From positions 3,360,001 to 3,424,000 of the forward strand of contig JASGJH010000001.1 of NCBI GenBank assembly GCA_047601445.1: a stretch of DNA of 64,000 nucleotides, read 5' to 3'. The notes under the pieces were generated by a model that saw only the letters and a list, made by a program, of their open reading frames with translations, was not told the origin of the DNA and made no database searches. Origin of the DNA: Myxococcales bacterium. Its GTDB lineage: Bacteria; Myxococcota_A; Polyangia; Polyangiales; DASUME01. Within the stretch, counting starts at the first letter, position 1. The number at the start of each line of letters is the position of its first letter. Below, in pieces: positions 1 through 64,000 of the stretch. A program made the translations under genes and the position numbers.

Positions 1-1
1 G

Positions 2-1222
2 GGCGGACGCATTCGCGGCATGGCGGGCGCGTACGCCGCGATTGCGTCGGGCATCGACGGCTCGGTGTTCAATCCCGCGGGTTATGCCGAACGCGTGGAG
101 TCGGAGATCAACTGGTGGGAGTGGGAGCTCACAGGCAGCCTCTCGCTCGGCGGTATCTTCCACGACAACGACTTCGACAACAACGGCCACGATGACCTCA
201 GCAGCGCCGACGCCTTCTCCGTGGGCCTCGGCGGTCGCATGCAGTTCGGCCACGTGGGTACCGGTCTCTCGGCCGTGGCTCAGACCTTCACGCTCAAGGA
301 TGCCTCCGACAAGGCCTTCGCCGACGTGGTGCTCACCAACCTGCGCGCAGGCGGCGGTTATGCCTTCCTCGACGGTGATCTGGTGGTCGGCGCCACGTTA
401 CGCGGCGTGATCCTGCAGGTCGATAGCCCGACCGGAGCCCAGCAAACCCTGGTGAACTTCTTCGGCCTCGGCGCCGAATTCGGCGTGCTCGCCCGCCCCG
501 CCCACGAACGCTATCGCGCGGGCCTCGCAGTTCGCACGCCGATCGAATCGCGCCCCAACAACTCGGGCGAAGTGGTGAACGGCCTGCGCACCGCCCAGGG
601 CCTGGTGCTGCCCGAACGCGTGCACGTGCCCTGGGAGCTCGACCTCGGCTTCGCCTACCAGTTCGGCGAGCGCCGCACGAACGTGCCCTGGCGGGAGACC
701 ACGGGCATCCGCACGAACCTGCAACGGCAGCTGGCCAACGGCACCTATTTGCCGCCGCCGCTGTACGACGGTCCGGCCTACACCCCGATCCCGCACGACA
801 ACCCCAAGGCTGCGTTGCGTCAGGCCATCGCCAACGATCGCGAGGCCGAGCGTCGCTTGATCCGTAACCAGCCGAGACGTTACGTCCTCGTGTCAGGCGA
901 TCTCATCCTCTACGGTAAGACCGACAGGGGCCAGGGTCTGACCTCGTTCCTCACCCAACAGCCCGAGACCTCCGGCGCCAAGAACTCGGTGGGCGTGCGC
1001 TTCGGTATGGAGAGCGAAGTGCTGCAGAACCGCATGAAGGTCCGCGCCGGCACCTACCTGGAGCCGAGCCGTTTTCAGCGTAGTTATTACCGGCCCCACG
1101 GCACACTGGGCTTCGACGTGCGACTGTTCGATCTGTGGCGCTGGTCGTTCCGCGGCACCGCCACCATCGATGCGGCACCGCGCTTCTTCGACTGGGGCGC
1201 CGCCATCGGTATCTGGCGTTAA
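2..1222 (+). CDS. Outer-membrane beta-barrel protein, FadL/OmpP1-like (5' partial; frame is open at the window start)
   Basis: GGRIRGMAGAY...VFNPAG resembles the FadL-family N-terminal hatch motif. Alternating amphipathic strands and an aromatic C-terminus (IGIWR). Confidence 0.55.
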   Translation, partial: GGRIRGMAGAYAAIASGIDGSVFNPAGYAERVESEINWWEWELTGSLSLGGIFHDNDFDNNGHDDLSSADAFSVGLGGRMQFGHVGTGLSAVAQTFTLKDASDKAFADVVLTNLRAGGGYAFLDGDLVVGATLRGVILQVDSPTGAQQTLVNFFGLGAEFGVLARPAHERYRAGLAVRTPIESRPNNSGEVVNGLRTAQGLVLPERVHVPWELDLGFAYQFGERRTNVPWRETTGIRTNLQRQLANGTYLPPPLYDGPAYTPIPHDNPKAALRQAIANDREAERRLIRNQPRRYVLVSGDLILYGKTDRGQGLTSFLTQQPETSGAKNSVGVRFGMESEVLQNRMKVRAGTYLEPSRFQRSYYRPHGTLGFDVRLFDLWRWSFRGTATIDAAPRFFDWGAAIGIWR

Positions 1223-1339
1223 CCTTGCTCGCTGGCTCACTTCCGCGCGGCGCGCCCGGCGCCGGGAATGTGCCAAATACGGGCGTCCCCCCGTCTAGCG
1301 ATTGCAAGTTTCCCGGCTTGAAACTAGGCTCGAATTAAG

Positions 1340-3127
1340 TTGCAGGTATTCGGTAATACCCAAGGGCTGTCACCATCCGAACTCCACGCGCTCGAGCGCC
1401 TCTATCGCCGACGCGTCCCTGCAGATCAGCTCGTCACCCAGGAACTCACCCGCTCCCTGAGCGAGGTGTCCCACACCACCGGCCGTCAGGTCGGCGTGCT
1501 CATCAATCGCACGGGTGCGGTCGAGTTCGTGATTGTGGGCGACGCCACCAAGCTGATGCTGCCAGATCTGGGCCGTTTGCGCGGCACGGCGGGGCGCTTC
1601 CGGGGTGTACGCTTGGTGCATACGCACCTGCGCCGCGAGCTTCTGACCCGTGACGATCTGGTGGACCTGACGCGTCTGCGCCTCGATCTGGTGGCAGCCA
1701 TTTTGCTGGCCCCGGACGGCAGCCCGCAGCAGGTGCAGTACGCACACTGCGTGCCCACGCATCCGAATAACGTCGACGGCAAGGCGGGCGAAGAGCAGCA
1801 GCCGTTCCGGCAAGTGGGTCCCATCCCCTATTTCAAGCTGGATCTGAACCCCGCTCAGCTGATCGCGGCGCTCGAAGAGGAGTTCGCACGCATCGCGCGC
1901 ACGCGGCGCATCACGGCCAAGGACGGACGCGCGATCTTGGTGCACGTCTGCGACAAGCGACATGCCCATCAAGCCCAAGCCTCGCTCAACGAGCTCAAGG
2001 AGCTCGCGCGCACGGCGGGCGTCGAAGTGGCCGACGTCATTTTGCAGGTGCGCGACCAGGTCGATCCCAAGTTCGTGCTGGGTCGCGGCAAGCTGGAAGA
2101 CGTGGTGCTGCGTTCGATGCAGCTCGACGTGGAAGTGCTGATCTTCGACCGCAACCTGTCGCCCGCGCAGGGCACGGCGATTGCCCAGGTCACCGATCTC
2201 AAGGTGCTCGACCGCACCCAATTGATCCTCGACATCTTCGCGCAGCGCGCGGAGAGCCGCGACGGCAAGCTCCAGGTCGAGCTTGCACAGATGCGATACC
2301 TGCTGCCTCGCCTCGGACAAAAAGACGACTCGCTCTCGCGCCTTACGGGCGGCATCGGCGGTCGCGGTCCCGGTGAGACGAAGCTCGAGATCGGGCGCCG
2401 CCGCGCGCGCGAACGCATCACGTATCTCGAGCATCAGCTCAAGCAGACGGCCCGTCAGCGCAAGGAGCGCCGCCGCAAGCGCGCGCGCCACGATGTGCCC
2501 ATCGTGGCCATCGTCGGGTACACCAACGCTGGCAAGAGCACGCTGCTCAATACCCTCACCGAGTCGAGCGTACTGTCCGAGGACAAGCTCTTCGCCACCC
2601 TCGACACGCGCTCGCGACGGCTCAAGTTCCCGCGCGAGCAAGAAGTCGTCATCACCGACACAGTGGGCTTCATCCGCGATCTCCCCAAGGAGCTGTTTTC
2701 CGCGTTCCGAGCCACCTTCGAAGAGGCCCAGGACGCGGACCTCCTGTTGCATGTGATCGACTCGGCTGATCCGAATATCGCCGAACACATCGCGACCACC
2801 GAGAAGCTGCTCGAGGAGCTCGAGCTCGATCAGGTGCCGCGCTTGGTGGTCTACAACAAGGCCGACTGCCTGCCGCCCGACGAGGCCGGCGCCAAGGCGC
2901 GCGAGCACGACGGCGTCGCGGTAAGCGCGCTCGACAAGAACACGCTGCGTCCCCTGCTCGAGCGCATGGAGCACATGTTGTTCGTGGCGCGCGGACACAG
3001 CACGAGCCTGCTCGACTTCGATGACGCGGGGCACGAGCACGCGGGGCACGAGCAGACCGAGCACGACCAGCCCGTCCATGAGCTGAACGAGGACTTTGAG
3101 GGCTTCGGCGCACAAGCCGAGGAGTGA
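1340..3127 (+). CDS. hflX: GTPase HflX (long form with N-terminal extension)
   Basis: [25 protein letters not shown]1 [23 protein letters not shown]. Confidence 0.95.
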
Positions 3128-3206
3128 GCGTCGCTTCACGGGAGGGGCTCGCGCTCTCCTGCCCTAGCCGCAATGGGACCCACCCCTCCGCGGGTCTTCT
3201 CGGCCG

Positions 3207-4745
3207 CTATTTCGCCTTGGGCTTGAGGCCCACGCGACCGTCCTTCACCACGACCTCGAAATCGATGCTCTTGCCCTGATGCTTCTTCTGCAGCTCGGGC
3301 AGCATCTTCTGAATGCTCGAGACCATGTGGTCGAAGCGAACCTCGCCCTCGTTGTTGCGGCGGCGCGCAGAGGTGTACTCGTCGTAGATGCGCTTGAGGC
3401 GCTCCTCGTTCGGCACTTGCGTGTCGGCCCGCGAGGCCTGGGCCGTGGGGGCGCTGGGCTGAGCGGGGCGCGCGGGCGCACCCGCATTGGGCAAGCGGAA
3501 GGTGGCGCTCGGCGTGGGCTTGGCGAAGGCGGGAGCGGGCTCGGGAGTCGCCGGCGTGGGCTTGGGGGCGGAAGCCCCGGTGGGCGCGAGGGGGGCCGGC
3601 TTGGGCCCAGCGGGAGCGGGGCGCAGGACAGAGCCGGCGGGCGCCGTGGGGGCAGGACGCGGGACGGTGCCCGTCGCGGCGGGCGCCATGGGGGCCGGAT
3701 GCGGGACCGCCGTCCCGCTGGCAGCAGGCTCCGCAGGCGCCGAGCGGGGCAACGAGGTCGTTCCCGTGCCACCAGTCTCCGTGGGGGCAGGACGGGGTAG
3801 CGAGGTCGTTCCCGTGCCAACAGCCTCCGTGGGAGGAGGACGGGGCAGCGAGGTCGTCCCGGTGCCGCCGGGCTCGGTGGGCGCCGGCCGGGGCGCCGAG
3901 AGCCCCGTGGCCGTAGGAGCAGTGGGCGCGGGACGGGGTGCCGAAATCCCCGTGGCCGCGGGGGCCGTGGGCGCTGGGCGCGGTGCCGAGACCCCCGGGG
4001 TGGTCGGAGCGGGCCTGGGCGCAGAGCTGACTGGGCCGGGAACCGGCGGCGGCGGCCTGGGCAGGGACGAGTTGGGTCCCGCTGGCGGCGCACCCGGCAG
4101 CGATGCGCGCGACGGTGGAGGTGGCAACCCAGAGACCTTCGGCTGGGGACGCTGCGACACGCGGGGCGCGGGGCGCAATGTAAGCGAAGGCGGCTCGGAG
4201 AGCGCCCCGGGGCGCACCCTGGGTGCCGGCCTGGACTCGCGCCCAGCATTCGTGCGAGCCCGGGCCACCGGCGGCGGCAGGGTATCGAAGTCGGGTGAGT
4301 CCACCTCGCGCGCGAGCTCGTCCATCTCGAAGTCGCTCAGCAGATCGTCGACGCTCAGGCTCTCGTTGGGATCGAGCTCGTAGCTACGCGGCCCCGGTCG
4401 CTGTGAGTCGAGCTCGCGGCGACCGCGACCGGTGGCGTTGGCTCCCTTGCGCCGCATGCGCTGCAATTGCAGGCGATACGTCCCCTCCTCGATCTGCTTG
4501 GCGGTGCGGTGCCAGTAGTTCGCGAGGGTGGTGTAGCGCTGGTACAGCTGGTGATAGCGGAAGCGCAGCGCAGTGTTGCGCGGCAGCTCCTTGCGCATGC
4601 CGTAGACGCGGCGCTCCACATCCTTGCGAGCGACGTGAGGTTCGGTCTTCTCGTAGCCGCGGAACCAGTTCTCGTAGAGCGCACGCAGTCGATCGACGCG
4701 CGTCTCGAGATCGTTCAGCTGAAGTTCGAACTCTTTGGCGTCCAT
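3207..4745 (-). CDS. Myxobacterial protein with helical N-domain, long Pro/Ala/Thr-rich linker and MXAN_5187-C-terminal-like domain
   Basis: N-terminus LRALYENWFRGYEK...RFRY; C-terminus IYDEY...ARR...IDFEVVVKDGRVGLKP; low-complexity middle. Family assignment from recall only. Confidence 0.55.
   Translation of the reverse strand: MDAKEFELQLNDLETRVDRLRALYENWFRGYEKTEPHVARKDVERRVYGMRKELPRNTALRFRYHQLYQRYTTLANYWHRTAKQIEEGTYRLQLQRMRRKGANATGRGRRELDSQRPGPRSYELDPNESLSVDDLLSDFEMDELAREVDSPDFDTLPPPVARARTNAGRESRPAPRVRPGALSEPPSLTLRPAPRVSQRPQPKVSGLPPPPSRASLPGAPPAGPNSSLPRPPPPVPGPVSSAPRPAPTTPGVSAPRPAPTAPAATGISAPRPAPTAPTATGLSAPRPAPTEPGGTGTTSLPRPPPTEAVGTGTTSLPRPAPTETGGTGTTSLPRSAPAEPAASGTAVPHPAPMAPAATGTVPRPAPTAPAGSVLRPAPAGPKPAPLAPTGASAPKPTPATPEPAPAFAKPTPSATFRLPNAGAPARPAQPSAPTAQASRADTQVPNEERLKRIYDEYTSARRRNNEGEVRFDHMVSSIQKMLPELQKKHQGKSIDFEVVVKDGRVGLKPKAK
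3640..4030 (-). repeat. Intragenic tandem repeats (48-nt period; GTGTTSLPRP(A/P)PTE and SAPRPAPT units)
   Basis: cgaggtcgt recurs at 3753, 3801 and 3849; repeated PRPAPT in the translation. Boundaries approximate. Confidence 0.75.
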
Positions 4746-4773
4746 GGTTGTTTGCGAGCGCGACGACTCGCGT

Positions 4774-5403
4774 TCAGATCGGCGTGATCACCAGGTTGTC
4801 GAACCACAACTCGGACTGCCAGTTGTTGATGCCGAAGTGATCGTGGCCCACCCCCCAGAGAGGGTCCGGGTCGTTCATCTTGACCAGCATCTGGTCGTCC
4901 ACCCAAGCCGTAATGGTATCCCCTTGGCGCTCGATCTTCATGTGATAGGTGCGGCCTTTTTCGACCGGCCGACTGGGGCCCTCCACGCGGTCGGAGCCAT
5001 GCTCGTTCATTCGGGCCAGTACGTTCTTGGAGTTGTTCCAGCCACCGAAGATCACGACGTAGCTGGTGGCCGTGTAGCTCGCTTCGGTCGCCTTGGAGAC
5101 GCCGTCCCCGTAGATCTCGACCTTGATGTCCCCTTCGGGACTCTCGCTGCGTACGTCGAACTCGATGCGCGCATTGCGCGGCAGCGTACGTTTCAGCCAG
5201 AGCGGCTTGTTGCGGGCTCCGCGGACGCGCAGCTTACCGTCGACGATTTGGTAAGCGCCCCCGGTGTTGCGCCACAAAGGGCCGAGCTCCGCGCGCTCGA
5301 AGTCATCTCGAAAGGGCCCGCCGAGCGCAGGGTCACCACGCGGCACACAGGCCAGGACAGAGGCACACAACACACCGGCCAAGAGACGACGCATCCAGGT
5401 CAT
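4774..5403 (-). CDS. Lipoprotein with concanavalin/LamG-like beta-sandwich (DUF1080/DUF6250-like)
   Basis: Signal with lipobox VLAC; FRDDF start; beta-rich; C-terminal LWFDNLVI typical of this fold. Confidence 0.55.
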   Translation of the reverse strand: MTWMRRLLAGVLCASVLACVPRGDPALGGPFRDDFERAELGPLWRNTGGAYQIVDGKLRVRGARNKPLWLKRTLPRNARIEFDVRSESPEGDIKVEIYGDGVSKATEASYTATSYVVIFGGWNNSKNVLARMNEHGSDRVEGPSRPVEKGRTYHMKIERQGDTITAWVDDQMLVKMNDPDPLWGVGHDHFGINNWQSELWFDNLVITPI

Positions 5404-5458
5404 AGGGCGGCAACTCTAGAAGAGAGCCGTCGGGCACACCAGCGGCGCCTACTCGAAC

Positions 5459-6646
5459 TCACTTGTCCGTGCAGCCGTCCTCGTCCTCGTCACGGCCGAT
5501 CTCTGCGGGCTCCAGAGGGCACTTGTCGTCCTCGTCGACAATCAGGTCGCCGTCGTTGTCGTCGTCAGCGCAGCCGTCCGCGTCCTGAAAGCCGTCGCGA
5601 TCCTCCGGCAAATGCTCGCATTGGTCTTCGCTGTCTGGCACGCCGTCCGCGTCCTGATCGTGTTTGCGCGGCGACCAGCCGAAGGCCCCGAGCACGCGCA
5701 GGTCCGGCGAGCCAATGGCCGGGCGAAACCCCGCGCCCACGCCCAAGGTGACGAAGAAGTCCCCGATCACCGCGCGATAGGCCAGGCGGCCCTCCACGGG
5801 TGTGGTGGGGCTGGCGAAGAAGTCCGTGGGGTTGGTGGCGACGTCGAGCTCCACCATTACGCTCTCCTGCAGCTTGCCGGGCAGCGCCCGCGCGATGACG
5901 GGCAGTGGCACGCGCAGGCCGAGCAACAACTGAAGCATGTTGGACAGCGAGCTGTCGCCGATACGGTCCGGGTCGAAGCTGTGCTGATAACCGAGCGCGC
6001 CGCCCAGACGGATGCCGAACATCTCGAGATCGCCGATGGCCGACACGGAGAGGCGCGTGCTGTTGTCGGCGAAATAGGAGTCGGAGGTGCCCACGGGTAG
6101 CTGCACGATGCCTCGCAGTGCCACTGCGGAGCCGTCGTTTACGCTGCCATCGGGACGCACTGGATTGCCGAACACGCGGATGCGACCTTCGATGGCGGGG
6201 TTGCCGGCCGCGGCGGGCGCCAGGGGCTTGCCAGGGACGTCATCGCCCTTCTGCACCATCACGAAGGGCATGCGCACGGCGAGCGCACCGCGCGTCATGA
6301 TGCCGAGCTGGGCGATGGCCGTGCCGTCGAAGCGCTGGTGAATGGGCGTGGGAGAGTTCGCGTAGTCGAGCCCATCGCGCGCCATGCTCGGATCGCTGAG
6401 CTTCATCGACGAGGTCTCGAGCGTGTTCAACGAGTAGTCGAGCCACAGCGTGGCATCGACTCCCCAGGGCCCCGGGGTACGCGTGCTCGGGAGCGCGATG
6501 AAGCCGGTCTGATCAGGCGCGGGCAAGAAGCCGTCGACGGGCACGTCCCCCGCGGCCGCGGGCAACGCTGGGACGCTCGTCAGTGCCAGGGCCACGAGCA
6601 CGCTGGAGGCCCGCCGCGCGAACAGGAAGAGATCGGTCGAAGTCAC
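5459..6646 (-). CDS. Outer-membrane beta-barrel protein with C-terminal thrombospondin type-3 repeats (no OmpA C-terminal domain); start uncertain
   Basis: Signal peptide; barrel-like strands; DQDADGVPDSEDQC, DRDGFQDADGC, DNDGDLIVDEDDKCP, DEDGC. GTG 6646 chosen because the longer ORF runs through a repeat hairpin. Confidence 0.7.
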   Translation of the reverse strand: MTSTDLFLFARRASSVLVALALTSVPALPAAAGDVPVDGFLPAPDQTGFIALPSTRTPGPWGVDATLWLDYSLNTLETSSMKLSDPSMARDGLDYANSPTPIHQRFDGTAIAQLGIMTRGALAVRMPFVMVQKGDDVPGKPLAPAAAGNPAIEGRIRVFGNPVRPDGSVNDGSAVALRGIVQLPVGTSDSYFADNSTRLSVSAIGDLEMFGIRLGGALGYQHSFDPDRIGDSSLSNMLQLLLGLRVPLPVIARALPGKLQESVMVELDVATNPTDFFASPTTPVEGRLAYRAVIGDFFVTLGVGAGFRPAIGSPDLRVLGAFGWSPRKHDQDADGVPDSEDQCEHLPEDRDGFQDADGCADDDNDGDLIVDEDDKCPLEPAEIGRDEDEDGCTDK

Positions 6647-6670
6647 GGTGACGGACAGGATAGTCTTGTT

Positions 6671-6698
6671 AGCGGGGAGGTCACGCGACCTCCCCGCT
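6671..6698. repeat. Palindromic intergenic repeat family B (GGGGAGGTC-ACGC-GACCTCCCC), copy 1
   Basis: Perfect 12-bp stem agcggggaggtc/gacctccccgct with 4-nt loop. Confidence 0.8.
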
Positions 6699-6777
6699 CC
6701 GCGCGGCAAAGCCGCGCAGGGACACACCCCGCCGCGAGGTTCGCTGACGCTCACGAGTGCGCTCCATGTTCTCGAAA

Positions 6778-6798
6778 GAGGTCACGCGACCTCCCCGC
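6778..6798. repeat. Repeat family B, copy 2 (partial)
   Basis: gaggtcacgcgacctccccgc is identical to the core of copy 1. Confidence 0.75.
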
Positions 6799-6833
6799 CC
6801 GTTCCGACCGTGGCCAGCCGCCACCCCGGCCAA

Positions 6834-7694
6834 CTAGGGAATCACCCGCAGGTTGCGACTCGCGCCCGTGTGCCGGGGGGCCTCTCCGATTCCGCTTCCG
6901 AAGGGATCGGCCCCCGGGTCCTCGGCCACGCTCAAGCCGAGCTTTTGCCACAGCCCCACGTCGAGGAGGTGGGACGCGCGCACGTTGCCCAGCGCGGCGA
7001 GGATGCTGTCCTTCACCTGCGGCGCCGTCTGCTCGAGGTTCGTGAGCAAGTTCTTCACCTGCTTGCGCATCAGGTTCTCCTGGGACCCGCACAGGTCGCA
7101 GGGCAAGATGGGGAACTTCAGGAGCTGCGCGAGCTCGGCAATCGTGGACTCGGCGGCGTAAAGCAACGGCCGAATCACCACGTTGCGGCCGTCGTCGCTC
7201 ACCAGCTTGGGCGGCATGCTCTTGATGGAGCCCGTGAACATCAAGTTGAGCAGCAGGGTCTCGATGGCGTCGTCGCGATGATGACCGAGCGCGATCTTGC
7301 TGCAGCCGAGCTCCTGGGCGGCGTTGTAGAGCACGCCGCGGCGCAGGCGTGAACACAAGGAACAATAGGTTTTCCCCTCGGGAACGTGCTCTTTTACGAT
7401 GCTGTAGGTGTCTTCGCGCAGGATCCGATAGTCGAACGCATGGTCCTTCAACCAGCTCTCGAGTGGGGAGCCGTCATAGCCGGGATGCCCCTGATCGAGG
7501 TGAACGGCGACGAGCGAGAACTCAATCGGGGCCTTTTTACGCGCCCTCTCGAGCAAATGGAGCAGCGTGTAGCTATCCTTGCCCCCGCTCATGCAGACCA
7601 TGATGCGATCTCCCGCTTCGATGAGCTTGAAGTCGGCGATGCAGCGGCCAAGCTCGCGGGCGAGCTCGTTTTCGAGCTTGTATTCGAGGGTCAT
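6834..7694 (-). CDS. ttcA: tRNA 2-thiocytidine(32) synthetase TtcA
   Basis: PP-loop SGGKDS, CSLCSRLRRG, LGHHRDD, IRPL, PCDLCGSQ. Confidence 0.95.
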   Translation of the reverse strand: MTLEYKLENELARELGRCIADFKLIEAGDRIMVCMSGGKDSYTLLHLLERARKKAPIEFSLVAVHLDQGHPGYDGSPLESWLKDHAFDYRILREDTYSIVKEHVPEGKTYCSLCSRLRRGVLYNAAQELGCSKIALGHHRDDAIETLLLNLMFTGSIKSMPPKLVSDDGRNVVIRPLLYAAESTIAELAQLLKFPILPCDLCGSQENLMRKQVKNLLTNLEQTAPQVKDSILAALGNVRASHLLDVGLWQKLGLSVAEDPGADPFGSGIGEAPRHTGASRNLRVIP

Positions 7695-7802
7695 GGGGGC
7701 AGCGGTGTGTAGCGGCCTAGTTACAATGTTTCAACCCGAGCGGGTAGAACAGGGCTCACGTGGGTTCCCCCATGCGGGCGCGCGTTGTATGGTGTCACGC
7801 TG

Positions 7803-9446
7803 ATGCAAGATAGCGGTCCCGCAAAGGATTCCCCGGCAGACCCGCAGGGTGCCGCGGAATTACCGACGATGGCCGCCGCAACGCCGCCTCCGACGTTGCA
7901 GGCCACGCCTGCCCAGCGTCCGCGCCCCAAGATGGTGCACGACTGGACGGGGCGGGACGTGGATGGTCGCTACCGGGTCCTCGAGCGTCTCGGCGAGGGC
8001 GGCATGGGCGTCGTCTACGTAGCCGAACACGTCCAGCTCAAGAAGAAGGTGGCCTTCAAAGTCATTCATCCGCAGCTGGCGGCGCACGAAGAGCTGCTGC
8101 TGCGCTTCAAGCGCGAAGCCCTGGCCACGGGGCAGTTGGACCATCCGCACATCGCGGCGGCCATCGACTTCGGCGAACTCGAGGACGGCAGTGCTTTCAT
8201 GGTCATGCCGTGGGTGCGCGGTCACAGCCTGCAAAAGCAGCTCGAAGAGGGCGAGAGCATGGACTTTCGCCGTGCCGCCAGCCTGTGCGCCCAGATCGCC
8301 GACGCGCTCAGCGCCGCCCACGGCATGGGCATCGTCCATCGCGATCTCAAGCCCGACAACGTGTTGGTGGAGACCCGCACCGACGGCAGCGAGGCCGCCA
8401 AGGTGCTCGACTTCGGCGTGGCGAGCCTGGCGGGGCAGCCCGAGGGCCTGAGCATGGACTCGCGTCCGCTCACGCAGGCGGGCACCATCCTCGGAACGCC
8501 CGGATACATGTCGCCCGAGCAAGCCAGCGCGGGCGAAGTCGACCACCGCACGGACCTCTACGCGCTGGGCGTGATCCTGTGGGAGCTCTGCAAGGGTGAG
8601 CGGCTCTTCAGTGGTAGCGATATCACCGCCATCTTCGCCAAGCAGTTCAACACCGTGCCCCCGCCCCTCGACCTCGGGCGCTCCTCCATGGCGCGCGAGC
8701 TGAGCGACCTGGTCACGCGCCTGCTCGCCTGGGACAAGAACCAACGGCCGGGCACCGCAGCCGAAGTGCGCGATGCGCTGCGTCGCATCTCCGACCTACC
8801 CGACTCCCGCATCTCGCACCTGCACCTGAGCCTCGAGTTCGTGCCCAAGTTCTACCAGCGCTACGTGCCTCCCGCGTACCAGCGCTACGTGCCCCACGCC
8901 ATCGCGGCCATCGCCGTGTTGATTGCCATCTTGATCGTGGCCTTCGACGACGACCCCGAGCCCGTCCAGCCCGAGCAGGCGCCGGTGGCCGCCGTGCTCG
9001 AGAAGCCCAAGAAGCTCACCAAGGCCGAGGCCAGGCGCGCCGAGCGTGCCCCTGAGCCCGCGGCCGCCGCGGCACCGGCTCCCAGCGAGCCCCCGCCCGC
9101 CCGCGTGGAGACCGAGGCCGATCCGAGCGACGACCGGGACACCCTGATCCGCAGCAAGAGCCGTGAGGCCCGCCGCAGCGCCGCCAAACGCGTGCTGAAG
9201 AACCCGTCGGGCTCGCCTCACTACCTCAAACTCATCGCCCAGCTCGAAGCCGCGAACGGCTGCCCCGAGAAGAAGGCGGTCCTCGAAGACATCCGCAACT
9301 TATCCGACCCTCGCGTGCTCCCGGCGCTCGAGCGCTTGGCCGAGCAACCCAAGCGCGGCTGCGGCTTGATTCGCTTGAGCGATTGCCTGGCATGTTTACG
9401 GAGAGACCTCGATCAGACGATCGGAGCGCTCGAGAACGGCAAGTAG
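7803..9446 (+). CDS. Membrane Ser/Thr protein kinase (Hanks type); start uncertain (7785-7869)
   Basis: LGEGGMG, VAFK, HRDLKPDN, DFG, GTPGYMSPE, TM helix, Cys-containing C-terminal domain. Confidence 0.92.
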   Translation: MQDSGPAKDSPADPQGAAELPTMAAATPPPTLQATPAQRPRPKMVHDWTGRDVDGRYRVLERLGEGGMGVVYVAEHVQLKKKVAFKVIHPQLAAHEELLLRFKREALATGQLDHPHIAAAIDFGELEDGSAFMVMPWVRGHSLQKQLEEGESMDFRRAASLCAQIADALSAAHGMGIVHRDLKPDNVLVETRTDGSEAAKVLDFGVASLAGQPEGLSMDSRPLTQAGTILGTPGYMSPEQASAGEVDHRTDLYALGVILWELCKGERLFSGSDITAIFAKQFNTVPPPLDLGRSSMARELSDLVTRLLAWDKNQRPGTAAEVRDALRRISDLPDSRISHLHLSLEFVPKFYQRYVPPAYQRYVPHAIAAIAVLIAILIVAFDDDPEPVQPEQAPVAAVLEKPKKLTKAEARRAERAPEPAAAAAPAPSEPPPARVETEADPSDDRDTLIRSKSREARRSAAKRVLKNPSGSPHYLKLIAQLEAANGCPEKKAVLEDIRNLSDPRVLPALERLAEQPKRGCGLIRLSDCLACLRRDLDQTIGALENGK

Positions 9447-9518
9447 GGCGCGCACAGCGCGCGAGCGACCGCCGACGCAGGCGGACCTGGTGCCAGCGTG
9501 CTGCCTCGGAAAGGAACG

Positions 9519-9552
9519 AAAAGGCCCGACCCGCTTTCGCGAATCGGGCCTT
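9519..9552 (-). terminator. Probable intrinsic terminator between convergent genes
   Basis: Stem aaggcccga/tcgggcctt with a U-run on the minus strand. Confidence 0.55.
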
Positions 9553-9594
9553 CATGCGGGCTCGCTAGCGAGGTGCCCTACTCGGGCGCGCGCC

Positions 9595-11448
9595 TCAGGC
9601 GCCGCCGATGCAGCCGGGCTTGTCGGCCACGTTGGGAATGCAGCTGTGCTGCTCGGGCCAGGCGGTGTCCTCGCCGCAGCCGTTCACGTTTGCGGGGTAG
9701 CCGGGCACGCACTCGCCCTCCACGGTGACGGGCTGCGGACCGCACACGTCGAGGTCGAGGTTGTTGAGGCAGGGCAGGCCGGCCGAGAACTTCACGTTGT
9801 CGCCGCAACCACACACGGTCTCGGGTAGCGTGGGGATGAGGGCACCGAGGGCGGCTTCGTTGATGGGCGTGGCGCCGCAGGCGTCGCCCGTGACGTTGCG
9901 CAGGCAGGGCAGCGAGGCCGGCGTGCCGGTCTGCTGGTCGTCGCCGCAGCCGCACATGAACTCGGGCAGGTTGCCGAGGTACGGGCTGCCAGCGAGGATG
10001 TTCATCTTGCCGCAGACCGCCGTCTCGACGTTGGGCAAGAGCATGGCGGCGCTGACGCCCGCGGGCGCACCGATGGCGCCACAGATGAACTCAGGCACTG
10101 CCGCGAGCACCTGGGAGTCGGCCGTGATGGGCGCCTTGCCGCACACCGCGTACTCCACGTTGGGCAGCTTGAAGGCAACGCTGACACCAGCGGGCGCGCC
10201 AGTCGCACCGCACATGAACTCGGGCACGCTGAGCAAGGCCTTCGAGTCGGCGTCGACAGGAGCCTTACCGCACACCGAGTAATCGACGTTGGGCAAGAGC
10301 AAGAGGCCGCTCACGCCCGCAGGTGCGCCAGTCGCACCACACAGGAACTCCGGAATGCCGGCGAGCACCTCGGTGGATTCCGCGGTGACGGGCAGCTTGC
10401 CGCAGATGGTGTTCTCCACGTTGGGCAAGAGGAAGGCCGGATTGGCCGTGGCGGGCGCGCCGATGGCGCCACAGAAGAACGCGGGCACGTTGTCCAGGAA
10501 CGACGAGGTGCCGTCGTTCACGGGAGCGCTGCCGCAGACCGTGGAGTCCACGTTCTTGAGCTTGACCGGGAGCGCCGAGGTGGAGCCGGTGGCGCCACAG
10601 ATGAACTCGGGGATCATCGCGAGCGAGCCGGTGTAGATGGCAGTGCCCGCTCCGTCCGCGCCGCACACGTCGGTGCCCGTGTGGTTCAGGCAGGGCAGGC
10701 CGTCCGCGCCGGGGCTCTTCTTGTCCTCGCCACAGCCACAGATGAATGTGGGTGCGCCGGGGATGCTGCCCGAGAGCTTGGGTCCACCGGTCTCGGGGTT
10801 GCAGAAGGGCAGAATCTCGAGCGTCGAGGGGTCGGGCGCACCCGCATCACCGCTGCCCAGCGAGGAAGCGAGCGTGGTGTAGGGAACGCAGCCGAGGTGG
10901 AGATCCAGCAAGCTGCCGAGCGACCCGGCAGGCTTCGAGAGGCTGGCGCCGCACATCCCCTCGGGTGTACAGCAGCCGGGGAAGCTCAACGACACGGTAT
11001 CGCCCTTGACGTAGAGCATCTTGTCCGTGTTGCTGGAGCCCTCGGCGGTCTCGACCTGATCGAAGAAGGAACCACAGACGTCGACGCTCTCCTTACCAGG
11101 TGCATCGCGCTCGAGGCAGCCGTCGAGCGAAGCGGGCGGCGGGAAGGTGTTGCCGAGGTAGCCGCACTTGTCTTGCGCTTCGCCGGCGCAGCAGGCGTCC
11201 ACCGGGTACATCCCGAGCAGCATCTGACCTTCGCACACGGTCCCACCGCAGGTCGCGCTCTTGGGGTTCTTGTCCTTCGTTCCGCCGTCGGACATCGGCA
11301 TCATCATCATGCCGTCGCCGTCGCCGTCGCCCGAGCCCGCGTCGATCTCCGGCTTCTTCTTGTTGTCGTCGCCGCAGCCCACGGCGCACGTGGCGCCGAG
11401 CGCCAGGGCTCCCATGATCGCGATCCGCTGATAGGTCCTCAAGGACAT
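9595..11448 (-). CDS. Cys-rich repeat lipoprotein of unknown function
   Basis: ATG 11448 after a ggagagg RBS; lipobox AVGC; 8-9 repeats PxFxCG...LPNVxxxVCG. Confidence 0.8.
   Translation of the reverse strand: MSLRTYQRIAIMGALALGATCAVGCGDDNKKKPEIDAGSGDGDGDGMMMMPMSDGGTKDKNPKSATCGGTVCEGQMLLGMYPVDACCAGEAQDKCGYLGNTFPPPASLDGCLERDAPGKESVDVCGSFFDQVETAEGSSNTDKMLYVKGDTVSLSFPGCCTPEGMCGASLSKPAGSLGSLLDLHLGCVPYTTLASSLGSGDAGAPDPSTLEILPFCNPETGGPKLSGSIPGAPTFICGCGEDKKSPGADGLPCLNHTGTDVCGADGAGTAIYTGSLAMIPEFICGATGSTSALPVKLKNVDSTVCGSAPVNDGTSSFLDNVPAFFCGAIGAPATANPAFLLPNVENTICGKLPVTAESTEVLAGIPEFLCGATGAPAGVSGLLLLPNVDYSVCGKAPVDADSKALLSVPEFMCGATGAPAGVSVAFKLPNVEYAVCGKAPITADSQVLAAVPEFICGAIGAPAGVSAAMLLPNVETAVCGKMNILAGSPYLGNLPEFMCGCGDDQQTGTPASLPCLRNVTGDACGATPINEAALGALIPTLPETVCGCGDNVKFSAGLPCLNNLDLDVCGPQPVTVEGECVPGYPANVNGCGEDTAWPEQHSCIPNVADKPGCIGGA
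9700..10760 (-). repeat. ~43-aa (129-nt) Cys-paired tandem coding repeat
   Basis: The gaac of the E-F codon pair lies at 9958, 10087, 10216 and 10345 (exact 129-nt period). Outer boundaries approximate. Confidence 0.8.
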
Positions 11449-11718
11449 GTCCACCTCTCCAAGCGCGGCCAACACACGAGTGGAAGCGAGCTATTTCCAA
11501 TTTGGAAACCTCGTCACCACTCGACCGGAGCTCCCCACGAGCCCTGAGTTGGTACGTTGTTGGCGCCGAGATCAGACCATGCGGTTCCAGCGAGCACAAC
11601 TTCTGCCGTATTCTTGCGCGTAATTCGCGAAGTTCGCGCGGTGTGCACAGCGCCTCGTCGGCCCGCGGCGCAGCGTCGATGACGAGCACACGTGAGGCAG
11701 CTCCCGAAACGGGACGCC

Positions 11719-11755
11719 AAAACAAAAACGCGACGGCCACTGGGACCGTCGCGTT
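11719..11755 (-). terminator. Intrinsic terminator downstream of the 11814-12530 lipoprotein gene
   Basis: Stem aacgcgacgg/ccgtcgcgtt followed by a long U-rich tract on the minus strand. Confidence 0.75.
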
Positions 11756-11813
11756 CTTGGAGCTGCGCACTGTAGGTTCAACGCGCAGGTTCACTCAGCT
11801 TGTCTGAGTGCTT

Positions 11814-12530
11814 TCAGGGCTGCGCGGGCGCAGCCGGCTGCTCCGTGACCATGCCGCTCGTGGGGTCGCAGGTGATGGTGTCGCCGAAGCCGGCGGGCAC
11901 GGAGGCCGCCGCCAGACCGACGTACGCGGGATCGGGGCAGCCGTAGCCGATGTCCGTCGCGCCCGGGATCTTGTTGCCGCTGACGACCACATCGACCGTC
12001 TTGAAGTCGATGCTGCAGACGCCCGCCGAGGTGCAGCAGCCAGCGAAGTTGGTGACGATCGGAGGCGCGGCCGACACCTTGCGCGTGAACTTGCCATCCG
12101 TCTGATCGTCTGCGGGGCCAGCGTCAGCCTTGCCCGTCTCGTCCGCGAAGTCGACCTTGTCCCAAACCGCGCCGCAGCTGTCGGAAGCGACGCCAACGGC
12201 ATCACGCGCCACGCATGCCGGCAGGTTCTCTCCGGTGAGGCGCGTGCTCTCGAGACCGCAGGTGTTGTCGGGCAAGCAGCAGGCCTTGATGTTCGGCGGA
12301 GCGAGCAGCTTGACGCCGTTGCAAACGGTCTCGCCGCACTTCACCTGCTCGGCCGTGAGCATGGTGCCCGAGTCGTGCGTGCCGCTGTCCGCGGGGGCCG
12401 CGGCGTCACCATCGCCGTCGCCGCCGTTGGTCTCCTTCTTGTCGTCGTCGCCGCCACAGGCCACGAGGCCCAGCGAAAGCACGGCCAAGCTACTCACGAA
12501 TCCCAAGCGCTGAATGGTCCTCAAGGACAT
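11814..12530 (-). CDS. Cys-rich lipoprotein, paralogue of the N-terminal domain of 9595-11448
   Basis: Same MSLRT(I/Y)QR start; lipobox LVAC; shared CGxTVCxG..ACC..CG..C..RDA..CG..D..FxGCCT pattern. Confidence 0.8.
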   Translation of the reverse strand: MSLRTIQRLGFVSSLAVLSLGLVACGGDDDKKETNGGDGDGDAAAPADSGTHDSGTMLTAEQVKCGETVCNGVKLLAPPNIKACCLPDNTCGLESTRLTGENLPACVARDAVGVASDSCGAVWDKVDFADETGKADAGPADDQTDGKFTRKVSAAPPIVTNFAGCCTSAGVCSIDFKTVDVVVSGNKIPGATDIGYGCPDPAYVGLAAASVPAGFGDTITCDPTSGMVTEQPAAPAQP

Positions 12531-12854
12531 ATCCCTCACCTCTTCCCAAAAACCGCGAACGTCGCGGTCCAACCGATCGGACGGTGCTGACACCCCGTGT
12601 AGTCACACCCATGCGACTCACGCGGTGGTCACTCGAGTCCTGATCTGCACGGAACCCAAACTCCGTGCCCCCGGTGGCGTCACCCTAGAGAGTGACTCTC
12701 GGGCCTCGTATCGCCTTCGTAAGCGTTAGTCAACACTGTGGACTGTGTGGCCCGAAATGGCTGCTACTCGCGCCGCAGGATTTGGCTGCGGCGACAGGCA
12801 TTCGTGCGCCCCTTGAACGGCCGAAGATAACGGCTACAGGACGCACGCCTTCTC

Positions 12855-13307
12855 ATGCCACAAGACAAATACATCAAATACGTGCCCGCCGAAGCCACCA
12901 TGAAACGTATCGGCAAGTGGCACGTGCGCCTGTACCGGGCCACGCGTGGACTGATCGGCCGGCGAGTCGACGGACTCGACATTCTGCTCCTGACCACGGT
13001 GGGCAAAAAGACGGGCTTGGCCCGGACGGTGCCCCTGCCCTACTACCGCGACGGTGCGGACTATCTCCTGATCGCCTCGTTCGGCGGCAACGACAAGAAC
13101 CCCGCCTGGTTCCTGAACCTGAGCGCCAACCCGCGAGTGGAGATCCAGGTCGGCGGGAAGCGCCTGCAGGTGCAAGCGGAGGTCGCGGCCGAGCCGGAGC
13201 GTCAGCGACTGTGGGCCAATCTGGTCCGTGAGTACCCGCGTTACGTGCAGTACCAGGCCAAGACCGAGCGCAAGATCCCGATCGTGGTGCTGAAGACGGC
13301 GAACTAG
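12855..13307 (+). CDS. Deazaflavin(F420)-dependent nitroreductase / F420H2-quinone reductase family (Ddn-like)
   Basis: LLLTTVGKKTGLARTVPL, ASFGG...PAWFLNL.ANP.V, YQAKTERKIPIVVL. Confidence 0.9.
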   Translation: MPQDKYIKYVPAEATMKRIGKWHVRLYRATRGLIGRRVDGLDILLLTTVGKKTGLARTVPLPYYRDGADYLLIASFGGNDKNPAWFLNLSANPRVEIQVGGKRLQVQAEVAAEPERQRLWANLVREYPRYVQYQAKTERKIPIVVLKTAN

Positions 13308-13328
13308 GGGGGATGTCCCCAGGGGGCC

Positions 13329-13737
13329 CTAGTCCTCGCCGCCCTCCTCCACGTTTCGCATGTGATCCGCTAGCCGCTGGAATGAGCCACGCAGCTGCTC
13401 TTTGAGCAGGAGATCGCCGGTGCACTCGTCGAGTGCCTGGCGCATGCACAGCATCCAACCATCCCTGGCGGCGCTGTCGATGCGGAACGGCAGATGACGC
13501 GCGCGTAGACGCGGATGGCCGCGGCGTTCCATGTAGAGCTGAGGTCCACCCAGCCAACCACTCAGGAACTCGAAGAGCTTTTCCCGGGAGCTCGCCAGAA
13601 TCCTTGGGATGCATGACGAGCACGTGCTGCGCGTCGGGCAGCTCACTCATGAGGTCGTAGAAGCGGGTGACCAGCTTGCGCACGCCGACGGCGCCGCCGA
13701 TGCGATCGTAGGGAGTGGGTGCGGAAGGGGAATCCAT
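13329..13737 (-). CDS. Group II truncated hemoglobin (GlbO-like); apparent +1 frameshift at ~13600
   Basis: YDRIGG..VRKLVTRFYDLM in one frame joins KLFEFLSGWLGGPQLY..GHPRLRARHLPF..W in another when one T of GATTCT is removed. Confidence 0.85.
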
Positions 13738-13744
13738 GGCGACT

Positions 13745-14476
13745 TCAGCGCAAGTCTAGCCGCAGCAGCGCGGAAGGGCCCGCGTCGCTACGCGTGAGAA
13801 GCTCCCATTCCTTGTGCCAGGCAGCGATGTAAGCGGGGTCCTGCACGAGCACCCCGAGGGACAGCGCGTGGTCGTCCTCGCTGCCTTGAAGTTCGCCGCT
13901 GGTCACCAGCACGCGCAGCTTGTCGACGATCACGGCGCGCAACCCCACGCGCAACGCAGCGCCGGTCCAAACCTCGATCTTCTCGAGGCGTCGAAAGCTG
14001 CGTCGCACGAGGTCACGCACGCGCTCGCGCGCTTCCTCAGTGTCATCGACGTCGAAGACCAGACGCCCCGGGACATCGCGCCCGTCGCAGACGGCCGCGA
14101 TGGTGCGCACGAGCCCGCGCGCGTCCTCGTCCCGCAGTCCGTACACCTCCACGCTCTGCGTGGCGGAGGTGAGCAGCTGACGCACTTGCTCGATGAGATC
14201 GCGCGAGCGCGTACCTGGCGTGGGAATGCCCGAGTACACGAGCTCCACGCTCGAAACTCCGCTCGAAGCGCGCTCCGCGAGCACCGCCGCCAACATCGCC
14301 TTGGCAGCCTCGAGATCACGCCCGACCACGCCCTCGAGGTGCCCCTCGATGTTGCCGAAACCCTTCTCGATGAGTGCCCAGCGCGTGATGGGCGAAGGCA
14401 GCGCGCCACGATGCAGCGCGCGCAGGAGACGCTTGAGCTCGTCGCTCGGTAGACGGTGCAGACCCGAAGTCGTCAT
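13745..14476 (-). CDS. Phospholipase-D-fold protein resembling DISARM DrmC but lacking the HKD catalytic residues
   Basis: VELVYSG..RD..VRQLL.SA..SV and LRAVIVD..VLVTSGEL match, by eye, the DrmC pattern ELVWSGP..RDT..HAKCIVVD..TSAN. Confidence 0.5.
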   Translation of the reverse strand: MTTSGLHRLPSDELKRLLRALHRGALPSPITRWALIEKGFGNIEGHLEGVVGRDLEAAKAMLAAVLAERASSGVSSVELVYSGIPTPGTRSRDLIEQVRQLLTSATQSVEVYGLRDEDARGLVRTIAAVCDGRDVPGRLVFDVDDTEEARERVRDLVRRSFRRLEKIEVWTGAALRVGLRAVIVDKLRVLVTSGELQGSEDDHALSLGVLVQDPAYIAAWHKEWELLTRSDAGPSALLRLDLR

Positions 14477-14485
14477 GGCTGAATC

Positions 14486-17400
14486 TCAGTTGCGCAGGAG
14501 CCGCGAAGCGTGGTCGCTCAGGAGCACCACGTTGTCGGGTGTTTCCGCTTCCTCGGCCGGGGCTGGTTTCTTGTTCGGGTCGAGGCGCTCGCGCACGGCC
14601 TGCACGAGCTCGGAGGTCTTGAGCACCGCGGTGTCGACCGCCGGCGAGAGCGCGGTGGCAAAGGCCGAGGTGGTGAGACCGGTGGTCCAGGCGATGGGAC
14701 CGAGCGGCGTGCAGCCGAAGAGCTGGCTGAGGCCCGGCGTCTGGATGATGAGCCCGAGGGCCGCAAAGGATCCTAGGCTCGTCCAAAGCACCGAACGACT
14801 GTGACCGCCCTTGAGCAAGGTCTGCCCGAGCTGGGTGCCGACGAGCCCCACCAGCCCCACGGTGCGCGCGCGTGCTTGCCCGCCGCTCAAGCGCGCCAGG
14901 GTCCAAGCACTGCCAGCGCCGAAGGAGGTGGTGATGGCGCGAGCGATGATCTCGCGATCGAGGGGCGCACCAAGCGATGCGTCCGGGCCTGCGTCCCGCA
15001 GCGTGCTCAAGTCGCGCACGGAAGGCGGACGCAGCGCGATGGCCATCGAGGGCGCGATGTCGGTGAGGAAGTTGACGAGCAGAAGCTGGCGCGGGTTGAG
15101 CGGAGCGTGTCCGAGCAGCGCGCCGATGCTCACGGTGAAGGCGATTTCCCCGAGGTTGCCGCCCACCAGGATGGACACCGCATCGCGCACGGAGTTCCAC
15201 ATGGCGCGGCCTTCGACCACCGCGTCCACCAGCGAGTCGATGCGCGCGTCCGCCAGCACCACGTCGGCGGCCGCTCGCGCTGCTTCGGTGGAGCCCGCGC
15301 CCACCGCGATGCCGGCATCGGCCACACGCATGGCGGGCGCATCGTTGGCGCCGTCGCCGACCATGCCGACCACGTGCCCGGTGCGCTGCAGTGCCCGCAC
15401 CACGCGGACCTTTTGCGCAGGCGTGACGCGCGCGAAGATGGCCGTCTTGCCCACGGCGCGCTCGAGCTGCGCCTCGGTCATGTGGGCGATCTGAGCGCCG
15501 TGCAGCATGCCCAAGTGGTTCACCAAGCCCACCTCGCGACCGATGCTGTGCGCGGTGTTGGGATGGTCGCCGGTGACCATCACCACGCGCACGCCAGCCT
15601 TCGCGAGACCGCTCACGGCGCCCTGTGCACTGGCACGCACGGGGTCACGGAACGCCACCAACCCGCGCACGATGAGTTCGCGCGGATCTTCGATGAGGGC
15701 GCGGGCCGGAGCTTGCTCGAGCTCGGCGTCCCCCACGGCGCGCTCGGCCACCGCAATGACGCGCAGGCCATCCGAGGTGAGCCGCTCGAGTTGTTGCTGG
15801 TAGGCGCCCTTGCCGCGCGAAATGGGCAAAAGGTCCCCTGACAACGCCACCGCGCTCGCGCGCGCCAGCAGCTGCTCTGGGGCCCCCTTGACGTAGATGC
15901 GTGCGCCGTCGGGTCCGCGTCCGAGCACGGCCTCGAAGCCGCGACCGGACTCGAAGGCGTGTTCCGCGAGGCGCACGAAGCCTTGCTCGAAATCACTCGC
16001 GAGCCTGCTGCGTGCCGCACGTACGATTTCGGCGTCCATCGGATCGCCGGACAGGCCTCGATCGTTGGCGACCGCGAGCGCGCCCATGCGCAACACGTCG
16101 AGGCGGGCCCCCGAAAGCTGCGCGATGCCCTCCAGCCGCTCGCCGTCGTGTACGCCGCTGAGCTCGATGCGGCCTTCGGTGAGCGTGCCCGTCTTGTCCA
16201 GGCACAGCACGTCCACGCGGCCCAATGCCTCGATGGCGCGCGGGTTCTTCACCAGCGCGCCGCGCCGCGACAGACGCTCGGCGGCCGCCAGCTGACTCAC
16301 GGTCGCCAGCACCGGCAAGCCCTCGGGTACGGCTGCGACTGCCAACCCCACGCCCGTGCTCACGAGATCATCCACGCGACGCCCACGCAGCAGGCCCGTG
16401 CCCACCAGCGCGGCGCCCGCGGTCATGGCCACGGGTCCAGTCAGACGCATGAGCGCGCGCAGACGCGCCTCGACTCCGCCACGCGCCTCGTCCGGCGTGA
16501 CCAGCGTGCCGCGGCGCATGATGGTGTCGTCGCCCGTGGCCACCACCACCGCGGTAGCGCGACCGGCTGCCACCGTGGTGCCAGCCCAGAGCATGGAGCT
16601 GGTGTCGGCCACGCTCTCTGCGAACGAGGGCGCCGCGCTCTTGAGCACCGGCAATGACTCGCCGGTGAGCGCCGACGCGTCGACCTCCAGCGAGTGCGCC
16701 TCGAGGATGCGGCAGTCCGCGGGCACCAGAATCGCCCTGATGAAAGAGCACCAGATCACCGCGCCGTAGCTCGCTCGCCAGACATACGCGCACGCGACCG
16801 CCGCGCCGCACGTGGACACGGGTCTCGGCTTGCTGCACCAGGCTGCTGATGGCGCGCTCCGTCTTGAAGCGCTGGTAGCCACCGATCAACGCGTTGAGCC
16901 CGCCTACGCCCGCCACGATGCCCGCGTCGGCCTTGGACCCCACCACTGCCGAGATGCCGGCGCCCATCGCCAGAAGCGGCGAGAGGGGGCTCGCGAGCTC
17001 CTTCTGTACGGCGCGGCCGAGCTCCATCCAGGCCGAGAAGTCGCGCACGCGGTCGCGGGTGCGCACCACCTTGGGTTCGGGCAATCCCTCGTCGCTGCTG
17101 CCGAGGCGAGCCAGGACGCCGCGGGCTTCGAGCGCGTGCCAGGGTGTGGGGTCCACCGGCTTGCGGGTGGAGCCGTCGACGTGCGCGGTGCGACGCACGG
17201 CGTTCAGCATGGCCGCCAGGCTCGCCAGGTTCACCACGAGCAACACGCGACGGGCTGCTAGTGGCGTGCGCCCACCAGCCGAGGCCAGTGTGCCGACGGC
17301 GGCCGCTCCCATCGCCAGGCGCACACTCTGCCGCGAGACACCGCGCGCCACATTGCAAGCCTCGATGACGGTGGCCAATACCCCCGGATCGTCGGGGCAC

Positions 17401-19019
17401 AGCAGGTGCGCTCCCCAGGGCGTCTGGCGCGTTCGATCGCACAGTGCCACGCCCACGTCCGCCGAGCCGTAGCCCGCCGAAGGCCCGCGTCCCACGAAGC
17501 AAACGGTGCGGCCCTCGCTCTGCAGGCGGCGGATGCCATCCACGAGGCCTCGCTGCAGCCCGATGACGTCGTCCGGATGCAGCCCCTCGGCCACACTAAG
17601 GTCGTCGCTCGCCAACACCACCTGCATGCCGAGCTTGCGCGCCGCGGAGATGGCTTCGCCCACGCCAGCTTCGGGCGCAATTTGCACTTCCACCAAGCCC
17701 ACTACGCGGTCGTGCTGGGTCAGCGCCAGGATCAGCGCGCCACGCTGGGCACGCTCGGCCATCTCCACTTCGAGCTCGGCGTCGTCGAACTCCGCCAGCA
17801 AACGGGCAGGACCGAGGGTATACGCCTCACCGCGTTGCACACGCAGTGGACGGTCCGCCGCGAAGAGCTTGCGCGCTTCCGCCAAGGCCTGGGCCCGCGA
17901 CAGTCCGCGCAAGGCGAACACGTCGCCCACGAAGAACTTTTGACGCATCACCAAGTCTGCCGTGATCACCAGGCAATCGACCCGATCGAGGCGCCGCAAC
18001 GCCGCGGGCGAGAGCACCAACATGTGATGACGAGCGAACACGCGCCCGAGCTCCGCCGTGAAGAGCTCACGGCCCAGGCGCGCCGGCATCGGGAGCGCCG
18101 CGAAGCCGGCCGCGATGGCGCGCGAGGGACTGCGTGTGGTGAGCGCGCTGAGCCCGAACGTGCCGAGCGCGATCATCCAGGCTCGATCGGTGTAGCGCTC
18201 GAGCTCGCCCTTGGGAATCTCGCAGGGCCGCTGCTCGGGCAGCGTCGTCGTGGATACCACGCCATCATGGGCCGTCAGCGCTTCCGCCCAGCGCTGCCAC
18301 AGCGCGTTACGCTCGCGCAGCTCGCGCAAGCTCACCAGCTTTTCGCTCAGATCGACCAGCGAGCTCAGCGGCCGCTGCGAAAGGCCCTGGGCGCCCGCCA
18401 TGGCGATGTGCAGCAAGAAGTCCGCGCGCTGGCGTCCCAGGCGTTCGTCGAGCGGACGCCGCAGCCGCTCAATCTGAGAGATCGCGAACAGGAGTCCGTA
18501 CAAGTTGGTGCCCAGGCGCCGCGGCACGAAAGGGACCAGCCGGAAAGACAGGCCCGCCATCAGCGACAACGCATCGGCCACCGCGGCGACGCTGAGCTCG
18601 CGATCGAGCTGCGAATCATCCGGCAGCGCCCGCTCCAGGAGTGCCCGCTCCGCCGCCGCCCGCAGACGCGCGGCCGAGCGATCGTCCGGACTGGGCTCGC
18701 CCACCACCTGGGAAGCGCGACTCGCCGCCAGGTTCTGCTCCACCAGTTGGACCCACTGAGACAGGCGCTCGGCCGACCAAACGTCACCGTGGAAGCGCAA
18801 GCCGATTCGCCGCGTGAACGGGTTGAGGACAGCGCTCACCGGGCCGTCGCCCTCATCCGCCGCCAGGGCCTCCTGCACGATGCGCTCGAATGCGGGCTGA
18901 TCTGCTGCCGCGACGCCGCGATATTCCACGTGGGCCACGCTACCCACGACACTCACGGCCCGCTCTCGCTCGCCGAGGAACAATTGCCGCATTTTCGCCG
19001 CGCGTTGGAACAGGTTCAT
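14486..19019 (-). CDS. Very large cation-transporting P-type ATPase (~1510 aa), mycobacterial CtpH/CtpI-like; apparent +1 frameshift at ~16730
   Basis: LTGES, PEGLP, DKTGT, KGAPE, TGDH, GDGAND. Removing one base restores GDLVPAD. N-terminal half is a degenerate ATPase-like copy. Confidence 0.85.
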
Positions 19020-19216
19020 CGCAGAACCCGCGCCCGGCTCGACCGCATTTCCCCAGCCATGACTACAGCTTTGGCACGAACAGATCGCCTCGCCAACACG
19101 GATTTGCCCTCGCTCTCCCTTGATCCGCGAGAGTACGAAAGTACAACAGCGCCCCGTTGACTTTTGTGGCGTCGCAGCGCGCAAATCCGCGCCCCGGCGA
19201 AGATAGGTAGGAGAGC

Positions 19217-20411
19217 ATGCGCGTCGACAGCGTGGAGCAGTTCACCAAGCTCGTGTCGGAGTACGAGGCCGCTGAAGGCTACACGCGCCCGCAGGCGTAC
19301 GGCGTAGGCCTCGCCACCTTCGGGGTGTCCGACTTCGGCGCGCCCGAGCGTATCGCAGACGGTGCAAGCGCCCTCGACACCTGGTTCCCCGCCCCCAACT
19401 GTGACGAGAACTTCGGCACCGCTGCCATCCTGGCGCACCTCGTCGGACATCGCTCCGGCAGCAAGAGCTACCGCCTCACGCGCGAACTCCTGGCCAGCGC
19501 CCTCGACTACTTCGCCCCCTTCGCCCAGGACGGCAAGTTCCACCCAAACATCGCCGCCCTCGAGCAGCTCGCCGGGACCCTCTCGCGCCTCGAGCGCGAC
19601 GCAGCGCGCTATGCCAAGGGCGAATCCAGCCTGCATCAAGTGCTCCCGCGGGCAGCCGTGGTCACCTTCGTCGGCGACCTCAAGCAGAAGCCCGTGGATG
19701 CCCATGATGCCTATCTACGTCTCCACCTGCTCTCGACCCGCAAGATCAAGCCCCACGGCCAGAGCCTGGAAGGCGTGTTTGGGCTGCTGTCCAACGTGGT
19801 TTGGACCAACGTGGGCCCCTTCGCCCCCGAGGGCTTCGAGCGGGTGCGCGGCGTGCTGCGCAGCCAGGGCGTCTCGGTGCACGTGCACTCCATCGACAAG
19901 TTCCCGCGCATGACGGACTACGTGGTCCCCACGGGGGTGCGCGTGGCCGACGCCGACCGCGTACGGCTCGGGGCCTACCTGGGCGAAGGCACGACCGTGA
20001 TGCACGAGGGGTTCGTAAACTTCAACGCCGGCACGCTCGGCAAGTCCATGGTCGAGGGCCGCATCAGCGCGGGTGTCACCGTGGACGATGGCAGCGACAT
20101 CGGCGGCGGAGCCTCGATCATGGGGACCCTGTCGGGCGGCGGCAACATGGTGGTCAAAATCGGCAAGGGCTCGCTGCTCGGCGCCAATGCCGGTTGCGGC
20201 ATCCCGCTGGGCAATGGCTGCACCATCGAGGCCGGCCTGTACATCACGGCAGGCACCAAGGTGCAGCTCGCCGACGGCCGGGTGATCAAGGCTCGCGAGC
20301 TGGCGGGACACGACGATTCTCCTGTTCCGCCGCAACAGCCTCACCGGCGCCGTCGAGGTGGCTCACAAGAAGAACGAAGTGGTCCTCAACCCCGAGCTCC
20401 ACAAGAACTAG
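19217..20411 (+). CDS. dapD: Tetrahydrodipicolinate N-succinyltransferase (actinobacterial/Pseudomonas-type DapD); apparent +1 frameshift at ~20317
   Basis: [45 protein letters not shown]. The corrected tail reads [14 protein letters not shown]...LNPELHKN*. Confidence 0.92.
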
Positions 20412-20442
20412 GGCCGGGCGACAGGTTGGCGCACTGGGTCGA

Positions 20443-21465
20443 CTAGCTGGCCCGCGAGAGCGGCTCGTAGAGCTCGTCCGCGACACGCTGCTCCAGGCTC
20501 TGTACGCGCGGCGTAGCCGCGATGGCCTCCACCACTTTGGTGACCACCTCGCGGTCCCGCAGCACGCGCCGATGCCCCAGGCCCTGGGTCGTGAACAAGT
20601 CTGCGCTCGGCCAATGCCGGAACAGCTCGAGCCCGTGCTCGTACGGCACCTCGCGGTCGTTCCGGTCGTGAACCACAAGCGCGGGAAGCTCGAGCCTCGG
20701 CGTCAGCTGGCGCAGGTCGAAGCCCTCGAAGTTCACGCCGTAGCGCTCTCCGAGGCGAGCCTTCACGCCCTCGAGGGCCGCCCGCGAGAGCTGCAAGGTA
20801 CGCCCGAACTCGGCCAAGAACTCGCGTGGATGGAGCGGGCTCGCGATGGTGATCAGCCGCCTGCCGAAGGACCGCCGCGAGCGCGCGTAGACCGCCGCCG
20901 TGCCGCCCAGTGAATGACCGATCACGGCGTGCACCTCGCCGACCCGCTTCACGATGCCCTCGAGCACCTCGGTGAACTCCATCACCGTGACGCGCGCGGC
21001 CTCGGCGTCGCCGTGCCCAGGTTGGTCCCAGGACACCACGCGAAAGCCCTGCGCCACCAGGGACGCCACGAAGGGCGCCACCTGGCTGCCGCGCCCCTCC
21101 CAGCCGTGCGAGAACAGCACCACGGGCCCTTGCCCCCACGAGTACACCGGCACCCGGTGACCTGCGATGTGCCAGAGCTCGCGCCGCGCCGAAGCCAGCA
21201 CCTGCTGCTCTTCCGGCGGACGACGATGCCTGCGCGGACTCATGAACAGCGGCTCGGCCGCCCGTGCGGAGAGCTTGGGCGACACGAAGTCGAGCACCCG
21301 CAAGAGCCGGCGGACCTGCTGCAGCTGTGGCTCGGCCCGCGCATCCGCCTGGCCAGCAACCGGGGCGCCGCGTTCCGGTCCCTCGGGCGCTCCGCGATGC
21401 TCGACTACTGGCTCCGAATACACTCGACCGTTCGTGCTTTTATTGGAATGCAGTGACGAGTCCAT
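20443..21465 (-). CDS. Alpha/beta hydrolase
   Basis: HGWEG oxyanion loop, GHSLG nucleophile, HDRND, GLGH. Confidence 0.9.
21425..21438 (-). promoter_or_regulatory. Putative second TetR operator inside the 5' end of the hydrolase gene
   Basis: agcacgaacggtcg (minus strand) resembles the palindrome at 22116-22129. Confidence 0.45.
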
Positions 21466-21494
21466 GACTTCCTCCCGTTCGAAATCACGCGTCC

Positions 21495-22100
21495 TTAGTT
21501 GGAGAGTCGCGGTGCACGGGCGTCAGCCAGCAGGCGCTCGAAGGCGGCCCGCACGCGACGCTCGACGTTGGGGATGCGCAAGAGACGCTTGTGCATCTGA
21601 TAGCTGTCGTAGACACCGTAGGCCTCGAAGGCGAACTGCTCCGGATCCAGGTCAGCTCGGAAGTGACCCTCCTCCTGGGCAATACGCACGGCCTGAGCCA
21701 GCGCTCCCAGCCAATCGCGCTGGGAGGCCACCAGGCGCTCGCGCGCGGGGCCGGGTCGATCGTCGAGCTCAACCGCCGTGGCGAAGAAAATGCAGCCTCC
21801 GGGCATGAACTCTTGTTCGCCCCAGGCAAGCCAGCGTTTCAACAGCGCACGCACACGTGGCTCCCCGCGCGGCTCACGCAGCGCCGGCGAGATCACGAGC
21901 TCTACAAAGCGTCGCACGGCCTCGTCGAGCACGGCGACCTGCAGGTTGTCCTTGGAGCTGAAGTGCGCGAACAGTCCGCTCTTCGACATCCCGACCTTAT
22001 CGGCCAGCACCCCGATGCTGAGGCCGGAAAGGCCCTGCTCGCTCGCAATCCGCAGCGCCTGCTCTACAATGCCTCGACGGGTATCTTCGCCCTTGCCCAT
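21495..22100 (-). CDS. TetR/AcrR family regulator (start ATG 22100 or GTG 22109)
   Basis: GLSGLSIGVLADKVGMSKSGLFAHFSSK HTH; GGCIF C-domain. Confidence 0.93.
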   Translation of the reverse strand: MGKGEDTRRGIVEQALRIASEQGLSGLSIGVLADKVGMSKSGLFAHFSSKDNLQVAVLDEAVRRFVELVISPALREPRGEPRVRALLKRWLAWGEQEFMPGGCIFFATAVELDDRPGPARERLVASQRDWLGALAQAVRIAQEEGHFRADLDPEQFAFEAYGVYDSYQMHKRLLRIPNVERRVRAAFERLLADARAPRLSN

Positions 22101-22107
22101 ACCCGAC

Positions 22108-22137
22108 ACAAATAGAACGACCGGTCGTTTTAGTCAA
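22108..22137 (-). promoter_or_regulatory. Sigma70-like promoter with a palindromic TetR operator (aacgaccggtcgtt, 22116-22129) in the spacer
   Basis: Minus strand reads TTGACT-N17-TATTTG with a perfect 14-bp palindrome between the boxes. Confidence 0.6.
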
Positions 22138-22143
22138 GTGCGC

Positions 22144-22882
22144 TCAACGCGAGCCCAGCAGTACCCCACGCTGGAGCGCCAAGGTGACCCCGGTTGCGAG
22201 CTCCTCGAGCAATGCTTCGTCGAAAACTTTCCCCAATGAATACGCAGACATGCGTACTAGAATCCGCCAGCGACGCCGCGTTGTCGCGACGGGCACATCG
22301 CAGGACTTCGGTGAACAGCGGGTCGGCCGCGTACCAGCGGATGTCGTCGATCTGGGGCGGTCGATAGACCAGCAGGCTGCAGGGCTCCGTGCGGCACGAC
22401 GTGTCCTCGAGTTCGTGCACCCGATGCGACAACGCGAGCTGCTCGAGCGCCGCGTTGAACACGGGGATACCCGCGAAGTCGAACTCCTTGATGCCCGGGG
22501 GCGGCTCCGCCTTGCGGTAGGCCACTCGCCACTTGGCTTCCTCGAAGCGCAGGAGGTCGGCGGCGTAGACCGGACTGTCCGAGAGCAGCTCGGTATCGTC
22601 CACGGCGAACGTTCCGAAGGCGGCGATCACCTCGCGAATGAGCGGACTACGCGGCGGTTGCGCGGCCAAGAAGCGCATGAAGCTGCGCTCGCAGGCCTCG
22701 GTTCCCAGCAGCTCGAAGCTCTTGCGGAAGGCTTGCTTGGCCATCCCGAGGAAGCGGGTCCGAATCATCTGGCGATACATCACGAAGCGCCCGCGATCCT
22801 CGAAGCCCTCGAAGTCTCGCTCGTCGGCCTCGGGCGCGAAGCTGAGCTTCACGAGGGCGCGCTGGTACTCGGCCAGGTTCAC
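22144..22882 (-). CDS. MNIO partner / peptide-modification chaperone (DUF2063, HvfC/BufC-like); apparent +1 frameshift at ~22261
   Basis: Overlaps the DUF692 stop (GTGA). LAEYQRAL..YR..F...PPRSP..F...DLLRFE.A pattern. The corrected tail reads ADLVRM...DEALLEELA...LQRGVLLGSR*. Confidence 0.75.
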
Positions 22883-23751
22883 ACGGCCACCTTGGGAAGC
22901 ACGGACGCCTCTGCCGCTTGGAGCGCGCGCTGATAGATCGCGTCGAGGCGCGTGACCTCGGCGAGCAACTCCGAGAGCGCGGGGAAGTTGTCGTCGCGCT
23001 CGAGCAGGACGGGCAGGCGTCGTCCCAGCTTGCCCATGGTGTACTCGAACAACGCGAAGACCTCCTCACACACGGGCTCCGCGTGGGTATCGATGCGAAG
23101 GCCGTCCGGGCGCACCAGGTGCCCTGCCACGTGCAGCTGCACCACGCGCTCCAGCGGGAGTCCATCGATGAAAGCGCGCGGATCGAAACCGTGGTTTTGG
23201 CTGTTCACGAACACGTTGTTCACGTCGAGCAAGAGCTTGGCGTCCGAGCGCTCGAGGACCTCCACCAGGTGCTCGAGCTCGCTCATGCTGCCGCCGGGTG
23301 CATGGGCGTAATAGCTGATGTGTTCGAGGGCGATGGGCACGCCGAGTGCGTCCTGAGCTTGGTGCACGCGGTCGACCACCACATCCACGCATTCGCGGTT
23401 GAAGGGCAACGGCAAGAGGTCGTGAGCGAACACGCCGTCGACGCCCGCGAAGCACAGATGATCGGAGTGCCAGGGAACCTCGAGCTCCGCGAGTAGTCCG
23501 CGCAGCTCACGCAGATCAGCCTGCTCGAAAGGAGCCACGGAACCGAAGGCCATGGTGAGCCCGTGGGTCAGGAGCGGGAAGCGTTCGCGCGCCGTGCCCA
23601 ACATGGTCTCGTAACGTCCCCCGCGCTGGAGGTAGTTCTCGGGATGGATCTCGAGCCAGCGTACGGGCGTGTGCGGGGCCTCGAAGAGCTCCCTAGCCAG
23701 CGCATGTCGCAAGCCGAGCCCGATACCCTCTGCCTTGGTCCCGTGCGCCAC
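22879..23751 (-). CDS. Multinuclear non-heme iron oxidative enzyme (MNIO, DUF692/UPF0276; BufB/HvfB-like)
   Basis: GIGLGLR, EIHPENY, HG, SDHL, DLLPLP, LLDVNN, HVAGH, IDTH, LLERD. Confidence 0.95.
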   Translation of the reverse strand: MAHGTKAEGIGLGLRHALARELFEAPHTPVRWLEIHPENYLQRGGRYETMLGTARERFPLLTHGLTMAFGSVAPFEQADLRELRGLLAELEVPWHSDHLCFAGVDGVFAHDLLPLPFNRECVDVVVDRVHQAQDALGVPIALEHISYYAHAPGGSMSELEHLVEVLERSDAKLLLDVNNVFVNSQNHGFDPRAFIDGLPLERVVQLHVAGHLVRPDGLRIDTHAEPVCEEVFALFEYTMGKLGRRLPVLLERDDNFPALSELLAEVTRLDAIYQRALQAAEASVLPKVAV

Positions 23752-23770
23752 TCGTCTGCCCCTTTCTACT

Positions 23771-23826
23771 GCTCGCTTCGCCCGAGGGCGCGCTTCCTCG
23801 GCTCACGCCCGGGGGCGCGCTTCGAC
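23771..23826 (+). repeat. Dispersed repeat family A (GCTCGCGTCGCCCGAGGGCGCGCTTCG), two degenerate copies
   Basis: gctcgcttcgcccgagggcgcgcttc and gctcacgcccgggggcgcgcttcgac. Confidence 0.75.
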
Positions 23827-23946
23827 CAGTCCGAAAACTAACGCCAAAATTGCAAAAGCGCCGCGACGAACCCGCCACGGCGCCCTCTGCCTACACGAAC
23901 CTAGGTCGTGCTCGTCCGAGCAGCTCCCTGAGGTTCGCTCACCCGA

Positions 23947-24201
23947 TCACTTGGACGCGCCGCAGCTGCCACCGCCGCAGGACGACTCGCCGCCACCCTC
24001 GGCCGGAGCTGCGCCCTCGGCCGGAGCCGTGCCCTCGGCCGGAGCGGCCGCACCACCACAGGATTGCTCGGCACCACTCGCGGCCTCGGCGGCCTCACCA
24101 GCGGCGGGCTCGGCAGCCTTCTTGGCACAGCCACCGACCAGGCTCAGTCCCAGGGTCGCCGCTGCCATCGTCAGAACCTGTGCACGCAACTTGGAATCCA
24201 T
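23947..24201 (-). CDS. Putative MNIO RiPP precursor; small lipoprotein with three S-C-G motifs
   Basis: ggagagg RBS; signal with lipobox LVGG-C25; EQSCGG and ESSCGGGSCG; APAEG x3; directly upstream of DUF692. Confidence 0.85.
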   Translation of the reverse strand: MDSKLRAQVLTMAAATLGLSLVGGCAKKAAEPAAGEAAEAASGAEQSCGGAAAPAEGTAPAEGAAPAEGGGESSCGGGSCGASK

Positions 24202-24263
24202 GATGTTTTCCTCTCCTGTGGACGGCTCGTTCGGACTGAACGGAGCCGTCTTGGTGTCGTGAC

Positions 24264-24290
24264 TACGCGTCGAAGGCGGGCCGAGTTACA
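24264..24290 (-). promoter_or_regulatory. Putative ECF sigma promoter (TGTAAC-N17-CGTA) upstream of the RiPP precursor
   Basis: Minus strand tgtaac-tcggcccgccttcgacg-cgta resembles the SigF/ECF16 consensus GTAACC-N16-CGAA. Confidence 0.55.
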
Positions 24291-24467
24291 AACAATCGAT
24301 TGCGGAACTCAGAAATCGAGCGCACGCGCTCGCAACGTCCCCAACGGTGCGCCGCACGATAGCAAACAGGTTTTTGGATGGAAACAAAGAAAACTCAGGT
24401 GCGGGCTAGCCCTGCCCGGGGTACCTTCCGGTGCTCGAGCTTGCGTATCCAAAGGACATATTTCTTC

Positions 24468-24572
24468 GCTCGCGCGCCCGAGGGCGCGCTTCGACCGAAC
24501 GAGTTCGTTGGGCGTGTTCTCGAGCAGCCTCAGCCACTTCTCTGCTCGCGTCGCCCGAGGGCGCGCTTCGAC
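24468..24572 (+). repeat. Repeat family A, two copies (24468-24495 and 24541-24572)
   Basis: cgcccgagggcgcgcttcgac core in both copies. Confidence 0.8.
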
Positions 24573-24580
24573 TTGAAACG

Positions 24581-25414
24581 ATGAAACGTCCTGCCGCCGT
24601 ACCCAGCGATAAATCCCCCGTCGAGAGGTTGATCGGGCTCTGCATGTGGGCTCCAGGCGTGACCTGGTTGTCGAGCATGATGAGCACCATGATGCTCGTG
24701 CAGCGCTTCGTGCCCTCCGATCGCATCGAGTGGCTCACGCGCACGTACACGCGCGGCCAGGTCTTGCTCACGGGCTCCCGGCTCCACTACCACGTGCATC
24801 CGGCGGTGGATCCCAAACAGGTCTACATGTTCGCGCAGAACCACGTGAACATGCTCGACCACTGCACTTGCTACAACGGCACGCCGCACTTCAAGCAAGG
24901 CATCGAACTGGCCGCGCACTTCGACGTGCCGTTCTACGGCTGGTTCATGCGTCAGCGCGGCACCATCCCGGTCTATCGCGATGCCAAGGACGGCGTGCGC
25001 AAGCTCATCGAGGGAGTGAAGGCGGAGACCGAGCGCGGACACTCCATCCTCGTGTTCCCCGAGGGCACCCGCACGCGCAGCGGTCGCGTGGGGAAGTTCA
25101 ATAGCGGCGTGTTCCGCGTGGCGCACTCGCTGGGCTTGCCCATCGTGCCCACCGCCGTCACCGGGATGTTCGAGGTGATGCGCACGGGCGAGCCGTTCAT
25201 CAATCCGGGCCTCGACGTGAACGTCTACTTCGACGAGCCCATCCCGACGCGTGGGGTCCCCGAATCCGAGCTACCTTCCATCATCGAGCGCACCCAGGCC
25301 GCGGTGACCAAGCGTGTCGATGCGTACTATGCCGCGCGCGGTGGCTATCCCGAGTTGATCCCCACCGAAGACGCACCCGAGCCCGAAAAGCCTCAAACCT
25401 CGCGAGCATCATGA
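24581..25414 (+). CDS. Lysophospholipid acyltransferase (PlsC family)
   Basis: NHVNMLD (HxxxxD) and FPEGTRT motifs. The upstream ORF extension runs through repeats, so ATG 24581 was chosen. Confidence 0.9.
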   Translation: MKRPAAVPSDKSPVERLIGLCMWAPGVTWLSSMMSTMMLVQRFVPSDRIEWLTRTYTRGQVLLTGSRLHYHVHPAVDPKQVYMFAQNHVNMLDHCTCYNGTPHFKQGIELAAHFDVPFYGWFMRQRGTIPVYRDAKDGVRKLIEGVKAETERGHSILVFPEGTRTRSGRVGKFNSGVFRVAHSLGLPIVPTAVTGMFEVMRTGEPFINPGLDVNVYFDEPIPTRGVPESELPSIIERTQAAVTKRVDAYYAARGGYPELIPTEDAPEPEKPQTSRAS

Positions 25415-27187
25415 CCACGGTTCGCAAGACGCGTCCCCGCAAAACTTCCCCCGCCACCACCAAGCTCAGCGGCGCCAAACGCACCAAAAAGGCGCGCAGC
25501 AAGCAGAGCTCCGAGAACAAGACCCTCGGGCTGCGCAACAAGGGCCCGCGCGAGCTCGACTCTGGACACGCGCGACGCCTCTTGCGCGCCATGGAGCAGG
25601 AGCTCACGCGCCAGATCCGCGGGCTGCGTCAGCCTGGCGAGCCGCCGCCGTTCTTCCTCTCGTATTTGCTGCACGCCAAGGAAGGCTTGAGCGTGTGGGG
25701 CCGCTACGGTTCCGTGTTCCGCTCCGAGCCGCAGCGCGACACCGATCTCTACGCCGAAGTGCGCGTGGGCTCGCATCGCCTGGACAACACCATCGACGGC
25801 GGCATCACCTCCGACCCTTCGCAGCGACAGTCGCTCAACTGGGTCGAGGGCCCCGAGGATCTCGATCCCGAGGTACTGCGCTACGCGCTCTGGAAGCTGA
25901 CCCAGCACAAGTACGACGAGGCGCTGCAGGAGTACTACGAGAAGAAGAAGATCCTCGTGGAGCAGCAACTGCCCATGGGTGGCAAGAGCTTCTCCAGTGA
26001 GCCGCAGCTCAAGCACTTCGACCAGGTGAAGCCGGTGGTGTTCCCCAAGGCACGCTGGGAGCGCTTCGTGCGCGAAGCCAGCGGGCTGTTTCGGGCCTAC
26101 CGCTACATGCTCGACCCTTACGTGCAGATCCGTGGGCTCAACAAGGTCCGCATCTTCGCCAACTCGGAGGGCACCCGCTTCATCTGCCAGGACACCTACT
26201 ACGAGATGTCGTTGCAGGCATGGCTGCTCGGGGACGACGGTGTGCACCTGGAGACCACGCGCACGTTCTACGGGCGTGATCCGGATTCGCTGCCGACGCT
26301 CAAGCAGGTGGCCAAGGCCGTCGACGAGATGGCGCGAGAGCTCAAGGATTCTCAAGCACAGCAAGCCGCTCGACCCCTACGCGGGCCCGGCGCTGCTGTC
26401 TGGGTTCGCCAGCGGTCTCATCTTCCACGAGGCCATCGGGCATCGTCTGGAAGGCGAGCGCATGGGCTCGCGCAGCGAAGGACACACCTTCGCCTCCAAG
26501 ATCGGCCAGCGCATCCTGCCGGTCGAAGTCGACATCGTAGACGACCCCACGCTCACCGAATTCGCCGGCAAGCCGTTGCACGGCGCCTACAGGGTCGACG
26601 ACGAGGGCGTGCGCGCGCAGCCCGCAGAGCTCGTGAAGGACGGTGTCCTCAAGAACTTCTTGATGAGCCGCCAGCTGGTGGAGGGCTTCAAGCAGTCCAA
26701 CGGCCACGGACGACACGAGCGCTTCCAGGATCCCATGGCGCGCATGGCAAACTTGATCGTGAGCGCGCGCGAGCCGAAGACCTGGGAGGAGCTGAAGCGC
26801 ATGCTGTGCGAGGAGACCCTGCGGCGCGGCCTGCCCTACGGCATCATCATCCGCGGCGTTTCCGCCGGCGAGACCCGCACCGACCAATACGACTTCCAGG
26901 CCTTCAAGGGCGTCCCTACCGCCGTCTACACGGTGGATCCCAAGACCGGCAAGGAGACCCGTGTGCGCGACGTGACCTTCATCGGCACGCCGCTCGCGGT
27001 GATTCAGCGCATCCTCGGCTTCGGCGATACGCCCGACGTGGACAACAGCTACTGCTACGCCGAGAGCGGCGCGGTCCCGGTGGCCACCGTGGCCCCGGCG
27101 ATGCTCGTGGGCGAGCTCGAGCTGCAGCGGGCGAGCACGCGTCGGTATCGTCCGGCCCGCCTGGCGATGCCACCCATGCGCCCCTGA
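25411..27187 (+). CDS. TldD/PmbA family metalloprotease; apparent +1 frameshift at ~26349
   Basis: FHEAIGHRLE (HExxxH), DDPT, DDEGV, SNGHGR, RMANL. Frames join as ELKDLKHSKP after removing one T. Confidence 0.88.
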
Positions 27188-27193
27188 GCGGGG

Positions 27194-27292
27194 GCTCGCG
27201 TCGCCCGAGGGAGCGCTTCGGCCGTTCTGCTCGCGTAGCCCGAGGGCGCGCTTCGGCCGTTCTGCTCGCGTCGCCCGAGGGCGCGCTTCGGC
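27194..27292 (+). repeat. Repeat family A, three tandem copies with 35-nt period
   Basis: Units start at 27194, 27229 and 27264; near-identical with no unique spacers. Confidence 0.9.
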
Positions 27293-27319
27293 TCCAGGCG
27301 TCAGGCCGCGACGTGGCTG

Positions 27320-27646
27320 CTAGGCGCTCGGCTGGTCGAAGTAGCGCTGCACCAGGTCTTTGATGGTGGCGAGTTCGACATCGGCGACCTTGCCGTCGGC
27401 GCGGGCGAGCGCGATGGCCTCGCGCAAAAACATCTTGATGCACTCTTCGGGCAGACGCGTGTCGATCGGCGGAGGCCCGGAACGCATCCATTCCTCGAGC
27501 TCGGAAAACCCGACCGACCCGTGCGCCATGCGCGTGAGCAGATCGAGGAGCTGTTCGTACTCCGCGGTGCTTACTTCCCCGTCTGACCGAGCCACCACAC
27601 AGCACATCGCGAGCAGCGCGCGACGCTGGGGTCTATTGAGCTCCAT
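27320..27646 (-). CDS. TerB-family (tellurite resistance-like) protein
   Basis: Twin motifs ARSDGEVSTAE and ARADGKVADVE. Confidence 0.75.
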   Translation of the reverse strand: MELNRPQRRALLAMCCVVARSDGEVSTAEYEQLLDLLTRMAHGSVGFSELEEWMRSGPPPIDTRLPEECIKMFLREAIALARADGKVADVELATIKDLVQRYFDQPSA

Positions 27647-27849
27647 ATGGGTGATCACAGCGTGCCGAACGGTAACGGTCAAGGGTATCCACAGGGGCGC
27701 ACGATGTTCTTACCTACGCCCAGCACGCACCACAGGGCCGAGGGGCGTCGGGACCGGGTCGACAGCCAAGGGGCAGCCGGTGTGGTCCTCCGGGGAGCCC
27801 TGAGCTATGACTCGGCCGCGCGGCCGATTTCCGGGCGTTTTCACGAGAC

Positions 27850-28984
27850 ATGTACAGCGACTACGACACGATGCGCACCATGCTGCGGCTGGCCAACAGC
27901 CCGGCGACGTTTTCCCTGCGCCGCGCGCTGTTTGCCGACGGGCTGGTCTCGCTGGTGGCGAGCATCGGGGCCCTCAACCGGGTGGCGGAGCGCATCGATG
28001 AGCGGCTCTACCCCGAGTACCACCAGCAGCCGGTGGGCAAGCCCATCTACATCGTGGCGGCTCCCCGCTCGGGCACCACGTTTCTGCACCGGCTGATGTC
28101 GCGGGACCCCCAGTTCACCACCTTCAAGATGCTGGAGACCTTCTTCCCGACCATCACGGGTCAGAAGGTCATCGAGCGGGTGACGCGGGTGAATGGGCGC
28201 GTGGGGGGGGCCCTGAACCGCCTCACGGAGCTCATCGACAGCTCGTCCTTTGGGGCCTGGGAGGGCATCCACGACACCGGGCTGAACCAGGACGAGGAAG
28301 ACGAGGCCATCTGGGCCATGGCCTTCGCCACGCCGGCCATCTGGCTGGTGCTGCCCTACCCCGAGCGCTTCGCCCACCTACGCTTCATCGACAAGCTGCC
28401 GGAAGACAAGAAGCGGAAGCTCATCGCCTACTATCGCGGGGTGGTGCAGCGGCACCTCCACCTGCGCCCGGGCAAGACCCTGCTGGCCAAGAACGTGCTC
28501 TTGCCGGGCCGCTTCGAGATCGTGACCGGGGCCCTGCCCGACGCGCGCTTCGTGCACGTGCTGCGTCACCCCTACGAGGCCCTGCCCTCGATGCTGAGCC
28601 TGTTCACGGTGCCCTGGCGCTGGCATTCCCCGGAGGTGCGCCCGGACGGCCCCGAGGCGCGCGCTTTGACCGAACTCACCATCGACTACTACCGATTCCT
28701 ACACAGCCAGAGCCTCGAGAGTGAGCGCCAGCGCAAGCGGCAGTTCTTCAACGTGACCTACAACGACCTGCTGGCCGACCCGATGAAGACGGTCGAGCAG
28801 ATCTGACGATCGCTTCGAGCTGCCCTTCACGGACGCGCTCAAGCAGGACCTGGGTCGGGAGGTCGCCCAACAGCGGCGGTTCCGCAGCGACCACAAGTAC
28901 AGCCTCGCGCAGTTCGGGCTGACCAAGGACTACGTGTACGAGCAGCTCAAGGAGCTGTTCGAGCACTACGGCTTCTCGCGCTGA
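27850..28984 (+). CDS. Sulfotransferase (PAPS-dependent); apparent +1 frameshift at ~28805
   Basis: 5'-PSB PIYIVAAPRSGTTFLH; 3'-PB RHPYEALPS. Removing one G gives IYDRFELPF...HKYSLAQFGL...YGFSR*. Confidence 0.88.
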
Positions 28985-29030
28985 AGGCCACGGGCGTGCC
29001 TCGCGGTGGGCCCCGGCGCCGCGACGGACC

Positions 29031-29050
29031 GGGAGGTCGCGTGACCTCCC
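29031..29050. repeat. Repeat family B, copy 3
   Basis: gggaggtc-gcgt-gacctccc hairpin between convergent genes. Confidence 0.75.
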
Positions 29051-29054
29051 CGCG

Positions 29055-29165
29055 TTACAAACAAGCCAGCAGGATGGCGGCGCCGAGGGCCAGCCAGGGA
29101 GCCGCGCGCTCGAGGGGCGTGTGGGGCTGAAACCAGTCTTCGTCCCAGGTATCCATCTGCTTCAT
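29055..29165 (-). CDS. Small 36-aa membrane peptide (MKQMDTWDEDWFQPHTPLERAAPWLALGAAILLACL)
   Basis: GGAGG RBS, GC-rich codon third positions, C-terminal hydrophobic helix. Below the ORF-track cutoff. Confidence 0.5.
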   Translation of the reverse strand: MKQMDTWDEDWFQPHTPLERAAPWLALGAAILLACL

Positions 29166-29381
29166 GCGGAGGCCTCCAGCAGGGGTTTCGCGCGACGGTC
29201 GCGCGGCTCAGGACGCGCGACCCCGACTAAAGCAGCTCGAGTCGACGAGGTCTGCGAGCGAGCAAACCTTTGACGTCGAGTTCGGCGTTATCGTCACGCG
29301 TGCGCGCAGGATTCGCCAGAATTCGGCAGCCGAGGTGACCTGGCTTGGTGTGCCGGCCCACGCTCCCTGGCGCGCGCACGC

Positions 29382-30338
29382 TCAGCGGAGGATCCGCTCC
29401 ACGTCCGGCACGAGGAGCTCGGGCAGATTCTCTTCACCCAACATCTGGCGCAGGTTGACCTCGACGGTGCGCGAGATGGTCATCAGCGGCAGGTCATTGT
29501 CGTCCGTACCGAAGGGCTCCTCCAGCTCGTCGCCCACGGCGTCGAGGCCGAGAAAGGCGTAGGCAATGAGCAACACCACGACGGGCGTGAGCTGCTTGGT
29601 GGTGCTCACGAGTCCAAACGGCAGCGAGAAGCAATAGGCAGCCACGATGCTGTGGATCAGGAGTGTGTAAGACCACGGGATGGGCGTGGCCCGGATGCGT
29701 TCGCAGCCGCCCTGCACGTCCACCATGTCGCTGAGCAGGTTCTCGAGCAGGTGAACGTCGCGGGAGTGGAGCACGCCGTGGAAGCGCGCTTCGGTGACCA
29801 GGCGTCCCATCCCGTTCACGATGGCGAGTGGAACGTTGTACTCGCGCGTCAGCCCCGCGAGTTCGGCCTCGGGTAAGAGACCGCGTAGCGGCGTAAGGTC
29901 ATCGACAGGACCGCGCAGGTGCAGGCGTAGCGCGTGCGTGAACGCAATCGCTCGATAGACGAGGTCGCGGCGAAGGCTAGCGATGGCCTGCGCGTCCAAG
30001 CTAGCGTCAGGCGTCGCGCGCACGTCGATCAAGTCCAGCACCAGGCGGGCGAAGCTACGCGCGTCGTTGACGAGCCTGCCCCAGAGTCTCCTGCCTTCCC
30101 AGTAGCGGTCGTAGCTAGCGTTGTTGCGAAAGCCGAGAAACACGCCGAGCGCGAGGCCGATCAAGTTGAAGGGCAGCGGTGTAAGGTCCGTAAGTAGGCG
30201 GGCGTGATTCGAGAGATAAGTCACGATGCAGGCCACGGCGAACACGGCCAAGAGGCGCCCGCGGATCCGCGGCAAGGCACTGCCGCGCACCTGAAACAGC
30301 AAACGAAACCAGCTGATGCGTCGATCTGGAACGATCAT
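29382..30338 (-). CDS. Bestrophin family (YneE-like) channel
   Basis: FLGFRNNASYDRYWEGR, CERIRATPIP, EEPFG.DDNDLP. Confidence 0.93.
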   Translation of the reverse strand: MIVPDRRISWFRLLFQVRGSALPRIRGRLLAVFAVACIVTYLSNHARLLTDLTPLPFNLIGLALGVFLGFRNNASYDRYWEGRRLWGRLVNDARSFARLVLDLIDVRATPDASLDAQAIASLRRDLVYRAIAFTHALRLHLRGPVDDLTPLRGLLPEAELAGLTREYNVPLAIVNGMGRLVTEARFHGVLHSRDVHLLENLLSDMVDVQGGCERIRATPIPWSYTLLIHSIVAAYCFSLPFGLVSTTKQLTPVVVLLIAYAFLGLDAVGDELEEPFGTDDNDLPLMTISRTVEVNLRQMLGEENLPELLVPDVERILR

Positions 30339-30680
30339 GCCGGCACGACCTGCAGGGCCTGTACGGCTCGCTCCGCCCGCGTGCCAAACGCCGAAGCACC
30401 CGCCGACCCGCGGATTTCGCGGCGCGCACCATGCGCTTTCGCCAGGGTATCGCGCACCGAAACGGCGCGCACGAAGGCGAGCGCATTGCCGCAGCGCACC
30501 GACGCTCTCGAGTTCGTTGGCGGGGCGCTCACGCGCGCACGAGCAGACGCTTTCAGGAGCTGGAATTCCTCGGAACCTTCAATAGGTACAGCGCGAATCT
30601 TCGACATTGTCTGACTCCTACCACAACTTTCATCCCGGTCTGTCTTCGCCACGCCGCAGGCGTTTTGCTAGGCTCGCGCG

Positions 30681-31559
30681 GTGCTCGATTTCTCCGATCT
30701 CGCGACGCGAATGCGCCACGTGACAGATTGGTTGGCGTCCGTTTGGGATGGTCGGGGTCTGATTCTTACCCTCACGGGCGCGGGCATCTCGGCGGAGAGT
30801 GGCATCCCGACTTTTCGTGGCGAAGAGGGCTACTGGCAGATCGGCTCGCGCAACTATTTTCCAGAGGAGCTGGCCACCCGCGCCGCCTTCTCGCGCATGC
30901 CCGACGAGATCTGGGGTTGGTATCTGTATCGGCGCAGCGTATGCCGCGCCGCCTCGCCCAATGCGGGTCACCTGGCGCTGGCCGAACTCGAACGCGGTCT
31001 CGTGGAGCGCAACGAGGGCGAGCGTTTCCTGTTGGTCACGCAGAACGTAGACGGCCTGCATTTGAGGGCCGGGAACACCCTCGCGCGCACTTTTCAGATA
31101 CACGGCAACCTCGACTTCATGCGCTCCATCGAAGACTCCGACACGCGCTGCTATCCGTTGCCCAAGAGCCTCGGCGAGCGCTGGGAGCGCGGACGCGCCA
31201 TCGGTGCAGAGCAACGCGATCTCCTCGTCTGCCCGCACGACGGCAGCCCCGCGCGCCCGCACGTGCTGTGGTTCGACGAGAGCTACGACGAGGAACGCTT
31301 TCGCTATCAGAGCACGCTGGCCGCGGTGGAGCGCGCTGGGCTCGTGCTGGTGATCGGCACCTCGGGCGCCACCAATCTGCCCTCGATGATCGTCCACCGA
31401 ACGGCGCAACGGCAGGTCCCGCTGATCGTGATCAACCGCGATCCGAGCCCGTTCTCCAGCATGGCCGAGCGCATCCCGATGGGTCACTTCGTACAGGGTC
31501 CAGCGGGCGAAGTGCTGCCCCCGTTGGTGAACTTCCTGTTGGACGGCGAGTTGCCCTAG
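30681..31559 (+). CDS. Sir2/CobB family NAD-dependent deacylase
   Basis: TGAGISAESGIPTFRG, TQNVDGLH, HG, RPHVLWF, GTS, IN. Confidence 0.92.
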   Translation: MLDFSDLATRMRHVTDWLASVWDGRGLILTLTGAGISAESGIPTFRGEEGYWQIGSRNYFPEELATRAAFSRMPDEIWGWYLYRRSVCRAASPNAGHLALAELERGLVERNEGERFLLVTQNVDGLHLRAGNTLARTFQIHGNLDFMRSIEDSDTRCYPLPKSLGERWERGRAIGAEQRDLLVCPHDGSPARPHVLWFDESYDEERFRYQSTLAAVERAGLVLVIGTSGATNLPSMIVHRTAQRQVPLIVINRDPSPFSSMAERIPMGHFVQGPAGEVLPPLVNFLLDGELP

Positions 31560-31574
31560 CGGCGCGGCGGCTCC

Positions 31575-32009
31575 CTAGTTGGGCAGCTGGTTCTTCTTGC
31601 CGGGCTTGTTCCAGATGGCGTCCCAGTTGTCCCGGTAAGTACGCGTAGCCACTTGCGCGGGGCCGTGGTGAGCGTCGCTCCCGCCGCGGGCATTCAACGC
31701 GTTTTCAGGCAGCTGAACCTCCACGTCGCAGACGAGAGGGCTTTCCGGCCGCGGCTTGAGGCGGACGAGCTCGCCCTGGCCGATGTCGCCCTCCTTCACA
31801 CAGCGCACGATGCCCGCTTCGACGCGATCCTCGCGCGCTCGTAAGACAGCTAACGCTTCGCCGTCTTCGCTGATGCCCTGGATCAGCACCACGTCGCCGC
31901 GCTTCTTCTCGGCCTTGTCCCGGCGCGTCGGCTCCCGTTCACTCGCGGCCCGCTCGCGGGCGCCCCTCGTGGCTGGAGATTTCGGCTTGCTGCGGGGTTT
32001 GACGGTCAC
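31575..32009 (-). CDS. Hypothetical protein
   Basis: Coding-like composition; C-terminus GPAQVATRTYRDNWDAIW. Start uncertain. Confidence 0.6.
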   Translation of the reverse strand: MTVKPRSKPKSPATRGARERAASEREPTRRDKAEKKRGDVVLIQGISEDGEALAVLRAREDRVEAGIVRCVKEGDIGQGELVRLKPRPESPLVCDVEVQLPENALNARGGSDAHHGPAQVATRTYRDNWDAIWNKPGKKNQLPN

Positions 32010-32036
32010 CCGGCGCAGGATAGCAAGAGTGTACGC

Positions 32037-32939
32037 TCAGGGCCCGCGGCTGGCCGACCGAGCCTGAGCCTGCTCCAGGCGCAGGGAAGCGACGCGCTCG
32101 CAAGCGAGGGTCACGCCCGCACCGCAGGCTTTGCCGAAGAGCTCCGCTGCCCGGACCGGATCCCGCTTGAGGGCGTCCCCCAGCTGCATGCATGCCTCTC
32201 CGTCACTGGCCTTGCAGGCCAGCTCGAGCAGCGCGTGCTCGCGCTCGGGCGTGAAGGTCTCGTGACTGCGCTCCAGCTCGACCAAACTGCGACAGGCATT
32301 GCCGCGTCCGCCCTCACAGGCGCGCTCCAAGTAGTGGGCACTCTCGGCGAAATGCGCAGGGTCACTCGAAATGCGACGCCCGTAGAAGTCGCAGGCCTCG
32401 AGGTCACCGCGGTGACACGCCTGGGTCAGCAGCTCGAGGGCGCGGAACGTGTCTTGTCCCTCCTCGAGCAACAGCTTGGCCAACACGGTGCAGCCTACCG
32501 CGTCTCCGCCGTCACAGGATTCCTCGAAGAGCACCCGGCCGCGCGCCTCGTCGCGCTCGATACCGAGACCACGGTAGTACAGGGAGCCCAGTCCGCGACA
32601 GGCGGGGGCGTAGCCCTCTTCGCAGGCGTAGCGGTAGAGCTCCGCCGAGTAGCTGGCGCCGGAGTTACCCCGCGTCTCGAGGTCACGTCCTGCCGCGACG
32701 CAGTCATCCAGGTGACCGGCCACACAGCGCCGCTCGGCCCGCACGGGCATGCACTGGTTCTTGGACGGCACGTACTCGCTGCCCACTTCGCAACAGCTAC
32801 CCTGGGACATCCACTGCCCGGTGGGACAGTGCGGCACCGCTTCGGCGCTCTGGGCGGCGCCGAGCCCGAGGCTCAAGGCGGTCGCCGATAGGATGTTTCT
32901 AACGAGTGTGTTGGAACCGGGCTTGGGGGCTGCTGTCAT
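32037..32939 (-). CDS. Secreted Sel1-like repeat (Hcp-type, Cys-paired) protein
   Basis: Signal peptide; repeated ACxxG...ACxxLG...GxG motifs. Confidence 0.85.
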   Translation of the reverse strand: MTAAPKPGSNTLVRNILSATALSLGLGAAQSAEAVPHCPTGQWMSQGSCCEVGSEYVPSKNQCMPVRAERRCVAGHLDDCVAAGRDLETRGNSGASYSAELYRYACEEGYAPACRGLGSLYYRGLGIERDEARGRVLFEESCDGGDAVGCTVLAKLLLEEGQDTFRALELLTQACHRGDLEACDFYGRRISSDPAHFAESAHYLERACEGGRGNACRSLVELERSHETFTPEREHALLELACKASDGEACMQLGDALKRDPVRAAELFGKACGAGVTLACERVASLRLEQAQARSASRGP

Positions 32940-33185
32940 GGGTGGGGCTTCGACTCTTTCCTGGTTTCGCTACGACTACCGCGGCACGCGTTCCGAACGC
33001 CCCACACACGCGTGCCACCAGGACGAGGCGGGGATCGAGTCCCAGATTGCCGCTGAAAACCCGCTTCTCGCAAGGGCTGACCGCGATTTTGGTGGGATGG
33101 CGTGGGCCGCGGGACCTCGCGTCGATCACCGTGTGGGCGCTTCCCCACTTGCACACGCAGCGCGAGGCGCGCACCCTGCTGCAAC

Positions 33186-34076
33186 ATGAACTTTCCGCAT
33201 CTCGCCTACGGCACGCCGCGCAAACTGCCGAAGCCTCAAGCTTTGCGCGGGCGCGTGGTGGTGCTGGACATCGCGTTTGCGGCGCAGGGAGCGGGGGGCG
33301 CCAGCTTCGAGCGCACCACCAAACCGTTCATCGACGGACTCGGTGATCGGCTGGCGATGTGGGTCGACCATCACGACCACGCCAAGCACGCGCTGTACGC
33401 CGACGATGCGCGCTTCGTGCTGCGCACCAAGGCACAGCACGGCGCATGTCCAGAGATGGTTACGCCGAGCCTCGTGAAGCAGGTTGGCGCCATCGATACC
33501 ATCTGCTGCCACACCGACTTCGACGGCCTGTGTGCAGCAGCCAAATGGATTCGTCTCGGCGAAGAGCCCTACCCCGGCGCGGACGCGGATGCCCACGCCA
33601 TCGATACCCGGCTGGGAACTCCGTCGGAGCTCGCCGAGACCATCGACCGCGCGCTGCGCGGGCGGCCCACCGACGAGGGCCTGCGCGGGTTGATCGTGCG
33701 GTTCCTGGCCGAAGGAGCATCCGATAAGGGGCTGTTCGGTCCCATTGAGGACGCCGCCACGGTGTTCCGCAGCCACGAGGAAGAAGCGCGTCGGCTGGCG
33801 CTGCAATACGAGGTGATCGGGGACGTCGCGCTGGTGAACGCCAGCGACGCGCGCGTGCACTACGACAAGACGCTGCTGCTGCTGCTGGGGCAGGAGCGCG
33901 CCACCATTTCCATCGTGTACGACCGCACCACGGTGACCGCTGCCGCACGCTTCGACAGCGGCGTAGACCTGCTGGCGAAGCTGGGACTTGAAGGCGGAAT
34001 GCCTACACGCGTGAGTGTACCTGTGGGAAAGCTCGCGTTTGTGCTCGAGCGGCTCGGTGTGAAACGGCCGAGCTAG
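33186..34076 (+). CDS. DHH-superfamily phosphoesterase-like protein with reordered motifs
   Basis: VVLD, WVDHHDH, CHTDFDG, AIDT. Confidence 0.6.
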   Translation: MNFPHLAYGTPRKLPKPQALRGRVVVLDIAFAAQGAGGASFERTTKPFIDGLGDRLAMWVDHHDHAKHALYADDARFVLRTKAQHGACPEMVTPSLVKQVGAIDTICCHTDFDGLCAAAKWIRLGEEPYPGADADAHAIDTRLGTPSELAETIDRALRGRPTDEGLRGLIVRFLAEGASDKGLFGPIEDAATVFRSHEEEARRLALQYEVIGDVALVNASDARVHYDKTLLLLLGQERATISIVYDRTTVTAAARFDSGVDLLAKLGLEGGMPTRVSVPVGKLAFVLERLGVKRPS

Positions 34077-34135
34077 GGCGCGCCAACCGCGATTCTCGAG
34101 CAGATCTGCCAGCGGTTGCCGGGCTATACTGGGCC

Positions 34136-35239
34136 ATGGCACTACCTCTTTCGTTCTTCGAACGTCTCCCCAAGACCGACCTCCACGTCCACCTCGACGG
34201 GTCGCTGCGCGTGAGCACGATCCTCGAGCTCGCGGAAGAACAGGGCGTCAAGCTCCCCGCGGAGACGCCCGAGGAACTCCTCAAAGCCATGAACTGCGGC
34301 ATTCGCACCGGTTCGTTGGTGGAGTACCTCAAGGCCTTCGACGTCACCTTGCGCGTGCTGCAGACCGAGCAGGCGCTGTCGCGCGTGGCCTACGAGCTGT
34401 GTGAAGACGCGGCCAACGAGAACGTGCGCTACATGGAGATCCGCTACGCCCCCATGTTGCACACCAAGCTAGACCTGCGCTTGACGGCCGTGGTCGAGGC
34501 CGTGCTCTCGGGCATCGCGCGCGCACGCGAGGAGCTCGGCGTGCACGCCAAGGTCATCATCTGCGGCATCCGCAACATCTCGCCGGAGTCGTCGCTCGAG
34601 ATGGCGCGCCTGGCGGTGGCCTACAAGAACCGCGGCGTGGTGGGGTTCGACCTGGCAGGCGCCGAGTACGACCACCCACCGAAGCATCACCGGGATGCGT
34701 TCGAGCTCATCCGCAAGAACAACATCAACTGCACCATCCACGCGGGCGAAGCTTTCGGGCCCGAGTCCATCGCCCAGGCCATCCACGTGTGCGGCGCCCA
34801 TCGCATCGGACACGGCTGTCGACTCTGGGAAAACGGCGACTTGTTGGCGTACGTGAACGACCATCGCATCCCGCTCGAGTGCTGTCCTTCGTCGAACGTG
34901 CAGACGGGCGCGGTGCCCGAGTTGGGCCGCCATCCCATCAAGCTCTATCACGACCTCGGTTTGCGGGTGACCGTGAACACCGACAACCGCCTGATCACGG
35001 ACACCTCGGTGTCACGTGAGTTGTGGCTCTGCCATACCCAGCTGGGGCTCTCGCTCAGCGACATCAAGCACATCGTGCTGAACGGCTTCAAGGCGGCCTT
35101 CTTGCCCTTCCACCAGCGTCAAGACTACGTGCGGCGCATCGCGGAGGAGCTCGACCGCTTCCACGACGATGGCAGTATCTCGCACCCCGACATGGACAGC
35201 CTGGTCCCGCGCTCTTCCCTCCACCCGGCCACCGTGTAA
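34136..35239 (+). CDS. add: Adenosine deaminase
   Basis: LPKTDLHVHLDGS, GFDLAGAE, TIHAGE, RIGHG, CPSSN, NTDN. Confidence 0.93.
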   Translation: MALPLSFFERLPKTDLHVHLDGSLRVSTILELAEEQGVKLPAETPEELLKAMNCGIRTGSLVEYLKAFDVTLRVLQTEQALSRVAYELCEDAANENVRYMEIRYAPMLHTKLDLRLTAVVEAVLSGIARAREELGVHAKVIICGIRNISPESSLEMARLAVAYKNRGVVGFDLAGAEYDHPPKHHRDAFELIRKNNINCTIHAGEAFGPESIAQAIHVCGAHRIGHGCRLWENGDLLAYVNDHRIPLECCPSSNVQTGAVPELGRHPIKLYHDLGLRVTVNTDNRLITDTSVSRELWLCHTQLGLSLSDIKHIVLNGFKAAFLPFHQRQDYVRRIAEELDRFHDDGSISHPDMDSLVPRSSLHPATV

Positions 35240-35284
35240 CCTTGCCCGATGCGCGCCGAACCGTGTGAGGCGCAGCAACCCGGC

Positions 35285-36067
35285 ATGTTCGATAGTCACT
35301 GCCACCTCGACGACGACGCCTTCGACGCTGACCGCGGCGAGGTCCTGGCGCGCGCGCGAAGCGCGGGGCTGACGGGCATCGTGGTGCCGGGCTACGAGCC
35401 TGCGGAGTGGGCCGACCTGGCGCACTTCTGCGAGCAGGATCCGCTGCTGTGTTGCGGCGTGGGCCTGCATCCCTGGTATGTGCCTACTTTGGAGGCCGGG
35501 GCCCTCGAGGCGGCCCTGCAGGAACTCCCTGCCAGCGCGGCGCGAGCCCGCGCGGTGGCGATCGGCGAGTGTGGTCTCGATGGCGCCAAGGCGCGCCGTG
35601 GTGGGGCCAGCATGGAGCTGCAAAAGCGCGTCCTCGAGCGGCACCTCGACGTGGCGAGCGCGCTCGCGCTGCCCGTGATTTTGCACTGCGTCGATGCGCA
35701 CGGCGCACTGCTCGAGTTGCTCGAGCGACGCGGCCCGCTCACGCGAGGCGGCGTGATGCACAGCTACAGCGGGCCCGCCGATCTCATCGCGCGCTATGCG
35801 CGGCTCGGGCTCTACTTCAGCTTCGCCGGCGTGGTGAGCCACGAAAACGCCAAGCGCCCCCGCAAAGCCCTGTGCGGCGTCCCGCTGTCTCGCCTGCTGG
35901 TGGAGAGCGATGGCCCAGATCAGGCGGCCGAGGGCGCGGGGAGCCGACGCTCGGAGCCTGCGCACATTGTCCGCCTGCTCGACATCTACGCGAATCTACG
36001 CACGGAATCGCGCGCCGACCTGGGTCAGGCCTGTGCCGACAACGGAGCCGCACTCTTCGCGCGCTGA
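35285..36067 (+). CDS. TatD family nuclease
   Basis: DSHCHL, GLHP, IGECGLD, ILH, MHSY, ESD. Confidence 0.92.
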   Translation: MFDSHCHLDDDAFDADRGEVLARARSAGLTGIVVPGYEPAEWADLAHFCEQDPLLCCGVGLHPWYVPTLEAGALEAALQELPASAARARAVAIGECGLDGAKARRGGASMELQKRVLERHLDVASALALPVILHCVDAHGALLELLERRGPLTRGGVMHSYSGPADLIARYARLGLYFSFAGVVSHENAKRPRKALCGVPLSRLLVESDGPDQAAEGAGSRRSEPAHIVRLLDIYANLRTESRADLGQACADNGAALFAR

Positions 36068-36086
36068 GCTGCTACCTTGGGGCCCC

Positions 36087-36968
36087 ATGTCGATGGACCT
36101 ACCTGCCCGCGACCCGCTCGTGCCCCAGGAGTCGAGGGAGACCTCGTCGTCGGGCGGCGGTCTAGATCGCGAGACCGTCTACCGGACGCACCGGCGCTTC
36201 GACCGGGCCGCGCGTCTCTTCACCGAGCCGGGGCTCGCGCGCTTGATGGACGCCCGGGTGGTGATCTTCGGGCTGGGCGGCGTGGGCTCCTTCGCCGCCG
36301 AGGCGCTCTCGCGCAGCGCCGTGGGCAACCTGGTGCTGGTGGACTTCGACGAGATCTGTGTGACCAACGTCAACCGCCAGCTGCACGCGCTCAAGGGCAA
36401 CGTGGGCAAGGCCAAGGTCGACGTGATGGCGGAGCGTCTGCGCTTGATCCACCCGACCGGCAACGTGGACCCCGTGCCCACTTTCTACAACGCCGAGACC
36501 AGCGACCAACTGCTCGACGGGCGCATCGACTACGTGGTGGACGCCATCGACAACATCACGGCCAAGGTGCACTTGCTGGCCACCTGCATCCGGCGCGGCA
36601 TTCCGGTGGTGTCTTCGATGGGCGCGGCGGCCCGGCTCGATCCCACCCGCGTGCGCACGGCGCCTCTCGGAGAGACCTACAAGGACCCCTTCGCGCGCAA
36701 CGTGCGCAAGCTCCTGCGTCAGAAGCATGGCGTGGAGGCTGAGCAGGGCCTCGAGGGCGTGACCGCTGTGTTCAGCGACGAGGAACCCACCGTGCCGAGC
36801 GAGGTCCACTACGACCACGGCCAGGGCTTCCGCTGCGTGTGCCCCAACGGCGACAATGGCCTGCACAGCTGCGAGAAGCGCAGCCGCATCGAAGGCAGCG
36901 CGGCCTTCGTGGTGGGGACCTTTGGCCTCACCTGCGCCAGCGTCGTGGTGCGTCAGCTGATCAAGTAA
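36087..36968 (+). CDS. tcdA: tRNA threonylcarbamoyladenosine dehydratase (ThiF/E1-like)
   Basis: GLGGVGS, TNVNRQLHA, DAID, SSMGAA..DPT, DP.A..VRK.LR, VFSDE. Confidence 0.88.
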   Translation: MSMDLPARDPLVPQESRETSSSGGGLDRETVYRTHRRFDRAARLFTEPGLARLMDARVVIFGLGGVGSFAAEALSRSAVGNLVLVDFDEICVTNVNRQLHALKGNVGKAKVDVMAERLRLIHPTGNVDPVPTFYNAETSDQLLDGRIDYVVDAIDNITAKVHLLATCIRRGIPVVSSMGAAARLDPTRVRTAPLGETYKDPFARNVRKLLRQKHGVEAEQGLEGVTAVFSDEEPTVPSEVHYDHGQGFRCVCPNGDNGLHSCEKRSRIEGSAAFVVGTFGLTCASVVVRQLIK

Positions 36969-37001
36969 GGACTGCTCAGCCGCGCGACACTTGGCTCGCG
37001 A

Positions 37002-37056
37002 AGCGAACCTCGCGGTCGGGCGGGCCCCGGGGCGGGGAGGTCGCGTGAACTCCCCG
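37002..37056. repeat. Repeat family B, copy 4, with flanking agcgaacctcgcgg box
   Basis: cggggaggtcgcgtgaactccccg hairpin. The flank is the reverse complement of ccgcgaggttcgct next to copy 1. Confidence 0.7.
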
Positions 37057-37060
37057 AAAA

Positions 37061-37612
37061 TTAACGCCGCATGGTGCCCCGGTCGGCGGTGGTCACGTAG
37101 GTGCCGCGCGGCCAGTGGCGGAAATAGGACACGTCGAGCACGGGGCCGCCGTCGTCGGCGTACTCTCCCGTCGGGTGCCCGTAGACCTTGAGCAGAGACC
37201 CGACCGCGACGTGATCGGGGCCCTTCTTCTCTTCGGGCTTGAGCATGAGGTCTCCGTCGAAGGAGCCCAGATCGCGCTCGGCGATCGTGAGTCGGCAGGA
37301 GGACGAGCTCTGCTCCGAGCACAGGTGGCGCTCGTGATGGGCGTGCAGTTCCATGGAGACGCGGGTCTTGCCGTTGCCCAAATCGCGTAGGCCACGTACC
37401 ACGCCGAACCAGCCGATCTCCGTTGTTTGGAAGCCATTCGGGTCGCGTTTGACGTCCTCCAAGGGCACCGCCTGGGCCGACAGATAGTGAGCCTTCTCCG
37501 CGCGCAGCGGCTCGTAGCTGCGGGCAAAGTTGTAGTTGTTGGCACCGCCGCAAGCGGCGCAGGCGAGGGACCAGGAGAGGAGGGACCAGAAACGGAGTTG
37601 GCGCGTCGACAC
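37061..37612 (-). CDS. Hypothetical lipoprotein
   Basis: Signal with lipobox (CAAC); coding-like composition. Confidence 0.65.
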   Translation of the reverse strand: MSTRQLRFWSLLSWSLACAACGGANNYNFARSYEPLRAEKAHYLSAQAVPLEDVKRDPNGFQTTEIGWFGVVRGLRDLGNGKTRVSMELHAHHERHLCSEQSSSSCRLTIAERDLGSFDGDLMLKPEEKKGPDHVAVGSLLKVYGHPTGEYADDGGPVLDVSYFRHWPRGTYVTTADRGTMRR

Positions 37613-37677
37613 GCTTGCCCTTGTACCATAGAGTGCGGCGCGCGAAGCCCCTCAAGGGCTCGCGGGGAGATGTCTAG

Positions 37678-39153
37678 ATGCCTTCGTCCGCTCGACCGGG
37701 ATTGGCCTTCGACGAGCCGCTGATTTTCGAACGCGGGACCCAAGGTCGGACCGGAGCCAGCCTGCCCGAGGCCGACGTGCCCGAGGTCGACATGGGAGCC
37801 CTGCTGGGTGCCCAGTACCGCAGCGAGCCCACGCCGCTCCCCGAGGTCAGCGAGCCCGAGGCCTTCCGGCATTTCGTGCGCCTGAGCCAGCAGAACTTCG
37901 CGATCGATCTGGGCATGTACCCGCTGGGTTCCTGCACCATGAAGTACAACCCCAAGATCAACGAGTGGGCCGCCCGCTTGAACGGCTTCGCGCGCCTCCA
38001 CCCCTACGCGCCCGAGGCCATGCTGCAGGGCGCGCTGGAGCTGATGTACCGGCTCGAGCGTGGGCTCGCCGAGGTGTGCGGCATGGACCGCGTCTCGCTG
38101 CAGCCCGCGGCGGGTGCCCAGGGCGAGCTCGCGGGTCTGATGATGATCCGCGCCCACCACACGGCCCAGGGCCGCAGCCCGCGCAAGGTGCTCATCCCGG
38201 ACACCGCCCACGGCACCAACCCTGCTTCCTGCGCCCTCAATGGCTTCGAGGCCGTGTCGTTCCCCGGCAGTGAGGGCGGCACCGTGGTTGCCGAGACCCT
38301 CGCCAGCTACATCGACGACGACGTCGCGGCGGTGATGATCACCAACCCGAACACCGTGGGCCTGTTCGAGAGCGACCTGCCGAAGATCGCGCAGATGGTT
38401 CACGACAAGGGCGGCCTGGTGTACGGCGACGGCGCCAACCTCAACGCGCTGATGGGCCGCGCACGCCCGGGCGATCTCGGCATCGACGTGATGCAGTTCA
38501 ACCTGCACAAGACGTTCACCACGCCGCACGGCGGTGGCGGTCCGGGCTGCGGTCCCGTGGCGTACAAGAACGTGCTCGCGCCGTACGCTCCCACGCCCAC
38601 CGTCGAGCGCCGCGACGACAACACCTACTATCTCGACTACGCGCGTCCCAAGAGCGTGGGCCGCCTGCGCACGTTCTACGGCAACTTCGGCATGATGGTG
38701 CGCGCTTACACCTATCTGCGCGAGATGGGCGCCGAGGGGCTCAAGCAAGCCACCGACCTCGCCGTGCTCAACGCCAACTACCTGCGAGCTTGTCTGGCCG
38801 AGCAATGGCACGTGGCCTACGACCGCTCCTGCATGCACGAAGTGGTGATCTCCGACAAGCTGCTCAAGGCAAGCGGTGTCACCACGCTGGACGTGGCCAA
38901 GCGCCTGCTCGACTACGGCTTCCACCCGCCCACCGTGTACTTCCCCCTGGTGGTCAAGGGCGCCATGCTCATCGAGCCCACCGAGACCGAGACCAAGCAG
39001 ACGCTGGACGAGTTCGTGGATGCCCTTGCGAGCATCAAGCGCGAGTCTCAGGAAGACCCGGAGATGGTGAAGGCCGCGCCCCACCTCACACGGCTACGCC
39101 GGCTGGACGAGACCCGCGCCGCGCGCAAGCCCGTGCTGCGCTGGACGCCCTGA
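37678..39153 (+). CDS. gcvPB: Glycine dehydrogenase (decarboxylating) subunit 2
   Basis: YPLGSCTMKYNPK, QPAAGAQGE, AHGTNPAS, NLHKTFTTPHGGGGPG, IEPTETE. Confidence 0.96.
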   Translation: MPSSARPGLAFDEPLIFERGTQGRTGASLPEADVPEVDMGALLGAQYRSEPTPLPEVSEPEAFRHFVRLSQQNFAIDLGMYPLGSCTMKYNPKINEWAARLNGFARLHPYAPEAMLQGALELMYRLERGLAEVCGMDRVSLQPAAGAQGELAGLMMIRAHHTAQGRSPRKVLIPDTAHGTNPASCALNGFEAVSFPGSEGGTVVAETLASYIDDDVAAVMITNPNTVGLFESDLPKIAQMVHDKGGLVYGDGANLNALMGRARPGDLGIDVMQFNLHKTFTTPHGGGGPGCGPVAYKNVLAPYAPTPTVERRDDNTYYLDYARPKSVGRLRTFYGNFGMMVRAYTYLREMGAEGLKQATDLAVLNANYLRACLAEQWHVAYDRSCMHEVVISDKLLKASGVTTLDVAKRLLDYGFHPPTVYFPLVVKGAMLIEPTETETKQTLDEFVDALASIKRESQEDPEMVKAAPHLTRLRRLDETRAARKPVLRWTP

Positions 39154-39198
39154 TCGCGCTGAACACCCGCAATCAGGCCCGACGCGTTGGCGGCGGAG

Positions 39199-40359
39199 CT
39201 ACTCGCAGGGCGTGACCCCGAGTGCCTTCGGGCAAGCATCAGGGTTACCGTCGAGGGCCTTGCTCGCCTGCAATACTCGGCATTCGAGCGTGTCGCCCTT
39301 GGCGCCGGCCACACTGTAGCCTCCCGAGAACGGCAGGGCCTTGCACTGGCTGATGCAAGTCCCCATGGCATCGCTGCCGGCGAAGTGCTCGGCGAATCCC
39401 TGCGTGCAGCCGGTCTGAGCGAGCCCACAGTAGACCTCGCACGGATCGCCGCAGGGCTGAGCGGCGATGGGGCCCGCGCTGGGGCAGCTGGTGGCGTCCA
39501 CCAGAGATGCGTAGCCGCGCCAGCGGCGGCATGCGACCGAGTTCCCGGTGACCTGCTTGGCCAAGCCAGACGGCAGGGCGTTGCACACCGCCATGCACTG
39601 CGATCGGCTCCCGTACAGCGCGCGATCGCCCGTGCACGCGACGCCGACCAGCTTGCAGTAGTCGCCGCAGTCCGGCTCGGTGTCGGGGCCGAGATCGCAG
39701 CTCACTGCGTCCGAAGGATCGGGCACCAGGGCGGCGTGGCCACAGTGTGTGTCGGGATCCGTGAAAGAAGCCACCGAGAGATGCGCGAGGCGACACTGGA
39801 TGGTGTCCGGGAAGGTCATGAAGTCCTGCTCGGCGTTCACCACCTCGTTGTCGTGCAGCGCGCTGCACTGGCGCTCGCATTCCGCGCGATCCAGGTCTGG
39901 CTGACACACCGCCTGGAACAGCGAACAGTACCCCTGGCAGTTGGTGCCGCAGTTCTTCACCGAGCCCGGCGCGCCGCCCCCGGGTCCCGCGGCGGGGCAA
40001 TAGGCGGGGATCTCGAACGGCACGTTCTTGAGCGTTGCGGCCTGCTCGGCGCGCGCCTTTCGACACGCCAACGTGTTCTGGTTGGACTCGGGATCGGCGT
40101 GCAGATCGAAGTGTTGGCAGACCGCCAGACAAATGGCGTGGGAACCTCCGAAGTCAGGCAAGTCGACGAAGGTGTCGTTGTCGCCCGAACAGGCATCGAT
40201 GACGTCGTCACAATAGGTTTGGCAGGCGGAGCTCGGCTGCACGACGCCGCCCGTGCCCGCGTCATCGTCGAGGGTGCGACCGTCCAGGCCGATCAGCTTT
40301 TGACAGCCGAGCACCCCGAACGCGCACGAGAGCCCCAAAACTGCGTGGGAAAGACGCAT
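39199..40359 (-). CDS. Cys-rich lipoprotein with CxxYC repeats
   Basis: Lipobox VLGCQ.LIG; repeated CxxYC...C...CxxxC...(N/D)TxxCR units; TGATG coupling to the upstream gene. Confidence 0.8.
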   Translation of the reverse strand: MRLSHAVLGLSCAFGVLGCQKLIGLDGRTLDDDAGTGGVVQPSSACQTYCDDVIDACSGDNDTFVDLPDFGGSHAICLAVCQHFDLHADPESNQNTLACRKARAEQAATLKNVPFEIPAYCPAAGPGGGAPGSVKNCGTNCQGYCSLFQAVCQPDLDRAECERQCSALHDNEVVNAEQDFMTFPDTIQCRLAHLSVASFTDPDTHCGHAALVPDPSDAVSCDLGPDTEPDCGDYCKLVGVACTGDRALYGSRSQCMAVCNALPSGLAKQVTGNSVACRRWRGYASLVDATSCPSAGPIAAQPCGDPCEVYCGLAQTGCTQGFAEHFAGSDAMGTCISQCKALPFSGGYSVAGAKGDTLECRVLQASKALDGNPDACPKALGVTPCE

Positions 40360-41372
40360 CAGAATACTCCTCCTAGATCGAGGCCCGCGAAGGCTGGTGA
40401 GAGCGCCGGCCGCAGACTCAAGCGCCGCGGCTTGGGCGCCGTGAAAAAGAGCACCGCGCCGGCCGCCACGAGCACGCCGCCCGCGATGAAGGCGCCATTC
40501 GAGATGCGCGCGGCGTCGTTGGCCTGATCGCTCAGTCGTATGCCGCGCGGCGTGCAGCGATCGTGGGGGCAATCCGCCTCCGCGTCGTTGTTCTTCATGA
40601 TGGCCTTGATGCCGAAGCCGCCGCCGAGGGCCAGACCGACTACACCGGCTGCTCCGAGCGCGACGCCCACGGCTCGCTGCACCGTGCCGTCGCGTGTACC
40701 GTCCCGTTCGCTGACTGCCGGCGCGCCACCGACCTGGAGTCGGCCCTGGGCCGTCTGTGGTGCGTCGCTCGCAGGCAGCACACTCACGGGCGGCGCACTC
40801 AGGGGCGGCACGGAGATGCGCTCGCGAGCTCCGTTGTCCGGCACGTGCACGCTGGTCGACCAGGCGTTGCGCCCTGGCGCGCGCGCGTCGATACGCTGGG
40901 GGCCCGGATCGACGGGAATCGGGATGCCCCACAACCCCGGGGCCACCAGCGTACCGTTGCGGGAGATCTCGAGCCCCTCCGTGCTGCTGCCCGCGGGGAC
41001 CTCCAGCGTGAGCGTCGACAGATTGCGCTCGAGCTTGTCGGCCCGCTTGCGCCCGGCGTCGGCACGCTCGGCCTGTCCGGCCGCTGCCGCCTGCGACGAA
41101 GCCTCACGAAACATGGCCCATGCGCTCGCCGTGCGACCAAGGCGCTCGTAGCACTCGGCGAGGTAGAGCATGGTACCGATGCCGTGCTCGATGGCCTGGC
41201 TCTGCTCCAACCGTGTGCAGGCCTCGGCGAAGTTGCCCTCGCGCATCAGCGCGAGCCCACGGTCGAACAGCGCCTCGGCCGCGGCTTTGTCGGCCGCTTG
41301 TGTTTGGGCCCACGCACTCGAGCTCGAGACCACGAGGGACATGACGCAAGCACACAGCCAACGCAGATTCAT
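40359..41372 (-). CDS. Secreted TPR / PEGA-like protein
   Basis: Signal; AEALFDRG...LAECYERLGRTASAW TPR; PVDPG beta-domain; hydrophobic C-terminal segments. Confidence 0.8.
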   Translation of the reverse strand: MNLRWLCACVMSLVVSSSSAWAQTQAADKAAAEALFDRGLALMREGNFAEACTRLEQSQAIEHGIGTMLYLAECYERLGRTASAWAMFREASSQAAAAGQAERADAGRKRADKLERNLSTLTLEVPAGSSTEGLEISRNGTLVAPGLWGIPIPVDPGPQRIDARAPGRNAWSTSVHVPDNGARERISVPPLSAPPVSVLPASDAPQTAQGRLQVGGAPAVSERDGTRDGTVQRAVGVALGAAGVVGLALGGGFGIKAIMKNNDAEADCPHDRCTPRGIRLSDQANDAARISNGAFIAGGVLVAAGAVLFFTAPKPRRLSLRPALSPAFAGLDLGGVF

Positions 41373-41432
41373 GGGTCACTCCGCTTGCAACGCGCGCAGA
41401 CGGCGCGCTCTTGGGGTTCTGCTGGCGTCAGC

Positions 41433-42923
41433 TCAACGTCTGCCGCCGAAATCGGATATGCCGTGGGGACTGCCGGTTTCCTGAGGAATTTTTCCGCTCG
41501 CCTCGGGCCCGGGTACTCCGGAGGGCCTCGCCGGGGCCGGCTCCGAACTGGGCTTGGGACGCGTGCGCGGCACCTTGGGCGCCGGGCTGGGATCCGCGGC
41601 AACCTGCGCAGGCGGCACCTCGGAGGGAACGGCCGCGACTGGCTCGCTGGATGGCTTGGGCTCGCCGAGCGCGTCGTTCCCCACGGGCTTGAGGAGGGAC
41701 GTGCTGGGCACCGGAGCGTCGCCGCTCGCCACGCTCGGCAAAGGCGGCACGGGGGGCTGGCCGACGTTCCGGGTCCCCGCATCGGCGCCGATGGTGAGGG
41801 CCGCGTTTCCCGTGTCGCGTGCACCGCCCGCGAGTCGTCGCGAAAGCGCCGCACTCAAGCCTGCGCCAGCGACCAACAACAACACCAGCAGCGCCCAACG
41901 ACGCCGTGACCAACCTGGTGGGGCGTCCAGCTGTGCGCCGCTCGGTACGCGAACGGACGCCTCATGCGGCGCCGACGCGCTCTGGTGACTCTGGCGCGGA
42001 GGAGGCGGATGCGAGGACACCTTCACCGTGCGCGATACGGAGACCTGGGGCGTGGGCGCGAAAGGCAAGAGCGCCTGGGAGAACTCTTGGGCGCTCGCGT
42101 AGCGCTCGTCGCGCGACTTCTTGAGCGCGCGCATGACGATTCCCTCGAGTCCCACGGGCAGGTTCAAGCCCAGGCTCGAGAGCGGCTCGGCTTCGGTCGT
42201 GAGTACGGCGGTGACGAGCTGCGGAATGGTCTCGCCATAGAAAGGCGTGCGACCCGTGAGGAGCTCGTAGAGGATGATGCCGAGCGCCCAGATGTCCGTG
42301 CGGCCATCGACATCCCTGGAGGAGTTCAATTGCTCCGGAGACATATAAATGGGCGACCCCACCAGCGACGCCGTCTTGGTCAGCGTGCGGTGCGGCGTGC
42401 CCGAACTCGACAGCGACTTCGAGACGCCGAAGTCCAGCACCTTGAGCAAGCGCCCCCCATCGGGGCGCTGCACCATGAACAGATTGGCGGGCTTGAGATC
42501 GCGGTGCACGATGCCGCAACCGTGGGCCTCGCTCAGCGCCTCGCAGGCCTCACGCACGATGCGCACGGCCTCGACCGCGGGCAACTTGCCGCGCTGAGCA
42601 AGCTCGTCCGCCAGGTCCATCCCCTCCAGGTACTCCATCACCAGGAAGGGTGTGCCATCGTCGAGCGCTCCCGTATCGAGCACACGACACACGTGCTGGC
42701 TGCGGATACGCGCGGCCGCGCGGGCCTCACGCTGGAAACGTTCGATCGCCGATTCGTCGTGCTGCAGGCGCTCGCGCAGGAGCAACTTGATGGCGACGCG
42801 CTGATCGAGGCCCGTGTGCCACGCCGCGATGACGACGCCCATGCCGCCCTCGCCCAGGACGCGCTCCACCACGTACTTGTTGGCGATTATCTGGCCCGTC
42901 GCGACCGGAGAGGAGTTGCGCAT
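41433..42923 (-). CDS. Membrane Ser/Thr protein kinase
   Basis: LGEGGMG, VAIK, HRDLKPAN, DFG, YMSPEQ, TM helix, Pro-rich tail. Confidence 0.93.
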   Translation of the reverse strand: MRNSSPVATGQIIANKYVVERVLGEGGMGVVIAAWHTGLDQRVAIKLLLRERLQHDESAIERFQREARAAARIRSQHVCRVLDTGALDDGTPFLVMEYLEGMDLADELAQRGKLPAVEAVRIVREACEALSEAHGCGIVHRDLKPANLFMVQRPDGGRLLKVLDFGVSKSLSSSGTPHRTLTKTASLVGSPIYMSPEQLNSSRDVDGRTDIWALGIILYELLTGRTPFYGETIPQLVTAVLTTEAEPLSSLGLNLPVGLEGIVMRALKKSRDERYASAQEFSQALLPFAPTPQVSVSRTVKVSSHPPPPRQSHQSASAPHEASVRVPSGAQLDAPPGWSRRRWALLVLLLVAGAGLSAALSRRLAGGARDTGNAALTIGADAGTRNVGQPPVPPLPSVASGDAPVPSTSLLKPVGNDALGEPKPSSEPVAAVPSEVPPAQVAADPSPAPKVPRTRPKPSSEPAPARPSGVPGPEASGKIPQETGSPHGISDFGGRR

Positions 42924-43307
42924 TAGGGTCCTCGGTGAGCACCGCGCCCGCAGATGTCTCGAAACCTAGTCGAGCCATGAGGACGAGGCGAGCGCCGCCC
43001 TCGCGAGAGTGGAACGGAATCGACCGAGCCGTGAGTAAAAGCGGACGAGGCACGCACTTCGCGGCCAGGAGTTTTCGCCCCGTTATCGAGCGCGACTCCG
43101 GACGATGGCGAATGCCTACGCGTAGACAGTCCGCCACGAGCCGGTCCTGGACGAGGATCGTGCATTTACGTGATGTACGAGCGAATGCGCGGAGTGCTCC
43201 CCGCGTCGAGGCCTGATTTCGCCGGTGGCGCAGGCATGATGCACGGCTGCACGATCCATTGCGCAACTTGCGCAAGTCAGCGGCCGTGCGCGCTTAGTCA
43301 GGTGGAA

Positions 43308-44228
43308 CTAGAAGCAGTCGGCCAGCTGACTCAGTTCCTTGCGCGCGAGCTCGGCCGTGACCAGCAAGGGGAGCTCGAAGCGTGGCAGCGGCAACTCTTC
43401 CTGGACGCGAGCCAGCGCGTCCGCCTGCACGCGCTCGCGCAGCGTGCGCCGACGGCCGGCCACCAGCAGCGAATGGATGGGGCTTTCAGGCGCGATATCA
43501 CGCGCCACCGAGGTAACGATGTCCCCCTCTTCGGCGCTGAACAGCCTGGGCAGCAGGCCATTGACCACGAGGCCCGCCACGGGCAGCCCGAGCTCGTCCC
43601 GCAGCGCTGCGTTGAGCTCGATGCTCTCACTCACCGGCATGTCTTCGGGCAACGTGACGATCAGCGCGCCAGCGCGCGTAGGGTCCGCGAACAACTCCCA
43701 GGCTCGCTCGGCTTCGCGCCGCAAGAGGCCGGGCGGCGCCACGTCGAGCAGCACGCGCGGCACGCGCATCATCTCCAGCCCATGGCCGGTGGCGGGCGAG
43801 TCGAGGATCACCATGTCGTAGCGCTTGCGCCCGTCGGGCGTGAGCTCGCGCGCGTGAAACTGCGCCTTGCCGAGCATCGACCAAGCCTCGATGCCGGGCG
43901 TGCCGCGCAGGAAGGCCGCCACCAATCGGTTCTCGAAGATGGCGCGGTACAGCGCGCGCACCTTGAGCACCATCATGCCGTACTCTTCGAGGGCTTCCTT
44001 GGGGTTCATGTTGACGGCGTCGATGCCCGGCAACACGGTCTGGTTGTAGGCCCCGATAGGCGGTACTTCGAGCAGCTGACTGACGCGCTCCTTGGCGTTG
44101 CACATTGCGATCAGCACGCGCTTGCCACGCCGCGCGGCGGCCAACGCCAGAGCGGTACTCACGGTGGTTTTACCCACTCCGCCTTTGCCCACCACTGTCA
44201 CGAACTGCAGATTGAACAGATCAGGCAT
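43308..44228 (-). CDS. ArsA/Get3 family ATPase
   Basis: GKGGVGKTT, LDSPATGH, TLPEDMPVSE, VVN. Confidence 0.88.
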   Translation of the reverse strand: MPDLFNLQFVTVVGKGGVGKTTVSTALALAAARRGKRVLIAMCNAKERVSQLLEVPPIGAYNQTVLPGIDAVNMNPKEALEEYGMMVLKVRALYRAIFENRLVAAFLRGTPGIEAWSMLGKAQFHARELTPDGRKRYDMVILDSPATGHGLEMMRVPRVLLDVAPPGLLRREAERAWELFADPTRAGALIVTLPEDMPVSESIELNAALRDELGLPVAGLVVNGLLPRLFSAEEGDIVTSVARDIAPESPIHSLLVAGRRRTLRERVQADALARVQEELPLPRFELPLLVTAELARKELSQLADCF

Positions 44229-44291
44229 CCAGGCGATTTCTCTTCTCGAAAGAGGGGAGTCTACCAGCATTAGGGCCGCGCGCAGGTGGGG

Positions 44292-44945
44292 TCAACCGGG
44301 CGCCTCGACGAGCAGGTCGGCAGGCGCCGGGACGAGTAGCGCCGTGAGCTCCTCCGGGGAGCCGTCCAGGGCTAGCCAACGCTCGACGGCATCCACCGAG
44401 CCGAGCACTGCAGGCATGCGCCCGTGAATGGGGGCCACCCGTTCGTTCGGCGGCACAGTGATGACCGCGTACGTGCCTACCCGCTCCCCGGAAGGGGCAC
44501 GCCAGCTCGCCCATAGCCCAGCCAGGGGCAGGAAGGGCAGCTCCGACCCCACCAGCCGGAACACGAAGCGCTGGCTGCGCTTGCCCTCCTTGTGCCATTC
44601 GTAGAACGCGCTCACCGGAACCACGCAGCGGCGACTGCGGAAGGCTTCTCGAAAGGCTGGCTTTTGCTCCAGAGTCTCGGCGCGAGCGTTGAACATCTTG
44701 TCCCCCTCGGCCAGGGAGGTCGCCCAGTGCGGCACCAGGCCCCAGCGCGACAGCCCGAGCCAGCGCTCGGCCTGGGCACGCTCGGAGCTCGGCTTGCGGG
44801 TCAGTACGATGGGGCCCTGCATGCGCGGAAAGTGCTCACGGGCCAGGCCCGCCAGCGTTTCCCCGAGCTCGGGCATGCTGACGTCGACGCGAAACGCCGA
44901 GATCAGCGCTTCCGGATCGGCATCGAGCTCATAGCCCCCACACAT
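44292..44945 (-). CDS. SOS response-associated peptidase (SRAP/YedK/HMCES family)
   Basis: N-terminal MCG, WGLVP, FNARAET, FYEW, HGRMP. Confidence 0.92.
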   Translation of the reverse strand: MCGGYELDADPEALISAFRVDVSMPELGETLAGLAREHFPRMQGPIVLTRKPSSERAQAERWLGLSRWGLVPHWATSLAEGDKMFNARAETLEQKPAFREAFRSRRCVVPVSAFYEWHKEGKRSQRFVFRLVGSELPFLPLAGLWASWRAPSGERVGTYAVITVPPNERVAPIHGRMPAVLGSVDAVERWLALDGSPEELTALLVPAPADLLVEAPG

Positions 44946-44974
44946 CCGCTCAAGACTGGGGCACGCGGCGGTCG

Positions 44975-45676
44975 CTAGCCAGCCTGGAGCTCGATACGGA
45001 ACACATTTCGCCCCAGCTTTTCCTGGCTAGACAGGCGGGCGCCCAGGGTGCGCGCAAGGATGCCCGCCGCGAACAGGCCGAGCCCACGCCCGTAGCGCCC
45101 ATCGGCGCGCCCCTTGATTTGCAGCTGGCCGTCCAAGGTGAAAGCCACATCCCCCAGGCTGGCTGCGAGGGGCTTGCCCTCGTCGCTGACCTCCACCGCC
45201 ACCTTGCCCTCATCGAGCACGGCCCGCACCACCACGGTCTTGCCGGGTGCGTGTTGGTGACCGTTGCTGATCAGCAGCTCGATCAGGCGCTCGAGGGCCT
45301 CACCGCCGACCACGTTGAGCTCACGCTCCGGCGGGATGAACATGACCGAGCCGAACTTGATGCGCCCCTGGGCGCGGTCGAAGACCTGCCGCAAGTCCTG
45401 CACGGTGGTGGGGTGCGTCTCGTGCTCGTTGAAATAACGGCCCATCCAGGCAAGCTGGTCGAGCCCGCGCATGAGATCCCCGAGCGCTTGCTGAGAGTCC
45501 GCCAAGGCCTCTTGAAGCTCGGACGACGGCAACGTGGGATCGCCGATACCGTCACGCACGAAGCCGAGGTTGGCCGCCAGGGTCGCGGCGGGATTACGTA
45601 GATCGTGAACGATCAATCCGAACAACCATTCCAACTGAGCAGGCTGCGCTTCGGGCACCATTCCCTCCGACGCCAC
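44975..45676 (-). CDS. Stand-alone HisKA/HATPase histidine-kinase-like protein
   Basis: VHDLRNP, N-box SNGHQH, DEG, GLGL; no sensor domain. Confidence 0.75.
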   Translation of the reverse strand: MASEGMVPEAQPAQLEWLFGLIVHDLRNPAATLAANLGFVRDGIGDPTLPSSELQEALADSQQALGDLMRGLDQLAWMGRYFNEHETHPTTVQDLRQVFDRAQGRIKFGSVMFIPPERELNVVGGEALERLIELLISNGHQHAPGKTVVVRAVLDEGKVAVEVSDEGKPLAASLGDVAFTLDGQLQIKGRADGRYGRGLGLFAAGILARTLGARLSSQEKLGRNVFRIELQAG

Positions 45677-45690
45677 AACTGTTCAATGCC

Positions 45691-46680
45691 TCAAGGAAAT
45701 GGCAACACGTCGTCTTCACCGTAGCGATCGATCAGTGCGGCCACATAGGAGAGCAGCGTCAGCCGGCGTTCCTCGAGCGCGGCCCACTGGGCGCTCGTCA
45801 GGACCGCACCCAGCCCCCGCGCGCGCAAGGTTTGCTCGAGCTTGTGTGGGTCGTTCGCCTTGAGACTTTCCACGAAACTTCGGGAAAATCGCTGCACGCG
45901 CCGGAGCCGGGTGAGGAGACGTCCCCGTTGGGTCGCAGACAGAGGATCGCCGAAGGCCACGTTGTGGTCCCGGAAGTAGATGAAACTCTCACTATGATCA
46001 CCCTGAGCGTTGGCCCCGCTGAAGCGGTCCCAGTTGGCGATCAAGTAGTCGAAACACACCATCGTGCTGATCTGCGCAGCCAGGACGCGCGACTTGTCGC
46101 GGTCTGACAGCGGGTGCTCCTGAGACAGCCAGCGTGACCAGCGCTCCACCCCCTCCTCGTTGTCGAGCCCGAGCTCGTGCAAGTCCGGGATCCAGTAGAT
46201 GGCCGCACCCTGCACGCTGCCATCGCGCACGATCATGCCCGCCTCGAGTTCTGGCCAGCGCTCCTGATAGCGACCGCGCAACCATCCCTGGAGCTGCGCC
46301 ACCGAGAAACTGCGCTGCACGGCCGGCACCACGTTGGCGATGCCCAGAGCGCGCCCGACGGCGAAGGCGGCCAGCTCCGCGCGATAGCCCTCGGGGTGAG
46401 CCTTGGAGGCCGGCTTGAAGGCGGCATCGACGGGGCCGGCCAGGTCCATCTTGAAGGCCACCGAGCTGGTGCCCACGGGCTTTAACGAGATCGGTTGGGC
46501 GCTGCCCAGGGCTGCTTCGATCTCGGCGACGGAAACTCCCGCGTCAACGCCGAACTCTTGCGAGTCCTCGGGACGCGCTTGCGCATGCGCCGAGTCGCGC
46601 AGCGCCAACCCGGAGTGCCACCACGACACCGTGAGGGCCAGGGCGATCCAGAGCAGCTTCCTTCGCGACACGCAAGACAT
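45691..46680 (-). CDS. Exported atypical kinase-fold protein (Fam20/PI4K/HipA-like)
   Basis: Signal SRRKLL...AHA; AAFKP, ELAAF...LG, FDYLIANWDR, DHN. Confidence 0.6.
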   Translation of the reverse strand: MSCVSRRKLLWIALALTVSWWHSGLALRDSAHAQARPEDSQEFGVDAGVSVAEIEAALGSAQPISLKPVGTSSVAFKMDLAGPVDAAFKPASKAHPEGYRAELAAFAVGRALGIANVVPAVQRSFSVAQLQGWLRGRYQERWPELEAGMIVRDGSVQGAAIYWIPDLHELGLDNEEGVERWSRWLSQEHPLSDRDKSRVLAAQISTMVCFDYLIANWDRFSGANAQGDHSESFIYFRDHNVAFGDPLSATQRGRLLTRLRRVQRFSRSFVESLKANDPHKLEQTLRARGLGAVLTSAQWAALEERRLTLLSYVAALIDRYGEDDVLPFP

Positions 46681-46697
46681 GGGGCGACGCAAGCTTA

Positions 46698-46730
46698 GTC
46701 GAAGCGCGACCGCGGGCGACGCGTGCAGAG
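46698..46730 (-). repeat. Repeat family A, degenerate copy in reverse orientation
   Basis: Reverse complement reads ctctgcacgcgtcgcccgcggtcgcgcttcgac. Confidence 0.65.
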
Positions 46731-46742
46731 CAGACCCGGCTC

Positions 46743-46871
46743 TCAGCGTTTCCGCTCACGTTGCTTGCGCGCCAGTTCGGCACGCGCAGCCTTGGCTCCA
46801 TACACGAAGCCCAGGGCGAAGCCGATCAGCAGGACACCGGGGATGTACAGGACGTGGGCGGCGGACGGCAT
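46743..46871 (-). CDS. Small 42-aa membrane protein (MPSAAHVLYIPGVLLIGFALGFVYGAKAARAELARKQRERKR)
   Basis: Starts 3 nt after the CcmD-like stop; one TM helix plus basic tail. Below the ORF-track cutoff. Confidence 0.65.
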   Translation of the reverse strand: MPSAAHVLYIPGVLLIGFALGFVYGAKAARAELARKQRERKR

Positions 46872-46874
46872 GGC

Positions 46875-47153
46875 TCAGGCCTTGCGCTTTTGCTCGAGTA
46901 GGGCCGACAGGCGCTCCACTTCCGCGGCCGTGCGGCGCTGCATCAGACCCAGCCGAGCCACATAGGCGAGCAGCGCGGCGAGCACGAAGCCGTAGGCGCC
47001 GATGAGCAAGGGACCGCCGGGGACGCTCTCCTTTTGCGGGCCCTCGACGGCCTGGAACGTGGTGGCGCGGCTCTCCTCCGCGCCTTCCTGGGCCTGGGCG
47101 ATGCCCGACCATCCGAGCCAGAGCACGAGACCAAGCGTTCGAATCCAACTCAT
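46875..47153 (-). CDS. CcmD-like heme exporter subunit with N-terminal signal peptide
   Basis: ATGA overlap with ccmC; LIGAYGFVLAALLAYV TM followed by a charged helix. Confidence 0.6.
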   Translation of the reverse strand: MSWIRTLGLVLWLGWSGIAQAQEGAEESRATTFQAVEGPQKESVPGGPLLIGAYGFVLAALLAYVARLGLMQRRTAAEVERLSALLEQKRKA

Positions 47154-47869
47154 GCGTGTTCCTCCAACAGACCGAGCTCGGCCGCGTCGAGCTCCAAGAG
47201 CTGCACCCGCTGACGTTCGCGCTCCGCCCGAGCGCGCGCCCAAATCAAGAGCGACGATAGCGCCAGAAAGGCCAGGCCGCTGATGCGCAGGGCGCTCGCC
47301 ATGTCAGGGTGAAGCCCGCCGCCCTTGGCGGTGATCACGGTGGGGTGCTGACCGCGCCACAGCTGCACGCTGTAGTGGATGATGGGCATCAAGGCGCCGC
47401 CGAGCAGGGCCAAGCCCGCCGCGAAGCGTCGCTCGACCTCCCCGGTGGAGCCGAGATTCCGCAGCAGCAGGTAGGCCGCGTAGATCATGCCCGTGAGCAG
47501 CGTGGTGGTGAGGCGCGGATCCCAGGTCCAGCCGGTGCCCCACGCCTTGTAGGCCCACAACGGGCCCGTGACCATCACGATCACGCAGAACACGGAGCCG
47601 ACCTCGGCGCCCCCGACCGCCACCGCCTCCCACGCGTCATTGCGCTTGGCGAGATAGACCGCGCTGCCGATCACGCTGAGCGTGTACCCCACGTACATGG
47701 CCCAGGCGCTGGGCACGTGAAAGTAGAAGATCTTCTGCACGATCCCCATCTGCAGCTCCACCGGGGCCACCGCGAAGATCACGTACAGGGCGCGCGCCAG
47801 CAGCAGACCGGTGACGACCGCCAAGAGGACGAATCCCCAGGGCGGTTTGGGCGAGGGCGAAGGACTCAT
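47150..47869 (-). CDS. ccmC: Heme exporter protein C (cytochrome c maturation)
   Basis: IFYFHVPSAW, TGPLW..AWG..WTWDPRLTT, HYSV.LWR.QHP. Confidence 0.92.
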   Translation of the reverse strand: MSPSPSPKPPWGFVLLAVVTGLLLARALYVIFAVAPVELQMGIVQKIFYFHVPSAWAMYVGYTLSVIGSAVYLAKRNDAWEAVAVGGAEVGSVFCVIVMVTGPLWAYKAWGTGWTWDPRLTTTLLTGMIYAAYLLLRNLGSTGEVERRFAAGLALLGGALMPIIHYSVQLWRGQHPTVITAKGGGLHPDMASALRISGLAFLALSSLLIWARARAERERQRVQLLELDAAELGLLEEHA

Positions 47870-47909
47870 GGCGGACAGCCTAGCGCGAAGCTATCTCCCC
47901 TGAAACAAC

Positions 47910-49100
47910 GTGGCAAAGCCCCGACGCCAGAGCTATTTCCCCCTCCCCCTTAGCGAGACCTTTTTGGGCTCCCTGACCCGAACCGGCCGCAAGCTGGCCC
48001 TGGGCCCCTCGGCAGGGGGTGCGCTCTCGGACGCGGTGGCCGAGCTGAGCCGCGTCTATACGCGCGAACGCGACGCGCTCGCCGAGCGCAGCCGGGGCCA
48101 GACGGTGCTGGGGGCGCGGCTCGCCTTCTTTCTGCCGCGCGATCTGGTCAAGGTCCTCGGTCCGCTGTCCGAGATAAAGGACTGGCTCGTAGCGCACCCG
48201 GAGCGCAGCCTGCGCGTGCTCGACGTCGGTGCCGGCCTCGGCGCCACCAGCCTGGGCCTCTCGCGTTTCCTGCGGCTCGCGGGTGCCCGCGTGGAGCGCC
48301 TAGAGGTCACGGCCCTCGAGCGCGATGCGCGGGCCCTCTCCGTGTTCGAGCACCTGTGCGGTGAGTTGGTCGCGATGCCGGACGAATTCGTGCCGATTCA
48401 GCTCGACGCGCGGACCCAGGACGTGAGCGATGCGCGCCTGGGCAGCGAGTTCGACCTGGTGTTGTTCGGCTTCGTGCTCAACGAGCTCTACACGGACCTC
48501 CCCGTCGAGCAGCGCATCACGCGGCGCACCCAGCTGCTCGAGCAAGCCGCGAGCAGGCTGCGACCGGGCGGCGCAGTGATCGTGCTCGAGCCCGCGCTCA
48601 AGGAGAGCACGCGGGAGCTGATGCGCGTGCGCGACGAGCTCGCCGCAAGCCCCAAGGCTCCCTTCGTGTTCGCGCCCTGCACGCGCCTGGGTCCATGCCC
48701 GATGCTCGCTGGCGAACGCGATTGGTGTCACCAGGAACTGCCGTATGTGCTGCCTCCCGCGCTCGCGCAGGTGGCCCAGGGCGCGGGCCTACGCTTCGAG
48801 GGCTTGAGCTATGCGAGCCTCGTGCTGCGCAACGAGCCGCGCGTCTTCACGCCGGCGCCGGGGGCCGAAGGAGACGCGCTCTACCGCATCGTAAGCGAGC
48901 GACTCGAGAGCAAGGGCAAGCTCGAGCTGTACGGCTGCGGCGAGGCCGGCTACGTGCGCTTTACGCGGCTCGAGCGCGACGACAGCGAGGAGAACCGCGC
49001 CTTCGGGGAAGCCCGCCGCGGAGACCTCTTGCGCATCGCCGAACCACTGGATCCCCCTGGGCGGCTCGGCAAACAAACCCGCGCAAAGCGCCAGTCGTAG
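47910..49100 (+). CDS. Rsm22-family SAM-dependent methyltransferase
   Basis: VLDVGAGLG, VLNEL, LEP, APC...CP....DWCH, late C. Confidence 0.8.
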   Translation: MAKPRRQSYFPLPLSETFLGSLTRTGRKLALGPSAGGALSDAVAELSRVYTRERDALAERSRGQTVLGARLAFFLPRDLVKVLGPLSEIKDWLVAHPERSLRVLDVGAGLGATSLGLSRFLRLAGARVERLEVTALERDARALSVFEHLCGELVAMPDEFVPIQLDARTQDVSDARLGSEFDLVLFGFVLNELYTDLPVEQRITRRTQLLEQAASRLRPGGAVIVLEPALKESTRELMRVRDELAASPKAPFVFAPCTRLGPCPMLAGERDWCHQELPYVLPPALAQVAQGAGLRFEGLSYASLVLRNEPRVFTPAPGAEGDALYRIVSERLESKGKLELYGCGEAGYVRFTRLERDDSEENRAFGEARRGDLLRIAEPLDPPGRLGKQTRAKRQS

Positions 49101-49103
49101 CGT

Positions 49104-50144
49104 TCAAGAAGCGCGCTGCGCGAGCGCCACGTCGGGGCTTTGCCCCTGAAGCGGCGGGCGATGCGCGCTCCGATACTGAGCCGGGGTCAGCCCCGTCCAG
49201 CGCTTGAAGGCGCGGTGATAGGCACTCACCTCCGAGAAACCAAGGGCGTTGGACACCGCCTCCGCCGAGCGCTTGGGGTCCTTGGCGAGAATCAAGGCAC
49301 GGTCCCGCTGCATGTCGTCGATGAGCTCGCGGAAGCACACGCCCTCGGCCGCCAGCCGGCGTCGCAGCGAACGCTCGGACATGCCCAGTGCGCCGGCCGT
49401 GTGGGCCATCTCCGGGCGCTCGCCGAGCTTCAGGCCCGAGAGCACGGCGCGCGCGCGCTGACTCACACGCGCGGTGGAGAGGCGCTCGAGCGCGCGATTG
49501 GCCTCCGCCTTGAGCAGCGCATGGAGCGCAGGATCCCAGTTCGGCTGCTCGAGCTCGAGGAAGTGCTCGGGAAACACGAAGGCGTTGTAGAGCATGTCGA
49601 AGCGCACGTTGGGACCGAACACACGGAAGTAGTCTTCGGCGTAGTTGGGCCGCGGATGGGCGAACCAAATCTCGAGCCCGCTGCGTCGCGACACGAACAG
49701 CTTTCCGAACTGGGCGAAGCGGGCCATGCCGAACTCGGCCGACAGGCGCAGCGAGCGCGGGCTGCCCACCACGCTGGGGTAAACCACGAAGGCTCGCCCG
49801 TCTTCGACGCGCAGCTCCGGACGCTGGGCGTCGAGGATCAGCGGGTAGTAGGTGAGCGCAACTTGGATGCACTCACGCAAGCTGCGGGAGTTCGCGGCCA
49901 GCTGCCCCACGATGCCAAAGCCTTGACCTCCCCCTTGCTCCCCCAGGTGAAGTCCCAGGGCCTCGTCGCCGGTGACCTCGAAGGCGCGCTCCTCGAGCCA
50001 GGCATGGGGGCTGCGCGTCACGCCGGACGGCCGCGCTTCGCGCCGCTCGTCACCCGCCCGCGCGATCAGGAGGCTCGGGTCGATGCCGACGCCCTGGGAG
50101 ACCGTTTGCAGCAGGGAACCAACGAGGGAGGTGGAGGCCAACAT
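49104..50144 (-). CDS. AraC family transcriptional regulator
   Basis: LGMSERSLRRRL, LGFSEVSAYHRAFKRWTGLTP. Confidence 0.92.
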   Translation of the reverse strand: MLASTSLVGSLLQTVSQGVGIDPSLLIARAGDERREARPSGVTRSPHAWLEERAFEVTGDEALGLHLGEQGGGQGFGIVGQLAANSRSLRECIQVALTYYPLILDAQRPELRVEDGRAFVVYPSVVGSPRSLRLSAEFGMARFAQFGKLFVSRRSGLEIWFAHPRPNYAEDYFRVFGPNVRFDMLYNAFVFPEHFLELEQPNWDPALHALLKAEANRALERLSTARVSQRARAVLSGLKLGERPEMAHTAGALGMSERSLRRRLAAEGVCFRELIDDMQRDRALILAKDPKRSAEAVSNALGFSEVSAYHRAFKRWTGLTPAQYRSAHRPPLQGQSPDVALAQRAS

Positions 50145-50211
50145 GTCCGAGCTTCTCGCACCCGCGGTTCCAATCGGGCTTGAACGAATCGGCTCTCCTG
50201 GGCTGCCAAAG

Positions 50212-51534
50212 TCACTTTTCCGGTCGTTCCGGCCTCAGGCTTTTCAGGAGGGCTTTCAATTTCTGCTCGAAGCCGACGTCCTTGGGCTCGAAGTAGCGCT
50301 GGCCCACCAACTTGTCCGGCAGGTAGGTCTCCCCCGGCAGCGTGCCTCCGTGGTCGTGGGGGTAGCGATAGCCCGAGCCGTAGCCCCACTCCTTCATAGA
50401 CTTGGTCGCGGCGTTCCGAAGCTTGAGGGGCACTGGCAGGGCGCCGTGCTTCTGCACGTCCTCGCGCGCCTTCACCCAGGATTTGTAGCTGGCGTTACTC
50501 TTCGGGGCGCAGGCCAGGTAGTGACAGCACTGGGCCAGCGCGAACATGGCTTCGGGCATGCCCAGGCGCTGAAAGGCCTGGTCGGCGGCCACCGCGATGC
50601 CGAGGGCCGCGGGGTCGGCCGTGCCGATGTCCTCGCTGGCGAAGATGATCATGCGCCGCAGCACGAACTGCGGATCGTCACCCGCCTCGAGCATGCGCAT
50701 CATCCAGTAGATGGCGGCGTCGGGGTCGGAGCCACGCATCGATTTGATGAAAGCGCTGACCACGTTGTAGTGCTCTTCACCGCTCTTGTCGTAGAGCAGC
50801 GTGCGCCCGGACAGGGCCTCGGCCACCCCCTCCTCGGTAAGCTCGTGGGCCCCACGCCCCTGGGCGTGCTTGGCGGAAAGCTCGAGTACGTCGAGCGCGC
50901 GCCGGGCGTCTCCCCGTACCTCGCGCGCGATCAAGCGCAGCACCTCGTCGCTGGCTGCGAGCTGCATCATGCCGAGCCCGCGCTCGCTGTCGTGGAGCGC
51001 GCGCGACAGCAGGAAGGCCAGATCCTCCTCACTGTGTGATTCCAGCCGGAACACCCGGGCCCGCGACAGCAACGCGGCATTCACCGCGAAAGAAGGGTTC
51101 TCGGTGGTCGCGCCGATCAGCGTGACGGTCCCCTTCTCGACGTGCGGCAAGAGCGCGTCCTGTTGAGCCTTGTTGAAGCGGTGAATCTCGTCGACGAAGA
51201 GCGTGGTGCGCTTGCCGTAGAGCTTCTTTTGCTCCTGCGCTTGCTGGATGGCGGCGCGCAGCTCGGGCACGCCGGCCAGCACGGCGCTGAAGGGCACGAA
51301 GTGCGCGCGAGTCTCGTGTGCCACCACCTGGGCCAGCGTGGTCTTACCAGTGCCCGGGGGGCCCCAGAGGATGATGGAGGGCACACGATCCTGGGAGATC
51401 GCCTCGTACAGCAGCTTGCCCGGCGCGATGACGTGCTTCTGCCCCACCAGCTCGTCCAGCGAGCGCGGACGCATACGGGTGGAGAGGGGGGCCCCCTCGG
51501 GCCTTTGCTCTGCGGCGTGGTCGAACAGATCCAC
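50212..51534 (-). CDS. rarA: Replication-associated recombination protein A (MgsA)
   Basis: PLSTRMRP, GPPGTGKTT, DEIHRFNKAQQD, ATTENP, SAFIKSMRGSDPDA, ASEDIG, PKSN. Confidence 0.95.
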   Translation of the reverse strand: MDLFDHAAEQRPEGAPLSTRMRPRSLDELVGQKHVIAPGKLLYEAISQDRVPSIILWGPPGTGKTTLAQVVAHETRAHFVPFSAVLAGVPELRAAIQQAQEQKKLYGKRTTLFVDEIHRFNKAQQDALLPHVEKGTVTLIGATTENPSFAVNAALLSRARVFRLESHSEEDLAFLLSRALHDSERGLGMMQLAASDEVLRLIAREVRGDARRALDVLELSAKHAQGRGAHELTEEGVAEALSGRTLLYDKSGEEHYNVVSAFIKSMRGSDPDAAIYWMMRMLEAGDDPQFVLRRMIIFASEDIGTADPAALGIAVAADQAFQRLGMPEAMFALAQCCHYLACAPKSNASYKSWVKAREDVQKHGALPVPLKLRNAATKSMKEWGYGSGYRYPHDHGGTLPGETYLPDKLVGQRYFEPKDVGFEQKLKALLKSLRPERPEK

Positions 51535-51637
51535 CCATTCGGTGTAGCGCACCCCGCTGCCCAGGGCAGGTCTCGAGCGGAGCTCGAAATTGGGCCTCGA
51601 CAAGCGCCGCGCACGTAGGCTCTTATCCGAGCGCTGC

Positions 51638-52525
51638 ATGGAACCATCGTCGGCAGGCCCGCAGGGGCGCCTCTTCGTCAGTCCATCCGGAGTGGCTTTC
51701 CTGGGACGCGGACTGAGCAACGAACCCCACAAGCACTTCACTGCTTCCATCACCTTGGCTCTCGAGGGGACCTTGCGTGTTCGCAGTGACGAGGGTCACG
51801 AATGGCAGGACGTGTACGGCATCGCCGCCTTGCCGAACGCCTCGCAACAACTGCTCGAGTCCGACGCACAGTTGGTCAACCTCCAGGTCGATCCCGAGAC
51901 GGAGGCCTACGCCCGACTGGCGGCTCGCCTGTGGGTGGATCAAGAGCTGGTCTTGTTCCGTGAGCGTGAGCTCGGCGGACTACGCGCGGCGCTGCACAGC
52001 GCGGCCATCTCGAGCTCTCCCGGTGTCGCGCTCTGGACCGCAACGCTCGACGCGCTGGGAGGCCCGGCAACCGGTCCGCGCACGTTCGATCCCCGCATTG
52101 CCCAGGTGCTGGCCACGCTCAAGGGCGCCATGCCCGACGCACCCACGGCCCAGGAACTGGGCGACAAGGTCGGCCTCTCGGAAGGTCGCTTGATCCACCT
52201 GTTCAGCGAGCAAGTCGGCGTTCCCCTGCGACGCTACGTGCTCTGGCTGCGCATTCGTCACATCGTGTTCTGCCTGGCGGTCGGCAAGAACCTCACCGAC
52301 GCGGCCCACGAAGCGGGCTTCGCCGACTCGGCCCACCTTACCCGGGTGTTCCGCAGCATGTTCGGCCTGGCCCCCTCGCAGATCCTGCGCTCGGATGGCG
52401 TCACCATCTCGCTCGAGATCCCCTCGTTGCCCCTCACCGGTCCCCACGCGGTGCAAGACATGGAGCGTCTGCGCATCATGATGGCGAAGCTGGCCGCGGG
52501 CTCGAAGTGGCCGCCCATCCCGTGA
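51638..52525 (+). CDS. AraC family transcriptional regulator
   Basis: HKH cupin-like N-terminus; LSEGRLIHLF, AGFADSAHLTRVFR. Confidence 0.9.
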   Translation: MEPSSAGPQGRLFVSPSGVAFLGRGLSNEPHKHFTASITLALEGTLRVRSDEGHEWQDVYGIAALPNASQQLLESDAQLVNLQVDPETEAYARLAARLWVDQELVLFRERELGGLRAALHSAAISSSPGVALWTATLDALGGPATGPRTFDPRIAQVLATLKGAMPDAPTAQELGDKVGLSEGRLIHLFSEQVGVPLRRYVLWLRIRHIVFCLAVGKNLTDAAHEAGFADSAHLTRVFRSMFGLAPSQILRSDGVTISLEIPSLPLTGPHAVQDMERLRIMMAKLAAGSKWPPIP

Positions 52526-52528
52526 GCT

Positions 52529-54304
52529 CTAGATGTGCTTGTGACTGCGGCGAGCGACCGCTTTGCGTTCCGTTTCGAGCGCTCCGTCCCATAGACCACG
52601 GAAGAAGTAACGGGCGTTGACCCCGAGGGTGCGCGTCTTGTAGCCGCCCTCCTGCACCACCAGTGTCGGCAACCCGAGCCGTCCGATGGCGCGTCCGTTG
52701 CGCTCGAAGTCCTGGGCCCCCAGAGACCAGCTGCCCGTGGGGTCCGCCTTGGCGGTGTCGAAGCCCAGGCACACCACGAGGAACGACGGAGCGAAGGTGT
52801 TCACGGAAGCCAGTGCCTGCGTGAGCACGCGCAGGTAGCGTTGCCCATCCAGCTTTTCCTCGAGCGGCAGGTTGATGTTGAAGCCGCGCCCATCGTCCTC
52901 ACCGGTCTCGTCGGCGAAGCCCGAAAAATAGGGATAGGCGAAGCGCGGGTCGCCGTGGATGGACACCGTGAGCACGTCGGAACGACGATAGAAGATGTCT
53001 TGCTGCCCATTGCCGTGGTGATAGTCGACGTCGAGAATGGCGACCCGCCCGTAGGTGGAGAGGTAGTTGGCGGCCACCGCGGCGCTGTTGAGGTAGCAGA
53101 ACCCGCCGAACACGCGGCGCTCGGCGTGGTGTCCTGGGGGTCGCACGAGTGCGTAGGCGAGGCGTCGCCCATGGATGATCGCGCGCGCCCCGGTCATGGC
53201 GCAGTCCACGGCGCGGCGCGCGGCGGGCCAGGCGTTTTGATGCAACGGCGTGAAGGTGTCGATGCAGAAGTAGCCGGCGCGGATGGGCATCTCCCGCGGC
53301 GGTCGCGCGGGATTGCGGATGGGGAACACGTAAGGGTAGACCGACTCCTTGCCCTGCAGCGTCTTGCACATGCGCTCGAGGTAGCGGACGAAGTCGGCGT
53401 CGTGGACCTGCAGGATGTAGTCCTCCGAGAAATGCTGCGGCTGGATCACCTCGAACAGATCGAGCTTGTCGAGGTCGCGGCGGATGGCGCCCACGCGGAT
53501 CGGTGACTCCACGTAGCCGCGCTCGCGCACGTGGTGAATCTCGTGCTTGTCGTTGACGATGAGAAGCACACGCCGGTCCTCGGGCGTCTTCGCTACCGGG
53601 GCCACGGGTGCGCGCTGCGCGTAGCGCGGAGGACGCAGCTTGATGGGATCGTCCTTGAACGAGCGCGCCACGCGGTCGACGTATTCGGGTGGACACAGCC
53701 AGGCGTACTTACGCTCGAGGATCGCGCGCACGATGGAGCGCGCTTCGCTGCGGCGTAGGGGCCGCCCCGATCCGAGATCATCGAACACCAGGTGAGGTAG
53801 ATCCGTATCGCCCTCCTTCACCGGGCTCTCGTAGGCCGTGTGGGTGATGGGCCGCGCCCCGTAGCGCTCGTAGAACCTGAGCCGGGCCCGGTTGTCCTCC
53901 AGGAACTCGAGCCGCGACACCGCTTCGGGATCGTCCGGCAAGCACTCGAAGAACAGGCCACGTACGTCGAGGATCTGACACTCCTCACGCACACGTTCGT
54001 AGAGGGCTCCCCCTACGCCGCCGCCCACCTGACCGGGTGTGGTCGCAATGAAGTCGAGGAAGCAAAACGACAAATCCGGCGCGTGCATGAGCACGGCGCC
54101 GCCCAACACGCCGTTGCGGTTCTCGGCCACGAACACCACGCGTCGGAAGCGGCTCTTGAGCGGGTCACGAAGCTGCGCGGGCAGCGCCGCAATCTCCTCC
54201 TGAGCCACGGCGGGAAACTGCGCCAAGAGCAGGGCTTGCACTTTGTTCAAGGCGGCACGGTTCACGGGCAGCACGTCGTCGTGGATCCGGCGAATGCGAA
54301 ACAA
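52529..54304 (-). CDS. GNAT-like domain fused to histone-deacetylase / acetylpolyamine amidohydrolase domain
   Basis: N-half FLDFIAT..GGGVGGALY..RLRFYE.YG; C-half RPPGHHA, GFCY, DVDYHHGNG, SIHG, GFD, QEGGY. Confidence 0.85.
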   Translation of the reverse strand: MFRIRRIHDDVLPVNRAALNKVQALLLAQFPAVAQEEIAALPAQLRDPLKSRFRRVVFVAENRNGVLGGAVLMHAPDLSFCFLDFIATTPGQVGGGVGGALYERVREECQILDVRGLFFECLPDDPEAVSRLEFLEDNRARLRFYERYGARPITHTAYESPVKEGDTDLPHLVFDDLGSGRPLRRSEARSIVRAILERKYAWLCPPEYVDRVARSFKDDPIKLRPPRYAQRAPVAPVAKTPEDRRVLLIVNDKHEIHHVRERGYVESPIRVGAIRRDLDKLDLFEVIQPQHFSEDYILQVHDADFVRYLERMCKTLQGKESVYPYVFPIRNPARPPREMPIRAGYFCIDTFTPLHQNAWPAARRAVDCAMTGARAIIHGRRLAYALVRPPGHHAERRVFGGFCYLNSAAVAANYLSTYGRVAILDVDYHHGNGQQDIFYRRSDVLTVSIHGDPRFAYPYFSGFADETGEDDGRGFNINLPLEEKLDGQRYLRVLTQALASVNTFAPSFLVVCLGFDTAKADPTGSWSLGAQDFERNGRAIGRLGLPTLVVQEGGYKTRTLGVNARYFFRGLWDGALETERKAVARRSHKHI

Positions 54305-54361
54305 GGATTCCTCCGCAAGCAGCGCATCCCGGCGACGCCACCGGTGCCCTGAATCCTGAGT

Positions 54362-55540
54362 CTACCCCCGCTCGTGTCCGACGCTCCCGTCCACATACAC
54401 CCGGGGCACCCGCGTATTGATGCTGGTCAGTACCTCGTGGGGGATGGTCCCCGCCCACTCTGCCAGCTCCTCGATGCGGATCGTGGCCCCAGGATCTTCG
54501 CGTGAGCTGCCGAGCAGCACCACCTCGTCGCCGTTGAACGCACTGGTCCAGCCGATGTCCACCATCACCTGGTCCATACAGATTCGCCCCACTACCTTGA
54601 CCCGGCGACCGCGCAGCAACACTTCCGCCCGGCCACTCATGCTTCGTACGTAGCCGTCGCCGTAGCCCACGGGCAGGGTAATCACACGTGTTTGCTCGTG
54701 GGGCGACCAGCTCGAGCCGTAGCTGACGGGGTGGCGGGGCTGCACCACTTTGAAGAACACCACGCGCGTGAGCCAGCGCAACGCTTGCTGCACCGGCAAC
54801 GAAAGCCGCAACCCCTGTGCGGGGCTGGAGCCGTAAAAGAGGATGCCAGGACGCACCATGTCGAGGTGGCTCTCGGGCAGCTGCAAAATGGCGCCCGAGT
54901 TGGCGGCGTGGCGCAGCGGCGTGGGGAGGCTGCGGCGTTCGTAGAAATACAGTGCCTCGTGGAATCGCTCGAGCTGCAGCCGAGCGTGGGACAGCTCGGC
55001 TTCGTCGGCGTTGGCGAAGTGCGTGAATACCCCCTCGATCTTCAGGTGCCGCTTGGACAGCGAGGCCTCGAGCAGCTTCTCGGCGCTGTACCAGTGAACA
55101 CCGATGCGCTCCATGCCGGTGTCGATCTTGAGGTGCACGCGTGCGCTTCGTCCCATGCGCGCGGCGCACTCGTCGATGGCGGTGAGCTTGTCGATGGACG
55201 ACGCCGTGAGGGTCAGGTCGTGCTCGAGGAAGCGCGGCACCTGCGAGCCCACGATGCCGCCCATTACGAGCACCGGCATCTGCACCCCCGCCTGACGTAA
55301 CCTCAAGCCCTCCTCGAGATACGCCACGCCCACGTAGGGCGCGCCAATCTGTTCGAGCTTCTTCGCGACGGCCACCGCACCGTGACCGTAGGCGTTGGCC
55401 TTCAGAATGGGCATCACCTGGGCCGGAGCCACATGACGCGCGATGAGCTCGTAGTTCTGGGCGAGCAGCGCCAGATCCACCTCGAGGTGGGTCGGCCGCA
55501 GCTCATCCTCGGCCACCGTGGGTTCGTGCAGCGCGCTCAC
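54362..55540 (-). CDS. alr: Alanine racemase
   Basis: KANAYGHG, HLKIDTGMERIG, THFA, HAANS, RPG, GYGDG, GRICMD. Confidence 0.95.
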   Translation of the reverse strand: MSALHEPTVAEDELRPTHLEVDLALLAQNYELIARHVAPAQVMPILKANAYGHGAVAVAKKLEQIGAPYVGVAYLEEGLRLRQAGVQMPVLVMGGIVGSQVPRFLEHDLTLTASSIDKLTAIDECAARMGRSARVHLKIDTGMERIGVHWYSAEKLLEASLSKRHLKIEGVFTHFANADEAELSHARLQLERFHEALYFYERRSLPTPLRHAANSGAILQLPESHLDMVRPGILFYGSSPAQGLRLSLPVQQALRWLTRVVFFKVVQPRHPVSYGSSWSPHEQTRVITLPVGYGDGYVRSMSGRAEVLLRGRRVKVVGRICMDQVMVDIGWTSAFNGDEVVLLGSSREDPGATIRIEELAEWAGTIPHEVLTSINTRVPRVYVDGSVGHERG

Positions 55541-56079
55541 GCTGGTGTTTTATAGCCCGAACGTGCGTTCGTGTACCAGTACAGCACGGTGGCGATCGTC
55601 TTGGCGTCCTCGATCTCGCGCTCACGGATCATGCGCAGGACTTCCTGCAGAGAGCGTTCATGGACCTCGATCTGCTCGGTGGGATCGAGGTGCTGCGCGG
55701 TGCGCACGAGATCGCGCGCCACGAAGGCGTACATGCGCTCGTCGGAGACTCCGGGGGCCGGATAGAAGTCGAACAAGTGCTCGAGCACGCCCGCGCGATG
55801 CCCCGTCTCTTCTTCCAGCTCGCGCGGCGCGCACACCTCCGGACGCTCACCTGGTTCGAGTGTGCCAGCGGGCAGCTCCCAGAGCGTGCGGTTCAACGTG
55901 AAGCGACGATTGCGAATGAGGAGCAGGCGATCGTCGCTGAGCAGGGGCAGGAGGATGACCGAGCCCGGATGCACGATGACCTCGCGAAGCTCGCTCCCGC
56001 CGTCGCTTCGGGGCACCTCGCGGCGTTCGACCCGGAAGCGCTTGCCCTGGACCAAGATCTCTGGTGGCCTCGAAGACAT
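55537..56079 (-). CDS. NUDIX hydrolase (ADP-ribose pyrophosphatase-like)
   Basis: ELPAGTLEPGE...RELEEETG Nudix box; DAKT. Confidence 0.9.
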   Translation of the reverse strand: MSSRPPEILVQGKRFRVERREVPRSDGGSELREVIVHPGSVILLPLLSDDRLLLIRNRRFTLNRTLWELPAGTLEPGERPEVCAPRELEEETGHRAGVLEHLFDFYPAPGVSDERMYAFVARDLVRTAQHLDPTEQIEVHERSLQEVLRMIREREIEDAKTIATVLYWYTNARSGYKTPA

Positions 56080-56121
56080 CTTCTCAGCCTAGCTCGGGCC
56101 GGCGCGCGAGCGAGTCCGCGC

Positions 56122-56815
56122 TCACTTGTCCTTGGCCGCGGCTGCCTCGCGATCCGCGATGCGCTTGCGCACCTGGACGTAGTCGGTATCCATCGCAATG
56201 ACCGTGTCGAGCGCCGCCAAACGCGACGCCGCCATGGTCTTGGCAGCTGCGTCGGAGGTGCCGGCCTCGAGTCGAACGTAGGCGTCTCGTCGATCGGCCA
56301 GGCTCGCCTGACTGAGCTCCGCCACGCGCGCGCTGCCCACCGCGGCCAGCGTCGCGTAGCGCGGATCCTTGGCCAATGCCGCAAAGCGCGCGCAGGTCTC
56401 GTAGGCCGCGCGGGCCTCCTGCCAATCGGCCTTGACGAGCTGCGCGTCCCCGAGATGACAGAAGGCGCGCGGATTGGCCGACTCGAGCTGCGCCGCACCG
56501 CGCAGCGTGGCGATGGCACCCTCGAAATCCCTCAGCACGATCTGCCTCAGCCCAAGCAAGACGCGCTCGCTGTAGCTGCCATTGGGATTCGAGCTCTGGC
56601 GCGGGGGCTGACGCGACCGCGGCCACTTCGGGGGTCGGGGTTGCCTCCACCGGAACGGGCGCCGGCTCGGGGCGTGCCTTGCGCGGCTTGGGCGCCGGGG
56701 TCGTCTTCTCGACCGAGGGTTGGGTGCCCCAAATGTCCTGGGCTGCGGCCGACGAGCCCGCGCCCGCGACGACAGCCACCAACAATCCCGCTCCGAGAAT
56801 CACACGTGAAGACAT
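56122..56815 (-). CDS. Secreted TPR protein; apparent +1 frameshift at ~56588
   Basis: A signal peptide and Pro-rich linker (ATG 56815) join the TPR frame as ELDPNGSYSERVLLG after removing one base of GATTC. Confidence 0.7.
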
Positions 56816-56896
56816 GGACCCGAATCTAAACTTGGGCCGGTCGAACGCGCAATCGCCTTGACCCCAGGCACCAGGAAAGTCACGAGCTTGGCTCGC

Positions 56897-57355
56897 ATGA
56901 AGCGGCTCAAACTCGCCCCTCCGCCCACGGTCCCCAAGAGCCTCTACGTTCACACGGTGGCCTTCTATGAGACCGACGGCATGGGCATCGTGCACCACTC
57001 GAATCACGTGCGCTTCCTGGAGCTGGCTCGCGTGGCCTTCCTGGCAGAACACGATCGCCCCTACGAGCAGTACGTAGCGGATGGCTTCCACGTGCCGGTC
57101 GTGCGCGTGGAGGTGGCGTACTACCGCCCCTGCCGCTTCGCCGATGCCATCCAGATCGCCTGCTGGCTGCATGGAGCCCGCAATGCGTCGCTGAGCTTCG
57201 CCTATCGGCTCGAGGTGGCAGGCCAGCTTGCGGCCTGCGCCATCAGCGAACACGCCATCATCGACCGAGAGGGGCACCCCGTGCGCATCCCCGCGTCGAT
57301 GGCTACCAGAATCGATACCTGGCTCGGGGGTGCCCCGGGCGCGGAGGTGCCATGA
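56897..57355 (+). CDS. Acyl-CoA thioesterase (YbgC/4HBT family)
   Basis: ETDGMGIVHHSNHVRFLELAR. Confidence 0.9.
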   Translation: MKRLKLAPPPTVPKSLYVHTVAFYETDGMGIVHHSNHVRFLELARVAFLAEHDRPYEQYVADGFHVPVVRVEVAYYRPCRFADAIQIACWLHGARNASLSFAYRLEVAGQLAACAISEHAIIDREGHPVRIPASMATRIDTWLGGAPGAEVP

Positions 57356-57987
57356 GCGATATCCGCCAGGAGATGTGCGCCACGATCGAGGAGCTCTATC
57401 GACACTCCTTGATCACCGCCACGGGCGGCAATGTGAGCGCTCGTACACGGGACAATCCGGAGCACGCCTGGATCACGCCGAAAGGACTCTTCAAAGGAGA
57501 CCTCTCGCCCGAGGTCATGGTGCGTATCGATCGCGACGGCAACTCCGTGTACCCGGGAGGTCGTGAGCCCTCGAGCGAATTCCTGATCCATGCTGCGCTC
57601 TTACGTGCGCGACCCGACCTGCAAGCAGTCGTGCACTGCCACGCGCCCAAGGCCACCACGCTGGTGAACGCGGGCCTGCCCTTTCTACCCATCTCCACGG
57701 AAGCGGCCTTCCTCGCCAATATCGGAAGGATTCCCTTCGTGGTCCCGGGCACGCAGGCGCTGGCGGATGCGCTGGTCACCGCGCTGGGCCAGGGCTGGGC
57801 GGTGTTGATGCAAAATCACGGGCTGATCGTGGCAGCGCGATCGCTGCGCAGAGCCGCTGACATCACTCAAATCGTGGAGCGCACCGCCGAGATTATCCTC
57901 GGTTGCTATGCCGTGGGCCGGGAGCCCCCGGTGCTACCCGCGGATTTGGTCGCCGAGCTGTCTCGAAAAGCCGACCTGATCGCGTAG
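57352..57987 (+). CDS. Class II aldolase/adducin family protein
   Basis: GGNVSAR, ITP, PSSE..IH, VHCH, QNHG. Confidence 0.9.
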   Translation: MSDIRQEMCATIEELYRHSLITATGGNVSARTRDNPEHAWITPKGLFKGDLSPEVMVRIDRDGNSVYPGGREPSSEFLIHAALLRARPDLQAVVHCHAPKATTLVNAGLPFLPISTEAAFLANIGRIPFVVPGTQALADALVTALGQGWAVLMQNHGLIVAARSLRRAADITQIVERTAEIILGCYAVGREPPVLPADLVAELSRKADLIA

Positions 57988-58144
57988 TGGAAGGGAATTG
58001 TGCGAAACGTTCCCGTTCGCGAAAAGTTGCCGAAGCCTAACAGCGATCTGCCTTTTGGGGCTCCACAGAAGGGGGCATTCGTGCAACATCAGAGGCCCCG
58101 CCATAACGGATCCGTGCGCACGCGACTCAGGAACGGTGAAACGA

Positions 58145-59293
58145 ATGGGCCAGAGCGAGACCAAGGGAGCGAGCGCAGGCCAGGTCCAGGCTGACGACTC
58201 GCTCTTGCGCTTGGATGAGCCCTTGGCCCGCTACACCGAGGAGCCCAGCGAGCCCTCGTACTCGCAGGTCCTCTCCAACGCCGGCCGCGCAAACGCGCTA
58301 CCGAGCGTGCGTCCGAGCGCGCGCCCCTCGATTCGCCCATCGGCCTTCGGTCCACCGCGCACGAGCACGCGCCCCCCAGCAGCTGGCGAAGCCCTGCCAT
58401 CCGGCGAGCAAATCCTGGAGTTCGTGAAGGCCCCGCGCGACACCATCTCGCCCGCCCTGTCCGAGCTGGCTGCGAGCCTCGAGCAGGAGCTCGAGCAAGA
58501 GAGCGAAGGCAAGCCGGACGAACCCACGCCCACGGGCCCGCGGCGCAAAGTGCGCGCACCCGAGCAGGGCACGTCGCTCGCTGCCGCCATCGCGAGCTCC
58601 GAGAACCCGGCCACCTTCCGCGCCGACCTCGAAGATCTCTTGCCCTTCGTCAGCGCCAAGCACAGCGTGCCGCCCACGCTGCCGGCGCTGCCCGAGAAGC
58701 CGGCCCCGCGTCCGCAGGACCTCAAGCGCAATCGCATCAGCGTGGCCATATTCGGCGCCATGCTGCTGGCCAGCGTGGTCCCTCTGGCGCGCTACCTGGG
58801 GAGTGCCAAGCCCAGCGAACCCAGCAAGGCGAGCTCCACGACGAGCGACCTGGTGGGAACGTTGCCCGAGCTGGCCGCCGACGTTCCGCCCTCGAACGCG
58901 GCGCCTTCCCTGGCCGAGAAGCTGCCCGCCGATCCGATGCTCGAGGCGCTCGCCCAAGCCGAGTCGAACCTGCCGGCAGACCCGGTCGCAGCCGCCGATC
59001 AACTGATGAACCTCGGGCTGAAGGCGCTCGCGAACGGCGACGAACGCTTTGCCGAGGCTTTGCTGGGTCGCGCACTCAAGCGCGACGACGACAACCCGCG
59101 CGCCTACTTCGCGCTCGCCAAGATCCGCATGTCGCAGGGCAACCTGCAGGGCGCCGAAGGCTGGGTCGTGTCGGCACTGCACAAGCGCCCACGCCGCGCC
59201 GAATACCACGCGCTCTACGCCACGGTGCTCGAAGCGATGGGACGCACCGAAGAAGCCGCCAAGGCGCGCGCCCGAGCCGAAGAGCTGCGCTGA
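58145..59293 (+). CDS. Membrane protein with C-terminal TPRs
   Basis: Disordered N-terminus, single TM (ISVAIFGAMLLASVV), TPR-like helices. Confidence 0.7.
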   Translation: MGQSETKGASAGQVQADDSLLRLDEPLARYTEEPSEPSYSQVLSNAGRANALPSVRPSARPSIRPSAFGPPRTSTRPPAAGEALPSGEQILEFVKAPRDTISPALSELAASLEQELEQESEGKPDEPTPTGPRRKVRAPEQGTSLAAAIASSENPATFRADLEDLLPFVSAKHSVPPTLPALPEKPAPRPQDLKRNRISVAIFGAMLLASVVPLARYLGSAKPSEPSKASSTTSDLVGTLPELAADVPPSNAAPSLAEKLPADPMLEALAQAESNLPADPVAAADQLMNLGLKALANGDERFAEALLGRALKRDDDNPRAYFALAKIRMSQGNLQGAEGWVVSALHKRPRRAEYHALYATVLEAMGRTEEAAKARARAEELR

Positions 59294-59305
59294 TTCGCGG
59301 CCCAA

Positions 59306-59340
59306 TCTGCTCGCGTCGCCCAAGGGCGCGCTTCGACTTG
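59306..59340 (+). repeat. Repeat family A copy
   Basis: tctgctcgcgtcgcccaagggcgcgcttcgacttg has one mismatch to 24541-24575. Confidence 0.85.
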
Positions 59341-59444
59341 CCCGAGCGCTGACCGCTCTGAGCTCGCGAGACATCCGGTGGCCTTTTTGCAGCCAGGATG
59401 CCGCGCGGAAAGCTGCACGAAACGGCTCGTCCCTACCCTCCATG

Positions 59445-59461
59445 CTGGCACGCCTGTCGTA
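59445..59461 (+). promoter_or_regulatory. Possible sigma54 promoter upstream of amt
   Basis: CTGGCACG is a perfect -24 box; the -12 (TCGTA) deviates from TTGCW. Confidence 0.3.
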
Positions 59462-59511
59462 CGGGCGCGCTCGGCGCCCCTCGTGCGCCGTTTGACGTGT
59501 GGAGAAGACAG

Positions 59512-60984
59512 GTGGGCGCTGAACCCTCGACCGCGGAACTCGCTCGCTCGTTGAGCGAGACCCAGATCGCCATGAACATCATGTGGACCATGCTGTGCGG
59601 GTTCCTCGTGATGTTCATGCAGGCCGGCTTCGCCATGGTCGAGACGGGCCTCACGCGGGCCAAGAACGTGGCCCACACGATGGGCATGAACTTTCTGGTC
59701 TACAGCATCGGCATCCTGGGATTTTGGGCCGTTGGGTTCGGTCTGCAGATGGGCGGCGTCGGCGCGCTCACCACGTTCGGCGGCGACACTGCACTTTCGC
59801 GCGAGCTGGTCGTGATGTTCGACGGCAAAGAGCACGGTGTGTTCGGTCTGAGCGGCTTCATGCTGCCGCCTTCGATCTTCACGCCAGCGGTCGCCACCAC
59901 GTTCTTCTTCCAAATGATGTTCATGGACACCACCTGCACGATCCCCACGGGGGCTCTGGCGGAGCGCTGGAAATTCGCCTCGTTCATCCTGTTCAGCTTC
60001 GTCATCGCCACCGTGATTTATCCGGTCTATGCCAACTGGGTGTGGGGCGGCGGTTGGCTCTCCTCCCTCGGCAAGAACTACGGCCTGGGTCACGGCCATC
60101 TGGACTTCGCGGGCAGCTCGGTCGTGCATCTCACGGGGGGAGTTCTCTCGCTCGTGTGCTGCAAGCTACTCGGGCCGCGCTACGGCAAGTTCGGACGCCA
60201 GGGCGAGGTGCATGCGCTGCCAGGCCACAACGTGCCGATGACCGTGTGTGGAACCTTCGTGCTGGCCTTCGGGTGGTTCGGCTTCAACGCAGGCTCCACG
60301 CTGGCGGGAACCGACACACGCCTTGCGGTCGTTGCGGTGAACACCATGCTCGCCAGCGCGAGCGGCGCCTTCGCATCGTGCTTGTTCACGTGGTCTCGCT
60401 TCGGCAAACCCGACGTCAGCATGATGTGCAACGGGATGCTGGCTGGCCTCGTCGCAGTGACGGCCTCGTGTGCTTTCGTGTCTTCGCTCTCCGCGCTCGT
60501 GATCGGCGCCATCGGAGGCGTGCTGGTGGTGGTCTCGACGCTGTTCGTGGAGCGCACCCTCCGCATCGACGATCCCGTGGGCGCCATCTCGGTGCACGGC
60601 GTGAACGGACTCTGGGGCATCGTCGCGCTCGGATTGTTCGCTGACGGAACCTACGGAAACGGCTTGAATGGTGTTTCAGGGAATGTGCGGGGCTTGTTCT
60701 ATGGCGACGCGGGCCAGCTCGGAGCCGAGCTCATCGGCATCGTGGCCAACGTCGTGTACGTAGGCATTGCGGGGGTGCTCGCGTTCACGCTGATCGACCG
60801 CCTGGTCGGCAACCGCGCGTCGCTCGACGACGAGATCGGCGGGCTCGATTTGGCGGAAATGGGGATGGAGGGCTACGCCGCCGACCGCCCGCTGACGCCC
60901 GATCTCGAAAGTATGGAAGCCCACAGCTTGGCCCCAGAACGGCCGCCCGCGGTCGCCCGCGCCCTCTCGACTCCGACCGGATAG
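59512..60984 (+). CDS. amt: Ammonium transporter (Amt), copy 1; start uncertain
   Basis: FMQAGFAMVE, AERW, DFAGSSVVH, GWFGFN, DDPVGAISVHG; GGAG before GTG 59512. Confidence 0.95.
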   Translation: MGAEPSTAELARSLSETQIAMNIMWTMLCGFLVMFMQAGFAMVETGLTRAKNVAHTMGMNFLVYSIGILGFWAVGFGLQMGGVGALTTFGGDTALSRELVVMFDGKEHGVFGLSGFMLPPSIFTPAVATTFFFQMMFMDTTCTIPTGALAERWKFASFILFSFVIATVIYPVYANWVWGGGWLSSLGKNYGLGHGHLDFAGSSVVHLTGGVLSLVCCKLLGPRYGKFGRQGEVHALPGHNVPMTVCGTFVLAFGWFGFNAGSTLAGTDTRLAVVAVNTMLASASGAFASCLFTWSRFGKPDVSMMCNGMLAGLVAVTASCAFVSSLSALVIGAIGGVLVVVSTLFVERTLRIDDPVGAISVHGVNGLWGIVALGLFADGTYGNGLNGVSGNVRGLFYGDAGQLGAELIGIVANVVYVGIAGVLAFTLIDRLVGNRASLDDEIGGLDLAEMGMEGYAADRPLTPDLESMEAHSLAPERPPAVARALSTPTG

Positions 60985-61121
60985 GCCCCCAAAGTGCGCT
61001 TTGGCAATCTGCCGGAAACACACTTCGTGCCTACAAGTGCGCCCTGGCCATAGTTATTACTGGGACGAAACTTTCGAGAAATACATCCCGGCTAGTTTCC
61101 CTCCCACGTGGAGGTAACGAA

Positions 61122-62615
61122 ATGAGTGTACGCCAAGCAAGGGCGATGGGATGGCTGGGGCGGGGATTGCTCGCCGCAGGAACGGTTGTGACGAGCGGGC
61201 TCGCTAGCCTGTCCACTGCGTTGGCGGAAGACGCCCCGGCAGACCTCGCGGCGCGCGTCGCCGACCTCGAGGCGTACATGAACAACACCAAGCCTGCCGC
61301 GCTGACGGTGGCAGGTCCTGGTCACAACGCCTGGTTGATGACCAGCGCGGCCCTCGTGCTGTTCATGACGCTGCCTGGCTTGGCCCTCTTCTACGGCGGC
61401 CTCGTGCGTCGCAAGAACATCCTGTCCGTGGTTGCCCAGTGCGGTGCGATGCTCGGCTTGGTCCCGCTGCTGTGGTGGGCCTTCGGTTACAGCATGGCGT
61501 TCGCGCCCGGCAATCCCTTCGTGGGCGGCTTCGACTTGGCCATGCTCAAGGGCGTGGGCGGCGGCACAGGGATGCTGTTCTGGATCTCGGACATCGTCTT
61601 CTGCATGTTCCAGATGATGTTCGCCATCATCACGCCGGCACTCATCGTCGGCGCCATCGCCGAGCGCATGAAGTTCTCCGCACTGGTGGCCTTCCTGGTG
61701 CTCTGGATGGTGGCTGTGTACTTCCCCATGGCGCACATGGTGTGGGGTCCCGGCGGCTTCATGAACGGCATCGGCAACGCCGAGGCGGGCATCAAGGCCA
61801 TCGACTTCGCGGGCGGCACCGTGGTGCACATGACCTCGGGTTGGTCGGCGCTCATCCTCTGCCTGATGCTCGGGCCGCGCGCGGGCTTCGGCAAGCGCCC
61901 CATGGCTCCTCACAGCCTGGCCTTCACCGCCATCGGCACCGGCATGCTCTGGGTCGGCTGGTACGGCTTCAACGCGGGTAGCGCCGGCGCTGCCGATGCG
62001 ATCGCCGCCAACGCCTTCGCCACCACCACGCTCGCCGCTGCCATCGCAGGCGCCACCTGGCCCGCCATCGAGTGGCTCACTCACGGCAAGCCCACCGTGC
62101 TCGGCTTCTGCTCGGGCGTCGTCGCGGGCCTCGTCGTCATCACGCCGGCCGCCGGCTTCGTCACGCCCTCCGCCTCCGTGGCCATGGGCGCCATCGCGGG
62201 CGTCGTGTGCTTCTTCGCCTGCACCAAGCTCAAGGCCGCCCTCAAGTACGACGACGCGCTCGACACCTTCGGCGTCCATGGCGTCGGCGGCACCCTCGGC
62301 GCGGTGCTGACGGGCGTGTTCGCGACCCCCAGCGTCAACTCGGCCATCGAGCCCCTGATGGGTAGCCTGCTCGTGGAGCAGCTCAAGTCCATCGGCTTCA
62401 CGCTCGTCATCTCCGTGGTGTCCACGGTGGTGCTCGCCTCCATCGTCAAGGCCGTCATGGGACTTCGTCCCAACGCGGACGACGAGGAGACCGGCCTCGA
62501 CTACACCGACCACGGCGAGAGCGGCTACCACGACGAGACCGGTGGCGGTCACCTCTCGTTCCCCACGGCGGCTCGCGAAGAGACCGCTGCGGCCGCGGCT
62601 CCGGTCAAGGCCTGA
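61122..62615 (+). CDS. amtB: Ammonium transporter AmtB, copy 2
   Basis: MTLPGLALFYGG, FQMMFA, DFAGGTVVH, GWYGFNAGS, YDDALDTFGVHG, GLD..DHGE. Confidence 0.95.
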   Translation: MSVRQARAMGWLGRGLLAAGTVVTSGLASLSTALAEDAPADLAARVADLEAYMNNTKPAALTVAGPGHNAWLMTSAALVLFMTLPGLALFYGGLVRRKNILSVVAQCGAMLGLVPLLWWAFGYSMAFAPGNPFVGGFDLAMLKGVGGGTGMLFWISDIVFCMFQMMFAIITPALIVGAIAERMKFSALVAFLVLWMVAVYFPMAHMVWGPGGFMNGIGNAEAGIKAIDFAGGTVVHMTSGWSALILCLMLGPRAGFGKRPMAPHSLAFTAIGTGMLWVGWYGFNAGSAGAADAIAANAFATTTLAAAIAGATWPAIEWLTHGKPTVLGFCSGVVAGLVVITPAAGFVTPSASVAMGAIAGVVCFFACTKLKAALKYDDALDTFGVHGVGGTLGAVLTGVFATPSVNSAIEPLMGSLLVEQLKSIGFTLVISVVSTVVLASIVKAVMGLRPNADDEETGLDYTDHGESGYHDETGGGHLSFPTAAREETAAAAAPVKA

Positions 62616-62643
62616 TCCGACGCCCACGCTGGGCACCTCGAGG

Positions 62644-62676
62644 GGCCGCGGTGGAGACGCCGCGGCCTTCGCTTTT
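62644..62676 (+). terminator. Probable intrinsic terminator after amtB
   Basis: Stem ggccgcgg/ccgcggcc followed by ttcgctttt. Confidence 0.6.
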
Positions 62677-62716
62677 CCGTCGAGCGCTCTCCGTCAGTCG
62701 CTCTACGGCGGGCTCA

Positions 62717-63349
62717 TCACTCCTTGAGCGTGACCTTGAAGGGTTGGCTGATCTCCTGGAACACGGCCAACGCCTCCAGCTGTGCGGCGTCTGCCGAGAG
62801 GCGCGGCCAACGCTCGAGTTCGAGCAAACCTGGCAGAGCCTCCGTGGTGAAGCGCAGGACACACGCCACGGCGATGTCGGCGTGACTCAGCTGCGAGCCC
62901 AGCCAGTGCGGCGCCATGGACTCGCGTCGCTCGGACTCGAGGAGATCGAGCGTGTCCGTGATCTGGGCGCGACAGCGGTCACTCCACACGGCCGACGGAC
63001 GATCACGCAACACCCCCTCGTAAACCAAGCTCACGGCCTTGTCCCCGAGGCCCGTCGCGAAGCTGATCACGCGCAGTCCCCGTCGGCGCGCGGGGCCCGA
63101 GCGCGGCAAGAGCTGCTGCTCGGGCTCCACGCGCTGGTCGAGCTCGTCGAGGATGGTGGCACTTTCGATCAAGCTGGTGCCGTCGGGGAGCACCAGCACG
63201 GGCACGCGGCGCAGAGGGTTGAAGGCCGCCAGGCGATCGGCGTCGCCCCATACGGACCACGGGCGGTGCTCGAAGGGGATGCCGTAGAGGCGCATGGCGA
63301 TGCCGACACGGCGCACGAATGGGGAGTCGAACTGACCGATGAGGATCAT
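62717..63349 (-). CDS. Glutathione S-transferase family protein
   Basis: SPFVRRV, NPLRRVPVL, ESATI, ADIA. Confidence 0.92.
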   Translation of the reverse strand: MILIGQFDSPFVRRVGIAMRLYGIPFEHRPWSVWGDADRLAAFNPLRRVPVLVLPDGTSLIESATILDELDQRVEPEQQLLPRSGPARRRGLRVISFATGLGDKAVSLVYEGVLRDRPSAVWSDRCRAQITDTLDLLESERRESMAPHWLGSQLSHADIAVACVLRFTTEALPGLLELERWPRLSADAAQLEALAVFQEISQPFKVTLKE

Positions 63350-63513
63350 GGGAGGCACCTTAGGCGATCGCGCCTGGAGCGTCCCGGGTGAGGATCAAGG
63401 CTGATGAGCCTGACGGGGGCCTGGGCGATCGCTCGGGAAAAGCGCCGGCTCCCTCTCGGGCGTAACACCTGAGCACTTGTCAAGGGGATCAGGGCACGCG
63501 ATATCTCAGCGTC

Positions 63514-64000
63514 GTGATCACCATCGTCGCCGAAAAGCCCTCCGTTGCCCGCGATATCGGGCGCGTATTGGGCGCCACCCAGCGAGGCGATGGCATGCTG
63601 CGCGGCGGGGGCTATGCGGTGACCTGGGCGGTCGGCCATCTGGTCGCACTGGCCGAGCCGGAGCGGGTCGACCCACGCTGGAAGTCGTGGCGCTTCGACT
63701 ATCTCCCCATGCTGCCGGAGCAGTGGCCGCTCTACGTGGTGGAGTCCACACGCGCGCAGTTCGAGGTCGTGCGTCGCTTGATCACGGCCCCCGAGACCAC
63801 CCAGGTCGTGTGCGCCACGGACGCGGGGCGCGAAGGGGAGCTCATCTTCCGCTACATCGCCGAGCTCGCCGAGCTGCGCAAGCCGGTCAAGCGCCTGTGG
63901 ATCTCGTCGCTCACCGACGAGGCGATTCGCGCGGGCTTCGAGCGCCTGCGCGGCGGGGCCGAGTTCGACGCGCTGGCCGACGCGGCGCGCGGACGCAGCC
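63514..64000 (+). CDS. topB: DNA topoisomerase III (3' partial, runs off the window)
   Basis: Own translation gives IVAEKPSVARDI, VTWAVGHL, CATDAGREGELIF, RLWISSLT. Absent from the ORF track because there is no stop in the window. Confidence 0.92.
   Translation, partial: MITIVAEKPSVARDIGRVLGATQRGDGMLRGGGYAVTWAVGHLVALAEPERVDPRWKSWRFDYLPMLPEQWPLYVVESTRAQFEVVRRLITAPETTQVVCATDAGREGELIFRYIAELAELRKPVKRLWISSLTDEAIRAGFERLRGGAEFDALADAARGRS

What the first reader, a model, noticed from the sequence alone, without database searches (positions are those of the whole stretch)
22144..24290. Candidate new MNIO (DUF692) RiPP system: precursor, oxidase and partner
Seen: three co-oriented genes encode an 84-aa exported Cys-motif peptide, a DUF692 enzyme with recognisable metal-ligand motifs, and an overlapping DUF2063-like partner. 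Known: MNIO plus partner pairs modify precursor Cys residues (methanobactin MbnBC, Haemophilus HvfBC, Caulobacter bufferin BufBC), giving copper-binding products. Inference: a myxobacterial metal-binding RiPP whose precursor matches neither the EGKCG repeats of HvfA nor the bufferin precursors as I recall them. No DoxX gene is adjacent.
Basis: partly seen in the sequence, partly recalled or inferred. Interest (0 to 1): 0.85.

Follow-up and report, generated by a model that had tools for sequence, protein, structure and literature searches.

The report
Myxobacterial lipid-anchored copper-peptide gene cluster
Three neighbouring genes of a myxobacterium encode a small peptide with a lipid-anchor signal, an iron oxidase and its partner, which likely turn the peptide's cysteines into copper-binding rings; this is a well-conserved myxobacterial branch of an already described kind of system, not a new kind.

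Summary
The three genes are real: an 84-aa precursor, an MNIO (PF05114, best fold match 3BWW) and a DUF2063/PME1 partner (best match 3DEE) with a frameshift near 22260 that relatives lack, probably an assembly error. Its E-x-S-C-G motifs are a Lys-to-Ser form of the HvfA/oxazolin EGKCG repeat. Orthologues in the same MNIO clade carry true EGKCG repeats, and 6 of 22 tested pass NCBIfam's HvfA-family cut-off, although this peptide does not. All 9 same-genus genomes searched have the MNIO orthologue. An ECF-type promoter motif (32 of 45 loci) and a terminator-like hairpin after the precursor (31 of 48) are conserved. Best reading (0.75): a captophorin whose three core Cys become 5-thiooxazoles, lipidated like Neisseria lipo-NedABC, binding copper at the envelope. 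Chemistry, lipidation and copper function are inferred; no copper gene or DoxX is linked. Verdict: new member of a known kind. The scan noted the same type of cluster earlier in other genomes.

The parts
24356..24393 (-). A/T-rich element ending in TG-C-TATCGT, a possible housekeeping (extended -10) promoter; conserved in same-genus loci
   Evidence: Seen by eye upstream of the precursor here and in L002, L003, L004 and L006; the sigma-70 consensus scan did not call it
24264..24289 (-). ECF-sigma-type promoter motif GTAAC-N17-CGTA, 88 nt before the precursor start
   Evidence: G[AT]AAC-N16/17-CG[TA]A upstream in 32 of 45 lipoprotein-type loci; 0 of 45 on the reverse strand; Markov control mean 0.39
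23947..24201 (-). Precursor, 84 aa: signal peptide with lipobox LVGG-C25, acidic Ala/Glu/Gly/Pro linker, motifs EQSCG (C48) and tandem ESSCG-GGSCG (C75, C80)
   Evidence: (C25, E45, E72, C75, C80 invariant in 23 of 23)
23844..23887 (-). GC-rich hairpin followed by a U-rich tract between precursor and MNIO; likely an internal terminator or attenuator that favours precursor mRNA
   Evidence: 31 of 48 loci, reverse strand 3 of 48, Markov mean 0.3; 10 of 14 pairs show two-sided changes in 16 hand-picked hairpins; not called by the terminator scan
23781..23824 (.). Two copies of a genome-wide short intergenic repeat (REP-like); not part of the conserved system
   Evidence: 36 exact copies and 70 copies with at most 1 mismatch in the genome; 0 in six relatives' loci
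22879..23751 (-). MNIO (DUF692) maturase, 290 aa
   Evidence: PF05114 E 2.5e-92; HvfB model 280/360 bits and BufB model 274/310 bits, both under cut-off; model pLDDT 93.5, best fold match 3BWW E 3.3e-23; H63, H98, E143, D176, H207, D221, H223, E251, D253 invariant in 55 of 55
22144..22882 (-). DUF2063/PME1 (HvfC/BufC-like) partner; the reading frame shifts near 22260 in this assembly
   Evidence: PF09836 over cut-off; frameshift against intact orthologues; family profile hits 3DEE at E 2.7e-18; intact orthologue from L003 folds like 3DEE, E 1.8e-6

Best explanation
The locus encodes a precursor with a lipobox, an MNIO and a DUF2063 partner, and it likely makes a lipid-anchored captophorin: a membrane-tethered peptide whose three core cysteines are predicted to become copper-binding 5-thiooxazoles. 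Steps: (1) Inferred: an ECF sigma factor, and perhaps a housekeeping promoter, drives transcription, and the internal hairpin gives more precursor than enzyme mRNA. (2) Inferred from characterised MNIO-PME1 pairs: the enzyme and partner form a heterodimer in the cytoplasm and oxidise Cys48, Cys75 and Cys80 by 4 electrons each (-4 Da each, about 305 nm absorbance). (3) Inferred from the lipobox and from lipo-NedABC: Sec export, diacylglycerol on Cys25 by Lgt, cleavage by LspA and N-acylation by Lnt; the three genes are shown in the genome. (4) Inferred: the 60-residue, acidic, probably unstructured product chelates excess Cu at the envelope and may be shed in vesicles. Shown here: gene anatomy, family assignments, conservation, kinship of the motif with EGKCG, and the two conserved non-coding elements.
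For: The MNIO scores closest to the HvfB and BufB models, far above ApyH, ChrH and MbnB, and its best fold match is 3BWW. The partner matches 3DEE by profile and fold; PMC13097082 names 3BWW and 3DEE as an MNIO and a PME1 of this group and states that all characterised MNIO-PME1 clusters install 5-thiooxazole and generally bind Cu. D253 aligns with the ERDF Asp of 3BWW, the position I equate with the FonB catalytic base D249. [quoted passage not shown] The C-terminal tandem 5-mer matches the two-repeat minimal FonA substrate. EGKCG-bearing orthologues nest in the clade. The lipobox Cys is invariant in 23 of 23; lgt, lspA and lnt are present; a lipidated EGKCG peptide, NedA, is shown experimentally in PMC13056109. 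22 of 30 loci found with the precursor profile have an MNIO directly downstream.
Against: There are no experimental data on this clade. This precursor hits no Pfam or NCBIfam precursor model, and the MNIO and partner fall below the HvfB, BufB and HvfC equivalog cut-offs. No DoxX and no copper ATPase, oxidase or efflux family was found among 80 neighbour proteins chosen from clusters of the 59 loci examined, so the copper role rests on family precedent alone. The FonB specificity positions Arg16 and Phe250 are replaced here by H16 and D254. Ser at position 3 was not among the FonBC variants in the text I read. The lipobox was called by my own rule, not SignalP. The ECF motif is patchy within the genus (present here and in L004 and L006, absent in L002, L003 and L012), and 19 of its 32 hits come from one close subclade. 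The partner frameshift could not be checked against reads.
Confidence: 0.75

Rival explanations
1. Same chemistry and lipid anchor, but the main job is thiol/oxidant or other-metal defence in an ECF stress regulon rather than copper buffering.
For: No copper genes among the neighbours tested. The same promoter motif lies upstream of msrP, thioredoxin, dsbD, yggX and yceI in this genome. YceI-like genes neighbour the cluster in one subclade of 7 loci. PMC13097082 names oxidative stress and gold among inducers of such clusters.
Against: The motif occurs 222 times in the genome. It is not conserved upstream of orthologous msrP (0 of 3, only 1 with informative upstream sequence), dsbD (0 of 5) or yggX (0 of 5), and is strict in only 1 of 4 thioredoxins. 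Characterised captophorins generally bind Cu.
Confidence: 0.12
2. The Ser-Cys motif and the changed active-site rim (H16, D254) direct a different modification, such as an oxazolone-thioamide or a ring that uses the Ser side chain.
For: Ser precedes Cys in 144 of 206 motifs; the FonB Arg16 and Phe250 positions differ across the clade; the clade is below all equivalog cut-offs.
Against: Close orthologues with the same rim residues sit beside EGKCG or mixed EGSCG/EGKCG precursors. FonB F250D and R16A still make 5-thiooxazole. The oxazolone assignment for HvfA was revised to 5-thiooxazole in PMC13097082.
Confidence: 0.08
3. In this strain the cluster is crippled: the partner frameshift is real, removes the C-terminal helices and leaves an unmodified lipopeptide.
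For: The frameshift is in the sequence, and no reads were available to check it.
Against: Three other genes within about 20 kb are also frameshifted against syntenic relatives (P-type ATPase near 16740, TldD near 26350-26480, sulfotransferase near 28803), as expected from indel errors in a long-read assembly. The sequence after the shift is still 54-66% identical to four orthologues. The MNIO's conserved residues are intact.
Confidence: 0.05

Closest known systems
Lipo-NedABC of Neisseria dentiae, a DAG-RiPP of the oxazolin/EGKCG type (PMC13056109; abstract and passages read)
   Same: Precursor with a lipoprotein signal and three Cys 5-mer motifs, MNIO, substrate-binding partner; predicted -12 Da core and triacylated N-terminal Cys.
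   Different: Motifs here are E-x-S-C-G rather than EGKCG, in an acidic linker (8 D/E against 3 K/R in the core); the host is a Polyangiales-related myxobacterium; nothing is tested experimentally.
Captophorins of the 5-mer-repeat (Lys-Cys) group: fontiphorin FonABC, oxazolin HvfABC, gonophorin NgoABC (PMC13097082; parts 1, 3, 4 of 6 and supplement search)
   Same: MNIO plus PME1/DUF2063 partner, tandem 5-mer Cys repeats with Glu at position 1 and a small residue after Cys, conserved catalytic Asp. The paper's Dataset S2 already lists a lipoprotein-like EKSCG precursor beside PME1 WP_269041315.1.
   Different: Ser replaces Lys; lipid anchor; no DoxX; the MNIO lacks the Arg16/Phe250 pair; MNIO and partner are below the HvfB and HvfC equivalog cut-offs.
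Bufferins Buf1 (DUF2282) and Buf2 of Caulobacter vibrioides (PMC11626156 passages; PMC12452194 passages, one section, supplement search)
   Same: MNIO plus DUF2063 partner, Sec export after modification, ECF-sigma control; about 16% of Buf2 precursors are predicted lipoproteins.
   Different: No DUF2282 or BufA2 match and no Cys pattern for a structural disulfide; no adjacent sigma/anti-sigma or DoxX. The genome's bufferin-type MNIO is a separate gene only 36% identical.
'CxxxxC' precursor family (PMC12452194) and cluster X lipoprotein precursors (PMC13056109)
   Same: Signal peptide or lipobox and a CxxxxC spacing (C75 and C80 here).
   Different: That family is described with DoxX and, in 54% of clusters, a Lactamase_B_2 gene; neither is typical here. 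I could not see its alignment or member list, so an overlap is not excluded.

Membership tests
Captophorins (MNIO-PME1, 5-thiooxazole) | MNIO enzyme with an intact metal-binding set and catalytic Asp | tested here: met
   reading the invariant His/Glu/Asp residues as Fe ligands rests on recalled MbnB/TglH structures
Captophorins (MNIO-PME1, 5-thiooxazole) | Adjacent PME1 partner with a DUF2063 domain | tested here: met
   Pfam over cut-off; 3DEE by profile and fold; frameshifted in this assembly
Captophorins (MNIO-PME1, 5-thiooxazole) | Cys-motif precursor conserved next to the MNIO | tested here: met
Captophorins (MNIO-PME1, 5-thiooxazole) | 5-thiooxazole product (-4 Da per Cys, about 305 nm) | not testable with these tools
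   Needs expression, MS, UV and NMR
Captophorins (MNIO-PME1, 5-thiooxazole) | Copper binding | not testable with these tools
   No copper genes among 80 neighbour proteins; family precedent only
HvfA/oxazolin (Buf_EGKCG) precursors | This peptide passes the NCBIfam HvfA models (NF050137, NF050188) | tested here: not met
   No hit at E up to 10; so this peptide is not filed as HvfA in the strict sense
HvfA/oxazolin (Buf_EGKCG) precursors | Orthologous precursors share the EGKCG repeat family | tested here: met
   2 of 16 and 4 of 6 hand-picked pass NF050137; L169 and L179 have EGKCG and nest in the clade; none passes the equivalog NF050188
HvfB/HvfC and BufB equivalogs | Scores above the curated cut-offs | tested here: not met
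   280/360 and 274/310 bits for the MNIO; 50.6/142 for the partner and 45-95/142 for three intact orthologues
DAG-RiPPs | Lipoprotein signal peptide with a conserved lipobox Cys | tested here: met
   C25 invariant in 23 of 23; own motif rule, no SignalP; 48 of 63 precursors classed this way
DAG-RiPPs | Host has Lgt, LspA and Lnt | tested here: met
DAG-RiPPs | Product shown to be diacylglyceryl- and N-acylated | not testable with these tools
   Needs lipoprotein extraction and MS
Bufferin Buf1/Buf2 | DUF2282 or BufA2 (6/12-Cys) precursor | tested here: not met
   No Pfam or NCBIfam match
CxxxxC / cluster X precursors | Match to the published profile or member list | not tested
   The profile is not in the libraries scanned and the supplement of PMC13056109 could not be read

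The most novel reading that the evidence does not exclude
The Ser-Cys, polyanionic, lipid-anchored branch is a distinct captophorin subfamily, near-core in several Polyangiales families, with an altered MNIO specificity rim and its own ECF regulon. It makes a different ring or binds a different metal, and is displayed on, or shed from, the myxobacterial outer membrane.
Probability: 0.12. Interest if true: 0.7.

Novelty: new member of a known kind. Interest (0 to 1): 0.38.

Why it matters
It extends lipid-anchored thiooxazole metallophores to uncultured Polyangiales, where the cluster is near-core in some families (17 of 18 genomes of one family, 9 of 9 in this genus). Standard models mostly miss the precursor: PMC12452194's table counts no Buf1, Buf2 or EGKCG precursor for Sandaracinus amylolyticus or Sorangium cellulosum despite their MNIO and DUF2063 genes. 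Natural EGSCG/EGKCG switches within one enzyme clade offer a ready test of MNIO substrate rules. The concept (captophorins, DAG-RiPPs) is already published, so the surprise for a specialist is modest.

Tried and rejected
Sequencing runs: none was listed and no RNA holder was listed, so neither the frameshift nor expression could be checked. A redox regulon under the same promoter motif (msrP, dsbD, yggX, yceI, thioredoxin): not conserved in orthologues, except partly at thioredoxin; the yceI hits were distant homologues. The cognate sigma factor: the genome has 106 Sigma70_r2 matches, none adjacent, so none was assigned. The downstream TetR and hydrolase genes as parts of the system: TetR was matched in two relatives' loci only and neighbourhoods differ between subclades. 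A conserved ORF downstream in 23 loci is the antisense frame of rpoC. Consensus scans found no sigma-70 promoter and missed the internal hairpin. The ESM Atlas gave only unnamed Myxococcota clusters. A text search for EGSCG, EASCG, ESSCG, EKSCG or xSCG from 2023 on listed 20 of 37 papers, none on RiPPs; 'MNIO' plus 'Myxococc' listed 13 of 21, none with a title on this branch; 'captophorin' listed 3. No complex prediction was run, because the MNIO-PME1 pair is a textbook pair. Earlier scan notes by sequence and for this genome: none.

Full report
OBSERVATION. Three genes lie on the minus strand: a precursor (23947-24201, 84 aa), an MNIO (22879-23751, 290 aa) and a partner that starts at 22882 with a 4-nt overlap. 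The MNIO matches PF05114 at E 2.5e-92 and the partner matches DUF2063 over its cut-off. In NCBIfam the MNIO is nearest HvfB (280 of 360 bits) and BufB (274 of 310), far above ApyH, ChrH and MbnB; the partner scores 50.6 of 142 on HvfC; the precursor hits nothing. Orthologous partners align in one frame to about 22260 and in the next frame to the stop at 22146-22144. Three other genes within about 20 kb are also broken against syntenic relatives, so an assembly indel is the likely cause; no reads were listed to check it. DoxX genes exist in the genome but not in the window.

CONSERVATION. A scan of genome contigs gave 208 MNIO relatives, of which the best 80 were kept; the closest are Polyangiales/Myxococcales MAGs. 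My motif rule found an upstream precursor in 66 of 80; 6 of the 14 misses have under 260 nt upstream, and five related loci have a TANGO2-like gene or too little sequence there. All 9 same-genus genomes have an orthologue at 64-82% identity, with the precursor in the 8 that have upstream DNA, and an unbroken partner. A precursor profile (A1, 23 rows) found matches in 26 of 301 genomes of the phylum, own genome included: 17 of 18 in one family of the same order and 0 of 23 in another. 22 of the 30 loci returned have an MNIO directly downstream; most of the rest are stand-alone paralogues and one is a repeat artefact. A protein search gave 50 homologues, none with an informative name.

THE PRECURSOR. 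It has a basic N-terminus, a hydrophobic stretch and LVGG-C25; C25, E45, E72, C75 and C80 are invariant in 23 of 23 aligned sequences. By my rule (Cys at 15-34 after G, A or S; not SignalP) 48 of 63 precursors are lipoprotein-type, after dropping three with a wrong start or another family. The genome has lgt, lspA and lnt. In 45 such precursors with full upstream DNA, the 206 core Cys 5-mers have E at position 1 in 153, G or A at position 2 in 186, S at position 3 in 144, and G or S at position 5 in 174. The cores are acidic (median -0.17 charge per residue), whereas the 15 Sec-type precursors of more distant MNIOs are basic. This is the EGKCG 5-mer with Ser for Lys. L169 ends in EAKCGEGKCGEGKCG and L179 mixes EGSCG and EGKCG behind nearly the same signal peptide as their EGSCG relatives. 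Both MNIOs nest in one 71-tip clade with the window's enzyme (FastTree support 0.89; the tree holds no characterised reference enzyme). 2 of 16 and 4 of 6 orthologous precursors pass the cut-off of NF050137, the HvfA-family model (the six were chosen by me, three for their Lys motifs); none passes the equivalog NF050188, and the window's peptide hits neither.

THE ENZYMES. The MNIO model (pLDDT 93.5) matches 3BWW best (E 3.3e-23), then TglH and MbnB. H63, H98, E143, D176, H207, D221, H223, E251 and D253 are invariant in 55 of 55; reading them as Fe ligands is recalled from MbnB/TglH. Through the 3BWW alignment I equate R15, H16, D253 and D254 with FonB R15, R16, D249 (catalytic base) and F250. 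The clade keeps R15 and the base but has Y/H/M and N/Q/D at the other two positions. The partner profile hits 3DEE at E 2.7e-18, and the intact L003 orthologue folds like 3DEE and TglI.

NON-CODING PARTS. G[AT]AAC-N16/17-CG[TA]A lies upstream of 32 of 45 lipoprotein-type precursors, against 0 of 45 on the reverse strand and 0.39 in Markov controls. Kin are not independent: 19 hits come from one subclade, and within the genus it is patchy. It also precedes two stand-alone paralogues of that subclade and two Buf2-type clusters. Its likeness to the Caulobacter SigF promoter is recalled; PMC3511200 holds the string GTAACC once (search listing only). A second, housekeeping-like element is shared by five same-genus loci, by eye; the consensus scan did not call it. 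A GC-rich hairpin with a U-rich tail follows the precursor in 31 of 48 loci (reverse 3, control 0.3), with two-sided changes in 10 of 14 pairs among 16 chosen hairpins. The whole spacer folds only modestly better than shuffles (z -1.8).

MECHANISM. Most likely (0.75) the MNIO-partner heterodimer converts Cys48, Cys75 and Cys80 to 5-thiooxazoles. The peptide is then exported by Sec, lipidated at Cys25, and binds excess copper at the envelope. PMC13097082 reports 5-thiooxazole for all characterised MNIO-PME1 clusters, a two-repeat minimal substrate, tolerance of Ala, Thr or Arg before Cys, and a need for a small residue after it. PMC11626156 shows that the MNIO and DUF2063 partner are required and DoxX is not. 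PMC13056109 shows a triacylated, -12 Da EGKCG peptide, NedA. Against this: nothing is tested for this clade, and no copper gene or DoxX family appears among 80 neighbour proteins drawn from clusters of 59 loci. A redox role (0.12) was suggested by the motif before msrP, thioredoxin, dsbD, yggX and yceI, but it did not hold in orthologues apart from a partial signal at thioredoxin. Different chemistry (0.08) and a truly broken partner (0.05) are less likely.

COMPARISON AND NOVELTY. It works like lipo-NedABC and the 5-mer captophorins. It meets every captophorin and DAG-RiPP feature testable here and fails the strict HvfA, HvfB, HvfC and bufferin models. The captophorin supplement already lists a lipoprotein-like EKSCG precursor and has 68 EASCG and 922 EGSCG occurrences, of which I saw two rows each, all in EGKCG-type peptides. 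PMC12452194 counts no classified precursor for Sandaracinus amylolyticus or Sorangium cellulosum, but mentions hundreds of unclassified small ORFs and a CxxxxC family. The supplement of PMC13056109 (cluster X, Table S6) could not be read and may already list this branch. Paper searches found no study devoted to it. Papers seen: PMC12452194 (abstract, passages, Results part 2 of 4, supplement search), PMC11626156 (passages), PMC13056109 (abstract, passages), PMC13097082 (parts 1, 3, 4 of 6, supplement search); all others as listings only. Four earlier scan notes describe similar clusters in other genomes; I read them after forming this reading and they are not evidence.

VERDICT. A real, conserved, well-formed cluster; a new myxobacterial member of the captophorin/DAG-RiPP kind. 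Interest 0.38.

Noticed in passing
L081:5022-6386 (G000:C1 about 6108000-6109400): A second MNIO in the genome passes the BufB cut-off (319/310 bits). A lipoprotein-like ORF with a weak BufA2 match (E 6e-4, under cut-off) lies on the opposite strand, head to head with it.
   Followed up: partly
window 14486-19184, 25411-27187, 27850-28981: A P-type ATPase-like gene, tldD and a sulfotransferase are frameshifted against syntenic relatives, which points to frequent indel errors in this assembly.
   Followed up: partly
window 23781-23824, 24477-24493, 24554-24570, 27239-27290, 59319-59335: A short REP-like repeat with 70 near-exact copies in the genome, absent from six relatives' loci.
   Followed up: partly
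L184, L185, L176, L183: Stand-alone precursor paralogues with no MNIO downstream; L184 and L185 keep the promoter motif, suggesting modification in trans.
   Followed up: no
L054, L055, L067, L076: A subclade of these MNIOs has no adjacent precursor; a TANGO2-like gene lies directly upstream instead.
   Followed up: no
L129 (G000:C1:7854933) and L149, L151: A GTAAC-led motif upstream of thioredoxin is partly conserved in the genus (strict in 1 of 4 orthologues, loose in one more); msrP carries a strict copy in this genome only.
   Followed up: yes
L059-L079 (for example L059, L063, L065, L069): A separate myxobacterial MNIO clade has basic, Sec-type (non-lipidated) EKSCG/AKSCG precursors, in several loci as two tandem genes.
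   Followed up: no
L123: An MNIO is preceded by a lipoprotein-like ORF made of about a dozen DAGCA repeats, another precursor type.
   Followed up: no
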